From assembly GCA_964016885.1 (NCBI GenBank), contig OZ024744.1, positions 29,946,001 through 30,010,000 on the forward strand: a stretch of 64,000 nt of DNA, given 5' to 3'. The number at the start of each line of letters is the position of its first letter. Within the stretch, counting starts at the first letter, position 1. Source of the stretch: Eledone cirrhosa. Taxonomy: Eukaryota. The notes beneath the pieces were generated by a model, which saw only the letters and a program-made list of their open reading frames with translations, searched no databases and had not been told where the DNA came from. The position numbers were made by a program, and so were the translations under genes. Below, one piece after another: positions 1-64,000 of the stretch.

Positions 1-14
1 ATGGACATACTTTA

Positions 15-15
<1 letters not shown>

Positions 16-67
<52 letters not shown>
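16..67. repeat. (TA)n microsatellite
   Basis: Pure TA run. Confidence 0.95.
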
Positions 68-72
<5 letters not shown>

Positions 73-94
73 ATAGAGGTGTAACACACAAGTT

Positions 95-240
95 ATTATA
101 TTTTGGTAAACGGAATAGAAAATGCTGACAAATTGTTCACAGTTGAAAGATGGTTTAATTAGGAATAAAAGAGTATTAGTGATTGTATGGGTTAGTATTC
201 AGTTGTGGTTTTAAGTTTTTAAGTTTTTACCGGTTGCGCA
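95..240 (-). mobile_element. Very decayed LINE ORF2 C-terminal remnant (CR1/L2-like)
   Basis: Minus strand reads roughly LKPQLNTNPYNH*YSFIPN*TIFQL with a frameshift to NNLS. This resembles the Y/HSFFPRTI..WNxL tail of CR1/L2-group ORF2. Heavily mutated. Confidence 0.3.
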
Positions 241-468
241 TTTCTAAATACTTTTCAAAAATAATTTTGAGATAGAGTGTCCGTGTTGTTTGCTCTGATC
301 TGATTAGTTTTGGGAATTCTACCTGTTTTTATGTTAAAAAAGTGGCTCCAGCGCTACTTGGTGTTGCAAAAATTCTTGTGGTCAAAACAATTTAGATTGG
401 TCGGTAGAGGTCATGTGAATAAAAAATTGATTTTGCGCCAAGACTGAGAAATGACTCTTTCACAACAA

Positions 469-469
<1 letters not shown>

Positions 470-522
<53 letters not shown>

Positions 523-533
523 TAGTAGTAGTA
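470..533. repeat. (TG)n followed by (TAG)n microsatellite
   Basis: Direct reading. Confidence 0.95.
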
Positions 534-600
534 AAGTGTTCGATGTTGTGATAATGGTTAGCAGGGATGTTTGTCAAATGGCTATTAAGATAAAACAAAG

Positions 601-1210
<610 letters not shown>

Positions 1211-1217
1211 AGCAATA

Positions 1218-2052
1218 ACCTTCTTTGAGAAAACTGAATTTAGAGATCCACAGACATGGAACTGGTTGAGAAGAGGAGACCTCAAAAAGGCTACAAAAGG
1301 AATGCTAATGGCTGTGCAAGAGCAGGCCCTCAAAACGAAGTGGTTGAAGCACCATATTTACAAGGAGGAGGCTAGCCCACTGTGCAGGATCTGTGGAGAG
1401 AGAGAGGAGACTGAGGCTCACATTGTGTCCGAGTGTAAACACCTAGCCCAGACCCACTATAAGGGCTGGAGACACGATGTGATGGGCAGGGTGATCCACT
1501 GGCACCTATGCAAAGTAAACAATTTACCACATTCTGAGAAATGGTATGAGCATAGGCCAGAGGCGGTGATGGAGAACAATCAGGTGAAGGTGCTGTGGGA
1601 TTTTAGGATACAGACGGACTAGAAACTGGAACACAATAGACCTGACCTGGTGGTTGTGGACAAAGAAAAAAGATCGTGTCTGATTGTGGATGTGGCCTGC
1701 CCGTTCGACACGAGAGTGCAAGAGAAGGAGAGGGAGAAAATTAACCGATACCAGGACCTAAAGTGGGAGGTGAAAAGGATTTGGAACTGCCATGAAGTCA
1801 AAGTGTTCCCGATTGTCATAGGCGCACTGGGGACTATCTCCAAAAGTTTCCAGGGATGGTTAAAGAAAATCGGCCCCTTCACGCTTTTTGGAAGGCTTCA
1901 AAAGGCATGCTTGCTTGGAACAGCAAGAACCCTCCGATACGTCCTGAATATCTGAGGCTGCAGGTAGTGGCTTGATATTCAATCCAACGGACTTTCCTGT
2001 TAACCAACATCAATGACTGAGATTCAAGGAATAACGAAACAACAATAATAAT
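1218..2052 (+). mobile_element. R4/Dong-like non-LTR retrotransposon, 5'-truncated (CCHC knuckle plus restriction-like endonuclease), one in-frame stop
   Basis: CRICGEREETEAHIVSEC zinc knuckle; RPDLVVVDKEKRSCLIVDVACP (PD..D RLE motif); PIVIGALG; QKACLLGTARTLRYVL. TAG at 1620-1622. Flanked by (AAT)n. Sister copy at 22240-23203. Confidence 0.9.
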
Positions 2053-2059
2053 ATACATA

Positions 2060-2094
2060 TTCATATATATACACACACACGCACGCACATAAGC

Positions 2095-2126
<32 letters not shown>
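2060..2126. repeat. (TA)/(CA)n microsatellite
   Basis: Direct reading. Confidence 0.9.
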
Positions 2127-2136
2127 CCGATAGCAA

Positions 2137-3704
2137 CTAACAGTGCTGCGATCGAATGTGGCTTTTTAGCCCAGCCAATGATCTAAAATGTCTTGCACAG
2201 AGTCGGCAACCAAAACATTCACTGGGAATAGTCGGCTGTGGTTGGAGTTCGTGTACTTTTGCATGTCGTTTGAGCCCTCCTGCTGATTTACATTCTCTAC
2301 CACATGTTTGGCAAGCATGATGAGTAGCATCTCCAACAGCAGCCTGGTAGTCAACCACTGGTCTTACTTTATGACTGCGAAGATGACTTTCGAGTCCAGC
2401 TTTGCTTAGGCAGAGTCTCGCACATACGCTGCATGTCAGCACCATAGGAGGACCCTCGCCGTCTGGAAGTGCAACAGCAATGCCCTTCCTCACATCCCGC
2501 TTTACTTTCTCGTGTGCGATTCGAGATGCCTCAAAGGCAACTTTTCCCTCATATACAGTCTTTCTCCATTTATTACGATCAGCAGCAATATTTTCCCATG
2601 TATCAGCAGAGATGTTAGCGTCTTTCAGAGAGGCTTTCAAGGAATCCTTATACCTCTTTTTTGGTTTATGTGGCGGTCGTTTTCCTTTAACCAACTCTCC
2701 ATAGAAGAGTTGTTTTGGTATTCTAGAATCCTTCATCCTGGCAAGGTGACCACTCCAACGGATTCGTTGCTTAAGCACAAGAGCTTCTATACTGTCACAC
2801 ATAGAGCTTTCCAAAATCTCGACATCACTGATGTGGTCCCTCCAGTGAACGCCGTGGATCCATCTGAGACACATCTGATGGAAACGCTCCAATTGCTTAA
2901 GGTGGTGTCGATATGTGACCCAGGTCTCGCAGGCATAAAGAAGACAAGAGAGTACACATGCCCTGTACACCTTTACCTTTGTCCTCCTGCATATGTCTCG
3001 CCGACCCCAGAGTCGCCTTTCTAGCTTTCCGAAAGCATCACTTGCTTTCCTAATCCTAAGTGAGATTTCACTGTCAAGGTTGCTGTATCGATTGACAGGG
3101 CTTCCCAGGTAGACAAACTGATCAATCACTCCAAGTCGTTTGCCATACACATAGATGTTTGGTTCAGTCTACTGCTTACCAGGGGCAGGTTGGTACATGA
3201 CGACGGTTTTCTTGAGACTGACAGTCAATCCTAGGGCAGTGCAAGCGTCAGAATATGCATTCAAAATGTGCTGCATATCACTCTCTGTGTGCGCTACAAG
3301 ATCGGCTCCGACATGTTACCTCCGACATTAACCCAAGCCTTCATGTCGTCATGGAAAGACCTAACTAAAGAAAGGAACTTATCAGGGCAACCAAGTTTCT
3401 GGAGAACATTCCATAATGCATCTCTGTTGACAGTATCGAAAGCCTTTGTCAGATCGACAAAAACCTGATACAGATCCAAGCCTTGTTTAATGCACTTCTC
3501 CTGGAGCTGTCTGGCTGAGAAGATCATATCAGTAGTGCCGCGTCCAGCACGAAAACCAGATTGACTTTCAGGAAGAACACAATCTGCAATGTGTGTCAGC
3601 AGACGGTCCAGAAGCACCCTACATAAAACTTTCCCTACGACAGAAAGCAATGATATACCTCTGTAGTTCCCACAATCATTCCTCTTACCCTTTCCCTTGT
3701 ACAA
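2137..3704 (-). mobile_element. RTE-clade LINE, 5'-truncated and internally deleted (partial RT, three C-terminal C2H2 fingers)
   Basis: YKGKG..DCGNYRGISLLS, PESQSGFRAGRGTTDMIF, FVDLTKAFDTVNR, FVYLGS, YACETW, RWSGHLARM..RIPKQLFYGEL. The QG and YADD segment is missing at ~3305, and there is a stop near 3170. Confidence 0.93.
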
Positions 3705-3821
3705 TATATAACAGTTTTACAAATAAGCTTTGACGTACCCTATCCGGATGACTTCCAAAAACAATGGTTGCATTTTAATAGGGTACGTCAAAGCTTATTT
3801 GTAAAACTGTTATATATTGTA
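3700..3821. repeat. Perfect 44-bp inverted repeat with 34-bp spacer
   Basis: 3700-3743 is the exact reverse complement of 3778-3821. Confidence 0.95.
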
Positions 3822-3884
3822 TTTTGTCTGATGAAGGCATACCATAATTTAATTTGGTATCCCTGAAATATGTATAATGAAATA
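3820..3884 (+). ncRNA. Putative type-I hammerhead ribozyme
   Basis: TATTTTGT-CTGATGA-AGGcATACCA(loop)TGGTATcCCT-GAAA-TATGTA-TA-ATGAAATA. Canonical core, 9-bp stem II with one mismatch, 8-bp stem I (2 G-U), near-palindromic stem III. Confidence 0.65.
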
Positions 3885-4179
3885 AATATGGTTTTATAAA
3901 TATAGTTTCCATTTATTAATATCGTATATCTACTCCAAATACTTGTCGAGTGCTTTATATCAGTTATAAAAATATTTACTTGTTGTATCCCAACAATTTT
4001 AAATAGAACTTTTGCATATATATATATATATATATATTTCAATTAAGCTCATATTTATCTCTGCTGTTCATGGTAATTCTTAAATGTTTACTACTACCTG
4101 AAATCTTATTTTTATAACCAGATTTGGCAAAGACTTCATTTTGGTTTAACATTTCCTCATTAGCTGACTTCCCATGATA

Positions 4180-4670
4180 ATTGAAACCAGCAGGCCTCGA
4201 CCACGGGGACGGCAAGAGTCCCGATGGAATCACCCTTTTCCATTCGAAGGAGGTAGATCCCTCATCTGGGACGCCACATGTTGTGATATGTTCTCCGCAT
4301 CCAACTTAGTCACTTCGGGCACAAACCCCGGTACCGCGGCCCGCCATGCAGAGGAAAGGAAGATAAGCAAATACCTGGGATTGTCCAGCTGCTTCCTCTT
4401 CGCACCAGTCACCGTCGTGACTTCAGATGTACTTGGGCCCTGTATTGTCGAGCACTTCCGCAAGATCGGAACGTCGGTGGCCCGTCTGAGGAAGGAGCCC
4501 CGCGAGGTTTGGTGGCTGTTGCAGCGGATGTCACTGGCCATTATCCGTGGGATAGCTTTTGCGGTCATGTCCCCAGGGCGCAGCCTTATTACTGCCGCAC
4601 CCTAGGCCCGGAGCCAAAACATCCTGTGCTTCTCGCTCCTCATTCTTTTGTGACACTGGTCCACTGGTAT
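4180..4670 (+). mobile_element. CRE-clade-like non-LTR retrotransposon 3' fragment (RLE domain)
   Basis: LKPAGLDHGDGKSPDGITL, a frameshift, then PFEGGRSLIWDATCCD..AARHAEERKISKY..FAPV..QRMSLAIIRG; typical CRE RLE C-terminus. Confidence 0.8.
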
Positions 4671-4673
4671 GTA

Positions 4674-5095
4674 CTCTCGGATCTCGAAAAATCACCCCCT
4701 TCCCGCATATTAATTTTTTGTTTTGTTTTTTCCATCACCACCATCCCGCTCTTATACCTCTCCCCCTCTTATTAAATGTTGTTAATCTATTTCCGGCAAC
4801 ATTTTTATTTTAAGTGGTAACATTTCTGCGACAATTAATTTTCTTTATACATTAACAAACATTATACATGATAAAAAAAAGTACATTACCAGGAATTTCA
4901 TATAAAATAAATAGGATGGTTGGGGTCTCAATATGTAAACTAAACGACTAATTCTGTTTTTTTTAAAATCAAGTGAAACAATCTAGAAAAATTAACGAAC
5001 GCACCCCCTCCCCGCTTATTCCTCACCCCACTCCCACGTTTATTCCAAGTGCACAGCTTATTCAACCACCGCCCCTATTATTTGAGACCCGAGAG
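4674..5095. mobile_element. MITE (Tc1/mariner/pogo-type) with TA target duplication
   Basis: TA|CTCTCGGATCTCGAA at the left end and TTTGAGACCCGAGAG|TA at the right end; imperfect TIRs, no coding capacity. Confidence 0.7.
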
Positions 5096-5174
5096 TAGTT
5101 AGAAAGTCTATGTACATAGTAAACATATTCACCCGGTCTATATAACCAGGTTTCTAATTCAAAAGTAACATCTT

Positions 5175-5293
5175 CTATATACTCTAATGCATAGTATATA
5201 GTTCTACTACTCTATACTATAATACATAGTATATAGTTCTACTGCTATATACTATAATACATAGTATATAGTTCTACTGCTATATACTATAAT
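5175..5293. repeat. 35-bp minisatellite, ~3.4 copies, each with an 11-bp hairpin
   Basis: Unit CTATATACTAT-AATAC-ATAGTATATAG-TTCTACTG. Confidence 0.9.
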
Positions 5294-5471
5294 TGTTTCT
5301 ACTTTAGGCTCAAGGCCAGCAAATACCCAGTGCATTACTGGTACTTTATTTTATCGATCCCCGTAAGGATGAAAGGCAAAGTTAACCTCGGCGGGATTTG
5401 AACTCAGACCATAAAGGGGCGTAACTCTATACTGCAAAGCATGGCGTCTTACCCTCTACTGGTACCGCCAA
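5291..5471 (-). mobile_element. tRNA-derived SINE
   Basis: Reverse complement of the copies at 16110 and 17115; B-box-like GAGTTCAAATCCC and core CTTTGCCTTTCATCCTTACGGGG.TCGATAAAATAAAGTACCAG. Confidence 0.88.
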
Positions 5472-5835
5472 ATATTCCATATTAATGAAATTCTTCCATT
5501 TACCATATTCTTTATATATCATTTGTTGAAACACGTGTAAGACTAATACAAATGTTTTAAATTCCTTCAAAATTCCTCTATCTTCTTGAAATGCTCTCTA
5601 CACTTACACTCATAAAATATCCAGTATTTATTTATCCAAAGTTTTAATTCCTGATTCCATATGGCTTATAACTTGGATGAGCAGATTCCTTAAATTTACT
5701 GACTGTAGGAACACAACTTGAAATTTATTTAACATAACTTTACCAACTTCAATTTTCCAAAATGTACTCTTGTTGTTATAACGTTGCGCCTCTCCATCTT
5801 TCATTGACCAACTATTTATTTACCAGTATGATAGC

Positions 5836-6028
5836 CTCTCTCTCTCTCACACACACTCACATACACAAACATACTCTCTCTTCCTCCTTTACTCACCCTC
5901 CTCTCTCTCTGCTTATCTCTCTCTCACTCTATTTCACATTCTCTCTCCCTCCCTCTCTCTCCTTCTTTCTATCTCTCTCTCACTCTCTTTCTCACCCTAA
6001 ACGCACATATATAAACACGCACACATGC
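5836..6028. repeat. Degenerate (CT)n/(CA)n low-complexity tract
   Basis: Direct reading. Confidence 0.8.
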
Positions 6029-6315
6029 ACAGGACCTCTTATCTTTTTTGACGAAAGTCTATTTATACCCCCCCCCCTCCCGGCGTTATTATTTGCACAA
6101 TATGTCTGCACTGTATCCTGTCGTGTTTTCAGTCGTAAGACTTTTATTGTAATTTGTTTGCGATTTGTAGTCATAGTCGAAAGCCACTCACTGTGTTGTT
6201 GTGTTATCTCATATGCAACCTTCCATTGGCCAGTTCAAGCTGCCGTGCAATGACACCCTTGTGCTCGAAATTGCATTCCCCAGGTGCTAGCGCAGAAGGA
6301 AGCAGATGTTTTTGT

Positions 6316-7400
6316 CACCATCATTTTAACGTCTGTTTTCCCTTCTAGCAAGGGTTGGACGGGTCTATATAGACCTTGTCAGTACTGAAGCGGTGGCTCC
6401 TAATCTAAACAAACCAGAGATCTGTCGTTTCGCTTATCTACGGTATCACGTTCTAACCTGTACTCAGCGGAGATTATCGTGTATGTACTAAGTGCGTTAT
6501 TGTGTGGATCCCCAACACTAGGGAGGCTGTCATGTCCTTGACTGAAAGGTCCTCGCGACCCTTTGTTTGGTTAAGCTTTTGCGGCTGGATGTCCTATCAC
6601 TAACCACTTCACAATGTGACAGGAGCTAGGAATGTGTGTGTGTGTGGGGGGGATAGGGTGTATGTGGTGAAGTAGCGTAGTGGTATTGAGGATAGCAGTT
6701 AGTGGAAGGAAGATGGTCAGGCCACATTGAATGCTTCAGGTAGGGTCTTCTTCGGCACATAGCGTAAACCCTCATAGTCTTTAGTCACTTCTGTTGTGAG
6801 GTTTAGTTGTTTTAATGTCAGTCTTCACAACCCCATCCTATGTCTTTCTGGGTCTACTTCTTTCACGGGACCCAGTAAATGGGATTTCTCTACATTTATC
6901 TTCCATACCCATATCAACGTAGTTTTCTCTCATACACACTACAAACAATTCCTCTTATGCCAAGTTTTTATCTCAGTTTGCTTATGCTATGTCACTCATG
7001 TACATTAACATTACACATCCGTCGGAGTATACTCGACTCATTTCTTTCTAGCCTCCACAAGTCTTTTGCTGTCAAGGTCCATGTTTCATTGTTATGTAAC
7101 ATTGCAGTTCGTACACTGTCATCATACAGTCTACCCTTCACTCTGAGAGAAAAGCATTTTGTTGTTAGCAGTGGTGATATATCTCTAAACTTCTTCCAGC
7201 CTATTCTTATCCTAGCTATCACACTCCCGGCACACCCTTCCCCAGTGCCAATTTGATATTCTAGGTAGCAAAAGCTGTCACCAACTTCTATGGAGTTCCC
7301 CTTAGAGAATCTGTGCTCTTTGTGCTCAATTCTTCCGTGCATCTGCCGCATGTAAAGTCTATCTTTTCCGTTAGTCTACCTACAATCCCACTACAAGAGG
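6316..7400 (-). mobile_element. Decayed RTE-clade LINE 3' portion with 3' UTR
   Basis: DSFCYL...RIRIGWKKFRDISPLL..LRVKGRLY..VRTAMLH..ETW..LERNESSILRRMC. The UTR boundary near 6316 is approximate. Confidence 0.75.
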
Positions 7401-7740
7401 ATATTATAGTAAAGAAAACACATAGAAAATAATGTCTTCGAATTGACATATCAATCTCCGCAATATGTCTACCAAGGAAATGAAGAAACTGTCTAAATAT
7501 AAAGATTGGAGACAGAAATAACTCGAGTGTGGAGGATGAACACAGAAACAATAACTATGATAATAGGTGCTCTGGGAATGATAAAAAAAACATACAGACA
7601 GATACATAACCAAAATCCGATGACTTACGAAAATGTACGACATACAGAAAATAACAATTCTAGGAAACAACACTACCAAAAACAACACTGCGCTGTGCTC
7701 AGAAATGCAGTGACAACACAATAAAAACAAGACTAATAAT
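7400..7740 (+). mobile_element. Decayed R4/Dong-like RLE C-terminal fragment (second family)
   Basis: DIIVK..IDISI..KEMKKLSKYKD.ETEITRVW.M.TETITMIIGALGMIKK, ending in AAT repeats. Confidence 0.75.
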
Positions 7741-7921
7741 AATTGTCTCTAACATTGGCAGAAGGCTAAAACATTTTGGAGGAAGGGAATTAGGGGAAGT
7801 TGATTGGTATTTTATTTTATCGACCACGGAAGGGTGAAAAGCAAAAGTGACGTTAATGGAAATTTGATCTCAAGAACCAGAAGAAATACTGCTAAGCATT
7901 CGCCCGATGCTTTAACGATTC
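7741..7921 (-). mobile_element. Diverged SINE copy
   Basis: TTTTATCGACCACGGAAGGGTGAAAAGCAAA matches the reverse complement of the SINE core. Confidence 0.7.
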
Positions 7922-7935
7922 TACTACTACTACTG

Positions 7936-8006
<71 letters not shown>

Positions 8007-8058
8007 GCTGCTGCTGCTGCTGCTATTGCTGCTACTACTACTACTACTACTGCTGCTG

Positions 8059-8129
<71 letters not shown>

Positions 8130-8166
8130 GCTGTTGCTGCTGCTGCTATTGCTGCTGCTACTGCTG

Positions 8167-8234
<68 letters not shown>

Positions 8235-8236
8235 GC
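7921..8236. repeat. (CTA)n/(CTG)n trinucleotide microsatellite
   Basis: Direct reading; source of the poly-L/S/V ORFs. Confidence 0.97.
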
Positions 8237-8850
8237 TTGTACACAATGTTCCTTGTTATTCCGTGTCGGGCATATGCAAAGAGATTTGTCTTGCTTCCCA
8301 CTCTTGAGCAACCAACTTATAGTTGCCCGTGTGAAAAACATGACTCTTCCAAAAGAAGACCAGCAACAGCTAGGGTCTGACCCTGGGATTTCTTGATAGA
8401 CATTGCAAAGCTGACACGGTCCGGTGAATGGTTCGTTGGTTGTCTGTTTCAAGCGCTCTTTGTGGCAGTACGTTCAGCATCTTGCGATCGTCGAATAGCA
8501 GATTCCACTGACGATTCGTTTGCCCGCCTTGTTCTTTTTCTTGCCGCTTTCGCAGTATTTCGGCCAATGGAGTATCCCTTCTTTCGAGGTATGACCTAAA
8601 AGCAGGACGAAGTACATTAAGACTAACTGGTAGAGTAAGGAGTAAACTCGTAAGTGATGCATGTGATTTCCGAACCGCTGACTATGTAATTGCTGGCCTT
8701 GTGCCAAAAGTAGTGGGACTTTTTGGGTGGCATATCGGCAGTAACAGTGACGATAAACCGTCTGTGCTTTCGTGAAATAAATACGTTTATTTATATTTTG
8801 TTTTTGTGTGTGCAAATATATCTGTACACGAATATATAATTATATATATA
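8236..8850 (-). mobile_element. Internally deleted Helitron (RepHel N-terminus joined to PIF1 helicase C-terminus)
   Basis: 8592-8435 reads (I)PRKKGYSIGRNTAKAARKRTRRANESSVESAIRRSQDAE..RALETDNQR. 8420-8238 reads RVSFAMSIKKSQGQTLAVAGLLLEESCFSHGQL*VGCSRVGSKTNL..TRNIVY (PIF1 motifs V/VI). Confidence 0.85.
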
Positions 8851-9324
8851 CTAGCAGAAGTACCCGGCTTTGCCCGGGTGTAAGTCGACCTTTGGTCTGT
8901 TAGAATGTGTGAAAGTTACTTCCCGCGCATCACAGGTTCAAAACTTCGAACTTCAATGAAAAAAAATAGGTTAGTAGACACAGGTGTGTAATTTATTAAT
9001 TGTAGTTACACAGTGTATCGTTGAAATTGTTCTCTGCACGACTGACGGAAGTCAACATCGCTTGATGTTGAATGTTCAGTTAATTTAAAGCAGGGTGAAA
9101 ATGTCGATTACTTTCAGGGTTTTGTTTTTTTTACAATTTTTTCCGCTCACATGTGCAGAAGAAGAATTAAAAGGGCCTTTATCTTAACCGCGGCATAATG
9201 GCGAGTCTTTTGTGACAGTTTTCAAGAATATAGGACGTTCCTGTAAAAAGTTTTCCCATGTGTAACTTTGCCTTGTTTTTTTGCGCAAAGTCGAGCCCCG
9301 CTTTAGTTTTATTGATTTTTGACA

Positions 9325-9910
9325 TCAATGCGTGATCTCTGAAGTAGATTTGCTAAAATCTGTCCCGGTAAATTTGCTATAGGTGAAAAAAAGTTGATCA
9401 AAATTGTATCTAGGGTTATTGCCCTTTGCCACAGCCTCAAGCCTCGTCTGACGGGATGTTGGTGATTCCTCCGTCAGCGCTTGTTGGCGACGAAGGCGAA
9501 CATCAGCAAGCCTTGTCGTACGTGATGTTGGTGACTCAACCAGCCGGGAAAGACGTCTATCAGCGAGTCGAGATTCGCGCTCAGCAGGTGTTTCCTAGAG
9601 AAAATTAATTAATTCTACTGGTTAGCTAAGCCAATGGCAGTGTCAATAGTAAATGAGAAAAGTCTAACATGAACAAAAGGGAATCAAGGTAAGACAATAA
9701 ATTTAATATAACTACGATTAGAATGTTGTAGTTGCTTAAAAGTAGTGACAGTTAGGATAAACGCAGTACTTGCTAACATTAAGGGAGAATATTCCATAAA
9801 GGATTAATCAATTGTGAATGAACTCATACCTGAGAACGCCCAATTCGTTGTCTCAAAGCAGTAGCTGTACCTTTTTTGGAGGTAAGTCTTGAACGTTTCC
9901 GTGTGGGCAT
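9325..9910 (-). CDS. Predicted two-coding-exon ORF (9910-9830 + 9594-9325), 116 aa, basic N-terminus plus STPR-like (E-S/T-P..R..RL) repeats of Helitron origin
   Basis: MPTRKRSRLTSKKGTATALRQRIGRSQ, then a phase-0 CAG|GTATGA...TTTTCTCTAG|G intron, then ETPAERESRLADRRLSRLV ESPTSRTTRLADVRLRRQQALTE ESPTSRQTRLEAVAKG...TH*. Confidence 0.65.
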
Positions 9911-10092
9911 AACGACGTGTAACGAAGCTGTTAGGTTAGAGAGAAGTGATTAAATACAGAGAGAGATGACACCAGATTCGTTAGCATGGTTACTGGTGAA
10001 GGTTTGGAAATATGATTACAACAACTTACCGAATTTTCCGGTCTATAAATTGCACTTAAAATAATTAAATTTAATAAAAAAACAGCTCTGCG

Positions 10093-10099
10093 TTTTATA
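10093..10099 (-). promoter_or_regulatory. TATA box of the Helitron mini-gene
   Basis: TATAAAA on the minus strand, ~65 nt upstream of a perfect GTAAGT donor (10029). The matching acceptor CTCTAACCTAACAG (9928) lies 17 nt before the ATG. Confidence 0.55.
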
Positions 10100-11559
10100 C
10101 TCCGGCGAGCCTTATGTATAAATAATACAATGGTAATCAATCACGGCTCTAACAGAAGTAATAGATCTAGACTAAAAGTAAAGAAGATAGCATTTTCCTG
10201 GTTGGCCTTACACGCCGTTGCGCGGACCTGATTTTAAATGATACGCCTTATATCCTGGTGAGCCTTATAGAGCGGAAAATATCTATTGGAAAAGAATACG
10301 AATTCATGACCAAGGTGTGATAAAATAGGCGTCTATACAGCGCCTGAAACAAACTTGTCCAAAACCCTAGGATTTTTCTCGTTAAGTATCCACCCAAAAG
10401 GAACCGTTTTTTAGTTACAAAAAATAACCAAAGTGTATAGTAGCTATATTTCTGACATATCATGCCAAAAAGAACAATATATTCAAAAAATGTTCTAAAG
10501 TACATTCAATCTCTCTTTTTGACCGATATCTTAATAAGCAAGTTATCGATTTTTTATTGGCTGTCAGTATCTATCTGCATGCAGGTGTGCACGTGTGCGC
10601 AATTAATTGCAAATACGCTCATAACATTTAGTCGTAAGCAGAACAAAAAATGCCATTAGAGGTGGGCTAATAATGAAGACACAAAAGCTGGTGAACTTAC
10701 GTTTAAGCACCCGAAAAGTTACTCACTTCCTGTGCAAACGACTGTAACAGTAGTAATATAAATAAATTAATTTTTTAGAACTTTGTATGTGTACAATACA
10801 ACTTGGTCAACGTATTATTTAGTAATTCTTTTTTTTCAAAAAGCATGATTATTTAAGACTGTTTGAAAATTTACTCACATCTTTTAGCATCACAAAAGAC
10901 ACCATTAAATTTGGTTCCCTTTTCAGATAGGGATAATACTGTACTTCAACTTGAATAAGGTGGAATATGAAAAGATAAACTCTTTAATGGTCGGTCGTTT
11001 ACTGAAACAGCTGGGAAGACATGCATCTGGCCGTCCAATCAATAACGCACGTCCTTATATGGGCATATGAAATTTATTTTTATTGCGCCAGATGTAAACT
11101 AAGAGTTCTTGTGTTCGAATTCACATAAAATTTCATTGGAATCGAAAAACATTCTGTCATAGGGCCCGATTATCGATTTTTCGAAAGTTTCAAGTAGCCT
11201 ATTCCACTCTACGCGTTGAGTTTTATATATGTGTGAGGTTTCATGAAAATTGGATGAACGGTGTAGCATGCAAGTTGGGAACACCAAACAATGTCCATCT
11301 TCCCTTTATATATATAGATATACATTAAAATAACAGATTAAAGTTTAAGCAATGAATCGCTGCTTTCACTCTTAACGGAATCTTCTGAAACTAAAAAAAT
11401 CAATCTGTAAACGCAGAAGTAAATATTTCGAAAACCGTTGTGGCCGAAGGAAAACAGGAAGACGATACTTTGGTTCATGAAGACGTTCCCTGGCAATGAA
11501 CGGAAAATAGCGAAGATAATACGTCTGAAATGAGAACAATATTAGTCACAATGTCGTAA

Positions 11560-11846
11560 TGCAGACAGCCAGACATACAGACGGATATTATAAGGGCGCG
11601 ACGTTATAACTATGTATCTTCTAAAAAGACAGACTAATAAAGAGAGAGAGAGATCTCTAGCCGGCGCCTAACACCCCTTTAATAACAGAAAATTGAAAAA
11701 TAAAAGCTGCAGTTAATATCTTTAGACCGCAAGGAATATGTAAATGCAAGTTTGAAGTCGATCGGAGTAGAAATGTGGATTTGTATAGACTTCAAAAATT
11801 AGGACACACACACACAGACAATTTCAGTTTTATATATATGTATAGA
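11560..11846 (-). mobile_element. Additional Helitron/Helentron-type terminal fragments
   Basis: Second A|TCTATACATATATATAAAA 5' terminus at 11846 next to a (CA)/CAGACA tract; a GACA-repeat segment at 11560-11640. Confidence 0.5.
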
Positions 11847-11849
11847 TGG

Positions 11850-12999
11850 AGATATCCAAATTCAGAGAACTCTCTGAGCAAACTGAGGATGTTCAAACGG
11901 AGTGGAAACTGCTCGTGTCGGCAGTTTCTGCTTCACCTGTTAAATGTTGTGGGCGAAAGCGATTTGATGCGGCGCCGGGTAGCAGAAGGACTCTTTGGTT
12001 CAATCAAGAGGTCAAAAATGCCATCCGAGCAAAGAAGGAGCCTTTCAAAATTTGGCTTGGAAATAAGTCCTTCTTCTTGCACTTGCGGTACAAGCAGGCA
12101 CGAAAAATGGCAGCAGAGACAGTAAAAGCGTCCAAAGTTCAGACATTGGCGGACTTTGGGATTAAGCTGGAATCCGACTTCAGATCAGCAAATAAAGTGT
12201 TCTGGCAGACCATTCGTTGACTTCGTAATAAGAAGTCTACACTCCACACCTGCTAACAAGAACGCGGCTGGGCTTCTCTCTTCAGAGAGGTTCGTCATCA
12301 CGAGGTGGAGAGAATACTTTGCTGATCTCCTAAACCCGATCATGCCATTTGATATACATAAGGTACATCTATGTAATTGCAGAGGTCACTAGGACATTTA
12401 AAGAGATGAAATGTAGCTAGACCACTGGGAAGGAAGAAATTCAGTTCGAGATGTTAAAAGCCATAAATAGAGAAATTATTCTCTGGAAGACTCGTGTGTG
12501 CCGTGTCGCCTGGATTTCTGGATAGACACCTAAGCAATGGCAATCGGGAGTGATAATCCCAATTTTCAAAAACGGATAGAGTGCGTACCTCGGAGAGCAG
12601 AGAGTCACTCCAGGTAGAACCGCTACTTCTCCGAATTGAGAGATCACAGCTCTGATACTATGGCCATGTGATTAGAATGTCTCAGGAAAGAATCGCTGGA
12701 CAGATTTTACGGACAAAACCAATATGTAGGAGACCCAGGCTAAACCACGAGCAAGATTGTTGGATAACATCAATGAGTTTGGCTGGTCACGTTTGGGTAT
12801 CCCGCCGGATTAGTTGGAGACAGTTTTGACAAGATCTGCTGAAAGGAGTGTTTGAGGGCTCTGTCCCCTCACCCTCTCAAGAAGAAGAAGAAGAAGAAGA
12901 AGAAGAAGAAGAAGAAGAAGAAGAAGAAGAAGAAGAAGAAGAAGAAGAAGAAGAAGAAGAAGAAGAAGAAGAAGAAGAAGAAGAAGAAGAAGAAGAAGA
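11850..12999 (+). mobile_element. Decayed, internally deleted RTE (Expander/Rex3-like) LINE with (GAA)n tail
   Basis: RTLWFNQEVKNAIRAKK..RYKQARK..DFRSANKVFWQTIR; RWREYFADLLNP; QWQSGVIIPIFK; then a jump to RIERSQL*YYGHVIRM. (GAA)n at ~12879-12999. Confidence 0.85.
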
Positions 13000-13244
13000 G
13001 TTTTTGCGTAGCTTTACAGTAGCAAAAAACACACCAAAGTTGCTCCAATAAAAAAGGGAAAACGTGTAAGGCGACCAAATAAACGCATCTAATCTCCTTG
13101 TTGCATCCCGTTGTGCAATGTAATTTCGTACATAAACATATGGTTCCATAATACTGAGCTCAGATTGCACGACCACGCGCACTACAAAACAAAAGTTAAA
13201 ATGGAGTACAAGCTTAAGTCTAGAAAGAACAGGAGACACAAAGT

Positions 13245-13445
13245 AGCCATTGAGGAGGTCTCAAAATGTGTGACGGAAGAACTTTAACTAGCGAATGAAA
13301 ATAACGAATAATAAAGATAAAGGGAAAAATCATATGGTGCATGTGTTTCTTTTTATTGGTAATACTGGCAAAATGGCCACCTAGAAATATAACCATATCG
13401 GTTTCAAGACTTGACTTCACATCAAGAATATTGCTGAACAAATAC
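13245..13445 (+). mobile_element. Family A diverged copy (hammerhead core decayed)
   Basis: TTGAGGAGGTCTCAAAATGTGTGACGGAAGAACTTTAAC and GGTGCATGTGTTTCTT..TATAACCATATCGGTTTCAA align with 611-810 and 15011-15250. Confidence 0.7.
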
Positions 13446-13909
13446 ATAACAAATACATAATAAAAAAAATAAAAAAAATATATATATATAGAAACGATCG
13501 TAAAATGATGAATTTTTTAATATAAGGAACTGTTTCTTTGTTTTTATTCATTATTTTTATTAATTTATCTTGACTCTGTTTTCCTGTATTTTTCATCGGA
13601 AAAAAAAAAAAAGTTTTTGAATACATCTTCTCTTTTCATGATATTCGGATTATATTGAGTTCTTGCAAGGTTCTGCGGGTGGACTACACTTACAAAGATC
13701 ATTGATTTGGGGATCTGAATCTTCATGTAGAATATTCAGTTGTGGCACTCTATGATAGAAGGTAATCATCCTAATATGAACACCTTTAGTACATCTTGAT
13801 AGACTACACTGTAATTTATAGATAAGATACTTAAATTTAGAAACTGTTTATAACCTTATATGATAGGGACTCATTTGAGACACCATTTAATGTACATTAG
13901 GATAATAAA

Positions 13910-14865
13910 TTTAGTTATAGAAATCAGCTAGTTACCTCCCCTTACGCATAACTCCTCTTAATCACACACACACTTCCGGAAAATAATACGATGTCAATTC
14001 TCGCAACAAAAACAACCTGCTCTATAGAATTGAATTAGAGATCAACAAGCTGTGGTGTTCTAACATGGTTCATCAAGCATCCAATGTTGAATCATCGTGG
14101 ATTGTGTGAGGGACATATAGTCTATAAATTGCGTTTTCTGGATTGTGAAAATGGTGGTGTATGCGTGGACCGTGGCGTTGTTTTGCTTCTCATTTTTAAT
14201 ATTTTTGATATTTCTCTACACACAGGCTTCTATATCATACATATATAAAAAATACTTTACCAATACAACCCCCATAATACTCTTGATTGCCCGCTTAAAC
14301 TGCTTGTATTACATAAAACACCCTGCCACACTTTAATCTTATATAAATAAGACACACGTGCATGCCCCACGTGTAACTATTGCATACACTAACTACTTCA
14401 AACTATCCTCTTGCTTTATCTTCGTAAACTGCCAATATTGTATTTTAACTTTAATTTTGTCCTTTAATATGACTTTAATCTTTGTATGTAAATTGCCATG
14501 CTATATTATTATAATGGATGTCAACACACTGTGCATCGATATATACATATGTTTCTATATGTCTCTTGTGTTGGAAAGGAGGTCAAGTATGTAAAAAATC
14601 ATTGAAAAATTGCTCCGAAGACTCCAAACCTCGGTTTGGAAGAAACAATTGTAAGCGAATAAATGGTTTAAACAGAACTTTGATTCATGTAATTTCTATA
14701 TAACTGCTCTGTAAAACAACTGATGTTGTTACATTGAGCTATTTATTTTACTGGTAATAAGGTAGTAATAAATTACTGTCTTTCACTGTTTAGGGTTTAA
14801 AATAAAATATATATAACTATAAAAGGTTTTAGTATATACATAACCATAAATAGTATCCTTAATAC

Positions 14866-14868
<3 letters not shown>
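13910..14868 (+). mobile_element. ~960-bp non-coding element, family B copy 1 (hammerhead-bearing)
   Basis: Near-identical direct copy at 18330-19283 (offset 4420); ends in a microsatellite. Confidence 0.9.
14610..14658 (+). ncRNA. Putative variant hammerhead ribozyme (CCGAAGA core)
   Basis: TTGCT-CCGAAGA-cTCCAAACC(tc)GGTTTGGAa-GAAA-CAATTG-TA-AGCGA. 5-bp stem I, ~7-8-bp stem II with a C.A closing mismatch, palindromic ACAATTGT stem III, GUA triplet. Confidence 0.6.
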
Positions 14869-14951
<83 letters not shown>

Positions 14952-14977
14952 CGTGTGTGTATATATATATATATATT

Positions 14978-15010
<33 letters not shown>
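14866..15010. repeat. (CA)n(TA)n compound microsatellite
   Basis: Direct reading. Confidence 0.95.
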
Positions 15011-15012
<2 letters not shown>

Positions 15013-15250
15013 CGTTTCTGAATTTGTTTAGCAAGATTCTTTATCTGAAAACCTGTGTTGAAACCGATATTGTTATACTTTGGGAGGGTCATGTTGCCAA
15101 TAAGAAACACACGCACCAGTTGCTTTCACTTCAATTTATTATACATTTCCGGCTGGTTGGTTGGTTACACAACCGGATGGTTGTACATATATTGTCAAAG
15201 TTCTTTTGTCACGCATTCTGTGACCTCTTCAGTGACTGGGGATTCTTTAC
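15011..15250 (-). mobile_element. Family A copy (hammerhead at 15194-15236 with GAAA changed to AAAA)
   Basis: Reverse complement of 601-810 plus an extra ~55-bp 3' extension. Confidence 0.85.
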
Positions 15251-15819
15251 TTTGTTTTGTGCCTCTCCTTTGTTCTGTCCTACACCATCTTGTTTTTGTG
15301 TGCTTAGTTTGCGCATGTGTTACATCCGGGTGTCTGTGTGTGTTTTTATTTGTTTATTTATTTGTTTATTTATTTGTTTATCTACATGTTACTAGTTAGT
15401 TGTTTGTTCTATGTGTGTGTGTTTTCATTTTGTCCTTAATTGTAAGTTGTGATGTTGCTATTCCATTCATGTTTTCTATTTAATTTTGGTTGGAGTTCAT
15501 TTATGTTTATTGCCTTCTAAAGAAGGGCCCTGGATAAACTTTAGAAGTGCCCTAGATAAACTTAAACCTAATATACGAAAAGGAGTGTCAATAATTTTAG
15601 ATAAAGAAAGATAGATCAACCAAGCAGTCCAACAGTTGACACTAACGATGTTTGGGGGCTTTCTTTTACTTTGATATTTTTGATGAAGAATAATTTTAGA
15701 TATAGGTATAATTACATTTTGAAGGTGTCTTACATTTATTAACCTCAGGTAAACATAGTCTTGGTCAGGATGGAGAGTAATTTCAGAGGTAGTTATAATT
15801 ACATCTTGAGGACAAAACA

Positions 15820-15901
15820 CAGAGATGGGGGAGAGAAAGAGAGGGAGAGAGAGAGATAGATAGAGAGAGAGGAAGAGAGGGAGATAGATATATATATATA
15901 T

Positions 15902-15996
<95 letters not shown>
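15820..15996. repeat. (GA)n/(GATA)n microsatellite
   Basis: Direct reading. Confidence 0.95.
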
Positions 15997-15999
<3 letters not shown>

Positions 16000-16109
16000 G
16001 CGTTGATTGCCAAATGAATTAACTATGGAGATATAAAAGACACAGAAGCGAAAACCAACCAAACAGTGAGTGTGTTCTGTTATTATTTATGACAATATTA
16101 TTACAATCG

Positions 16110-16289
16110 GTGGATTGGCAGTATCGGTAGAGGGTCGGAAGCCATGCTTTCCAGCATAGTTACGTCCCTTTACGATTTGAGTTCAAATCCCGCCGAGGTT
16201 GACTTTGCCTTTCATCTTTACGGGGTCGATAAAATAAAGTACCAGTAATGCACTGGGTAATTGCTGGCCTTGTGCCTAAAGTAGAAACA
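16110..16289 (+). mobile_element. Full-length SINE with 11-bp TSD, inserted in a family A remnant
   Basis: TSD ATTATTACAAT at 16097-16107 and 16290-16300; A-box-like TGGCAGTATCGG and B-box-like GAGTTCAAATCC. Confidence 0.9.
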
Positions 16290-16344
16290 ATTATTACAAT
16301 ATGACCCTTCCCAAGTATAACAATATATATATATATATATATAT

Positions 16345-16820
16345 AAACACCAAATAATCAATATACTATTAGAATAACATATATTCCAACCGACAGAGCT
16401 TCATCCCAAGGATGTGAACTTACAAACGCAGAAATGAAAAAAGTTTTTAAGAGCATATTTTACAAAAAACTTATCCAAATCTACTTTTGGATTTATACTG
16501 CAACCATACTCAAAATCGGCATCATCAGAGTTTATTATCAACTTAGATATAGATCGATTATAGAGATTGTGACAACAACAATATATACAGAAAGAATTTC
16601 ACATAATGAGTCAAAGGAAGTCCTAAATTATTAAGGTATACCTCACTGGGAGACCAGGTTGCAGTGTAAAAACATAAGGAAATTTAGATAATAATTTTTG
16701 GGAAAAAAACTTTCTTAAAGAATTTTCAAAATTCATGATTTTGTAAGTTCACATCCTCAGGATGAAGCTCTACTGGCTGAAACATGTGTTACTTCAATAG
16801 TATATTGATTCTTTGGTGTT
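16345..16820. mobile_element. ~480-bp element bounded by ~80-bp imperfect inverted repeats (MITE-like or inverted Penelope terminal repeat)
   Basis: AAACACCAAATAATCAATATACTATT...AGGATGTGAACTTACAA (16345-16425) versus TTGTAAGTTCACATCCT...AATAGTATATTGATTCTTTGGTGTTT (16741-16821). Confidence 0.75.
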
Positions 16821-16923
16821 TCTTAATCTTTATATATCAGCTCTATGTGAACCCCATTGCATTGAGCTTTAAACCCTCTGATAAAGTGTATACCCAATAA
16901 TAGCAACACTGTTATTACAAATA

Positions 16924-16939
16924 ATATATATATATATAT

Positions 16940-17012
<73 letters not shown>
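16924..17012. repeat. (TA)n(GA)n microsatellite
   Basis: Direct reading. Confidence 0.95.
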
Positions 17013-17016
<4 letters not shown>

Positions 17017-17114
17017 GTGAAGTTGGAAATAGCATGGAAAATATATTTAAGGGTCTGTTTTTCTTTTTTGATTCGTCAAAGTGACATTATTGAAAAGATA
17101 ACATTATTGAAAAA

Positions 17115-17295
17115 GTGGATTGGCAGTATCGGTAGAGGGCCGGACGCCATGCTTTCCAGCATAGTTACGTCCCTTTACGATCTGAGTTCAAATCCCGCCG
17201 AGGTTGACTTTGCCTTTCATCCTTACGGGGTCGATAAAATAAAGTACCAGTAATGCACTGGGTAATTGCTGGCCTTGTGCCTAAAAGTAGAAACA
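17115..17295 (+). mobile_element. Full-length SINE with 12-bp TSD
   Basis: TSD ATTATTGAAAAA at 17103-17114 and 17296-17307; highly similar to the 16110 copy. Confidence 0.92.
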
Positions 17296-17340
17296 ATTAT
17301 TGAAAAAATTAGAGGGATAAAGTATATAAAGTAAATAAAG

Positions 17341-17386
17341 TATTACCGGTTTCGATGTATTGTTAAAATCCATCTTATCAAATGTT
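17341..17386 (-). ncRNA. Decayed hammerhead-like motif (Penelope-type)
   Basis: Minus strand: CAT-TTGATAA-GATG(loop)CATC-GAAA-CCGG-TA-AT. Palindromic ACCGGT stem III; core has two substitutions versus CTGATGA. Confidence 0.45.
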
Positions 17387-17554
17387 AAGTATTGAAATAA
17401 AAATTAAAAAGAATTAATAGGAGTTAAAAACTAATGATTTAAAATTAAAATCAAATGTTGGAGTAAGTTTTCTTCCATCTTTCTTGATCAAAATTTGGTG
17501 GTAAGAGAAGATACCAGTAGTTGTGTTTCTTCACAGCCTGTATATATAATTAAG

Positions 17555-17745
17555 TAATAAACAAATCAATACAATTATTCTATTAACCAAAGGTTTCACG
17601 AAGAAAGGCGACCTCAACAGAGGCGTCCGAAGTCGTTCATCAGAAAGGAAAGTAAACGACTTCGGACGCCTCTGTTGAGGTCGCCTGTCGCCTGTCTTCG
17701 TGAAACCTTTAGTAAATGGCCTAATTGTATTGTGTTGTTTATTAT
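17555..17745. repeat. Long inverted repeat (near-perfect ~49-bp core, diverged outer arms) overlapping a hammerhead-like motif
   Basis: AAAGGTTTCACGAAGA.AGGCGACCTCAACAGAGGCGTCCGAAGTCGTT versus AACGACTTCGGACGCCTCTGTTGAGGTCGCCT..TCTTCGTGAAACCTTT. Confidence 0.9.
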
Positions 17746-17829
17746 ATAATTAAATAGCTCTGTACTCTACATAGAGCACTCTTCCTTCCTTTACCTTTTC
17801 TACGGAAATACTTCATATATATATATATA

Positions 17830-18294
17830 CCTTCGTAAAGACCTGAAAACCCACCTCTTCATTGCTGTAGCGGTGTCTGTGCTGCTGTACGGGTCTGAGA
17901 CTTGGACACTGACCAAGAAACTCACTCAGATGGTGGATGGGTGCTACACGAGAATGCTGAGGATGGCTCTGAACATTAATCAGTATACACTGAGGATGAA
18001 GAGCTCAGAGCTGTATGTCAGTCTCCCAAAAGTCAGCGCGAAAGTGACACAGAGGAGACTGAGGTAAGTTGGACATGCTCACCGACATCCAGAGTTGGCA
18101 TTGCACTCAGTGCTCCTGTGGGAGTTGCTACATGGACACACTGCGAGAGGAAGACCAAGGTAACGTATGTTGATGCCCTAAGGACAGACACTGGTCTGTT
18201 GGAGACGCAGAACATGGCGGTGATGATGAAGGACAGAGACCGCTGGAGAGAACTCGTCCATGGATCTCTGGAATTTTACCTGCCCTAGAAAAAA

Positions 18295-18312
<18 letters not shown>
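17830..18312 (+). mobile_element. RTE-like LINE 3' fragment with poly(A) tail
   Basis: LRKDLKTHLFIAVAVSVLLYGSETWTLTK..DGCYTRMLRMALN..QRRLR..GHAHRHPE..MKDRDRWRELV; A-run at 18288-18312. Confidence 0.85.
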
Positions 18313-18328
<16 letters not shown>

Positions 18329-18329
18329 T

Positions 18330-19283
18330 TTTAGTTATAGAAATCAGCTAGTTACCCCCCCTTACGCATAACTCCCCTTGATCACACACACACTTCCGGA
18401 AAATAATACGATGTCAATTTTCGCAACAAAAACAACCTGCTCTATAGAATTGAATTAGAGATCAACAAGCTGTGGTGTTCTAACAAGGTTCATCAAGCAT
18501 CCAATGTTGAATCATCGTGGATTGTGTGAGGGACATATAGTCTATAAATTGCGTTTTCTGGATTGTGAAAATGGTGGTGTATGCGTGGACCGTGGCGTTG
18601 TTTTGCTTCTCATTTTTAATATTTTTGATATTTCTCTACACACAGGCTTCTATATCATACATATATAAAAAATACTTTACCAATACAACCCCCATAATAC
18701 TCTTGATTGCCCGCTTAAACTGCTTGTATTACATAAAACACCCTGCCACACTTTAATCTTATATAAATAAGACACACGTGCATGCCCCACGTGTAACTAT
18801 TGCATACACTAACTACTTCAAACTATCCTCTTGCTTTATCTTCGTAAACTGCCAATATTGTATTTTAACTTTAATTTTGTCCTTTAATATGACTTTAATC
18901 TTTGTATGTAAATTGCCATGCTATATTATTATAATGGATGTCAATACACTGTGCATCGATATATACATATGTTTCTATATGTCTCTTGTGTTGGAAAGGA
19001 GGTCAAGTATGTAAAAAATCATTGAAAAATTGCTCCGAAGACTCCAAACCTCGGTTTGGAAGAAACAATTGTAAGCGAATAAATGGTTTAAACAGAACTT
19101 TGATTCATGTAATTTCTATATAACTGCTCTGTAGAACAACTGATGTTGTTACATTGAGCTATTTATCTTACTGGTAATAAGGTAGTAATAAATTACTGTC
19201 TTTCACTGTTTAGGGTTTAAAATATATATAACTATAAAAGGTTTTAGTATATACATAAACATAAATAGTATCCTTAATACTAT
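18330..19283 (+). mobile_element. Family B copy 2 (hammerhead variant at 19030-19078)
   Basis: Near-identical to 13910-14868; flanked by (TA)n on both sides. Confidence 0.9.
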
Positions 19284-19305
19284 ATATATATATATATATA
19301 TATAT

Positions 19306-19860
19306 CCAGGGAGTGTAACGTGGTGTTACTGTAGGTTCACCTGGGTGAGCACTCGATGTTTAGTTCACGTCAGTATCGAGGTGTAGAGCCAGACAGAGTG
19401 TAATATAATAATACAAGGACAAATGGTTACTCCTTCATTACGTTCATTGGTTGGTGATGCACGTTTCGCCATTGATCAGCTCCAGGTTCGATCTGTATCG
19501 ATCTAGCCCGACTCAAAAGCTCGTCGGACCTCTGTTGTAGTAATGACAGAATCAGTATAAAAAGTCTAACGTTCATATGTTGGTCTGTTTAAGTTGTTTT
19601 GATTGGTGGATTAGTTTCGAGGAGTGTTTTCGCCTGTAATGTGGGTGGGAGTAGTGACGAGTTAGGGTGGGGAGCAAAAGTTGATGTGAGTAGCGGGGTG
19701 TGGCGTTTTGACTGTCCTTAGACATGTTTGCGTGTTGAGATGTTATGTGAGGTGTGGAGGAGGTGGTGGTGCGGTGTATGGTATGAGATGAAGATTGTGG
19801 TGTTTTACTGGTAGGGGTAGGATGTTGTAAGGCATCGTTAAGGGGTCATGCGCTATAAGG
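19306..19860 (-). mobile_element. Penelope-terminal-repeat-like remnant with decayed hammerhead (19453-19530)
   Basis: Minus strand: C-rich tract, CCAATCA, TTTATA, then GGT-CCGACGA-GC...GC-GAAA-CGTGCA-TC-ACC; ends in (TA)n. Confidence 0.5.
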
Positions 19861-19973
19861 AATTACTGAGCTGATAGGATAGTACACATGAAAGATGTAT
19901 ATACACAAAGAAGAAAATTATAAAAAAAAATTATGAAAAATATATATACAAAAGTATATACATATGGAATTAA

Positions 19974-20007
<34 letters not shown>

Positions 20008-20025
20008 ATATATCTATATATATTT

Positions 20026-20035
20026 TCTCGCGAGA
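20026..20035. promoter_or_regulatory. TCTCGCGAGA palindrome (CGCG/BANP-type promoter element) at the start of a CpG-richer unique stretch
   Basis: Exact motif match; function not demonstrable from sequence. Confidence 0.3.
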
Positions 20036-20872
20036 CAGTTCTTTCGTTGCTATGGACCCCGCGGCTGAATTAACGGTCGATATCTTCAATTTGCAAAGCC
20101 TTTTAAACTGTATGTTATTACTCTGAGGTTTTATACCTTTTCGAGTGCTTGGCTGCACTTCTGAATGCATTCGTCGGCTTAGCTGCGGCTCGAGCTTCGA
20201 ATATGCTGTACCTCCATTTGTATTACTATCTCCTAGACCTAATGACCCAATTTTATTGATTGGTTAATTATTTATGTTTGTTTAATAACGGTCTGGTTGA
20301 GTGCTTAATTCAGTTTGTGTACGGAACTTATTCCATTCCTCATAATTTGAATTTGACCGCCATAAACCGGGTGTTAGCTCCCTTTGGAGAAACATGTGTC
20401 CTCACAACCGGACTGGCGTCAGAACGGAAGCCTGTTGAGAAATTAAATCCACCGTTCGATCTTTCAGAACCTTAACTTGCATACACCGTAAGCGGATTTT
20501 GTGGATTTCGGATTTACAGAAACCTAGCTGAGATATTAAAAAATTTCGAAGTGATGGTCCAGGTTTGTTATATATAAGCATTTTCCCTTACATAGGACAT
20601 ATAGTCCCACAGCCAGCAAATATATTGCTTTCAGCCAGCTAGTGCAGGATCGAATGGGGCCGTAAACGTGACCTACACGTGAACTGGTCGTTAGTAGAAG
20701 CAGGAGTAGCATAGACATGTTGTCTGCCACACCACTAAAAATAGCAGCTAGGTAAACAACGGATTTTTTCTCTACACATGGGAGTATTTACATAAAATGA
20801 GATATTAATCTTATTTTATGCAGCAGCATCTTCATCATCATCGTCGTCATCATCGTTGTCGTCGTCGTCGGT

Positions 20873-21490
20873 CGGTGGAATTATAGAATCTGTAGAGCGA
20901 CAGATTAAATGTCTTGCGTTATTTAGTTAGTTATCTCCCTTCCGTCTAGAAATCATATCTCTTCTGCCCAACTTGACTCTGCATTTTCGTCCTTCTACGA
21001 TCGTTAAAATAAATACTTTTCTATTGCTGTGGTGAGGCAGGGATCTATTTAATTGGCTCCAAGATCCCGATAATATAAGGTTTTGTGTTTTTGTTAGAAA
21101 TATGTTATTTTAAGAAGGTAAAAAGGGCGGAGAATAGCAGAATCGGCAGAATACCGGAAAATGGATTATGGGCTTTACTTATCTCCCATGACGTCGTTAT
21201 TTCAAATCCAACTGGGAGTTTACTTTGTCTTCCATTCGTCTAAGGTTGAGACAGCGAATAAGCATGATTGGCGACATCTCTCTGTTCTCTGAGTTCAAAA
21301 CCTGCTGAGGAAATCCTTTCGAAGTTGATAAATTAAGTACCAGTCTAATACTGAGACCGATTCTTCCTCTATACCTTTTTTTTTATGACCACCCCTCTCC
21401 CCCTCTCTCCCTCTCTCTCTTTCTCTCTCTCTCTTTCTCTGAAATGAATATAACCACCAAAAATTGCTGGCCTTGTGCCAAAATTAGAAC
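20873..21490 (+). mobile_element. Cluster of old, diverged SINE copies
   Basis: GAGTTCAAAACCTGCTGAGG, GATAAATTAAGTACCAG, AAAATTGCTGGCCTTGTGCCAAAATTAGAA and degenerate core matches at ~20970 and ~21220. Confidence 0.6.
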
Positions 21491-21801
21491 CTATAATATA
21501 TTTTTGTTTTGTTTATTTCTTTATGTACTCTTCATTTACAGAAAATATCTTGATATCAGAAAATAGCCTAATAAGGTACGGGAGTGTTGAGGTGCATACT
21601 TAAATTAATTTAGCATGAGAGAATTCTAAAAAGCCTTTATACATTAAAATTGAGATATTTGATGCGCAACGGTAGCAATGACATAATTTATATTATGTTA
21701 TTTATATTATATATGAAATTGAAATATAGTAAAATGAAATATCTGTGGGAGAATTAGTGGACTTGTGTTATTGACATAAATATAATATATTTGATGTATT
21801 G

Positions 21802-21940
21802 ATTTCTAATTTAGGCACAAGAACAGAAATAAACCCTAGTACCTTAATTAACTAGAACTTTATTTTAATGAACCAGGAACGATAAAAGGTAAAGGTGGTC
21901 ACGGTGGGATTTAAACTCAGAATGCAAAAGGTCCAGAACA
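21802..21940 (-). mobile_element. Diverged SINE copy
   Basis: TTTCTAATTTAGGCACAAG...GATAAAAGGTAAAG..CGGTGGGATTTAAACTCAGAA. Confidence 0.65.
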
Positions 21941-22022
21941 AACACAGTGGAACCTCAGTTCACGAACTTAATTCGTTCCTGAAGATTTGTAAACCCAAAA
22001 TATTTTTCCCACACGAAATGTT

Positions 22023-22038
22023 GAGAGAGAAAGAGAGA

Positions 22039-22115
<77 letters not shown>

Positions 22116-22126
22116 AGAGAGAGAGA
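22023..22126. repeat. (GA)n microsatellite
   Basis: Direct reading. Confidence 0.95.
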
Positions 22127-22239
22127 CTATGTGTTAAATACAGATAGATATAACCATAGTAACTAACTACACAGCATGTGACGCTTTCCTGACGATACTC
22201 CCAGCTTGTCGAAGACAATAGACCAGGTGATGTCCAAGT

Positions 22240-22466
22240 AGGAAATAACAACAAAGGAAGAACAACCTTCATGAAAAATCCTTTCATAGCACCTTCTTTA
22301 AGAAAACGGAATTTAGAGATCCACAGACATGGAACTGGTTAAAAAAAGGAGACCTTAAAAAAAGTACAGGAGGAATGCTTATGGCTGCACAAGAGCAAGC
22401 CCTCAGAACGAAGTGGGTGAAACACCATATTGACAAGGAGGAGGCTAGCTCACTGTGTAGGATATG

Positions 22467-22558
<92 letters not shown>

Positions 22559-23203
22559 AGACTGTGGCTCACATTGTATCCGAGTGTAAACACCTAGCCC
22601 AGACTCACTATAAAGGCTGGAGACATGATGTGATGGGCAGGGTGATCCACTGGCATCTATGCAATGTAAACAATTTACCACCTTCTGAGAAGTGGTATGA
22701 GCATAAGCCAGAATCAGTGATAGAAAACGATCAGGTGAAGCTGCTGTGGGATTTTAGGATACAGGCGGACAAGAAACTGGAACACAATAGGCCTGACCTG
22801 GTGGTTTTGGACAAGGACAAAAGATCGTGCCTGATTGTAGATGTAGCCTGCCCATTTGACACATGAGTGTAAGAAAAGGAAAATTAACCGATACCAGGAT
22901 TTAAAGTGGGAGTTAAAAAGGATTTGGGACTGTCAAGAGATCAAGGTCGTCCCGATTGTCATAGGAGCACTAGCTACTATCTCAAAGAGTTTTCAAGGAT
23001 GGTTAAAGCAGATTAGTCCAGCCCCACTTTTTAGAACACTTCAAAAGGCATGCTTGCTGGGAACAGCAAGAACCCTCCGATACGTCCTGAATATCTGAGG
23101 CCTCAGATAGTGGCTTGATATTCATTTCAACAAATTTTCCAGTTAAATAACATCAATGACTGAGACTCAAAGAACAATAATAATAATAATAATAATAATA
23201 ATA
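22240..23203 (+). mobile_element. R4/Dong-like LINE 3' fragment, sister of 1218-2052, with internal (GA)n expansion and (AAT)n tail
   Basis: [34 protein letters not shown](ER)nGETVAHIVSEC, RPDLVVLDKDKRSCLIVDVACP, QKACLLGTARTLRYVLNI; same 3' UTR as the first copy. Confidence 0.92.
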
Positions 23204-23276
23204 ATTGTTTCTACTTTTGGTACAAGGCCAGTAATTACTCAGTACATTACTGGTACTTCATTTTATCGACCCCGTA
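23202..23276 (-). mobile_element. SINE 3' half, truncated by the LINE tail
   Basis: TTGTTTCTACTTTTGGTACAAGGCCAG..TACTGGTACTTCATTTTATCGACCCCGTA. Confidence 0.8.
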
Positions 23277-24562
23277 AATAATAATAATAATAATAATAAT
23301 GCTTTCTTTATTGGCCACAAGGTCTAACATGAAGAAAAACAATACAGATGGCACAGAACGGTACAGGTCGATACAAAGTGAGTTTGGGCCGTGTAAAAAA
23401 GGTTATAACAAGAAGATAGAATATCAGAAAAATTCAAACAAAAAAAATTCCCCAATAGGGGAGAAATTTCCAAGGGTCACTCGTGGCGAAAACCACACAT
23501 AAGACCATGGCCACCCTGACCACCAGGGCAAGCGTCCTCTCTCAGTTTTCCCACCCCTCAGTCTACAGGCGCATACTCAGAGCTGGCCCGTTCACTCGGA
23601 CCAGACTCGCTACATTCACCCACCTTTCAACAAACTTACTAGAAGACAGCACTTGCCTCTTCACCCTGATTTTCCTCTTCAAGTGAAACTTGAAAAAGTT
23701 ATTCAGGAATTGGCCGGAGAGGAAAGTGTCTGTCTTCAACCCTTTGAACCTTGTCCACCACACAATCTCTTTCGCCATGGCCACCATGCAGATAAAAACT
23801 GCCTGCCCTTCCTCCTCTTTAAAGGAGGATGGCGGGGCTATCTGCACAATGGACTCAGTCGATAACCGGATCCGTCCTACACGTGACAGCAAATGTTCGA
23901 CATAGCTCCACAAGTCAGCAATGCTCGGACACTGAACGAATGCGTGCACAATGGTTTCGTCACTCTGTGCGCATCTCGGACAGGCTCGGCTGACAGCACT
24001 TCCGTGCCTGTAGAGCTTATCTCGAACCGGCAACGCTCACCGGTAGCACTGCCTGGCCAGGGATTTTTGAAAATTGTCCATAGGCCCAGGGCTGAAAGTT
24101 CTCTTGAAGAGAGCGAACAACTGATCGTCTTCGACGCCCAGGGTCTCTCCGAGAACGTCGTCACTCTTCCCCTCCACTACTCCTCTATAGTATGCTGAGG
24201 TGGATGTTCCACCGATACTGGTGCCCAGCTGGTAGAAGACTGTGAGCGCTTGGAGACATTCCAGCTTCCAAGCGCTATATCTCGTTTTTTTCCTGATACT
24301 AGACTGCAGTTCCGTTAATGAGCCGAGCTGGGGAAAACACGTCTGGCAAACGGTGACCACACCTGTTCACCGTTAAGAAAGCACCAGAGATGACGCAGCC
24401 TCAGCGCTTGTTGCGCATCACCAACCACGGCATGCCAAGTCCTCCACGCAAAGGGTGCTGACAGCAGATGGATCGTCTGACCATGGGAGCACATCCCTTC
24501 CATAAAAAGTGGAAGAGGAGGCGCTCCATTTTTGTCAGAGTTAGGCCGGGGCAAGGCACAAC
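23277..24562 (-). mobile_element. L1/Tx1-clade LINE 3' fragment (zf-RVT CCHC), (ATT)n tail
   Basis: VVPCPGLTLTKMERLLFHFLWKG..HPLRGGLGMP; PVRDKLYRHG..CPRCAQSDETIVHAFVQCP..LW; AATAAAGAAAGC followed by (ATT)n. Confidence 0.88.
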
Positions 24563-27500
24563 GGTTATTGTTGTTATTGTTGTTTTTGTTGGTACTGTTG
24601 TTACTAGTATTGTTGTTATTGTTGTTGTTTTTGTTGGTACTGTTGTTGCTGTTATTATTTTTGTTGTTGTTTTTGTTGGTACTGTTGTTACTGTTATTGT
24701 TGTTGTTGTTTTTGTTGGTACTGTTGTTACTGTTATTGTTGTTGTTGTTTTTGTTGGTACTGTTGTTGCTGTTTTTGTTGTTATTGTTGTTATTGTTGTG
24801 TTTTTTTGTTGATACTGTTGTTGCTGTTATTGTTGTTATTGTTGTTGTACTTGTTGGTACTGTTGTTACTGTTATTGCTGTTATTGTTGTTATTGTTGTT
24901 TTTGTTGGTACTGTTGTTGCTGTTAATGTTGTTATTGCTGTTGTTTTTGTTGATACTGTTGTTGCTGTTATTGTTGTTGTTGTTGTTTTTGTTGGTACTG
25001 TTGTTACTGTTATTGTTGTTATTGTTGTTGTTTTTGTTGGTACTGTTGTTGCTTGTATTGTTGTTATTGTTGTTGTTTTTGCTGGTACTGTTGTTGCGGT
25101 TATCGTTGTCGTTGTTGTTGTTTTTGTTAGTACTGTTGTTACAGTTAATGTTGTCGTTGTTGTTGTTTTTGTTGATAATGGTATTGTTGTTATTGTTGTT
25201 GATTTTGTTTGTACTGTTGTTGCTGTTATTGTTGTTGTTGTTGTTATTTTTGTTGATACTGTTGTTGCTGCTATTTTTTGTTGCTGTTGTTGTTGTTTTT
25301 GTTGGTACTGTTGTTGTTGTTATACTTGTTGTTGTTGTTGATACTGTTGTTGCTGGTATTGTTGTTATTGTTGTTGTTTTTGTTGGTACTGTTGTTGCTG
25401 GTATTGTTGTTGCTGTTGTTGTTTTTGTTGATACTGTTGTTACTGTTATTGTTGTTATTTTTATTGTTTTTGTTGGTACTGTTGTTGCTGTTATTGTTGT
25501 TATTGCTGTTGTTTTTGTTGGTACTGTTGTTACTGTTATTGTTGTTATTGTTGTTGTTTTTGTTGGTACTGTTGTTACTGTTATTGTTGTTGTTGTTGTT
25601 TTTGTTGATACTGTTGTTGCTGTTATTGTTGTTATTGTTGTTGTTTTTGTTGGTACTGTTGTTGCTGGTATTGTTGTTATTGTTGTTGTTTTTGTTGTTA
25701 CTTTTGTTACTGTTATTGTTGTTGTTGTTGTTGTTTTTGTTGGTACTGTTGTTCCTGTTATTATTGTTGCTATTGTTGTTTTTGTTGTTACTTTTGTTGC
25801 TGTTATTGTTGTTGTTGTTGTTGTTTTTGTTGGTACTGATATTGCTGTTATTATTGTTATTGTTGTTGATTTTGTTGGTACTGTTTTTGCGGGTACTGTT
25901 GTTGTTGTTGTTGTTTTTGTTGGTACTGTTGTTGCTGGTATAGTTGTTATTGTTGTTGTTTTTGTTGATACTGTTGTAGCTGTTATTGTTGTTGTTGTTG
26001 TTGTTTTTGTTGGTACTGTTGTTGCTGTTATTGTTGTTACTGCTGTTGTTTTTGTTGGTACTGTCGTTGCTGGTATTGTTGTTATTGTTGTTGTTTTTGT
26101 TGGTACTGTTTTTGCTGGTATTGTTGTTATTTGTGTTGTTTTTGTAGGTACTGTTGTTGTTTTTGTTGTTATTGTTGTTATTGTTGTTGTTTTTGTTGAT
26201 ACTGTTGTTGCTGTTATTGTTGTTATTGTTGTTGTTTTTGTTGGTACTGTTGTTGCTGTTATTGTTGATATTGTTGTTGTTTTTGTTGGTACTGTTGTTG
26301 CTGTTAATGTTGTTATTGTTGTTGTTTTTGTTGATACTGTTGTTGCTGTTATTATTGTTGTTGTTGTTTTTGTTGGTCCTTTGTTACTGTTATTGTTGTT
26401 ATTGTTGTTGTTTTTGTTTGTACTGTTGTTGCTTGTATTGTTGTTTTTGTTGTTGTTTTTGTTGGTACTGTTGTTACTGTTATTGTTGTTATTGTTGTTG
26501 TTTTTGTTGGTACTGTTGTTACTGTTATTGTTGTCGTTGTTGTTGTTTTTGTTGGTACTGTTGTTACTGTTATTGTTGTTATTGTTGTTGTTTGTTGGTA
26601 CTGTTGGTTAAGTTATTGTCGTTATTCTTGTTGTTTTTCTTGATACTGTTGTTGCTGGTATTGTTGTTATTGTTGTTGTTTTCGTTGGTACTGTTGTTGC
26701 TGTTATTATTTTTGTTGTTGTTCTTTATGTTGGTACTGTTGTTGCTGGTATTGTTGTTATTGTTGTTGTTTTTGTTGGTACTGTTGTTGCTGTTATTGTT
26801 GTTATTGTTGTTGTTTTTGTTGATACTGTTGTTGCTGGTATTGTTGTTGCTGTTGTTTTTGTTGATACTGTTGTTACTGTTATTGTTGTTATTTTTGTTG
26901 TTTTTGTTGGTTCTGTTGTTGCTGGTATTGTTGTTGTTGTTGTCTTTTTTTTGTTGATACTGTTGTTACTGTTGTTGCTGTTATTGTTGTTGTTTTTGTT
27001 GGTACTGTTGTTGCTATTATTGTTGTTATTGTTGTTGTTTTTGTTGATACTGTTGTTGCTGTTATTGTTGTTATTGTTGTTGTTTTTGTTGGTACTGTTG
27101 TTGCTGTTATTGTTGTTATTGTCGTTATTGTTGTTGTTTTTGTTGGTACTGTTGTTGCTGGTATTGTTGTTATTGTTGTTGTTTTTGTTGTTACTTTTGT
27201 TACTGTTATTGTTGTTGTTGTTGTTTTTGTTGGTACTGTTGTTACTGTTAATGTTGTTGCTATTGTTGTTTTTGTTGTTACTGTTGTTGCTGTTATTGTT
27301 GTTGTTGTTGTTGTTTTTGTTTGTAGTGATATTGCTGTTATTATTGTTATTGTTGGTGTTTTTGTTGGTACTGTTTTTGCGGGTATTGTTGTTATTGTTT
27401 TGTTTTTGTTGGTACTGTTGTTGCTAGTATAGTTGTTATTGTTGTTGTTTTTCTTGATACTGTTGTAGCTGTTACTGTTGTTGTTGTTGTTGTTTTAGTT

Positions 27501-30500
27501 GGTACTGTTGTTGCTGTTATTGTTGTTATTGCTGTTGTTTTTGTTGGTACTGTTGTTGTTGGTATTGTTGTTATTGTTGTTGTTTTTGTTGGTACGGTTT
27601 TTGCTGGTATTGTTGTTATTTTTGTTGTTTTTGTTGGTACTGCTGTTGTTGCTTCTGTTGTTATTGTTGTTATTGTTGTTATTTTTGTTGATACTGTTGT
27701 TGCTGTTATTGTTGTTATTGTTGTTGTTTTTGTTGGTACTTTTGTTACTGGTATTGTTGTTGTTGTTTTTGTTGATACTGTTGTTGTGGTTATCGTTGTC
27801 GTTGTTGTTGTTTTTGTTAGTACTGTTGTTACAGTTAATGTTGTCGTTGTTGTTGTTTTTGTTGATACTGGTATTGTTGTTATTGTTGTTGTTTTTGTTG
27901 GTACTGTTGTTGCTGTTATTGTTGTTGTTGTTATTCTTGTTGATACTGTTGTTGGTGGTATTTGTTGTTGTTGTTGTTGTTGTTTTTGTTGGTACTGTTG
28001 TTGTTGTTATACTTGTTGTTGTTGTTGTTTTTGTTGATACTGTTGTTGCTGGTATTGTTGTTATTGTTGTTGGTTTTGTTGGTACTGTTGTTGCTGGTAT
28101 TGTTGTTGCTGTTGTTGTTTTTGTTGATACTGTTGTGACTGTAATTGTTGTTATTGTTGTCGTTTTTGTTGGTACTGTTGTTGCTGTTATTGTTGTTATT
28201 GCTGTTGTATTTGTTGGTACTGTTGTTACTGTTATTGTTGTTATTGTTGTTGTTTTTGTTGGTACTGTTGTTACTGTCATTGTTGTTGTTGTTGTTGTTT
28301 TTGTTGATACTGTTGTTGCTGTTATTGTTGTTATTGTTGTTGTTTTTGTTGGTACTGTTGTTGCTGTTATTGTTGTTATTGTTGTTGTTTTTGTTGGTAC
28401 TGTTGTTGCTGTTATTGTTGATATTGTTGTTGTTTTTGTTGGTACTGTTGTTGCTGTTAATGTTGTTATTGTTGTTGTTTTTGTTGATACTGTTGTTGCT
28501 ATTATTATTGTTGTTGTTGTTTTTGTTGGTACTTTGTTACTGTTATTGTTGTTATTGTTGTTGTTTTTGTTTGTACTGTTGTTGCTTGTATTGTTGTTTT
28601 TGTTGTTTTTTTGTTGGTACTGTTGTTACTGTTATTGTTGTTATTGTTGTTGTTCTTGTTGGTACTGTTGTTACTGTTATTGTTGTCGTAGTTGTTGTTT
28701 TTGTTGGTACTGTTGTTACTGTTATTGTTGTTATTGTTGTTATTGTTGTTGTTTGTTGGTACTGTTGGTTAAGTTATTGTCGTTATTGTTGTTGTTTTTC
28801 TTGATACTGTTGTTGCTGGTATTGTTGTTATTGCTGTTGTATTTGTTGGTACTGTTGTTACTGTTATTGTTGTTGTTGTTGTTGTTTTTGTTGATACTGT
28901 TGTTGCTGTTATTGTTGTTATTGTTGTTGTTTTTGTTGGTACTGTTGTTGCTGTTATTGTTGTTATTGTTGTTGTTTTTGTTGGTACTGTTGTTGCTGGT
29001 ATTGTTGTTATTTTTTTTGTTTTTGTTGTTACTTTTGTTACTGTTATTGTTGTTATTGTTGTTGTTTTTCTTGGTACTGTTGTTGCTGTTATTGTTGTTA
29101 TTGTTGTTGTTTTTGTTTGTACTGTTGTTGCTTGTATTGTTGTTTTTGTTGTTGTTTTTGTTGGTACTGTTGTTACTGTTATTGTTGTTATTGTTGTTGT
29201 TTTTGTTGGTACTGTTGTTACTGTTATTGTTGTCGTAGTTGTTGTTTTTGTTGGTACTGTTGTTACTGTTATTGTTGTTATTGTTGTTGTTTGTTGGTAC
29301 TGTTGGATAAGTTATTGTCGTTATTGTTGTTGTTTTTCTTGATACTTTTGTTGCTGGTATTGTTGTTATTGTTGTTGTTTTCGTTGGTACTGTTGTTGCT
29401 GTTATTGTTGTCATTGTTGTTTTTGTAGGTACTGTTGTTGCTGTTATTGTTGTTGTCGTTGTTGTTTTTGTTGGTACTGTTGTTGCTGGTATTGTTGTTA
29501 TTGTTGTTGTTTTTGTTGGTACTGTTGTTGCTGTTATTGTTGTTATTGTTGTTGTTTTTGTTGATACTGTTGTTGCTGGTATTGTTGTTGATGTTGTTTT
29601 TGTTGATACTCTTGTTACTGTTATTGATGTTGTTTTTGTTGGTACTGTTGTTGCTGTTATTGTTGTTATTGTTGTTGTTTTCGTTGGTTCTGTTGTTGCT
29701 GGTATTGTTGTTGTTGTTGTTTTTGTTTTTGTTGATACTGTTGTTACTGTTGTTGCTGTTATTGTTGTTGTTTTTGTTGTTTTTGTTGATACTGTTGTTG
29801 CTGTTATTGTTGTTATTGTTGTTATTGTTGTTGTTTGTGTTGGTACTGTTGTTGCTGGTATTGTTGTTATTGTTGTTATTGTTGTTGTTTGTGTTGGTAC
29901 TGTTGTTGCTGGTATTGTTGTTATTGTTGTGGTTTTTGTTGTTACTTTTGTTACTGTTATTGTTGTTGTTGTTGTTTTTGTTGGTACTGTTGTTACTGTT
30001 AATGTTGTTGCTATTGTTGTTTTTGTTGTTACTGTTGTTGCTGTTATTGTTGTTGTTGTTGTTGTTTTTGTTTGTAGTGATATTGCTGTTATTATTGTTA
30101 TTGTTGTTGTTTTCGTTGGTACTGTTTTTGCGGGTATTGTTGTTATTGTTTTGTTTTTGTTGGTACTGTTGTTGCTGGTATAGTTGTTATTGTTGTTGTT
30201 TTTGTTGATACTGTTGTAGCTGTTATTGTTGTTGTTGTTGTTGTTTTAGTTGGTACTGTTGTTGCTGTTATTGTTGTTATTGCTGTTGTTTTTGTTGGTA
30301 CTGTTGTTGTTGGTATTGTTGTTATTGTTGTTGTTTTTGTTGGTACTGTTTTTGCTGGTATTATTGTTATTTTTGTTGTTTTTTGTTGGTACTGCTGTTG
30401 TTGCTTTTGTTGTTATTGTTGTTATTGTTGTTGTTTTTGTTGATACTGTTGTTGCGGTTATCGTTGTCGTTGTTGTTGTTTTTGTTAGTACTGTTGTTAC

Positions 30501-33500
30501 AGTTAATGTTGTCGTTGTTGTTGTTTTTGTTGATACTGGTATTGTTGTTATTGTTGGTACTGTTGTTGCTGTTATTGTTGTTGTTGTTATTCTTGTTGAT
30601 ACTGTTGTTGCTGGTATTTTTTGTTGTTGTTGTTGTTGTTTTTGTTGGTACTGTTGTTGTTGTTATACTTGTTGTTGTTGTTGTTTTTGTTGATACTGTT
30701 GTTGCTGGTATTGTTGTTATTGTTGTTGTTTTTGCTGGTACTGTTGTTGCTGGTATTGTTGTTGCTGTTGTTGTTTTTGTTGATACTGTTGTTACTGTTA
30801 TTGTTGTTATTGATGTCGTTTTTATTGGTACTGTTGTTGCTGGTATTGTTGTTATTGTTGTTGTTTTTGTTGATACTGTTGTTACTGTTGTTGCTGTTAT
30901 TGTTGTAATTGTTGTTGATACTGTTGTTGTTGTTATTGTTGTTGTTGTTGTTTTTGTTGGTACTGTTGTTGCTATTATTGTTGTTATTGTTGTTGTTTTT
31001 GTTGATACTGTTGTTGCTGTTATTGTTGTTATTGTTGTTGTTTTTGTTGGTACTGTTGTTGCTGGTATTGTTGTTGTTGTTGTTGTTTTTCTTGGTACTG
31101 TTGTTGATGTTATTGTTGTTATTGCTGTTGTTTTTGTTGGTACTGTTGTTACTGTTATTGTTGTTATTGTTGTTGTTTTTGTTGGTACTGTTGTTACTGT
31201 TATTGTTGTTGTTGTTGTTGTTGTTTTTGTTGATACTGTTGTTGCTGTTATTGTTATTGTTGTTGTTTTTGTCGGTACTGTTGTTGCTGTTATTGTTGTT
31301 TTTGTTGTTATTGTTGTTATTGTTGTTGTTTTTGTTGATACTGTTGTTGCTGTTATTGTTGTTATTGTTGTTGTTTTTGTTGGTACTGTTGTTGCTTGTA
31401 TTGTTGTTATTGTTGTTGTTTTTGTTGGTACTGTTGTTGCTGTTATTATTTTTGTTGTTGTTTTTGTTGGTACTGTTGTTACTGTTATTGTTGTTGTTGT
31501 TTTTGTTGGTACTGTTGTTGTTGTTTTTGTTGTTATTGTTGTTATTGTGTTTTTTGTTGATACTGTTGTTGCTGTTATTGTTGTTATTGTTGTTGTTTTT
31601 GTTTGTACTGTTGTTGCTTGTATTGTTGTTTTTGTTGTTGTTTTTGTTGGTACTGTTGTTACTGTTATTGTTGTTATTGTTGTTGTTTTTGTTGGTACTG
31701 TTGTTACTGTTATTGTTGTCGTAGTTGTTGATTTTGTTGGTACTGTTGTTACTGTTAATGTTGTTGCTATTGTTGTTTTTGTTGTTACTGTTGTTGCTGT
31801 TATTGTTGTTGTTGTTGTTGTTGTTTTTGTTTGTAGTGATATTGCTGTTATTATTGTTATTGTTGTTGTTTTCGTTGGTACTGTTTTTGCGGGTATTGTT
31901 GTTATTGTTTTGTTTTTGTTGGTACTGTTGTTGCTGGTATAGTTGTTATTGATGTTGTTTTTGTTAGTACTGTTGTTACAGTTAATGTTGTCGTTGTTGT
32001 TGTTTTTGTTGATACTGGTATTGTTGTTATTGTTGTTGTTTTTGTTGGTACTGTTGTTGCTGTTATTGTTGTTGTTGTTATTCTTGTTGATACTGTTGTT
32101 GCTGGTATTTTTTGTTGTTGTTGTTGTTGTTTTTGTTGGTACTGTTGTTGTTGTTATACTTGTTGTTGTTGTTGTTTTTGTTGATACTGTTGTTGCTGGT
32201 ATTGTTGTTATTGTTGTTGTTTTTGCTGGTACTGTTGTTGCTGGTATTGTTGTTGCTGTTGTTGTTTTTGTTGATACTGTTGTTACTGTTATTGTTGTTA
32301 TTGTTGTCGTTTTTGTTGGTACTGTTGTTGCTGTTATTGTTGTTATTGCTGTTGTATTTGTTGGTACTTTTGTTACTGTTATTGTTGTTGTTGTTGTTGT
32401 TTTTGTTGGTACTGTTGTTACTGTTATTATTGTTGCTATTGTTGTTTTTGTTGTTACTGTTGTTGTTGTAATTGTTGTTGTTGTTGTTGTTTTTGTTGGT
32501 ACTGATATTGCTGTTATTATTGTTATTGTTGTTGTTTTTGTTGGTACTGTTTTTGCGGGTATTGTTGTTGTTGTTGTTGATTTCGTTGGTACTGTTGTTG
32601 CTGGTATAATTGTTATTGTTGTTGTTTTTGTTGATACTGTTGTAGCTGTTATTGTTGTTGTTGTTGTTGTTTTTGTTGGTACTGTTGTTGCTGTTATTGT
32701 TGTTATTGCTGTTGTTTATGTTGGTACTGTCGTTGCTGGTATTGTTGTTATTGTTGTTGTTTTTGTTGGTACTGTTTTTGCTGGTATTGTTGTTATTTTT
32801 GTTGTTTTTGTTGGTACTGTTGTTGTTTTTGTTGTTATTGTTGTTATTGTTGTTGTTTTTGTTGATACTGTTGTTGCTGTTATTGTTGTTATTGTTGTTG
32901 TTTTTGTTGGTACTGTTGTTCTGTTATTGTTGATATTGTTGTTGTTTTTGTTGGTACTGTTGTTGCTGTTAATGTTGTTATTGTTGTTGTTTTTGTTGAT
33001 ACTGTTGTTGCTGTTATTATTTTCGTTGTTGTTTTTGTTGGTACTGTTGTTACTGTTATTGTTGTTATGGTTGTTGTTTTTGTTGGTACTGTTGTTACTG
33101 TTATTGTTGTTATTGTTGTTGTTTGTTGGTACTGTTGGTTAAGTAATTGTCGTTATTGTTGTTGTTTTTCTTGATACTGTTGTTGCTGGTATTGCTGTTA
33201 TTGTTGTTGTTTTCGTTGGTACTGTTGTTGCTGTTATTGTTGTTATTGTTGTTTTTGTAGGTACTGTTGTTGCTGTTATTGTTGTTGTCGTTGTTGTTTT
33301 TGTTGGTACTGTTGTTGCTGTTATTGTTGTCATTGTTGTTGTTTTTGTTGGTACTGTTGTTACTGCTATTGTTGTTATTGATGTTGTTTTTGTTGGTACT
33401 GTTGTTGCTGGTATTGTTGTTATTGTTGTTGTTTTTGTTAGTACTGTTGTTGCTGTTATTGTTGTTGTTGTTGTTGTTGTTTGTGTTGGTACTGTTGTTG

Positions 33501-36500
33501 CTGTTATTGTTGTTATTGTTGTTGTTTTTATTGATACTGTTGTTGCTGGTATTGTTGTTGTTGTTTTTGTAGGTACTGTTGTAGCTGTTATTGTTGTTAT
33601 TGTTGTTGTTTTTGTTTGTACTGTTGTTGCTGTTATTGTTGTTATTGTTGTTGTTTATGTTGGTTCTGTTGTTGCTGGTATTGTTGTTGTTGTTTTTGTT
33701 TTTGTTGATACTGTTGTTACTGTTGTTGCTGTTATTGTTGTAATTGTTGTTGATACTGTTGTTGTTGTTATTGTTGTTGTTGTTGTTTTTGTTGGTACTG
33801 TTGTTGCTATTATTGTTGTTATTGTTGTTGTTTTTGTTGATACTGTTGTTGCTGTTATTGTTGTTATTGTTGTTGTTTTTGTTGGTACTGTTGTTGCTGG
33901 TATTGTTGTTATTGTTGTTGTTTTTCTTGGTACTGTTGTTGATGTTATTGTTGTTATTGCTGTTGTTTTTGTTGGTACTGTTGTTACTGTTATTGTTGTT
34001 ATTGTTGTTGTTTTTGTTGGTACTGTTGTTACTGTTATTGTTGTTGTTGTTGTTGTTTTTGTTGATACTGTTGTTGCTGTTATTGTTGTTATTGTTGTTG
34101 TTTTTGTCGGTACTGTTGTTGCTGTTATTGTTGTTTTTGTTGTTATTGTTGTTATTGTTGTTGTTTTTGTTGATACTGTTGTTGCTGTTATTGTTGTTAT
34201 TGTTGTTGTTTTTGTTGGTACTGTTGTTGCTTGTATTGTTGTTATTGTTGTTGTTTTTGTGGGTACTGTTGTTGCTGTTATTATTTTTGTTGTTGTTTTT
34301 GTTGGTACTGTTGTTACTGTTATTGTTGTTGTTGTTTTTGTTGGTACTGTTGTTGTTGTTTTTGTTGTTATTGTTGTTATTGTGTTTTTTGTTGATACTG
34401 TTGTTGCTGTTATTGTTGTTGTTTTTGTTGATACTGTTGTTACTGTTGTTGCTGTTATTGTTGTAATTGTTGTTGATACTGTTGTTGTTGTTATTGTTGT
34501 TGTTGTTGTTTTTGTTGGTACTGTTGTTGCTATTATTGTTGTTATTGTTGTTGTTTTTGTTGATACTGTTGTTGCTGTTATTGTTGTTATTGTTGTTGTT
34601 TTTGTTGGTACTGTTGTTGCTGGTATTGTTGTTGTTGTTGTTGTTTTTCTTGGTACTGTTGTTGATGTTATTGTTGTTATTGCTGTTGTTTTTGTTGGTA
34701 CTGTTGTTACTGTTATTGTTGTTATTGTTGTTGTTTTTGTTGGTACTGTTGTTACTGTTATTGTTGTTGTTGTTGTTGTTGTTGTTTTTGTTGATACTGT
34801 TGTTGCTGTTATTGTTATTGTTGTTGTTTTTGTCGGTACTGTTGTTGCTGTTATTGTTGTTTTTGTTGTTATTGTTGTTATTGTTGTTGTTTTTGTTGAT
34901 ACTGTTGTTGCTGTTATTGTTGTTATTGTTGTTGTTTTTGTTGGTACTGTTGTTGCTTGTATTGTTGTTATTGTTGTTGTTTTTGTTGGTACTGTTGTTG
35001 CTGTTATTATTTTTGTTGTTGTTTTTGTTGGTACTGTTGTTACTGTTATTGTTGTTGTTGTTTTTGTTGGTACTGTTGTTGTTGTTTTTGTTGTTATTGT
35101 TGTTATTGTGTTTTTTGTTGATACTGTTGTTGCTGTTATTGTTGTTATTGTTGTTGTTTTTGTTTGTACTGTTGTTGCTTGTATTGTTGTTTTTGTTGTT
35201 GTTTTTGTTGGTACTGTTGTTACTGTTATTGTTGTTATTGTTGTTGTTTTTGTTGGTACTGTTGTTACTGTTATTGTTGTCGTAGTTGTTGATTTTGTTG
35301 GTACTGTTGTTACTGTTAATGTTGTTGCTATTGTTGTTTTTGTTGTTACTGTTGTTGCTGTTATTGTTGTTGTTGTTGTTGTTGTTTTTGTTTGTAGTGA
35401 TATTGCTGTTATTATTGTTATTGTTGTTGTTTTCGTTGGTACTGTTTTTGCGGGTATTGTTGTTATTGTTTTGTTTTTGTTGGTACTGTTGTTGCTGGTA
35501 TAGTTGTTATTGATGTTGTTTTTGTTAGTACTGTTGTTACAGTTAATGTTGTCGTTGTTGTTGTTTTTGTTGATACTGGTATTGTTGTTATTGTTGTTGT
35601 TTTTGTTGGTACTGTTGTTGCTGTTATTGTTGTTGTTGTTATTCTTGTTGATACTGTTGTTGCTGGTATTTTTTGTTGTTGTTGTTGTTGTTTTTGTTGG
35701 TACTGTTGTTGTTGTTATACTTGTTGTTGTTGTTGTTTTTGTTGATACTGTTGTTGCTGGTATTGTTGTTATTGTTGTTGTTTTTGCTGGTACTGTTGTT
35801 GCTGGTATTGTTGTTGCTGTTGTTGTTTTTGTTGATACTGTTGTTACTGTTATTGTTGTTATTGTTGTCGTTTTTGTTGGTACTGTTGTTGCTGTTATTG
35901 TTGTTATTGCTGTCGTATTTGTTGGTACTGTTGTTACTGTTATTGTTGTTGTTGTTGTTGTTTTTGTTGATACTGTTGTTGCTGTTATTGTTGTTATTGT
36001 TGTTGTTTTTGTTGTTACTTTTGTTACTGTTATTGTTGTTGTTGTTGTTGTTTTTGTTGGTACTGTTGTTACTGTTATTATTGTTGCTATTGTTGTTTTT
36101 GTTGTTACTGTTGTTGTTGTAATTGTTGTTGTTGTTGTTGTTTTTGTTGGTACTGATATTGCTGTTATTATTGTTATTGTTGTTGTTTTTGTTGGTACTG
36201 TTTTTGCGGGTATTGTTGTTGTTGTTGTTGATTTCGTTGGTACTGTTGTTGCTGGTATAATTGTTATTGTTGTTGTTTTTGTTGATACTGTTGTAGCTGT
36301 TATTGTTGTTGTTGTTGTTGTTTTTGTTGGTACTGTTGTTGCTGTTATTGTTGTTATTGCTGTTGTTTATGTTGGTACTGTCGTTGCTGGTATTGTTGTT
36401 ATTGTTGTTGTTTTTGTTGGTACTGTTTTTGCTGGTATTGTTGTTATTTTTGTTGTTTTTGTTGGTACTGTTGTTGTTTTTGTTGTTATTGTTGTTATTG

Positions 36501-39500
36501 TTGTTGTTTTTGTTGATACTGTTGTTGCTGTTATTGTTGTTATTGTTGTTGTTTTTGTTGGTACTGTTGTTCTGTTATTGTTGATATTGTTGTTGTTTTT
36601 GTTGGTACTGTTGTTGCTGTTAATGTTGTTATTGTTGTTGTTTTTGTTGATACTGTTGTTGCTGTTATTATTTTTGTTGTTGTTTTTGTTGGTACTGTTG
36701 TTACTGTTATTGTTGTTATGGTTGTTGTTTTTGTTGGTACTGTTGTTACTGTTATTGTTGTTATTGTTGTTGTTTGTTGGTACTGTTGGTTAAGTAATTG
36801 TCGTTATTGTTGTTGTTTTTCTTGATACTGTTGTTGCTGGTATTGCTGTTATTGTTGTTGTTTTCGTTGGTACTGTTGTTGCTGTTATTGTTGTTATTGT
36901 TGTTTTTGTAGGTACTGTTGTTGCTGTTATTGTTGTTGTCGTTGTTGTTTTTGTTGGTACTGTTGTTGCTGTTATTGTTGTCATTGTTGTTGTTTTTGTT
37001 GGTACTGTTGTTACTGCTATTGTTGTTATTGATGTTGTTTTTGTTGGTACTGTTGTTGCTGGTATTGTTGTTATTGTTGTTGTTTTTGTTAGTACTGTTG
37101 TTGCTGTTATTGTTGTTGTTGTTGTTGTTGTTTGTGTTGGTACTGTTGTTGCTGTTATTGTTGTTATTGTTGTTGTTTTTATTGATACTGTTGTTGCTGG
37201 TATTGTTGTTGTTGTTTTTGTAGGTACTGTTGTAGCTGTTATTGTTGTTATTGTTGTTGTTTTTGTTTGTACTGTTGTTGCTGTTATTGTTGTTATTGTT
37301 GTTGTTTATGTTGGTTCTGTTGTTGCTGGTATTGTTGTTGTTGTTTTTGTTTTTGTTGATACTGTTGTTACTGTTGTTGCTGTTATTGTTGTAATTGTTG
37401 TTGATACTGTTGTTGTTGTTATTGTTGTTGTTGTTGTTTTTGTTGGTACTGTTGTTGCTATTATTGTTGTTATTGTTGTTGTTTTTGTTGATACTGTTGT
37501 TGCTGTTATTGTTGTTATTGTTGTTGTTTTTGTTGGTACTGTTGTTGCTGGTATTGTTGTTATTGTTGTTGTTTTTCTTGGTACTGTTGTTGATGTTATT
37601 GTTGTTATTGCTGTTGTTTTTGTTGGTACTGTTGTTACTGTTATTGTTGTTATTGTTGTTGTTTTTGTTGGTACTGTTGTTACTGTTATTGTTGTTGTTG
37701 TTGTTGTTTTTGTTGATACTGTTGTTGCGGTTATTGTTGTTATTGTTGTTGTTTTTGTCGGTACTGTTGTTGCTGTTATTGTTGTTTTTGTTGTTATTGT
37801 TGTTATTGTTGTTGTTTTTGTTGATACTGTTGTTGCTGTTATTGTTGTTATTGTTGTTGTTTTTGTTGGTACTGTTGTTGCTTGTATTGTTGTTATTGTT
37901 GTTGTTTTTGTGGGTACTGTTGTTGCTGTTATTATTTTTGTTGTTGTTTTTGTTGGTACTGTTGTTACTGTTATTGTTGTTGTTGTTTTTGTTGGTACTG
38001 TTGTTGTTGTTTTTGTTGTTATTGTTGTTATTGTGTTTTTTGTTGATACTGTTGTTGCTGTTATTGTTGTTGTTTTTGTTGATACTGTTGTTACTGTTGT
38101 TGCTGTTATTGTTGTAATTGTTGTTGATACTGTTGTTGTTGTTATTGTTGTTGTTGTTGTTTTTGTTGGTACTGTTGTTGCTATTATTGTTGTTATTGTT
38201 GTTGTTTTTGTTGATACTGTTGTTGCTGTTATTGTTGTTATTGTTGTTGTTTTTGTTGGTACTGTTGTTACTGTTATTGTTGTTATTGTTGTTGTTTTTG
38301 TTGGTACTGTTGTTACTGTTATTGTTGTTGTTGTTGTTGTTGTTGTTTTTGTTGATACTGTTGTTGCTGTTATTGTTATTGTTGTTGTTTTTGTCGGTAC
38401 TGTTGTTGCTGTTATTGTTGTTTTTGTTGTTATTGTTGTTATTGTTGTTGTTTTTGTTGATACTGTTGTTGCTGTTATTGTTGTTATTGTTGTTGTTTTT
38501 GTTGGTACTGTTGTTGCTTGTATTGTTGTTATTGTTGTTGTTTTTGTTGGTACTGTTGTTGCTGTTATTATTTTTGTTGTTGTTTTTGTTGGTACTGTTG
38601 TTACTGTTATTGTTGTTGTTGTTTTTGTTGGTACTGTTGTTGTTGTTTTTGTTGTTATTGTTGTTATTGTGTTTTTTGTTGATACTGTTGTTGCTGTTAT
38701 TGTTGTTATTGTTGTTGTTTTTGTTTGTACTGTTGTTGCTTGTATTGTTGTTTTTGTTGTTGTTTTTGTTGGTACTGTTGTTACTGTTATTGTTGTTATT
38801 GTTGTTGTTTTTGTTGGTACTGTTGTTACTGTTATTGTTGTCGTAGTTGTTGATTTTGTTGGTACTGTTGTTACTGTTATTGTTGTTATTGTTGTTGTTT
38901 GTTGGTACTCTTGGTTAAGTTATTGTCGTTATTGTTGTTGTTTTTCTTGATACTTTTGTTGCTGGTATTGTTGTTATTGTTGTTGTTTTCGTTGGTACTG
39001 TTGTTGCTGTTATTGTTGTCATTGTTGTTTTTGTAGGTACTGTTGTTGCTGTTTATGTTGTTGTTGTCGTTGTTGTTTTTGTTGGTACTGTTGTTGCTGT
39101 TATTGTTGTCATTGTTGTTGTTTTTGTTGGTACTGTTGTTACTGGTATTGTTGTTATTGTTGTTGTTTTTGTTGGTACTGTTGTTGCTGTTATTATTTTT
39201 GTTGTTGTTTTTGTTGGTACTGTTGTTGCTGGTATTGTTGTTATTGTTGTTGTTTTTGTTGGTACTGTTGTTGCTGTTATTGTTGTTATTGTTGTTGTTT
39301 TTGTTGATACTGTTGTTGCTGGTATTGTTGTTGCTGTTGTTTTTGTTGATACTCTTGTTACTGTTATTGTTGTTGTTTTTGTTGGTACTGTTGTTGCTGT
39401 TATTGTTGTTATTGTTGTTGTTTTTGTTGGTTCTGTTGTTCCTGTTATTGTTGTTATTGTTGTTATTGTTGTTGTTTGTGTTGGTACTGTTGTTGCTGTT

Positions 39501-42500
39501 ATTGTTGTTGTTTTTGTTGTTTTTGTTGATACTGTTGTTGCTGTTATTGTTGTTATTGTTGTTATTGTTGTTGTTTGTGTTGGTACTGTTGTTGCTGGTA
39601 TTGTTGTTATTGTTGTTATTGTTGTTGTTTGTGTTGGTACTGTTGTTGCTGGTATTGTTGTTATTGTTGTTGTTTTTGTTGTTACTTTTGTTACTGTTAT
39701 TGTTGTTGTTGTTGTTTTTGTTGGTACTGTTGTTACTGTTAACGTTGTTGCTATTGTTGTTTTTGTTGTTACTGTTGTTGCTGTTATTGTTGTTGTTGTT
39801 GTTGTTTTTGTTTGTAGTGATATTGCTGTTATTATTGTTATTGTTGTTGTTTTCGTTGGTACTGTTTTTGCGGGTATTGTTGTTATTGTTTTGTTTTTGT
39901 TGGTACTGTTGTTGCTGGTATAGTTGTTATTGTTGTTGTTTTTGTTGATACTGTTGTAGCTGTTATTGTTGTTGTTGTTGTTGTTTTAGTAGGTACTGTT
40001 GTTGCTGTTATTGTTGTTATTGCTGTTGTTTTTGTTGGTACTGTTGCTGTTGGTATTGTTGTTATTGTTGTTGTTTTTGTTGGTACTGTTTTTGCTGGTA
40101 TTATTGTTATTTTTGTTGTTTTTTGTTGGTACTGCTGTTGTTGCTTTTGTTGTTATTGTTGTTATTGTTGTTGTTTTTGTTGATACTGTTGTTGCGTTTA
40201 TCGTTGTCGTTGTTGTTGTTTTTGTTAGTACTGTTGTTACAGTTAATGTTGTCGTTGTTGTTGTTTTTGTTGATACTGGTATTGTTGTTATTGTTGTTGT
40301 TTTTGTTGGTACTGTTGTTGTTGTTATACTTGTTGTTGTTGTTGTTTTTGTTGATACTGTTGTTGCTGGTATTGTTGTTATTGTTGTTGTTTTTGCTGGT
40401 ACTGTTGTTGCTGGTATTGTTGTTGCTGTTGTTGTTTTTGTTGATACTGTTGTTACTGTTATTGTTGTTATTGTTGTCGTTTTTGTTGGTACTGTTGTTG
40501 CTGTTATTGTTGTTATTGCTGTTGTATTTGTTGGTACTGTTGTTACTGTTATTGTTGTTGTTGTTGTTGTTTTTGTTGATACTGTTGTTGCTGTTATTGT
40601 TGTTATTGTTGTTGTTTTTCTTGATACTGTTGTTGCTGGTATTGTTGTTATTGTTGTTGTTTTCGTTGCTACTGTTGTTGCTGTTATTGTTGTTATTGTG
40701 GTTTTTGTAGGTACTGTTGTTGCTGTTATTGTTGTTGTCGTTGTTGTTTTTGTTGGTACTGTTGTTGCTGTTATTGTTGTCATTGTTGTTGTTTTTGTTG
40801 GTACTGTTGTTACTGGTATTGTTGTTATTGTTGTTGTTCTTGTTGGTACTGTTGTTGCTGTTATTATTTTTGTTGTTGTTGTTTTTGTTGGTACTGTTGT
40901 TGCTGGTATTGTTGTTATTGTTGTTGTTTTTGTTGGTACTGCTGTTGCTGTTATTGTGGTTGCTATTGTTTTTATTGGTACTGTTGTTGCTGTTATTGTT
41001 GTTGTTGTTGTTGTTGTTTGTGTTGGTACTGTTGTTGCTGTTATTGTTGTTATTGTTGTTGTTTTTATTGATACTGTTGTTGCTGGTATTGTTGTTGTTG
41101 TTTTTGTTGGTACTGTTGTTGCTGTTATTGTTGTTATTTTTGTTGTTTTTGTTTGTACTGTTGTTGCTGTTATTGTTGTTATTGTTGTTGTTTATGTTGG
41201 TTCTGTTGTTGCTGGTATTGTTGTTGTTGTTTTTGTTTTTGTTGATACTGTTGTTACTGTTGTTGCTGTTATTGTTGTAATTGTTGTTGATACTGTTGTT
41301 GTTGTTATTGTTGTTGTTGTTTTTGTTGGTACTGTTGTTGCTATTATTGTTGTTATTGTTGTTGTTTTTGTTGATACTGTTGTTGCTGTTATTGTTGTTA
41401 TTGTTGTTGTTTTTGTCGGTACTGTTGTTGCTTGTATTGTTGTTATTGCTGTTGTTTTTGTCGGTACTGTTGTTGCTTGTATTGTTGTTATTGTTGTTGT
41501 TTTTGTTGGTACTGTTGTTGATGTTATTGTTGTTATTGCTGTTGTTTTTGTTGATACTGTTGTTGCTGTTATTGTTGTTATTATTGTTGTTTTTGTCGGT
41601 ACTGTTGTTGCTTGTATTGTTGTTATTGTTGTTGTTTTGTTGGTACTGTTGTTGCTGTTATTATTTTTGTTGTTGTTTTTGTTGGTACTGTTGTTACTGT
41701 TATGGTTGTTGTTGTTTTTGTTGGTACTGTTGTTGTTGTTTTTGTTGTTATTGTTGTTATTGTGTTTTTTGTTGATACTGTTGTTGCTGTTATTGTTGTT
41801 GTTTTTGTTGATACTGTTGTTGCTGTTATTGTTGTTGTTGTTGTTTTTGTTGGTACTGTTTTTGCAGTTATCGTTGTCGTTGTTGTTGTTTTTGTTAGTA
41901 CTGTTGTTACAGTTAATGTTGTCGTTGTTGTTGTTTTTGTTGATACTGGTATTGTTGTTATTGTTGTTGTTTTTGTTGGTACTGTTGTTGCTGTTATTGT
42001 TGTTGTTGTTGTTGTTTCTGTTGGCACTGTTGTTGTTGTTATTCTTGTTGTTGTTGTTGTTTTTGTTGATACTGTTGTTGCTGGTATTGTTGTTATTGTT
42101 GTTGTTTTTGTTGGTACTGTTGTTGCTGGTATTGTTGTTATTGTTGTTGTTTTTGTTGGTACTGTTGTTGCTGGTATTGTTGTTATTGTTGTTGTTTTTG
42201 TTGATACTGTTGTTACTGTTATTGTTGTCGTTGTTGTTGTTTTTGTTGATACTGTTGTTGCTGGTATTTTTTGTTGCTGTTGTTGTTGTTTTCGTTGGTA
42301 CTGTTGTTGCTGTTATTGTTGTTGTTGTTGTTGTTTGTGTTGGTACTGGTGTTACTGTTATTATTGTTATTGTTGTTGTTTTTATTGATACTGCTGTTAC
42401 TGTTGTTGCTGTTATTGTTGTTATTGTTGTTGTTTTTGTTGGTACTGTTGTTGCTGGCATTGTTGTTATTGTTGTTGTTTTTGTTGTTACTTTTGTTACT

Positions 42501-45500
42501 GTTATTGTTGTTGTTGTTGTTGTTTGTGTTGGTACTGTTGTTACTGTTATTGTTGTTGCTATTGTTGTTTTTGTTGTTACTGTTGTTGCTGTTATTGTTG
42601 TTGTTGTTGTTTGTAGTGATATTGCTGTTATTATTGTTATTGTTCTTGTTTTTGTTGGTACTGTTTTTGCGGGTATTGTTGTTATTGTTTTGTTTTTGTT
42701 GGTACTGTTGTTGCTGGTATAGTTGTTATTGTTGTTGTTTTTGTTGATACTGTTGTAGCTGTTATAGTTGTTGTTGTTGTTGCTTTAGTTGGTACTCTTG
42801 TTGCTGTTAATGTTGTTATTGCTGTTGTTTTTGTTGGTACTGTTGTTGCTGGTATTGTTGTTATTGTTGTTGTTTTTGTTGGTACTGTTTTTGCTGGTAT
42901 TGTTGTTATTTTTGTTGTTTTTGTTGGTACTGTTGTTGTTGTTTTTGTTGTTATTGTTGTTATTGTTGTTGTTTTTGTTGATACTGTTGTGCTGTTATTG
43001 TTGTTATTGTTGTTGTTTTTGTTGGTACTGTTGTTGCTGTTATTGTTGATATTGTTGTTGTTTTTATTGGTACTGTTGTTGCTGTTAATGTTGTTATTGT
43101 TGTTGTTATTGTTGATACTGTGGTTGCTGTTATTGTTGTTGTTGTTGTTTTTGTTGGTACTGTTGTTACTGTTATTGTTGTTATTGTTGTTGTTTTTGTT
43201 TGTACTGTTGTTGTTTGTATTGTTGTTATTGTTGTTGTTTTTGTTGGTACTGTTGTTGCTGTTATTGTTGATATTGTTGTTGTTTTTGTTGGTACTGTTG
43301 TTGCTGTTAATGTTGTTATTGTTGTTGTTTTTCTTGATACTGTGGTTGCTGTTATTGTTGTTATTGTTGTTTTTGTTGGTACTGTTGTTACTGTTATTGT
43401 TGTTATTGTTGTTGTGTTTGGTTGTACTGTTGTTGCTTGTATTGTTGTTATTGTTGTTGTTTTTGTTGGTACTGGTGTTACTGTTATTGTTGTAATCGTT
43501 GTTGTTTTTGTTGGTACTTTTGTTACTGTTATTGTTGTCGTAGTTGTTGTTTTTGTTGGTACTGTTGTTACTGTTATTGTTGTTATTGTTGTTGTTTGTT
43601 GGTACTGTTGGTTGAGTTATTGTCGTTATTGTTGTTGTTTTTCTTGATACTGTTGTTGCTGGTCTTGTTGTTATTGTTGTTGTTTTCGTTGCTACTGTTG
43701 TTGCTGTTATTGTTGTTATTGTTGTTTTTGTTGGTACTGTTGTTGCTGTTATTGTTGTCATTGTTGTTGTTTTTGTTGGTACTGTTGTTACTGGTATTGT
43801 TGTTATTGTTGTTGTTTTTGTTGGTACTGTTGTTGCTGTTATTATTTTTGTTGTTGTTGTTTTTGTTGGTACTGTTGTTACTGTTATTGTTGTTGTTGTT
43901 TTTGTTGGTACTATTGTTGTTGTTATTGTTGTTATTGTTGTTATTGTTATGTTTTTTTGTTGATACTGTTGTTGCTGTTATTGTTGTTATTGTTGTTGTA
44001 CTTGTTGGTACTGTTGTTACTGTTATTGTTGCTGTTGTTTTTGTTGGTACTGTTGTTGCTCTTAATGTTGTTATTGCTGTTGTTTTTGTTGATACTGTTG
44101 TTGCTGTTATTGTTGTTGTTGTTGTTTTTGTTGGTACTGTTGTTAATGTTATTTTTGTTATTGTTGTTGTTTTTGTTGGTACTGTTGTTGCTTGTATTGT
44201 TGTTATTGTTGTTGTTTTTGCTGGTACTGTTGTTGCGGTTATCGTTGTCGTTGTTGTTGTTTTTGTTAGTACTGTTGTTACAGTTAATGTTGTCGTTGTT
44301 GTTGTATTTGTTGATACTGGTATTGTTGTTATTGTTGTTGTTTTTGTTGGTACATTTGTTGCTGTTATTGTTGTTGTTGTTATTTTTGTTGATACTGTTG
44401 TTGCTGGTATTTTTTGTTGCTGTTGTTGTTGTTTTTGTTGGTACTGTTGTTGTTGTTATACTTGTTGTTGTTTCTGTTTTTGTTGATACTGTTGTTGCTG
44501 GTATTGTTGTTATTGTTGTTGTTTTTGTTGGTACTGTTGTTGCAGGTATTGTTGTTGCTGTTGTTGTTTTTGTTGATACTGTTGTTACTGTTATTGTTGT
44601 TATTGTTGTTGTTTTTGTTGGTACTGTTGTTGCTGTTATTGTTGTTATTGCTGTTGTTTTTGTTGGTACTGTTGTTACTGTTATTGTTGTTATTGTTGTT
44701 GTTTTTGTTGGTACTGTTGTTACTGTTATTGTTGTTGTTGTTGTTGTTGTTATTGTTGTTGTTTTTGTTGGTACTGTTGTTGCTGGTATTGTTGTTATTG
44801 TTGTTGTTTTTGTTGTTACTTTTGTTACTGTTATTGTTGTTGTTGTTGTTGTTTTTGTTGGTACTGTTGTTACTGTTATTATTGTTGCTATTGTTGTATT
44901 TGTTGTTACTGTTGTTGCTGTTATTGTTGTTGTTGTTGTTGTTTTTGTTGGTACTGATATTGCTGTTATTATTGTTATTGTTGTTGTTTTTGTTGGTACT
45001 GTTGTTGCGGGTATTGTTGTTGTTGTTGTTGTTTTTGTCGGTACTGTTGTTGCTGGTATAGTTGTTATTGTTGTTGTTTTTGTTGATACTGTTGTAGCTG
45101 TTATTGTTGTTGTTGTTGTTGTTTTTGTTGGTACTGTTATTGCTGTTATTGTTGTTATTGCTGTTGTATTTGTTGGTACTGTCGTTGCTGGTATTGTTGT
45201 TATTGTTGTTTTTTTTTGTTGGTACTGTTTTTGCTGGTATTGTTGTTATTTTTGGTGATTTTCTTGGTACTGTTGTTGTTTTTGTTGTTATTATTGTTAT
45301 TGTTGTTGTTTTTGTTGATACTGTTGTTGCTGTTATTGTTGTTATTGTTGTTGTTTTTGTTGGTACTGTTGTTGCTTGTATTGTTGTTATTGTTGTTGTT
45401 TTTGTTGGTACTGTTGTTGCTGTTATTATTTTTGTTGTTGTTGTTTTTGTTGGTACTGTTGTTACTGTTATTGTTGTTGTTGTTTTTGTTGGTACTGTTG

Positions 45501-48001
45501 TTGTTGTTTTTGTTGTTATTGTTGTTATTGTTGTGTTTTTTGTTGATACTGTTGTTGCTGTTATTGTTGTTGTTTTTGTTGATACTGTTGTTGCTGTTAT
45601 TGTTGTTGTTGTTGTTTTTGTTGGTACTGTTGTTACTGTTATTGTAGTTATTGTTGTTGTTTTTGTTGGTACTGTTGTTGCTTGTATTGTTGTTATTGTT
45701 GTTGTTTTTGCTGGTACTGTTTTTGCGGTTATCGTTGTCGTTGTTGTTGTTTTTGTTAGTACTGTTGTTACAGTTAATGTTGTCGTTGTTGTTGTTTTTG
45801 TTGATACTGGTATTGTTGTTATTGTTGTTGTTTTTCGTTGGTACTGTTGTTGCAGTTATTGTTGTTGTTGTTATTTTTGTTGATACTGTTGTTGCTGGTA
45901 TTTTTTGTTGCTGTTGTTGTTGTTTTTGTTGGCACTGTTGTTGTTGTTATTCTTGTTGTTGTTGTTGTTTTTGTTGATACTGTTGTTGCTGGTATTGTTG
46001 TTATTGTTGTTGTTTTTGTTGATACTGTTGTTACTGTTATTGTTGTCGTTGTTGTTGTTTTTGTTGATACTGTTGTTGCTGGTATTTTTTGTTGCTGTTG
46101 TTGTTGTTTTCGTTGGTACTGTTGTTGCTGTTATTGTTGTTGTTGTTGTTGTTTGTGTTGGTACTGGTGTTACTGTTATTGTTGTTTTTGTTGTTGTTTT
46201 GTTGGTACTGTTGTTGCTGTTATTGTTGTTATTGTTGTTGTTTTTGTTGATACTGTTGTTGCTGGTATTGTTGTTGCTGTTGTTGTTTTTATTGATACTG
46301 CTGTTACTGTTATTGTTGTTATTGTTGTTGTTTTTCTTGGTACTGTTGTTACTGTTATTGTTGTCGTTGTTGTTGTTTTTGTTGATACTGTTGTTGCTGG
46401 TATTTTTTGTTGCTGTTGTTGTTGTTTTCGTTGGTACTGTTGTTGCTGTTATTGTTGTTGTTGTTGTTGTTTGTGTTAGTACTGGTGTTACTGTTATTGT
46501 TGTTTTTGTTGTTATTTTGTTGGTACTGTTGTTGCTGTTATTGTTGTTGTTGTTTTTGTTTTTGTTGATACTGTTGTTACTGTTGTTGCTGTTATTGTTG
46601 TTGTTTTTGTTGGTACTGTTGTTGCTGTTATTGTTGTTGTTTTTGTTGGTACTGTTGTTGCTGTTATTGTTGTTGTTTTTGTTGGTACTGTTGTTGCTAG
46701 TATTGTCGTTGTTGTTTTTGTTTTTGTTGATACTGTTTTTACTGTTGTTGCTGTTATTGTTGTTGTTTTTGTTGGTACTGTTGTTGCTGTTATTGTTCTT
46801 ATTGTTGTTGTCTTTGTTGGTACTGTTGTTACTGTTATTGTTGTTGTTGTTGTTGTTTTTGTTGATACTGTTGTTGCTGTTATTGTTGTTATTGTTGTTA
46901 TTGTTGTTGTTTTTGTTGGTACTGTTGGTGCTGTTATTGTTGTTATTGTTGTTGTTTTTGTTGGTACTGTTGTTGCTGGCATTGTTGTTATTGTTGTTGT
47001 TTTTGTTGTTACTTTTGTTACTGTTATTGTTGTTGTTGTTGTTGTTTGTGTTGGTACTGTTGTTACTGTTATTTTTGTTGCTATTGTTGTTTTTGTTGTT
47101 ACTGTTGTTGCTGTTATTGTAGTTGTTGTTTTTGTTGTTTTTATTGGTACTGATATTGCCGTTATTGTTGTTATTGTTGTTGTTTTTGTTTGTACTGCTT
47201 TTGCGGGTATTGTTGTTATTGTTGTTGTTTTTGTTGGTACTGTTGTTGCTGTTATTGTTGTTATTGCTGTTGTTTTTGTTGGTACTGTTGTTACTGTTAT
47301 TGTTGTTATTGTTGTTGTTTGTTGGTACTGTTGGTTGAGTTATTGTCGTTATTGTTGTTGTTTTTCTTGATACTGTTGTTGCTGGTCTTGTTGTTATTGT
47401 TGTTGTTTTCGTTGGTACTGTTGTTGCTGGTATTGTTGTTGCTGTTGTTGTTTTTATTGATACTGCTGTTACTGTTATTGTTGTTATTGTTGTTGTTTTT
47501 GTTGGTACTGTTCTTACTGTTATTGTTGTCGTTGTTGTTGTTTTTGTTGATACTGTTGTTGCTGGTATTTTTTGTTGCTGTTGTTGTTGTTTCCGTTGGT
47601 ACTGTTGTTGCTGTTATTGTTGTTGTTGTTGTTGTTTGTGTTGGTACTGGTGTTACTGTTATTGTTGTTTTTGTTGTTGTTTTGTTGGTACTGTTGTTGC
47701 TGTTATTGTTGTTGTTGTTTTTGTTTTTGTTGATACTGTTGTTACTGTTGTTGCTGTTATTGTTGTTGTTTTTGTTGGTACTGTTGTTGCTGTTATTGTT
47801 GTTGTTTTTGTTGGTACTGTTGTTGCTGTTATTGTTGTTGTTTTTGTTGGTACTGTTGTTGTTGGTATTGTTGTTGCTGTTGTTGTTTTTGTTGATACCG
47901 TTGTTACTGTTATTGTTGTTATTGCTGTTGTTTTTGTTGGTACTGTTGTTACTGTTATTGTTGTTATTGTTGTTGTTTTTGTTGGTACTGTTGTTACTGT
48001 T

Positions 48002-48034
<33 letters not shown>

Positions 48035-48187
48035 GATACTGTTGTTGCTGTTAATGTTGTTATTGTTGTTGTTTTTGTTGGTACTGTTGTTGCTGTTATT
48101 GTTGTTATTGCTGTTGTTTTTGTTGGTACTGTTGTTACTGTTATTGTTGTTATTGTTGTTGTTTTTGTTGGTACTGTTGTTACTGTT

Positions 48188-48223
<36 letters not shown>

Positions 48224-51200
48224 GATACTGTTGTTGCTGTTATTGTTGTTATTGTTGTTATTGTTGTTGTTTTTGTTGGTACTGTTGTTGCTGGTATTGT
48301 TGTTATTGTTGTTGTTTTTGTTGTTACTTTTGTTACTGTTATTGTTGTTGTTGTTGTTGTTTTTGTTGGTACTGTTGTTACTGTTATTATTGTTGCTATT
48401 GTTGTATTTGTTGTTACTGTTGTTGCTGTTATTGTTGTTGTTGTTGTTGTTTTTGTTGGTACTGATATTGCTGTTATTATTGTTATTGTTGTTGTTTTTG
48501 TTGGTACTGTTGTTGCGGGTATTGTTGTTGTTGTTGTTGTTTTTGTTGGTACTGTTGTTGCTGGTATAGTTGTTATTGTTGTTGTTTTTGTTGATACTGT
48601 TGTTGCTGTTATTGTTGTTGTTGTTGTTGTTTTTGTTGGTACTGTTATTGCTGTTATTGTTGTTATTGCTGTTGTATTTGTTGGTACTGTCGTTGCTGGT
48701 ATTGTTGTTACTGTTGTTTTTTTTTTGTTGGTACTGTTTTTGCTGGTATTGTTGTTATTTTTGTTGATTTTCTTGGTACTGTTGTTGTTTTTGTTGATCT
48801 TGTTGTTATTGTTGTTGTTTTTGTTGATACTGTTGTTGCTGTTATTGTTGTTATTGTTGTTGTTTTTGTTGGTACTGTTGTTGCTTGTATTGTTGTTATT
48901 GTTGTTGTTTTTGTTGGTACTGTTGTTGCTGTTATTATTTTTGTTGTTGTTTATGTTGGTACTGTTGTTACTGTTATTGTTGTTGTTGTTTTTGTTGGTA
49001 CTGTTGTTGTTGTTTTTGTTGTTATTGTTGTTATTGTTGTGTTTTTTGTTGATACTGTTGTTGCTGTTATTGTTGTTTTTGTTGATACTCTTGTTGCTGT
49101 TATTGTTGTTGTTGTTGTTTTTGTTGGTACTGTTGTTACTGTTATTGTAGTTATTGTTGTTGTTTTTGTTGGTACTGTTGTTGCTTGTATTGTTGTTATT
49201 GTTGTTGTTTTTGCTGGTACTGTTTTTGCGGTTATCGTTGTCGTTGTTGTTGTTTTTGTTAGTACTCTTGTTACAGTTAATGTTGTCGTTGTTGTTGTTT
49301 TTGTTGATACTGGTATTGTTGTTATTGTTGTTGTTTTTGTTGGTACTGTTGTTGCTGTTATTGTTGTTGTTGTTATTTTTGTTGATTTTCTTGGTACTGT
49401 TGTTGTTTTTGTTGATCTTGTTGTTATTGTTGTTGTTTTTGTTGATACTGTTGTTGCTGTTATTGTTGTTATTGTTGTTGTTTTTGTTGGTACTGTTGTT
49501 GCTTGTATTGTTGTTATTGTTGTTGTTTTTGTTGGTACTGTTGTTGCTGTTATTATTTTTGTTGTTGTTTATGTTGGTACTGTTGTTACTGTTATTGTTG
49601 TTGTTGTTTTTGTTGGTACTGTTGTTGTTGTTTTTGTTGTTATTGTTGTTATTGTTGTGTTTTTTGTTGATACTGTTGTTGCTGTTATTGTTGTTTTTGT
49701 TGATACTCTTGTTGCTGTTATTGTTGTTGTTGTTGTTTTTGTTGGTACTGTTGTTACTGTTATTGTAGTTATTGTTGTTGTTTTTGTTGGTACTGTTGTT
49801 GCTTGTATTGTTGTTATTGTTGTTGTTTTTGCTGGTACTGTTTTTGCGGTTATCGTTGTCGTTGTTGTTGTTTTTGTTAGTACTCTTGTTACAGTTAATG
49901 TTGTCGTTGTTGTTGTTTTTGTTGATACTGGTATTGTTGTTATTGTTGTTGTTTTTGTTGGTACTGTTGTTGCTGTTATTGTTGTTGTTGTTATTTTTGT
50001 TGATACTGTTGTTGCTGGTATTTTTTGTTGCTGTTGTTGTTGTTTTTGTTGGCACTGTTGTTGTTGTTATTCTTGTTGTTGTTGTTGTTTTTGTTGATAC
50101 TGTTGTTGCTGGTATTGTTGTTATTGTTGTTGTTTTCGTTGGTACTGTTGTTGCTGGTATTGTTGTTATTGTTGTTGTTTTTGTTGATACTGTTGTTACT
50201 GTTATTGTTGTCGTTGTTGTTTTTGTTGATACTGTTGTTGCTGGTATTTTTTGTTGCTGTTGTTGTTGTTTTCGTTGGTACTGTTGTTGCTGTTATTGTT
50301 GTTGTTGTTGTTGTTTGTGTTGGTACTGGTGTTACTGTTATTGTTGTTTTTGTTGTTGTTTTGTTGGTACTGTTGTTGCTGTTATTGTTGTTATTGTTGT
50401 TGTTTTTGTTGATACTGTTGTTGCTGGTATTGTTGTTGCTGTTGTTGTTTTTATTGATACTGCTGTTACTGTTATTGTTGTTATTGTTGTTGTTTTTCTT
50501 GGTACTGTTGTTACTGTTATTGTTGTCGTTGTTGTTGTTTTTGTTGATACTGTTGTTGCTGGTATTTTTTGTTGCTGTTGTTGTTGTTTTCGTTGGTACT
50601 GTTGTTGCTGTTATTGTTGTTGTTGTTGTTGTTTGTGTTAGTACTGGTGTTACTGTTATTGTTGTTTTTGTTGTTATTTTGTTGGTACTGTTGTTGCTGT
50701 TATTGTTGTTGTTGTTTTTGTTTTTGTTGATACTGTTGTTACTGTTGTTGCTGTTATTGTTGTTGTTTTTGTTGGTACTGTTGTTGCTGTTATTGTTGTT
50801 GTTTTTGTTGGTACTGTTGTTGCTGTTATTGTTGTTGTTTTTGTTGGTACTGTTGTTGCTAGTATTGTCGTTGTTGTTTTTGTTTTTGTTGATACTGTTG
50901 TTACTGTTGTTGCTGTTATTGTTGTTGTTTTTGTTGGTACTGTTGTTGCTGTTATTGTTCTTATTGTTGTTGTCTTTGTTGGTACTGTTGTTACTGTTAT
51001 TGTTGTTGTTGTTGTTGTTTTTGTTGATACTGTTGTTGCTGTTATTGTTGTTATTGTTGTTATTGTTGTTGTTTTTGTTGGTACTGTTGGTGCTGTTATT
51101 GTTGTTATTGTTGTTGTTTTTGTTGGTACTGTTGTTGCTGGCATTGTTGTTATTGTTGTTGTTTTTGTTGTTACTTTTGTTACTGTTATTGTTGTTGTTG

Positions 51201-52118
51201 TTGTTGTTTGTGTTGGTACTGTTGTTACTGTTATTTTTGTTGCTATTGTTGTTTTTGTTGTTACTGTTGTTGCTGTTATTGTAGTTGTTGTTTTTGTTGT
51301 TTTTATTGGTACTGATATTGCCGTTATTGTTGTTATTGTTGTTGTTTTTGTTTGTACTGCTTTTGCGGGTATTGTTGTTATTGTTGTTGTTTTTGTTGGT
51401 ACTGTTGTTGCTGTTATTGTTGTTATTGCTGTTGTTTTTGTTGGTACTGTTGTTACTGTTATTGTTGTTATTGTTGTTGTTTGTTGGTACTGTTGGTTGA
51501 GTTATTGTCGTTATTGTTGTTGTTTTTCTTGATACTGTTGTTGCTGGTCTTGTTGTTATTGTTGTTGTTTTCGTTGGTACTGTTGTTGCTGGTATTGTTG
51601 TTGCTGTTGTTGTTTTTATTGATACTGCTGTTACTGTTATTGTTGTTATTGTTGTTGTTTTTGTTGGTACTGTTCTTACTGTTATTGTTGTCGTTGTTGT
51701 TGTTTTTGTTGATACTGTTGTTGCTGGTATTTTTTGTTGTTGTTGTTGTTGTTTGTGTTGGTACTGGTGTTACTGTTATTGTTGTTTTTGTTGTTGTTTT
51801 GTTGGTACTGTTGTTGCTGTTATTGTTGTTGTTGTTTTTGTTTTTGTTGATACTGTTGTTACTGTTGTTGCTGTTATTGTTGTTGTTTTTGTTGGTACTG
51901 TTGTTGCTGTTATTGTTGTTGTTTTTGTTGGTACTGTTGTTGCTGTTATTGTTGTTGTTTTTGTTGGTACTGTTGTTGTTGGTATTGTTGTTGCTGTTGT
52001 TGTTTTTGTTGATACCGTTGTTACTGTTATTGTTGTTATTGCTGTTGTTTTTGTTGGTACTGTTGTTACTGTTATTGTTGTTATTGTTGTTGTTTTTGTT
52101 GGTACTGTTGTTACTGTT

Positions 52119-52151
<33 letters not shown>

Positions 52152-52304
52152 GATACTGTTGTTGCTGTTAATGTTGTTATTGTTGTTGTTTTTGTTGGTA
52201 CTGTTGTTGCTGTTATTGTTGTTATTGCTGTTGTTTTTGTTGGTACTGTTGTTACTGTTATTGTTGTTATTGTTGTTGTTTTTGTTGGTACTGTTGTTAC
52301 TGTT

Positions 52305-52340
<36 letters not shown>

Positions 52341-55300
52341 GATACTGTTGTTGCTGTTATTGTTGTTATTGTTGTTATTGTTGTTGTTTTTGTTGGTACT
52401 GTTGTTGCTGGTATTGTTGTTATTGTTGTTGTTTTTGTTGTTACTTTTGTTACTGTTATTGTTGTTGTTGTTGTTGTTTTTGTTGGTACTGTTGTTACTG
52501 TTATTATTGTTGCTATTGTTGTATTTGTTGTTACTGTTGTTGCTGTTATTGTTGTTGTTGTTGTTGTTTTTGTTGGTACTGATATTGCTGTTATTATTGT
52601 TATTGTTGTTGTTTTTGTTGGTACTGTTGTTGCGGGTATTGTTGTTGTTGTTGTTGTTTTTGTTGGTACTGTTGTTGCTGGTATAGTTGTTATTGTTGTT
52701 GTTTTTGTTGATACTGTTGTTGCTGTTATTGTTGTTGTTGTTGTTGTTTTTGTTGGTACTGTTATTGCTGTTATTGTTGTTATTGCTGTTGTATTTGTTG
52801 GTACTGTCGTTGCTGGTATTGTTGTTACTGTTGTTTTTTTTTTGTTGGTACTGTTTTTGCTGGTATTGTTGTTATTTTTGTTGATTTTCTTGGTACTGTT
52901 GTTGTTTTTGTTGATCTTGTTGTTATTGTTGTTGTTTTTGTTGATACTGTTGTTGCTGTTATTGTTGTTATTGTTGTTGTTTTTGTTGGTACTGTTGTTG
53001 CTTGTATTGTTGTTATTGTTGTTGTTTTTGTTGGTACTGTTGTTGCTGTTATTATTTTTGTTGTTGTTTATGTTGGTACTGTTGTTACTGTTATTGTTGT
53101 TGTTGTTTTTGTTGGTACTGTTGTTGTTGTTTTTGTTGTTATTGTTGTTATTGTTGTGTTTTTTGTTGATACTGTTGTTGCTGTTATTGTTGTTTTTGTT
53201 GATACTCTTGTTGCTGTTATTGTTGTTGTTGTTGTTTTTGTTGGTACTGTTGTTACTGTTATTGTAGTTATTGTTGTTGTTTTTGTTGGTACTGTTGTTG
53301 CTTGTATTGTTGTTATTGTTGTTGTTTTTGCTGGTACTGTTTTTGCGGTTATCGTTGTCGTTGTTGTTGTTTTTGTTAGTACTCTTGTTACAGTTAATGT
53401 TGTCGTTGTTGTTGTTTTTGTTGATACTGGTATTGTTGTTATTGTTGTTGTTTTTGTTGGTACTGTTGTTGCTGTTATTGTTGTTGTTGTTATTTTTGTT
53501 GATTTTCTTGGTACTGTTGTTGTTTTTGTTGATCTTGTTGTTATTGTTGTTGTTTTTGTTGATACTGTTGTTGCTGTTATTGTTGTTATTGTTGTTGTTT
53601 TTGTTGGTACTGTTGTTGCTTGTATTGTTGTTATTGTTGTTGTTTTTGTTGGTACTGTTGTTGCTGTTATTATTTTTGTTGTTGTTTATGTTGGTACTGT
53701 TGTTACTGTTATTGTTGTTGTTGTTTTTGTTGGTACTGTTGTTGTTGTTTTTGTTGTTATTGTTGTTATTGTTGTGTTTTTTGTTGATACTGTTGTTGCT
53801 GTTATTGTTGTTTTTGTTGATACTCTTGTTGCTGTTATTGTTGTTGTTGTTGTTTTTGTTGGTACTGTTGTTACTGTTATTGTAGTTATTGTTGTTGTTT
53901 TTGTTGGTACTGTTGTTGCTTGTATTGTTGTTATTGTTGTTGTTTTTGCTGGTACTGTTTTTGCGGTTATCGTTGTCGTTGTTGTTGTTTTTGTTAGTAC
54001 TCTTGTTACAGTTAATGTTGTCGTTGTTGTTGTTTTTGTTGATACTGGTATTGTTGTTATTGTTGTTGTTTTTGTTGGTACTGTTGTTGCTGTTATTGTT
54101 GTTGTTGTTATTTTTGTTGATACTGTTGTTGCTGGTATTTTTTGTTGCTGTTGTTGTTGTTTTTGTTGGCACTGTTGTTGTTGTTATTCTTGTTGTTGTT
54201 GTTGTTTTTGTTGATACTGTTGTTGCTGGTATTGTTGTTATTGTTGTTGTTTTCGTTGGTACTGTTGTTGCTGGTATTGTTGTTATTGTTGTTGTTTTTG
54301 TTGATACTGTTGTTACTGTTATTGTTGTCGTTGTTGTTTTTGTTGATACTGTTGTTGCTGGTATTTTTTGTTGCTGTTGTTGTTGTTTTCGTTGGTACTG
54401 TTGTTGCTGTTATTGTTGTTGTTGTTGTTGTTTGTGTTGGTACTGGTGTTACTGTTATTGTTGTTTTTGTTGTTGTTTTGTTGGTACTGTTGTTGCTGTT
54501 ATTGTTGTTATTGTTGTTGTTTTTGTTGATACTGTTGTTGCTGGTATTGTTGTTGCTGTTGTTGTTTTTATTGATACTGCTGTTACTGTTATTGTTGTTA
54601 TTGTTGTTGTTTTTCTTGGTACTGTTGTTACTGTTATTGTTGTCGTTGTTGTTGTTTTTGTTGATACTGTTGTTGCTGGTATTTTTTGTTGCTGTTGTTG
54701 TTGTTTTCGTTGGTACTGTTGTTGCTGTTATTGTTGTTGTTGTTGTTGTTTGTGTTAGTACTGGTGTTACTGTTATTGTTGTTTTTGTTGTTATTTTGTT
54801 GGTACTGTTGTTGCTGTTATTGTTGTTGTTGTTTTTGTTTTTGTTGATACTGTTGTTACTGTTGTTGCTGTTATTGTTGTTGTTTTTGTTGGTACTGTTG
54901 TTGCTGTTATTGTTGTTGTTTTTGTTGGTACTGTTGTTGCTGTTATTGTTGTTGTTTTTGTTGGTACTGTTGTTGCTAGTATTGTCGTTGTTGTTTTTGT
55001 TTTTGTTGATACTGTTGTTACTGTTGTTGCTGTTATTGTTGTTGTTTTTGTTGGTACTGTTGTTGCTGTTATTGTTCTTATTGTTGTTGTCTTTGTTGGT
55101 ACTGTTGTTACTGTTATTGTTGTTGTTGTTGTTGTTTTTGTTGATACTGTTGTTGCTGTTATTGTTGTTATTGTTGTTATTGTTGTTGTTTTTGTTGGTA
55201 CTGTTGGTGCTGTTATTGTTGTTATTGTTGTTGTTTTTGTTGGTACTGTTGTTGCTGGCATTGTTGTTATTGTTGTTGTTTTTGTTGTTACTTTTGTTAC

Positions 55301-56235
55301 TGTTATTGTTGTTGTTGTTGTTGTTTGTGTTGGTACTGTTGTTACTGTTATTTTTGTTGCTATTGTTGTTTTTGTTGTTACTGTTGTTGCTGTTATTGTA
55401 GTTGTTGTTTTTGTTGTTTTTATTGGTACTGATATTGCCGTTATTGTTGTTATTGTTGTTGTTTTTGTTTGTACTGCTTTTGCGGGTATTGTTGTTATTG
55501 TTGTTGTTTTTGTTGGTACTGTTGTTGCTGTTATTGTTGTTATTGCTGTTGTTTTTGTTGGTACTGTTGTTACTGTTATTGTTGTTATTGTTGTTGTTTG
55601 TTGGTACTGTTGGTTGAGTTATTGTCGTTATTGTTGTTGTTTTTCTTGATACTGTTGTTGCTGGTCTTGTTGTTATTGTTGTTGTTTTCGTTGGTACTGT
55701 TGTTGCTGGTATTGTTGTTGCTGTTGTTGTTTTTATTGATACTGCTGTTACTGTTATTGTTGTTATTGTTGTTGTTTTTGTTGGTACTGTTCTTACTGTT
55801 ATTGTTGTCGTTGTTGTTGTTTTTGTTGATACTGTTGTTGCTGGTATTTTTTGTTGTTGTTGTTGTTGTTTGTGTTGGTACTGGTGTTACTGTTATTGTT
55901 GTTTTTGTTGTTGTTTTGTTGGTACTGTTGTTGCTGTTATTGTTGTTGTTGTTTTTGTTTTTGTTGATACTGTTGTTACTGTTGTTGCTGTTATTGTTGT
56001 TGTTTTTGTTGGTACTGTTGTTGCTGTTATTGTTGTTGTTTTTGTTGGTACTGTTGTTGCTGTTATTGTTGTTGTTTTTGTTGGTACTGTTGTTGTTGGT
56101 ATTGTTGTTGCTGTTGTTGTTTTTGTTGATACCGTTGTTACTGTTATTGTTGTTATTGCTGTTGTTTTTGTTGGTACTGTTGTTACTGTTATTGTTGTTA
56201 TTGTTGTTGTTTTTGTTGGTACTGTTGTTACTGTT

Positions 56236-56268
<33 letters not shown>

Positions 56269-56421
56269 GATACTGTTGTTGCTGTTAATGTTGTTATTGT
56301 TGTTGTTTTTGTTGGTACTGTTGTTGCTGTTATTGTTGTTATTGCTGTTGTTTTTGTTGGTACTGTTGTTACTGTTATTGTTGTTATTGTTGTTGTTTTT
56401 GTTGGTACTGTTGTTACTGTT

Positions 56422-56457
<36 letters not shown>

Positions 56458-59400
56458 GATACTGTTGTTGCTGTTATTGTTGTTATTGTTGTTATTGTTG
56501 TTGTTTTTGTTGGTACTGTTGTTGCTGGTATTGTTGTTATTGTTGTTGTTTTTGTTGTTACTTTTGTTACTGTTATTGTTGTTGTTGTTGTTGTTTTTGT
56601 TGGTACTGTTGTTACTGTTATTATTGTTGCTATTGTTGTATTTGTTGTTACTGTTGTTGCTGTTATTGTTGTTGTTGTTGTTGTTTTTGTTGGTACTGAT
56701 ATTGCTGTTATTATTGTTATTGTTGTTGTTTTTGTTGGTACTGTTGTTGCGGGTATTGTTGTTGTTGTTGTTGTTTTTGTTGGTACTGTTGTTGCTGGTA
56801 TAGTTGTTATTGTTGTTGTTTTTGTTGATACTGTTGTTGCTGTTATTGTTGTTGTTGTTGTTGTTTTTGTTGGTACTGTTATTGCTGTTATTGTTGTTAT
56901 TGCTGTTGTATTTGTTGGTACTGTCGTTGCTGGTATTGTTGTTACTGTTGTTTTTTTTTTGTTGGTACTGTTTTTGCTGGTATTGTTGTTATTTTTGTTG
57001 ATTTTCTTGGTACTGTTGTTGTTTTTGTTGATCTTGTTGTTATTGTTGTTGTTTTTGTTGATACTGTTGTTGCTGTTATTGTTGTTATTGTTGTTGTTTT
57101 TGTTGGTACTGTTGTTGCTTGTATTGTTGTTATTGTTGTTGTTTTTGTTGGTACTGTTGTTGCTGTTATTATTTTTGTTGTTGTTTATGTTGGTACTGTT
57201 GTTACTGTTATTGTTGTTGTTGTTTTTGTTGGTACTGTTGTTGTTGTTTTTGTTGTTATTGTTGTTATTGTTGTGTTTTTTGTTGATACTGTTGTTGCTG
57301 TTATTGTTGTTTTTGTTGATACTCTTGTTGCTGTTATTGTTGTTGTTGTTGTTTTTGTTGGTACTGTTGTTACTGTTATTGTAGTTATTGTTGTTGTTTT
57401 TGTTGGTACTGTTGTTGCTTGTATTGTTGTTATTGTTGTTGTTTTTGCTGGTACTGTTTTTGCGGTTATCGTTGTCGTTGTTGTTGTTTTTGTTAGTACT
57501 CTTGTTACAGTTAATGTTGTCGTTGTTGTTGTTTTTGTTGATACTGGTATTGTTGTTATTGTTGTTGTTTTTGTTGGTACTGTTGTTGCTGTTATTGTTG
57601 TTGTTGTTATTTTTGTTGATTTTCTTGGTACTGTTGTTGTTTTTGTTGATCTTGTTGTTATTGTTGTTGTTTTTGTTGATACTGTTGTTGCTGTTATTGT
57701 TGTTATTGTTGTTGTTTTTGTTGGTACTGTTGTTGCTTGTATTGTTGTTATTGTTGTTGTTTTTGTTGGTACTGTTGTTGCTGTTATTATTTTTGTTGTT
57801 GTTTATGTTGGTACTGTTGTTACTGTTATTGTTGTTGTTGTTTTTGTTGGTACTGTTGTTGTTGTTTTTGTTGTTATTGTTGTTATTGTTGTGTTTTTTG
57901 TTGATACTGTTGTTGCTGTTATTGTTGTTTTTGTTGATACTCTTGTTGCTGTTATTGTTGTTGTTGTTGTTTTTGTTGGTACTGTTGTTACTGTTATTGT
58001 AGTTATTGTTGTTGTTTTTGTTGGTACTGTTGTTGCTTGTATTGTTGTTATTGTTGTTGTTTTTGCTGGTACTGTTTTTGCGGTTATCGTTGTCGTTGTT
58101 GTTGTTTTTGTTAGTACTCTTGTTACAGTTAATGTTGTCGTTGTTGTTGTTTTTGTTGATACTGGTATTGTTGTTATTGTTGCTGTTTTTGTTGGTACTG
58201 TTGTTGCTGTTATTGTTGTTGTTGTTATTTTTGTTGATACTGTTGTTGCTGGTATTTTTTGTTGCTGTTGTTGTTGTTTTTGTTGGCACTGTTGTTGTTG
58301 TTATTCTTGTTGTTGTTGTTGTTTTTGTTGATACTGTTGTTGCTGGTATTGTTGTTATTGTTGTTGTTTTCGTTGGTACTGTTGTTGCTGGTATTGTTGT
58401 TATTGTTGTTGTTTTTGTTGATACTGTTGTTACTGTTATTGTTGTCGTTGTTGTTTTTGTTGATACTGTTGTTGCTGGTATTTTTTGTTGCTGTTGTTGT
58501 TGTTTTCGTTGGTACTGTTGTTGCTGTTATTGTTGTTGTTGTTGTTGTTTGTGTTGGTACTGGTGTTACTGTTATTGTTGTTTTTGTTGTTGTTTTGTTG
58601 GTACTGTTGTTGCTGTTATTGTTGTTATTGTTGTTGTTTTTGTTGATACTGTTGTTGCTGGTATTGTTGTTGCTGTTGTTGTTTTTATTGATACTGCTGT
58701 TACTGTTATTGTTGTTATTGTTGTTGTTTTTGTTGGTACTGTTGTTACTGTTATTGTTGTCGTTGTTGTTGTTTTTGTTGATACTGTTGTTGCTGGTATT
58801 TTTTGTTGCTGTTGTTGTTGTTTTCGTTGGTACTGTTGTTGCTGTTATTGTTGTTGTTGTTGTTGTTTGTGTTGGTACTGGTGTTACTGTTATTGTTGTT
58901 TTTGTTGTTGTTTTGTTGGTACTGTTGTTGCTGTTATTGTTGTTGTTATTTTTGTTTTTGTTGATACTGTTGTTACTGTTGTTGCTGTTATTGTTGTTGT
59001 TTTTGTTGGTACTGTTGTTGCTGTTATTGTTGTTGTTTTTGTTGGTACTGTTGTTGCTGTTATTGTTGTTGTTTTTGTTGGTACTGTTGTTGCTAGTATT
59101 GTCGTTGTTGTTTTTGTTTTTGTTGATACTGTTGTTACTGTTGTTGCTGTTATTGTTGTTATTTTTGTTGGTACTGTTGTTGCTGTTATTGTTGTTATTG
59201 TTGTTGTCTTTGTTGGTACTGTTGTTACTGTTATTGTTGTTGTTGTTGTTGTTTTTGTTGATACTGTTGTTGCTGTTATTGTTGTTATTGTTGTTATTGT
59301 TGTTGTTTTTGTTGGTACTGTTCTTACTGTTATTGTTGTCGTTGTTGTTGTTTTTGTTGATACTGTTGTTGCTGGTATTTTTTGTTGCTGTTGTTGTTGT

Positions 59401-60670
59401 TTTCGTTGGTACTGTTGTTGCTGTTATTGTTGTTGTTGTTGTTGTTTGTGTTGGTACTGGTGTTACTGTTATTCTTGTTTTTGTTGTTGTTTTGTTGGTA
59501 CTGTTGTTGCTGTTATTGTTGTTGTTGTTTTTGTTTTTGTTGATACTGTTGTTACTGTTGTTGCTGTTATTGTTGTTGTTTTTGTTGGTACTCTTGTTGC
59601 TGTTATTGTTGTTATTGTTGTTGTCTTTGTTGGTACTGTTGTTACTGTTATTGTTGTTGTTGTTGTTGTTTTTGTTGGTACTGTTGTTACTGTTATTTTT
59701 GTTGCTATTGTTGTTTTTGTTGTTACTGTTGTTGCTGTTATTGTTGTTGTTGTTGTTGTTGTTTTTATTGGTACTGATATTGCCGTTATTGTTGTTATTG
59801 TTGTTGTTTTTGTTTGTACTGCTTTTGCGGGTATTGTTGTTATTGTTGTTGTTTTTGTTTGTACTGTTGTTGCTGTTATTGTTGTTATTGCTGTTTTTTT
59901 TGTTGGTACGGTTGTTACTGTTATTGTTGTTATTGTTGTTGTTTGTTGGTACTGTTGGTTGAGTTATTGTCGTTATTGTTGTTGTTTTTCTTGATACTGT
60001 TGTTGCTGGTCTTGTTGTTACTGTTGTTGTTTTCGTTGGTACTGTTGTTGCTGGTATTGTTGTTGCTGTTGTTGTTTTTATTGATACTGCTGTTACTGTT
60101 ATTGTTGTTATTGTTGTTGTTTTTGTTGGTACTGTTCTTACTGTTATTGTTGTCGTTGTTGTTGTTTTTGTTGATACTGTTGTTGCTGGTATTTTTTGTT
60201 GCTGTTGTTGTTGTTTTCGTTGGTACTGTTGTTGCTGTTATTGTTGTTGTTGTTGTTGTTTGTGTTGGTACTGGTGTTACTGTTATTGTTGTTTTTGTTG
60301 TTGTTTTGTTGGTACTGTTGTTGCTGTTATTGTTGTTGTTGTTTTTGTTTTTGTTGATACTGTTGTTACTGTTGTTGCTGTTATTGTTGTTGTTTTTGTT
60401 GGTACTGTTGTTGCTGTTATTGTTGTTGTTTTTGTTGGTACTGTTGTTGCTGTTATTGTTGTTGTTTTTGTTGGTACTGTTGTTGTTGGTATTGTTGTTG
60501 CTGTTGTTGTTTTTGTTGATACTGTTGTTACTGTTATTGTTGTTATTGTTGTTGTTTTTGTTGGTACTGTTGTTGCTGTTATTGTTGTTATTGCTGTTGT
60601 TTTTGTTGGTACTGTTGTTACTGTTATTGTTGTTATTGTTGTTGTTTTTGTTGGTACTGTTGTTACTGTT

Positions 60671-60703
<33 letters not shown>

Positions 60704-63700
60704 GATACTGTTGTTGCTGTTATTGTTGTTATTGTTGTTATTGTTGTTGTTTTTGTTGGTACTGTTGTTGCTGGTATTGTTGTTATTGTTGTTGTTTTTG
60801 TTGTTACTTTTGTTACTGTTATTGTTGTTGTTGTTGTTTTTGTTGGTACTGTTGTTACTGTTATTATTGTTGCTATTGTTGTATTCGTTGTTACTGTTGT
60901 TGCTGTTATTGTTGTTGTTGTTGTTGTTTTTGTTGGTACTGATATTGCTGTTATTATTGTTATTGTTGTTGTTTTTGTTGGTACTGTTGTTGCGGGTATT
61001 GTTGTTGTTGTTGTTGTTTTTGTTGGTACTGTTGTTGCTGGTATAGTTGTTATTGCTGTTGTATTTGTTGGTACTGTCGTTGCTGGTATTGTTGTTATTG
61101 TTGTTTTTTTTTTGTTGGTACTGTTTTTGCTGGTATTGTTGTTATTTTTGTTGATTTTCTTGGTACTGTTGTTGTTTTTGTTGTTATTGTTGTTATTGTT
61201 GTTGTTTTTGTTGATACTGTTGTTGCTGTTATTGTTGTTATTGTTGTTGTTTTTGTTGGTACTGTTGTTGCTTGTATTGTTGTTATTGTTGTTGTTTTTG
61301 TTGGTACTGTTGTTGCTGTTATTATTTTTGTTGTTGTTGTTTTTGTTGGTACTGTTGTTACTGTTATTGTTGTTGTTGTTTTTGTTGGTACTGTTGTTGT
61401 TGTTTTTGTTGTTATTGTTGTTGTTTTTGCTGGTACTGTTTTTGCGGTTATCGTTGTCGTTGTTGTTGTTTTTGTTAGTACTGTTGTTACAGTTAATGTT
61501 GTCGTTGTTGTTGTTTTTGTTGATACTGTTGTTGCTGTTATTGTTGTTGTTGTTATTTTTGTTGATACTGTTGTTGCTGGTATTTTTTGTTGCTGTTGTT
61601 GTTGTTTTTGTTGGCACTGTTGTTGTTGTTATTCTTGTTGTTGTTGTTTTTGTTGATACTGTTGTTGCTGGTATTGTTGTTATTGTTGTTGTTTTCGTTG
61701 GTACTGTTGTTGCTGGTATTGTTGTTATTGTTGTTGTTTTTGTTGATACTGTTGTTACTGTTATTGTTGTCGTTGTTGTTGTTTTTGTTGATACTGTTGT
61801 TGCTGGTATTTTTTGTTGCTGTTGTTGTTGTTTTCGTTGGTACTGTTGTTGCTGTTATTGTTGTTGTTGTTGTTGTTTGTGTTGGTACTGGTGTTACTGT
61901 TATTGTTGTTTTTGTTGTTGTTTTGTTGGTACTGTTGTTGCTGTTATTGTTGTTGTTGTTTTTGTTTTTGTTGATACTGTTGTTACTGTTGTTGCTGTTA
62001 TTGTTGTTGTTTTTGTTGGTACTGTTGTTGCTGTTATTGTTGTTGTTTTTGTTGGTACTGTTGTTGCTAGTATTGTCGTTGTTGTTTTTGTTTTTGTTGA
62101 TACTGTTGTTACTGTTGTTGCTGTTATTGTTGTTGTTTTTGTTGGTACTGTTGTTGCTGTTATTGTTGTTATTGTTGTTGTCTTTGTTGGTACTGTTGTT
62201 ACTGTTATTGTTGTTGTTGTTGTTGTTTTTGTTGATACTGTTGTTGCTGTTATTGTTGTTATTGTTGTTATTGTTGTTGTTTTTGTTGGTACTGTTCTTA
62301 CTGTTATTGTTGTTGTTTTTGTTGGTACTGTTGTTGCTGTTATTGTTGTTATTGTTGTTGTCTTTGTTGGTACTGTTGGTGCTGTTATTGTTGTTATTGT
62401 TGTTTTTTTTGTTGGTACTGTTGTTGCTGTTATTGTTGTTGTTTTTGTTGGTACTGTTGTTGCTGTTATTGTTGTTATTGTTGTTGTCTTTGTTGGTACT
62501 GTTGGTGCTGTTATTGTTGTTATTGTTGTTGTTTTTGTTGGTACTGTTGTTGCTGGCATTATTGTTATTGTTGTTGTTTTTGTTGTTACTTTTGTTACTG
62601 TTAGTGTTGTTGTTGTTGTTGTTTGTGTTGGTACTGTTGTTACTGTTATTTTTGTTGCTATTGTTGTTTTTGTTGTTACTGTTGTTGCTGTTATTGTTGT
62701 TGTTGTTGTTGTTGTTTTTATTGGTACTGATATTGCCGTTATTGTTGTTGTTTTTGTGTGTACTGCTTTTGCGGGTATTGTTGTTATTGTTGTTGTTTTT
62801 CTTGATACTGTTGTTGCTGGTTTGTTGTTATTGTTGTTGTTTTCGTTGGTACTGTTGTTGCTGTTATTGTTGTTATTGTTGTTTTTGTTGGTACTGTTGT
62901 TGCTGTTATTGTTGTCATTGTTGTTGTTTTTGTTGGTACTGTTGTTACTGGTATTGTTGTTATTGTTGTTGTTTTTGTTGGTACTGTTGTTGATGTTATT
63001 GTTGTTGTTGTTTTTGTTGGTACTGTTGTTGTTGTTTTTGTTGTTATTGTTGTTAATGTTATGTTTTTTGTTGATACTGTTGTTGCTGTTATTGTTGTTA
63101 TTGTTGTTGTACTTGTTGGTACTGTTGTTACTGTTATTGTTGTTGTTGTTTTTGTTGGTACTGTTGTTGCTCTTAATGTTGTTATTGCTGTTATTTTTGT
63201 TGATACTGTTGTTGCTGTTATTGTTGTTGTTGTTGTTTTTGTTGGTACTGTTGTTAATGTTATTGTTGTTATTGTTGTTGTTTTTGTTGGTATTGCTGTT
63301 GCTTGTATTGTTGTTATTGTTGTTGTTTTTGCTGGTACTGTTGTTGCGGTTTTCGTTGTCGTTGTTGTTGTTTTTGTTAGTACTGTTGTTACAGTTAATG
63401 TTGTCGTTGTTGTTGTTTTTGTTGATACTGGTATTGTTGTTATTGTTGTTGTTTTTGTTGGTACTGTTGTTGCTGTTATTGTTGTTGTTGTTATTTTTGT
63501 TGATACTGTTGTTGCTGGTATTTTTTGTTGCTGTTGTTGTTGTTTTTGTTGGTACTGTTGTTGTTGTTATACTTGTTGTTGTTGTTGTTTTTGTTGATAC
63601 TGTTGTTGCTGGTATTGTTGTTATTGTTGTTGTTTTTGTTGGTACTGTTGTTGCTGGTATTGTTGTTGCTGTTGTTGTTTTTGTTGATACTGTTGTTACT

Positions 63701-64000
63701 GTTATTGTTGTTATTGTAGTTGTTTTTGTTGGTACTGTTGTTGCTGTTATTGTTGTTATTGCTGTTGTTTTTGTTGGTACTGTTGTTACTGTTATTGTTG
63801 TTATTGTTGTTGTTTTTGTTGGTACTGTTGTTACTGTTATTGTTGTTGTTGTTGTTATTGTTGTTGTTGATACTATTGTTGCTGTTATTGTTGTTATTGT
63901 TGTTATTGTTGTTGTTTTTGTTGGTACTGTTGTTGCTGGTATTGTTGTTATTGTTGTTGTTTTTGTTGTTACTTTTGTTACTGTTATTGTTGTTGTTGTT
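24563..64000. repeat. Large (GTT)n-derived satellite, ~45-bp monomer with multi-kb higher-order repeats; runs off the window end
   Basis: Consensus GTTGGTACTGTTGTTGCTGTTATTGTTGTTATTGTTGTTGTTTTT; near-identical ORF-track entries recur at offsets 618, 723, 3561, 3651, 4117 and 4162. Confidence 0.97.

Follow-up and report, generated by a model that had tools for sequence, protein, structure and literature searches.

Helitron1 (HLE1) elements are defined by their ends, i.e. a 5′ TC start, a 3′ hairpin, a terminal CTAG and an A/T insertion site (PMC11417382). The element described in this study shares these four features with the HLE1 derivatives HelibatN1-N3 and Heli1Xen2, and it resembles them further in having the termini of an autonomous element, a copy number far exceeding that of the parent and a size near 2 kb (PMC11417382, PMC4778049, PMC12001565). 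Its interior sets it apart: that of HelibatN3 is reported in these sources as captured host DNA, whereas that of our element is the transposon's own predicted promoter region, two predicted introns and first 79 codons, with the cut mapped to a microhomology. The KP element of Drosophila is also an internally deleted transposon, whose leftover frame is the N-terminal part of the transposase (PMC7776569), and the family described here likewise combines an internal deletion with an open N-terminal frame. Repressor activity has been shown for KP (PMC7776569), whereas that of the stub reported here would be hypothetical; its putative binding module is shortened and it resides in a rolling-circle element. 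A third point of reference is the RepHel protein of Helraiser (PDB 7LCC): its alignment with the long relative L151 spans 490 residues (E 9e-55) and takes in both the basic helical N-terminus and the zinc-finger-like region; the stub ends before that region, and is without nuclease and helicase.

The frame of the stub contains repeats of the STPR type. In the silkworm protein FMBP-1 one 23-residue helix covers 4 bp and three repeats are enough for binding; the repeats bind AT-rich DNA in the major groove, and are characterized by Glu1, Thr2, Arg6, Arg9 and Leu10, with Tyr16 and Arg20 contacting phosphates (PMC4856987). STPRs have already been reported as stable parts of HLE1 elements (PMC11417382).

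The window, i.e. the whole stretch of DNA that was analysed, comprises 64,000 nucleotides of the 3.0-Gb genome of Eledone cirrhosa; its first 24 kb consist of retrotransposon debris and simple repeats, and the remainder of one satellite array. On its minus strand resides a non-autonomous Helitron of 2,468 bp (11318-8851), whose termini were read directly. It starts with TC (11318-11317), as do its siblings unless the start is hidden in an AT run, and ends with a hairpin followed by CTAG, which conforms to the CTRR end of HLE1 elements. It lies between A (11319) and T (8850); CTAG followed by T ends all 30 fetched loci, 26 of which align over the whole length of the element. Contigs skipping about the whole element were also found, a weak signal of 20-30 letters per side. 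The termini are common to a RepHel-coding element and a RepHel core of its own is absent, as in other non-autonomous HLE1 elements. A preliminary description had listed the motifs of a spliced gene within this element, and all of them are present among the following features:

8851-11318, minus strand: whole Helitron1 (HLE1) element
9438-11318, minus strand: 5′ segment, the parent's first ~1.9 kb (element positions ~6-1893), 92-95% identical to long copies
10093-10099, minus strand: TATA-like box of the predicted RepHel promoter, TATAAAA here and TATAAAG in most copies
10030-10092, minus strand: region of the predicted start site and non-coding exon 1, placed by the TATA-like box and the donor at 10029
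9928-10029, minus strand: predicted intron 1, 102 nt, GTAAGT...CAG, with CTAAC at 9939 and 9934
9830-9927, minus strand: exon 2, with ATG at 9910 and 27 codons (81 nt) of basic RepHel leader
9595-9829, minus strand: predicted intron 2, 235 nt, GT...AG, phase 0, required in the parent to bring the ATG into frame with RepHel
9438-9594, minus strand: RepHel-derived part of exon 3, with repeats 1 and 2 and the first 10 aa of repeat 3
9594-9538, minus strand: repeat 1, 19 aa
9537-9469, minus strand: repeat 2, 23 aa
9468-9439, minus strand: repeat 3, first 10 aa
9438-9440, minus strand: deletion junction with TTG microhomology, ~5.68 kb of the parent removed, 172 exact junction matches
9325-9437, minus strand: read-through tail from parental 3′ non-coding DNA, ending at TGA (9327-9325)
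9308-9313, minus strand: AATAAA, parental, predicted
8851-9440, minus strand: 3′ segment, the parent's last ~600 bp, 92-95% identical to long copies
8851-8879, minus strand: 3′ hairpin (8879-8862, 6-bp stem by folding) and terminal CTAG (8854-8851)

The parent of this element is an ~8.2-kb RepHel Helitron, which was found in the genome. A Pfam search for the Rep domain yielded 3,704 candidates, 150 of them scored; among 50 Rep loci compared, L129 alone matched element positions 9-1893 (94%) and continued into RepHel. With its next 900 bases as a query, 12 full-length matches were obtained among 40 scored of 347 candidates, and ten of these 12 long copies contain both the 5′ 1.9 kb and the 3′ 0.6 kb of the window element. 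In eight of the nine long copies examined TTG is present at both segment edges; the stretch missing from the window element measures 5,630-5,693 bases in six of the nine, the remaining three having deletions of their own. One long copy (L149) scores 198 bits for Helitron_like_N and 194 bits for PIF1, far over the cut-off. All 12 carry frameshifts or stops, and no intact RepHel parent was found among them (40 of 347 candidates scored; more may exist). The stub is nearly unchanged from the parent: over 863 nt spanning the promoter region, introns and exons, three columns distinguish the majority of 10 long copies from that of 72 short ones, and the single nearly fixed difference is an amino-acid change (A68T).

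In the window element a 5.7-kb deletion has brought the first 1.9 kb of the parent up against its last 0.6 kb. Since the element consists of the two ends of the parent, the TATA-like box, both predicted introns and codons 1-79 represent the beginning of the RepHel gene. What follows codon 79, the AATAAA among it, is 3′ non-coding DNA of the parent; the sequence following 9438 lies ~1.4 kb beyond the RepHel stop. The element is an ordinary deletion derivative of a Helitron, and the earlier view of it as a non-autonomous Helitron that kept a promoter-like region, a basic leader and STPR-like RepHel repeats is borne out, now with parent and breakpoint in hand. It provides a well-mapped case of a deletion creating a non-autonomous Helitron.

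It had been considered that the last ~33 codons and the AATAAA might be unconserved read-through. This holds for the codons, the last 37 of which are parental 3′ read-through; the tail with its stop also occurs in L221, L225 and L226, siblings without the gene in the DNA that was covered. The AATAAA, on the other hand, is conserved in 30 of 30 copies, because it is parental. In all four long copies examined it is the first sense AATAAA past the RepHel stop, and it may be the parent's own poly(A) signal, judging by this position. A second AATAAA is located at 8997-8992 (minus strand).

A DNA search yielded 659 candidates, of which 40 were scored; identity over the gene was 97% or higher in every one of the 40. 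With a 30-base pattern spanning the internal junction, 172 exact matches were obtained (0 with a control pattern), which puts the copy number of the family at 172 or more. A near-identical 30-mer, shifted by two bases, matched exactly in 34 of 56 copies that had been chosen by other DNA, so that a family of roughly 200-300 copies is suggested. The family is young, its copies differing from the column majority by a median of 0.88%. Its typical frame comprises 107 codons (22 of 30 copies in one set, 43 of 72 in another). The spliced frame of the window copy does give the 116-aa peptide proposed earlier, but this length is private to it: the family stop, a TAG following codon 107, has been lost through small changes near 9359-9353, and the last 10 codons exist in this copy alone. 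TATAAAA is another window-copy variant (96 of 107 copies have TATAAAG), and so are R24G in the basic leader and a 6-nt loss from intron 1, which measures 108 nt in the family. The window copy shows 15 substitutions in 1,150 nt relative to the majority.

Three repeats of the form E-S/T-P-x-x-R-x-x-R-L, as noted in the preliminary description, do start at residues 28, 47 and 70, but the third is cut after 10 of its 23 residues. The stub thus holds 19 + 23 + 10 residues instead of the three or four tandem 23-residue repeats of an STPR domain; the parent completes the third repeat and begins a fourth. Each of the three repeats starts with Glu1, Thr/Ser2, Arg6, Arg9 and Leu10 in place (Ser replacing Thr2 in two), as in FMBP-1, with which the stub also shares one 23-residue repeat and a basic stretch ahead of the repeats. 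FMBP-1 differs in having four tandem repeats, whereas the full repeat of the stub is without the phosphate-contacting Tyr16 and Arg20 (repeat 2 has Arg16 and Ala20); moreover, exon 3 of the stub scores 15.4 bits, under the Pfam STPRs (PF21107) cut-off of 27, and resides in a transposon. The STPR resemblance is real all the same, since relatives with more repeats pass the cut-off (37 bits in L155, 52 in L151 and 167 in L121; the parental copy L149 scores 19.4). A search for homologs of the 89-aa exon 3 at near length, based on short-word seeds and thus silent on uniqueness, gave 19 candidates, none of them significant.

Changes acquired by a transposon after insertion are near neutral. Merging identical sequences reduced 150 loci to 107 distinct copies, 72 of which, chosen by 5′ DNA, 3′ DNA or the 30-base junction, were analysed; 13 loci covering the stretch in part (some internally broken) and copies found solely through the gene were left out. 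The 79 RepHel codons carry 59 amino-acid-changing and 28 silent private changes and 4 stops, i.e. a dN/dS of 0.87-1.0 over three transition weights, with 3.1-3.6 stops expected. The corresponding numbers for the 28 tail codons are 37, 10 and 2. Private substitutions amount to 0.50-0.54% per site alike in upstream DNA, introns and exons. The spliced frame is open in 53 of the 72 copies (43 of them with 107 codons) and broken in 19. Disruption of the frame among siblings, which the preliminary description had named as a test of its proposal, was thus found, and at the neutral rate. A subset of 26 junction-picked copies gave a dN/dS of about 2 (p 0.02-0.07), an excess of amino-acid changes that we take as noise or CpG decay and not as positive selection. 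The 12 long copies show a dN/dS of 1.0 as well, so the test, which excludes selection on each copy, is silent on a weak collective effect, and a single selected copy would also escape it.

The parent, the breakpoint and the source of each piece are directly established, as are copy number and neutral decay; we regard the gene-like structure as probably a passive 5′ stub of the RepHel transposase gene within a 2.5-kb deletion derivative, likely without a selected protein function. A repair or template-switch event at the TTG microhomology would have removed 5.7 kb from one ~8.2-kb element. Both termini were kept, and the RepHel of an intact copy elsewhere likely mobilised the derivative in trans; such cross-mobilisation has been shown for Helraiser (PMC4778049). 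The cut would by chance have fallen in frame with 28 stop-free codons of 3′ non-coding DNA, upstream of the parental AATAAA, which accounts for the complete-gene look of the stub. Transcription from the inherited promoter, followed by splicing, may persist in some copies, and their product would be a passenger. Certain observations count against passivity: the TATA-like box, introns, stop and parental AATAAA form a plausible transcription unit, promoter region and repeats are retained by both deletion families whose junction was counted (172 and 20 exact matches), and the open frames predominate in a family that is young. Such stubs resemble complete spliced genes, and could enter gene sets in hundreds of copies.

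Among the alternatives, we have considered a regulator similar to KP, an unlikely option. The 107-aa basic repeat protein, made from many copies, would bind the AT-rich ends or the promoter and dampen RepHel in trans. There are precedents for its parts: small non-autonomous P elements encode repressors, e.g. the 207-aa KP protein (PMC7776569), Helraiser without its first 489 aa fails to bind ssDNA (PMC4778049), and AT-rich DNA is the target of STPR repeats (PMC4856987). The proportion of open frames (53/72) fits such a role, as does the excess of the stub family (at least 172 copies) over the 12 long elements found, every one of which is broken. The copies nevertheless decay neutrally, and the putative binding module is reduced, with one full 23-aa repeat left where the smallest binding STPR unit shown in the FMBP-1 work has three (PMC4856987), a Pfam score under the cut-off and the zinc-finger-like region beyond the repeats deleted. 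It is likewise doubtful that the ~200-300 young copies are a full Helitron counterpart of KP, which would express a spliced STPR-type RepHel fragment from the parental promoter and poly(A) signal, bind AT-rich ends and have helped to silence the parent. If the stub were expressed and repressive, it would represent a self-limiting mechanism for rolling-circle transposons; a literature search, judged by titles and abstract openings, found no case of an expressed repressive Helitron stub. The earlier proposal of a trans-regulator or a nascent domesticated protein is unsupported, given the neutral decay of the frame and the origin of the tail in parental read-through.

Rather improbable is selection in cis, whereby the 5′ 1.9 kb would have been kept since the promoter and its transcription aid copying of the element, the protein being irrelevant. 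The promoter-intron region has survived in full in two separate deletion families. The second comprises at least 20 copies (20 exact junction matches; L152-L160 and L251-L270) of ~3.3-3.5 kb, in which all repeats and the zinc-finger-like region are kept and joined to the last ~100 bp, with a short read-through end. The shared 3′ end of the element gave 252 exact matches, and the first 30 of these included 9 members of the window family, 3 of the second stub family and 3 other deletions without the repeat exon, followed by 5 with unrelated or unmatched DNA upstream and 10 with a long stretch of the parent's 3′ region. The 9 window-family ends contrast with the single example of each gene-less deletion type (L221, L222 and L228); L224 is a further gene-less derivative. 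The existence of these gene-less derivatives weakens the argument, however; as at least 3 of 30 sampled elements are without the repeat exon, the stub is unnecessary for movement. In addition, differences in copy number between derivatives can be due to chance, and the promoter region decays like the remainder. L224 and L225 were considered as a second identical deletion and rejected: the match to the parent starts at the junction point, but unrelated repeats lie upstream.

As a candidate DNA-binding stub the second family would be preferable to the window family, judging by the regions it keeps. An AATAAA before its end is absent in eight of nine copies, the one match being a private variant. 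After removal of 4 partial loci and 1 duplicate, 24 copies showed 101 amino-acid-changing and 35 silent private changes and 6 stops (dN/dS 1.0). Fixed differences from the long copies number 8 amino-acid-changing and 5 silent (ratio 0.56, p 0.34).

Domestication of the window copy, or of another single copy, as a host DNA-binding gene is very improbable. Host STPR proteins do exist, FMBP-1 showing a weak match (E 0.002) to the repeat-rich relative L151, and the frame of the window copy is open. This copy is nevertheless an ordinary member of its family, with its 15 substitutions, R24G and altered C-terminus, and lies amid retrotransposon debris and simple repeats. A domesticated gene would be expected as a single locus without mobile ends and under purifying selection on the frame; we found at least 172 dispersed copies with intact ends and a dN/dS of 0.87-1.0 over 72 copies, a value that a single selected copy would escape.

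Scarcely credible, finally, is the idea of an exon-intron model read into the sequence by chance, with the parental RepHel starting elsewhere: the score of exon 2 alone against three intronless leaders was reached by 416, 438 and 88 of 2,000 shuffles, a weak result, and an intron at the same place was shown in no relative, but in the parental copy L149 exon 3 runs in frame into RepHel with an in-frame TAG just before it and the first Met only at residue 117, the leader-then-repeat layout recurs in other RepHels, and both the parent and the diverged second stub family retain consensus-like splice signals.

The exon-intron model is more than chance. Unspliced, the reading from the ATG at 9910 ends after 28 aa; spliced, it can be aligned to the intronless RepHel P0004 from the first residue on (E 1e-7). 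Contigs from four sequencing runs of one study, of unspecified kind, contained no joint at either predicted intron, a result that speaks neither for nor against splicing. The leader of exon 2 contains 9 K/R and zero D/E, like the MP-basic leaders of intronless RepHels. Among the metagenome relatives (52 loci fetched), the N-terminus could be read in 32; such a leader is present in 14 of them, the repeats following in most of the 14, and the same layout is seen in P0002-P0004. The model for intron 1 rests on its motifs and on its removal of an upstream ATG at 9987; donor and acceptor are both retained in 9 of 10 long copies. In the cluster of P0001 (8 members), P0001 itself and five others start with a few residues followed by Q-E-T, a hint of an acceptor at the position of exon 3. 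These data predict two introns at the start of an animal RepHel gene.

Repeat number is variable among the relatives of the element. In L151 the 69-bp repeat unit has expanded to about seven or more copies. L121 (3658-8811, plus strand), which belongs to another family, has an unbroken 1,718-codon RepHel frame in which 11 STPR stretches (167 bits) are in frame with Rep and PIF1; STPR-type repeats are thereby shown in frame with both Rep and helicase, and this locus is a candidate intact autonomous Helitron. P0002 and P0004 likewise join STPR with Rep. This suggests the N-termini of Helitrons as a possible source of host STPR proteins such as FMBP-1; a literature search found no paper titled on such an origin.

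Several further observations concern the genomic arrangement of these elements. The flanks of L007 resemble those of the window element on both sides (8770-8850 and 11319-11370), so that either both copies entered a host repeat at the same AT run, or one arose by duplication together with its flanks. L010 and L026 contain head-to-tail tandem copies of the element with a short AT run between them, while L244/L245 and L246/L247 show paired 3′ termini ~3.1 kb apart on opposite strands, in a matching structure. In L061-L088 (contigs C16, C19, C20 and C27) near-identical Rep domains of another Helitron family recur every ~100-130 kb, which suggests a very large tandem unit or a segmental repeat. 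Within the window, 2137-3716 (minus strand) contains a broken reverse transcriptase, which we take to be LINE-type, followed by zinc-finger-like motifs; a close relative of this sequence is inserted beside the element in L159. The stretches 14121-14594 and 18541-19014, ~4.4 kb apart, have identical translations. The satellite array (24564-64000), GTT-rich and with a 45-bp period, measures at least 39 kb and continues past the window end.

Follow-up and report, generated by a model that had tools for sequence, protein, structure and literature searches.

A Penelope-like element family of Eledone cirrhosa with a fixed U4C variant in its hammerhead-like motif

Two near-identical repeats in a 64-kb stretch of Eledone cirrhosa DNA (the window) each contain a motif resembling a minimal hammerhead ribozyme with C instead of U at core position 4. 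This locus raises the question of what the repeats belong to and whether a motif with such a core could still cleave. An original prediction made from the sequence had taken them for an undescribed, non-autonomous, retrozyme-like family. Our analysis identifies them as truncated 3' ends of an autonomous ~4.2-kb Penelope-like element (PLE) with reverse transcriptase (RT) and GIY-YIG regions. This is a known kind of system, with a fixed U4C core variant in its hammerhead-like motif.

Two truncated repeats with a hammerhead-like motif

As originally described, the repeats lie in direct orientation at a spacing of 4,420 bp (13910–14869 and 18330–19284). Their alignment differs in 14 columns, comprising nine substitutions (seven transitions) and one 5-nt indel (14798–14802). 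A microsatellite adjoins the 3' end of each repeat, (CA)n(TA)n in the case of copy A and (TA)n in that of copy B (Table 1). The 5' boundary that they had been thought to share proved to belong to copy B only: upstream homology of copy A to most family loci begins at 13664/13668, so position 13910 merely corresponds to the truncation point of copy B, just past its (TA)n run.

Table 1 Coordinates of repeats, motif parts and flanking sequences in the window
Feature	Position	Strand	Basis or remark
Copy A, PLE 3' end (about the last 1.2 kb), ORF-less, 5'-truncated	13664–14869	+	homology to family copies
Copy A part forming the pseudo-LTR (pLTR) in full-length partial tandems	14527–14869	+	L076 pLTR match
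Hammerhead-like motif, copy A	14610–14658	+	sequence, descriptor match, homodimer fold
Copy A stem I, 5' strand (TTGCT)	14610–14614
Copy A core strand C3-C4-G5-A6-A7-G8-A9 (CCGAAGA)	14615–14621
Copy A stem II: C.A, U-A, then 6 bp closing the 4-nt loop CUCG	14622–14641
Copy A G12-A13-A14 (GAA)	14642–14644
Copy A helix III palindrome ACAATTGT	14645–14652
Copy A H17 (A)	14653		predicted cut after this position
Copy A stem I, 3' strand (AGCGA)	14654–14658
Internal CTATATA, alternative end of the family's short inverted arms	14694–14702	+	ends of matches and inverted arms
(CA)n(TA)n microsatellite adjoining the copy A 3' end (target or tail)	14870–15010	.	sequence
Unrelated LINE tail; its poly(A) precedes the (TA)n 5' of copy B	17830–18311
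(TA)n immediately 5' of copy B	18312–18329	.	sequence
Copy B, last 955 nt of the same PLE, more 5'-truncated, inside a (TA)n run	18330–19284	+	98.5% identity to 13910–14869
Copy B pLTR-equivalent part	18947–19284	+	L076 pLTR match
Hammerhead-like motif, copy B (same sequence as in copy A)	19030–19078	+	predicted cut after A19073
(TA)n immediately 3' of copy B	19285–19305		sequence

Reading of the sequence confirmed the motif as it had been outlined (CCGAAGA, GAA and palindromic stem III), with the same arrangement in copy B at +4420. Six of the seven positions of the 5' core strand fit C3-U4-G5-A6-N7-G8-A9, position 4 being C. The 3' core strand also fits, with G14642, A14643, A14644, an A15.1-U16.1 pair formed by A14645 with T14652, and a non-G17 (A14653). 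Stem I comprises 5 bp and stem II 7 bp past the C.A mismatch. This mismatch closing stem II is present as claimed but not peculiar: of the six Hydra-clade hammerheads in the literature, four have an additional unpaired nucleotide on each side at this place (PMC8557442 File S2). The G10.1-C11.1 pair closing helix II is absent, its place being taken by C.A in the window and by A.G, C.C or C.U in subfamilies. An AATAAA pointed out downstream of the motif does occur at 14659–14664 and at +4420, but the sister subfamily has AATAAT or AAAAAT.

Our own descriptor for minimal hammerheads matched exactly two sites in the 64-kb window and none in 100 block-shuffled windows. For the homodimer, RNAcofold predicted a double hammerhead as the minimum-free-energy fold (−32.2 kcal/mol versus −22.0 for two monomers), with an intermolecular 8-bp helix III and stems I formed in trans. 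The motif lies in the pLTR, the known location of PLE hammerheads, ~85 nt from its start and 216 nt upstream of the element 3' end. Its pLTR site, the core except U4 and the modeled dimer fold support the proposed assignment to Penelope-type minimal hammerheads with palindromic helix III. The Rfam hammerhead models returned no match at E ≤ 10 with either 9 kb or 161 nt of sequence; the canonical-core minimal hammerhead of another PLE family in this genome (L033), included as a control with identical settings, gave a weak HH9 match (16.5 bits, E 0.1) against a gathering score of 52, which makes the Rfam test weak for the minimal-hammerhead class.

The interval between the copies consists of microsatellites, SINE-like repeats and a LINE tail. 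A tblastn search for the PLE ORF gave no match in these 4.4 kb, and no PLE ORF was found anywhere in the 64-kb window; the locus is, therefore, not a pLTR–ORF–pLTR unit. For the same reason, the suggested release of a ~4.4-kb RNA from a transcript through both copies is unsupported. RNA release between two motifs is a published hypothesis for true pLTR–ORF–pLTR units, which occur elsewhere in the E. cirrhosa genome, as in locus L076.

The parent element and its insertions

An initial genome search with the element yielded 4,209 candidates, 40 of which were scored and showed 86–100% identity. Rather than two copies only, the genome holds thousands. They vary at the 5' end but share the 3' end ...CTTAATACTATA, after which (TA)n begins. 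Among 31 tabulated copies, 27 pass directly from the element end into TA-rich repeat, the exceptions being L008, L015 (CATA...), L020 and window copy A, where (CA)n comes first. Ten of 46 matches end at query positions 788–793 with (TA)n directly after (for example, L026 and L027), and the inverted arms of L046 and L076 terminate at the internal CTATATA, which likely offers a second place for microhomology priming at (TA)n targets. Family members insert into (TA)n, are heavily 5'-truncated and frequently show a partial tandem upstream (the 339-bp pLTR) together with an inverted 5' arm; the genome-wide list of motifs also contains many head-to-head (−,+) pairs.

The full unit in L076 contains an inverted arm (1528–2347, minus strand), a 339-bp pLTR (2346–2684) that is a direct repeat of 6580–6913, an ORF from 2720 and a 3' UTR that extends to 6914. 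The two motifs, at 2436 and 6670, define a unit of 4,234 bp. From 13648, copy A aligns to unit positions 3328–4569 at 87.6% identity, and the upstream pLTR matches 14527–14868 at 94% and 18947–19283 at 95%.

The PLE encodes a single ORF of ~830 aa with an RT followed by a C-terminal GIY-YIG, as seen in L076 and L047, the latter with an open stretch of 599 aa. RT motifs YRDD and FDI are present, and the GIY-YIG Pfam match (E 5.6e-4) falls under the curated cut-off (20.6 versus 22.6 bits). Pfam RVT_1 was undetected in the family ORF pieces and in six homologues, and a profile search of PDB sequences gave no match. Protein homologues numbered 113, mostly of ~700 aa and with 37% identity at best. 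In the PDB, an AlphaFold model of homologue P0002 (pLDDT 83) was most similar to telomerase RTs; retron, group II intron and LINE-1 RTs came next. Given the two null profile results, the RT call rests on the motifs, on the predicted fold of a homologue with 37% identity and on resemblance to the clade description. Published diagnostics of the Hydra clade are DKT instead of DKG, RWK, a CxCX5C linker and, around the conserved E and N, CxxC and CxH (PMC8557442 section 11). The ORFs of L047 and L076 contain DKT as HADKTNN, the linker as CNCRSNRTC and the surrounding residues as CNLCLLE...N...CQH, while the RWK-like motif is RVRWRTF, that is, RWR rather than RWK. Across 26 aligned homologues, C659, C665, C671, C756, C759, E762, N775, C784 and H786 are invariant. 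By these published diagnostics, the element is a Hydra-clade PLE.

How the pair in the window arose can be judged from its ends. Homology stops exactly at the element 3' end and at the truncation point of copy B, (TA)n lies on both sides of B, A runs 246 nt further 5' into family sequence, and the two share no flanking DNA. All this argues for separate insertions and makes local duplication or gene conversion of one insert improbable, even though A and B are mutually closest (98.5% identity versus ≤97.4% to other scored copies). Still harder to sustain is a non-coding, ~960-bp retrozyme-like family whose two window copies cooperate to release a ~4.4-kb RNA. The motif architecture is of a type found in animal retrozymes, themselves proposed PLE derivatives (bioRxiv 10.64898/2026.07.22.740005), but such a family is contradicted by the longer 5' extents of other copies, which reach far upstream into the RT/GIY-YIG ORF and leave no 960-bp unit, by the full unit in L076 and by the unrelated DNA between the copies. 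Short head-to-tail tandem monomers were also not found at the window locus.

Position 4 and motif conservation across the genome

Exact whole-genome motif counts were 5,290 for CCGA, 64 for CTGA and 80 for CCAA, the mirror product of CpG decay, while reversed-pattern controls gave 0. Among aligned copies, CCGA occurred in 32 of 37 and CTGA in one, and CTGA copies were dispersed over the tree rather than forming one clade. CCGA is thus fixed in the family and CTGA is not its consensus. Judged from these sequences, every amplifying lineage carries C4. The helix III centre, counted by hand in the first 100 of 5,430 matches, was AATT in 49, AGCT in 32 and AGTT in 19, with no other form. Genome-wide, the intermediates numbered 719 for AGTT (G.U form) and 14 for AACT (A.C form), although such subfamily counts represent copies, not independent events, and the AGTT excess could derive from a single master copy. 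The pattern indicates that the palindrome is kept through a compensatory double change between AATT and AGCT.

Two sister subfamilies, also termed A and B, share 85% identity in ORF DNA and 74% in the pLTR. Between them, the motif is identical at 43 of 49 positions, and core, stem II and GAAAC together at 30 of 32. The best 30-column pLTR window (29/30) falls on the motif, which is the best-conserved block between the two, and the unpaired core nucleotides G5, A6, G8, A9, G12, A13 and A14 are unchanged.

Predicted activity and relation to known systems

The joint reading that we favor, with a probability of about 0.55, is that each repeat is a 5'-truncated 3' end, lacking an ORF, of a Hydra-clade PLE whose U4C pLTR hammerhead is predicted to cleave weakly and only when paired. 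Either within one pLTR–ORF–3' UTR transcript (unit 4,234 nt) or from one RNA to another, pairing of the 8-nt palindromes and formation of stems I in trans would be followed by a cut behind A17 in each core. U4C would slow this rate, the expected loss being the contact of U4 with the A6–N7 phosphate (described in PMC3088659). The substitution likely weakens rather than abolishes cutting; it is reported to lower hammerhead activity considerably (PMC3088659). Points against cleavage are that U4 is canonical in six of six published Hydra-clade hammerheads (PMC8557442 File S2), that the Eledone motif lacks the G10.1-C11.1 pair and that even canonical PLE minimal hammerheads cut poorly in vitro (PMC4209133). 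Copies A and B would themselves have been dead on arrival, inserted in or close to (TA)n and probably derived from a single young master, with no processing role at their locus.

The unpaired nucleotides of the core, unchanged between subfamilies with 74% pLTR identity, are best explained by catalysis, although protein binding at this site would leave the same pattern, and a U4C viroid hammerhead is reported to work in vivo (PMC3088659). These observations oppose a reading that we hold to be clearly less probable than weak cleavage, namely that the motif is a PLE hammerhead descendant without cutting, in which U4C is a tolerated loss of catalysis and the structure is kept for another step, such as RNA dimerisation, RT recognition or marking where template use starts. 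Both U4C and the missing G10.1-C11.1 pair would be expected to harm catalysis, and U4 revertants, as frequent as the mirror CpG-decay product (64 versus 80), are not amplified, so that restoring the canonical core gives no visible advantage. Naiad PLEs succeed without canonical hammerheads (PMC8557442), and the predicted cut falls upstream of both insertion ends of the Eledone family (element positions ~791 and 960), which means that a cut RNA would lose both ends. This same geometry, in which rapid cleavage would separate the template from the sites where it is primed, could be read as C4 being a selected attenuation instead of decay, with the slowed core sparing full-length or tandem RNA for copying. 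We consider this unlikely; if true, it would represent a natural experiment in which the activity of a PLE hammerhead is adjusted and not simply maximised, with a bearing on the purpose of PLE hammerheads, whose function has been called unclear (PMC8557442).

The family has thousands of copies in several amplifying sublineages, all C4, with the rest of the core and the palindrome constrained. Should C4 dimers cut, a core tolerance seen in one viroid would extend to retrotransposons; should they not, a PLE lineage would have flourished with a dead yet conserved ribozyme, which would suggest a function other than catalysis. In annotation, thousands of PLE hammerhead homologues in the E. cirrhosa genome escape CUGANGA-based descriptors and the Rfam models.

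Among known systems, the minimal type-I hammerheads of PLE pLTRs described by Cervera and de la Pena (2014, PMC4209133) share with the Eledone motif the pLTR site in an RT/GIY-YIG element, a long helix II, a 5-bp helix I, an extra nucleotide after A9 and a helix III reduced to a short palindrome, so that two motifs must pair. They, too, are mostly solitary motifs within truncated copies, or else paired head to head. Canonical members have low in vitro activity, and their G10.1-C11.1 pair is called highly conserved (PMC4209133); the Eledone family differs in lacking this pair, in its family-wide C4 and in a perfect, loopless 8-mer palindrome. With Hydra-clade PLEs (Craig et al. 2021, PMC8557442), including Hydra-1_Obim from Octopus bimaculoides, it has in common the protein signatures, (TA)n targets and a hammerhead near the 3' end with a 4-bp helix III and a loop too small to close (File S2). 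Extra nucleotides follow A9 in five of the six published families and precede G12 in four, likewise here. Those families are <3 kb with CUGA in six of six cores, whereas the Eledone element has CCGA, a copy number in the thousands and a length of ~4.2 kb owing to its ~1.7-kb 3' UTR.

The same core substitution is found in a natural viroid variant with reduced in vitro activity that leaves the viroid infectious, as summarized by Perreault et al. 2011 (PMC3088659, citing ref. 30). In the viroid, the change is one variant of a population of replicating RNAs and affects a type III hammerhead that loop contacts stabilise, unlike the fixed change in a DNA-encoded retrotransposon motif reported here. 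Animal non-LTR retrozymes (Cervera and de la Pena 2020, PMC7229834; Li et al. 2026) likewise possess PLE-derived type-I hammerheads with a weak helix III. They are short non-coding monomers in head-to-tail arrays, whereas the Eledone motifs occur singly on the truncated ends of a coding element.

The element and its extent

Searching the 960-bp stretch that starts at 13910 against its own genome (3.0 Gb) returned 4209 first-look candidates, of which the 40 that were scored showed 86-100% identity. The 3' end, ...CTTAATACTATA, is common to all copies, and a TA-rich repeat directly follows the element end in 27 of 31 copy rows. The 5' ends vary, with other copies reaching further upstream stepwise and into an open reading frame (ORF); the family homology of the first window copy (copy A) extends 5' to ~13664. 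The original prediction of a ~960-bp non-coding element is thereby contradicted, as the variable 5' ends run into an ORF for a reverse transcriptase (RT) with GIY-YIG domain. The genome-wide search that it had proposed recovered thousands of copies, not only two, and showed its delimitation to be wrong.

A complete arrangement was found at locus L076, with a unit length of 4234 bp. Direct motif pairs ~4.17-4.23 kb apart recur among the listed motif matches, as do many head-to-head (-,+) pairs. Two copy ends are used: element position 960 and, by the short inverted arms, a CTATATA inside the element near ~791 (10/46 matches); the arms at L026, L027, L046 and L076 stop at the latter and not at the true 3' end. 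Since both ends read CTATA and then (TA)n, reverse transcription may start at two sites of microhomology, one for each arm. Truncation at the 5' end, partial-tandem pseudo-LTRs (pLTRs) and an adjacent inverted 5'-truncated copy are described as general anatomy of Penelope-like elements (PLEs) in PMC8557442, and all these traits are present in the family.

Features of the complete element at L076 and of the motif in copy A (+ strand of the window)
Feature	Position	Remarks
L076 locus	G000:C1:4409500-4418000	complete arrangement of element
L076 inverted 5'-truncated arm	1528-2347	minus strand
L076 pLTR	2346-2684	upstream partial copy, 339 bp; motif at 2436
L076 ORF	start near 2720	
L076 3' UTR	ends 6914	~1.7 kb; motif at 6670
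Copy A, motif strand TTGCT	14610-14614	
Copy A, motif core CCGAAGA	14615-14621	
Copy A, motif hairpin	14622-14641	
Copy A, motif GAA	14642-14644	
Copy A, motif palindrome ACAATTGT	14645-14652	
Copy A, motif A14653	14653	then AGCGA, 14654-14658

The ORF of ~830 aa, assembled from L076 and a 599-aa open piece of L047, carries the RT motifs FDI and YRDD, a GIY-YIG match under the curated cut-off (Pfam, E 5.6e-4) and a C-terminal CxxC...E...N...CxH arrangement. Pfam RVT_1 was undetected, with neither the large ORF pieces nor six homologues giving an above-threshold match, and a profile of 26 homologues yielded chance-level matches only against PDB sequences. Homologues numbered 113, mostly ~700 aa with a best identity of 37%, and a search limited to longer proteins found none; in a protein atlas, one homologue adjoins clusters with HTH_animal, DUF8422, GIY-YIG and RVT_1, which serves as a lead only. 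An AlphaFold model of homologue P0002 (26 aligned sequences, pLDDT 83) had telomerase RTs as its top PDB matches, followed by retron, group II intron and LINE-1 RTs. The modelled fold of this homologue supports an RT-encoding ORF despite the silence of Pfam.

The Hydra clade comprises PLEs with a C-terminal endonuclease (EN+), for which Craig et al. 2021 (PMC8557442) give as diagnostics DKT rather than DKG, RWK, a CxCX5C linker, CxxC and CxH around conserved E and N, and (TA)n targets. The family ORF reads HADKTNN, RVRWRTF, CNCRSNRTC and CNLC..E..N..CQH, and the cysteines, E, N and H of the clade signatures are invariant in the 26-sequence homologue alignment. Judged by these signatures, the element is a Hydra-clade PLE landing in (TA)n, and the ends that it leaves behind are for the most part 5'-truncated. 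A different PLE occupies L047 (295-5250, minus strand), with an RT piece (Pfam RVT_1, E 2.7e-4), a GIY-YIG-like C-terminus and an inverted 5'-truncated partial copy (294-1429 versus 4109-5248); a copy of our family follows after ~1.2 kb that include a fragment of a third retroelement.

The hammerhead-like motif and its C4 core

The predicted motif is present in both window copies, every letter as described. A minimal-hammerhead descriptor was applied that accepted U or C at core position 4, tolerated a bulge at either side of stem II, and required self-complementarity of helix III and at least 4 bp in stem I. In the window it matched only the two motif sites, and 100 block-shuffled windows gave no match; together with the absence of reversed-pattern control matches, this excludes a chance motif. 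RNAcofold predicts a double hammerhead of the two motifs at -32.2 kcal/mol versus -22.0 kcal/mol for two monomers. The proposed search with Rfam hammerhead models gave no match in 12000-21000 or 14560-14720 (E<=10), nor on L046 and L047 at E<=1. Rfam is a weak test for minimal PLE hammerheads, because even the canonical-core control at L033 reaches only 16.5 bits (HH9, E 0.1). At that locus, two motifs of another PLE family stand head to head (5697-5762, +, and about 5203, -), with CUGAAGA, the canonical core, and the palindrome ACGCGU; PLE hammerheads with canonical cores thus coexist with the C4 family, in which C replaces U at position 4, in the same genome.

Whether CCGA is fixed, a question raised by the original prediction, is answered by whole-genome counts: exact motif-pattern matches number 5290 for CCGA versus 64 for CTGA, with 0 for reversed-pattern controls. 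CCAA, the alternative product of CpG decay, in which G5 is lost, has 80, so U4 'revertants' are no commoner than a neutral decay product. Among 37 aligned copies, CCGA occurs in 32 and CTGA in one. In a tree of 41 pLTR pieces, used for the scatter of CTGA only as it is poorly resolved (23/38 inner branches open, several long rows), CTGA copies are spread over several sublineages rather than forming one clade, although those at L072-L074 do cluster.

The rest of the motif is also conserved between subfamily A, to which the window copies belong, and the commoner subfamily B, represented by L077. The two are 85% identical in ORF DNA and 74% in the pLTR; the motif agrees at 43/49 positions, core, stem II and GAAAC at 30/32, and the best 30-column pLTR window (29/30) falls on the motif. 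The helix III centre is AATT in A and AGCT in B, a two-base change by which the palindrome is preserved. By hand count, the first 100 of 5430 matches comprise 49 AATT, 32 AGCT, 19 AGTT and no other centre. AGTT, which gives G.U on the sense RNA, occurs 719 times in the whole genome and AACT (A.C) 14 times, an asymmetry compatible with sense-strand RNA pairing; these are copy counts, and the independent events behind them are possibly just one. The poly(A) signal was rejected as a component of the system, since AATAAA is not conserved in subfamily B. Between L076 and L077, the last ~316 nt are 78% identical, and the ~1.3 kb of 3' UTR between these and the ORF lack detectable homology except for a 72-nt island; most of the 3' UTR was therefore replaced in one lineage.

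The two window copies and their surroundings

The two near-identical direct copies that had been predicted were confirmed at 13910-14869 (copy A) and 18330-19284 (copy B); of the 14 alignment columns that differ, 9 are substitutions (7 transitions) and the others a single 5-nt indel. Their microsatellite endings were likewise borne out, (CA)n(TA)n following copy A, while copy B is sandwiched by (TA)n runs on both sides. The supposed shared 5' boundary at 13910 is only the truncation point of copy B. No PLE ORF was found in the window by tblastn with ORF pieces as queries, and matches of the unit DNA are confined to the two 3' fragments. At 98.5% identity, the copies are mutually closest relatives, which would fit a local duplication; they have no flanking DNA in common, and the 3.4-kb interval between them is unrelated repeat DNA. 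Because of the lack of shared flanks, the better reading is that a single young master copy gave rise to both by separate insertions, with local duplication a minor rival. The window copies would be dead ends of the PLE insertion process.

The surroundings are rich in other repeats. Inverted arms of 87 nt (13363-13449 and 15016-15102, 76% complementary) enclose copy A and its microsatellite, and their flank sequence also adjoins the family copy at L013; the arrangement resembles a fold-back element of MITE type, with (TA)n at its centre, into which the PLE has inserted at two different loci. A second unit of fold-back or MITE-like character consists of 120-nt inverted arms (16329-16448 and 16718-16837, 77% complementary, 269 nt apart) alongside TA and GA microsatellites. 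SINE-like direct copies of 171 nt (16110-16280 and 17115-17285) are 98% identical and 1005 bp apart; ARAGORN found no tRNA in 15900-17500. A long near-perfect hairpin at 17543-17756 (core 17604-17688), within 70-nt inverted arms, scores 46 bits with Rfam mir-154, under the gathering score of 52, and is probably a fold-back repeat, not a miRNA gene. This core match and those on the TA/CA microsatellite were set aside as sub-threshold miRNA models. Directly 5' of the (TA)n holding copy B lies the 5'-truncated tail of an unrelated LINE (17830-18311), its frame broken by stops and ending in ~24 A.

Proposed cleavage and comparison with known hammerheads

A (TA)n target end would prime on UAUA in the PLE RNA. 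Two motifs would pair via the palindrome, within pLTR-ORF-3' UTR transcripts or between RNAs, and would then cut after A17, slowly as predicted because of C4. Both copy ends, at element positions 960 and ~791, are downstream of the predicted cut, which is a familiar PLE puzzle; it prompts a bolder reading, that selection may have favoured a slowed core.

PLE hammerheads reside in pLTRs. File S2 of PMC8557442 tabulates six from the Hydra clade, all with CUGA cores and a 4-bp helix III with a 1-2-nt loop; five have an extra nucleotide after A9, four of these also before G12. The window motif matches their layout, including the C.A mismatch, which thus belongs to the pattern of the clade, and really departs only by U4 to C. 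In a viroid, U4C reportedly lowers activity considerably yet leaves the viroid infectious (PMC3088659). Known from that one viroid, U4C is here fixed in a PLE lineage. Small PLE hammerhead variants are the subject of Lunse et al. 2017; the literature searched, outside that paper, gave no earlier report of a C4 PLE hammerhead, the one U4C paper in it being on a viroid.

The element thus belongs to an ordinary class and had been misdelimited, while its ribozyme-core variant is modestly interesting and directly testable. PLE pLTR hammerheads and Hydra-clade PLEs, one of them from octopus, are already known; new, as far as the literature was searched, are a PLE lineage with C4 fixed in thousands of copies and several sublineages, and the constraint on the rest of the motif alongside it.
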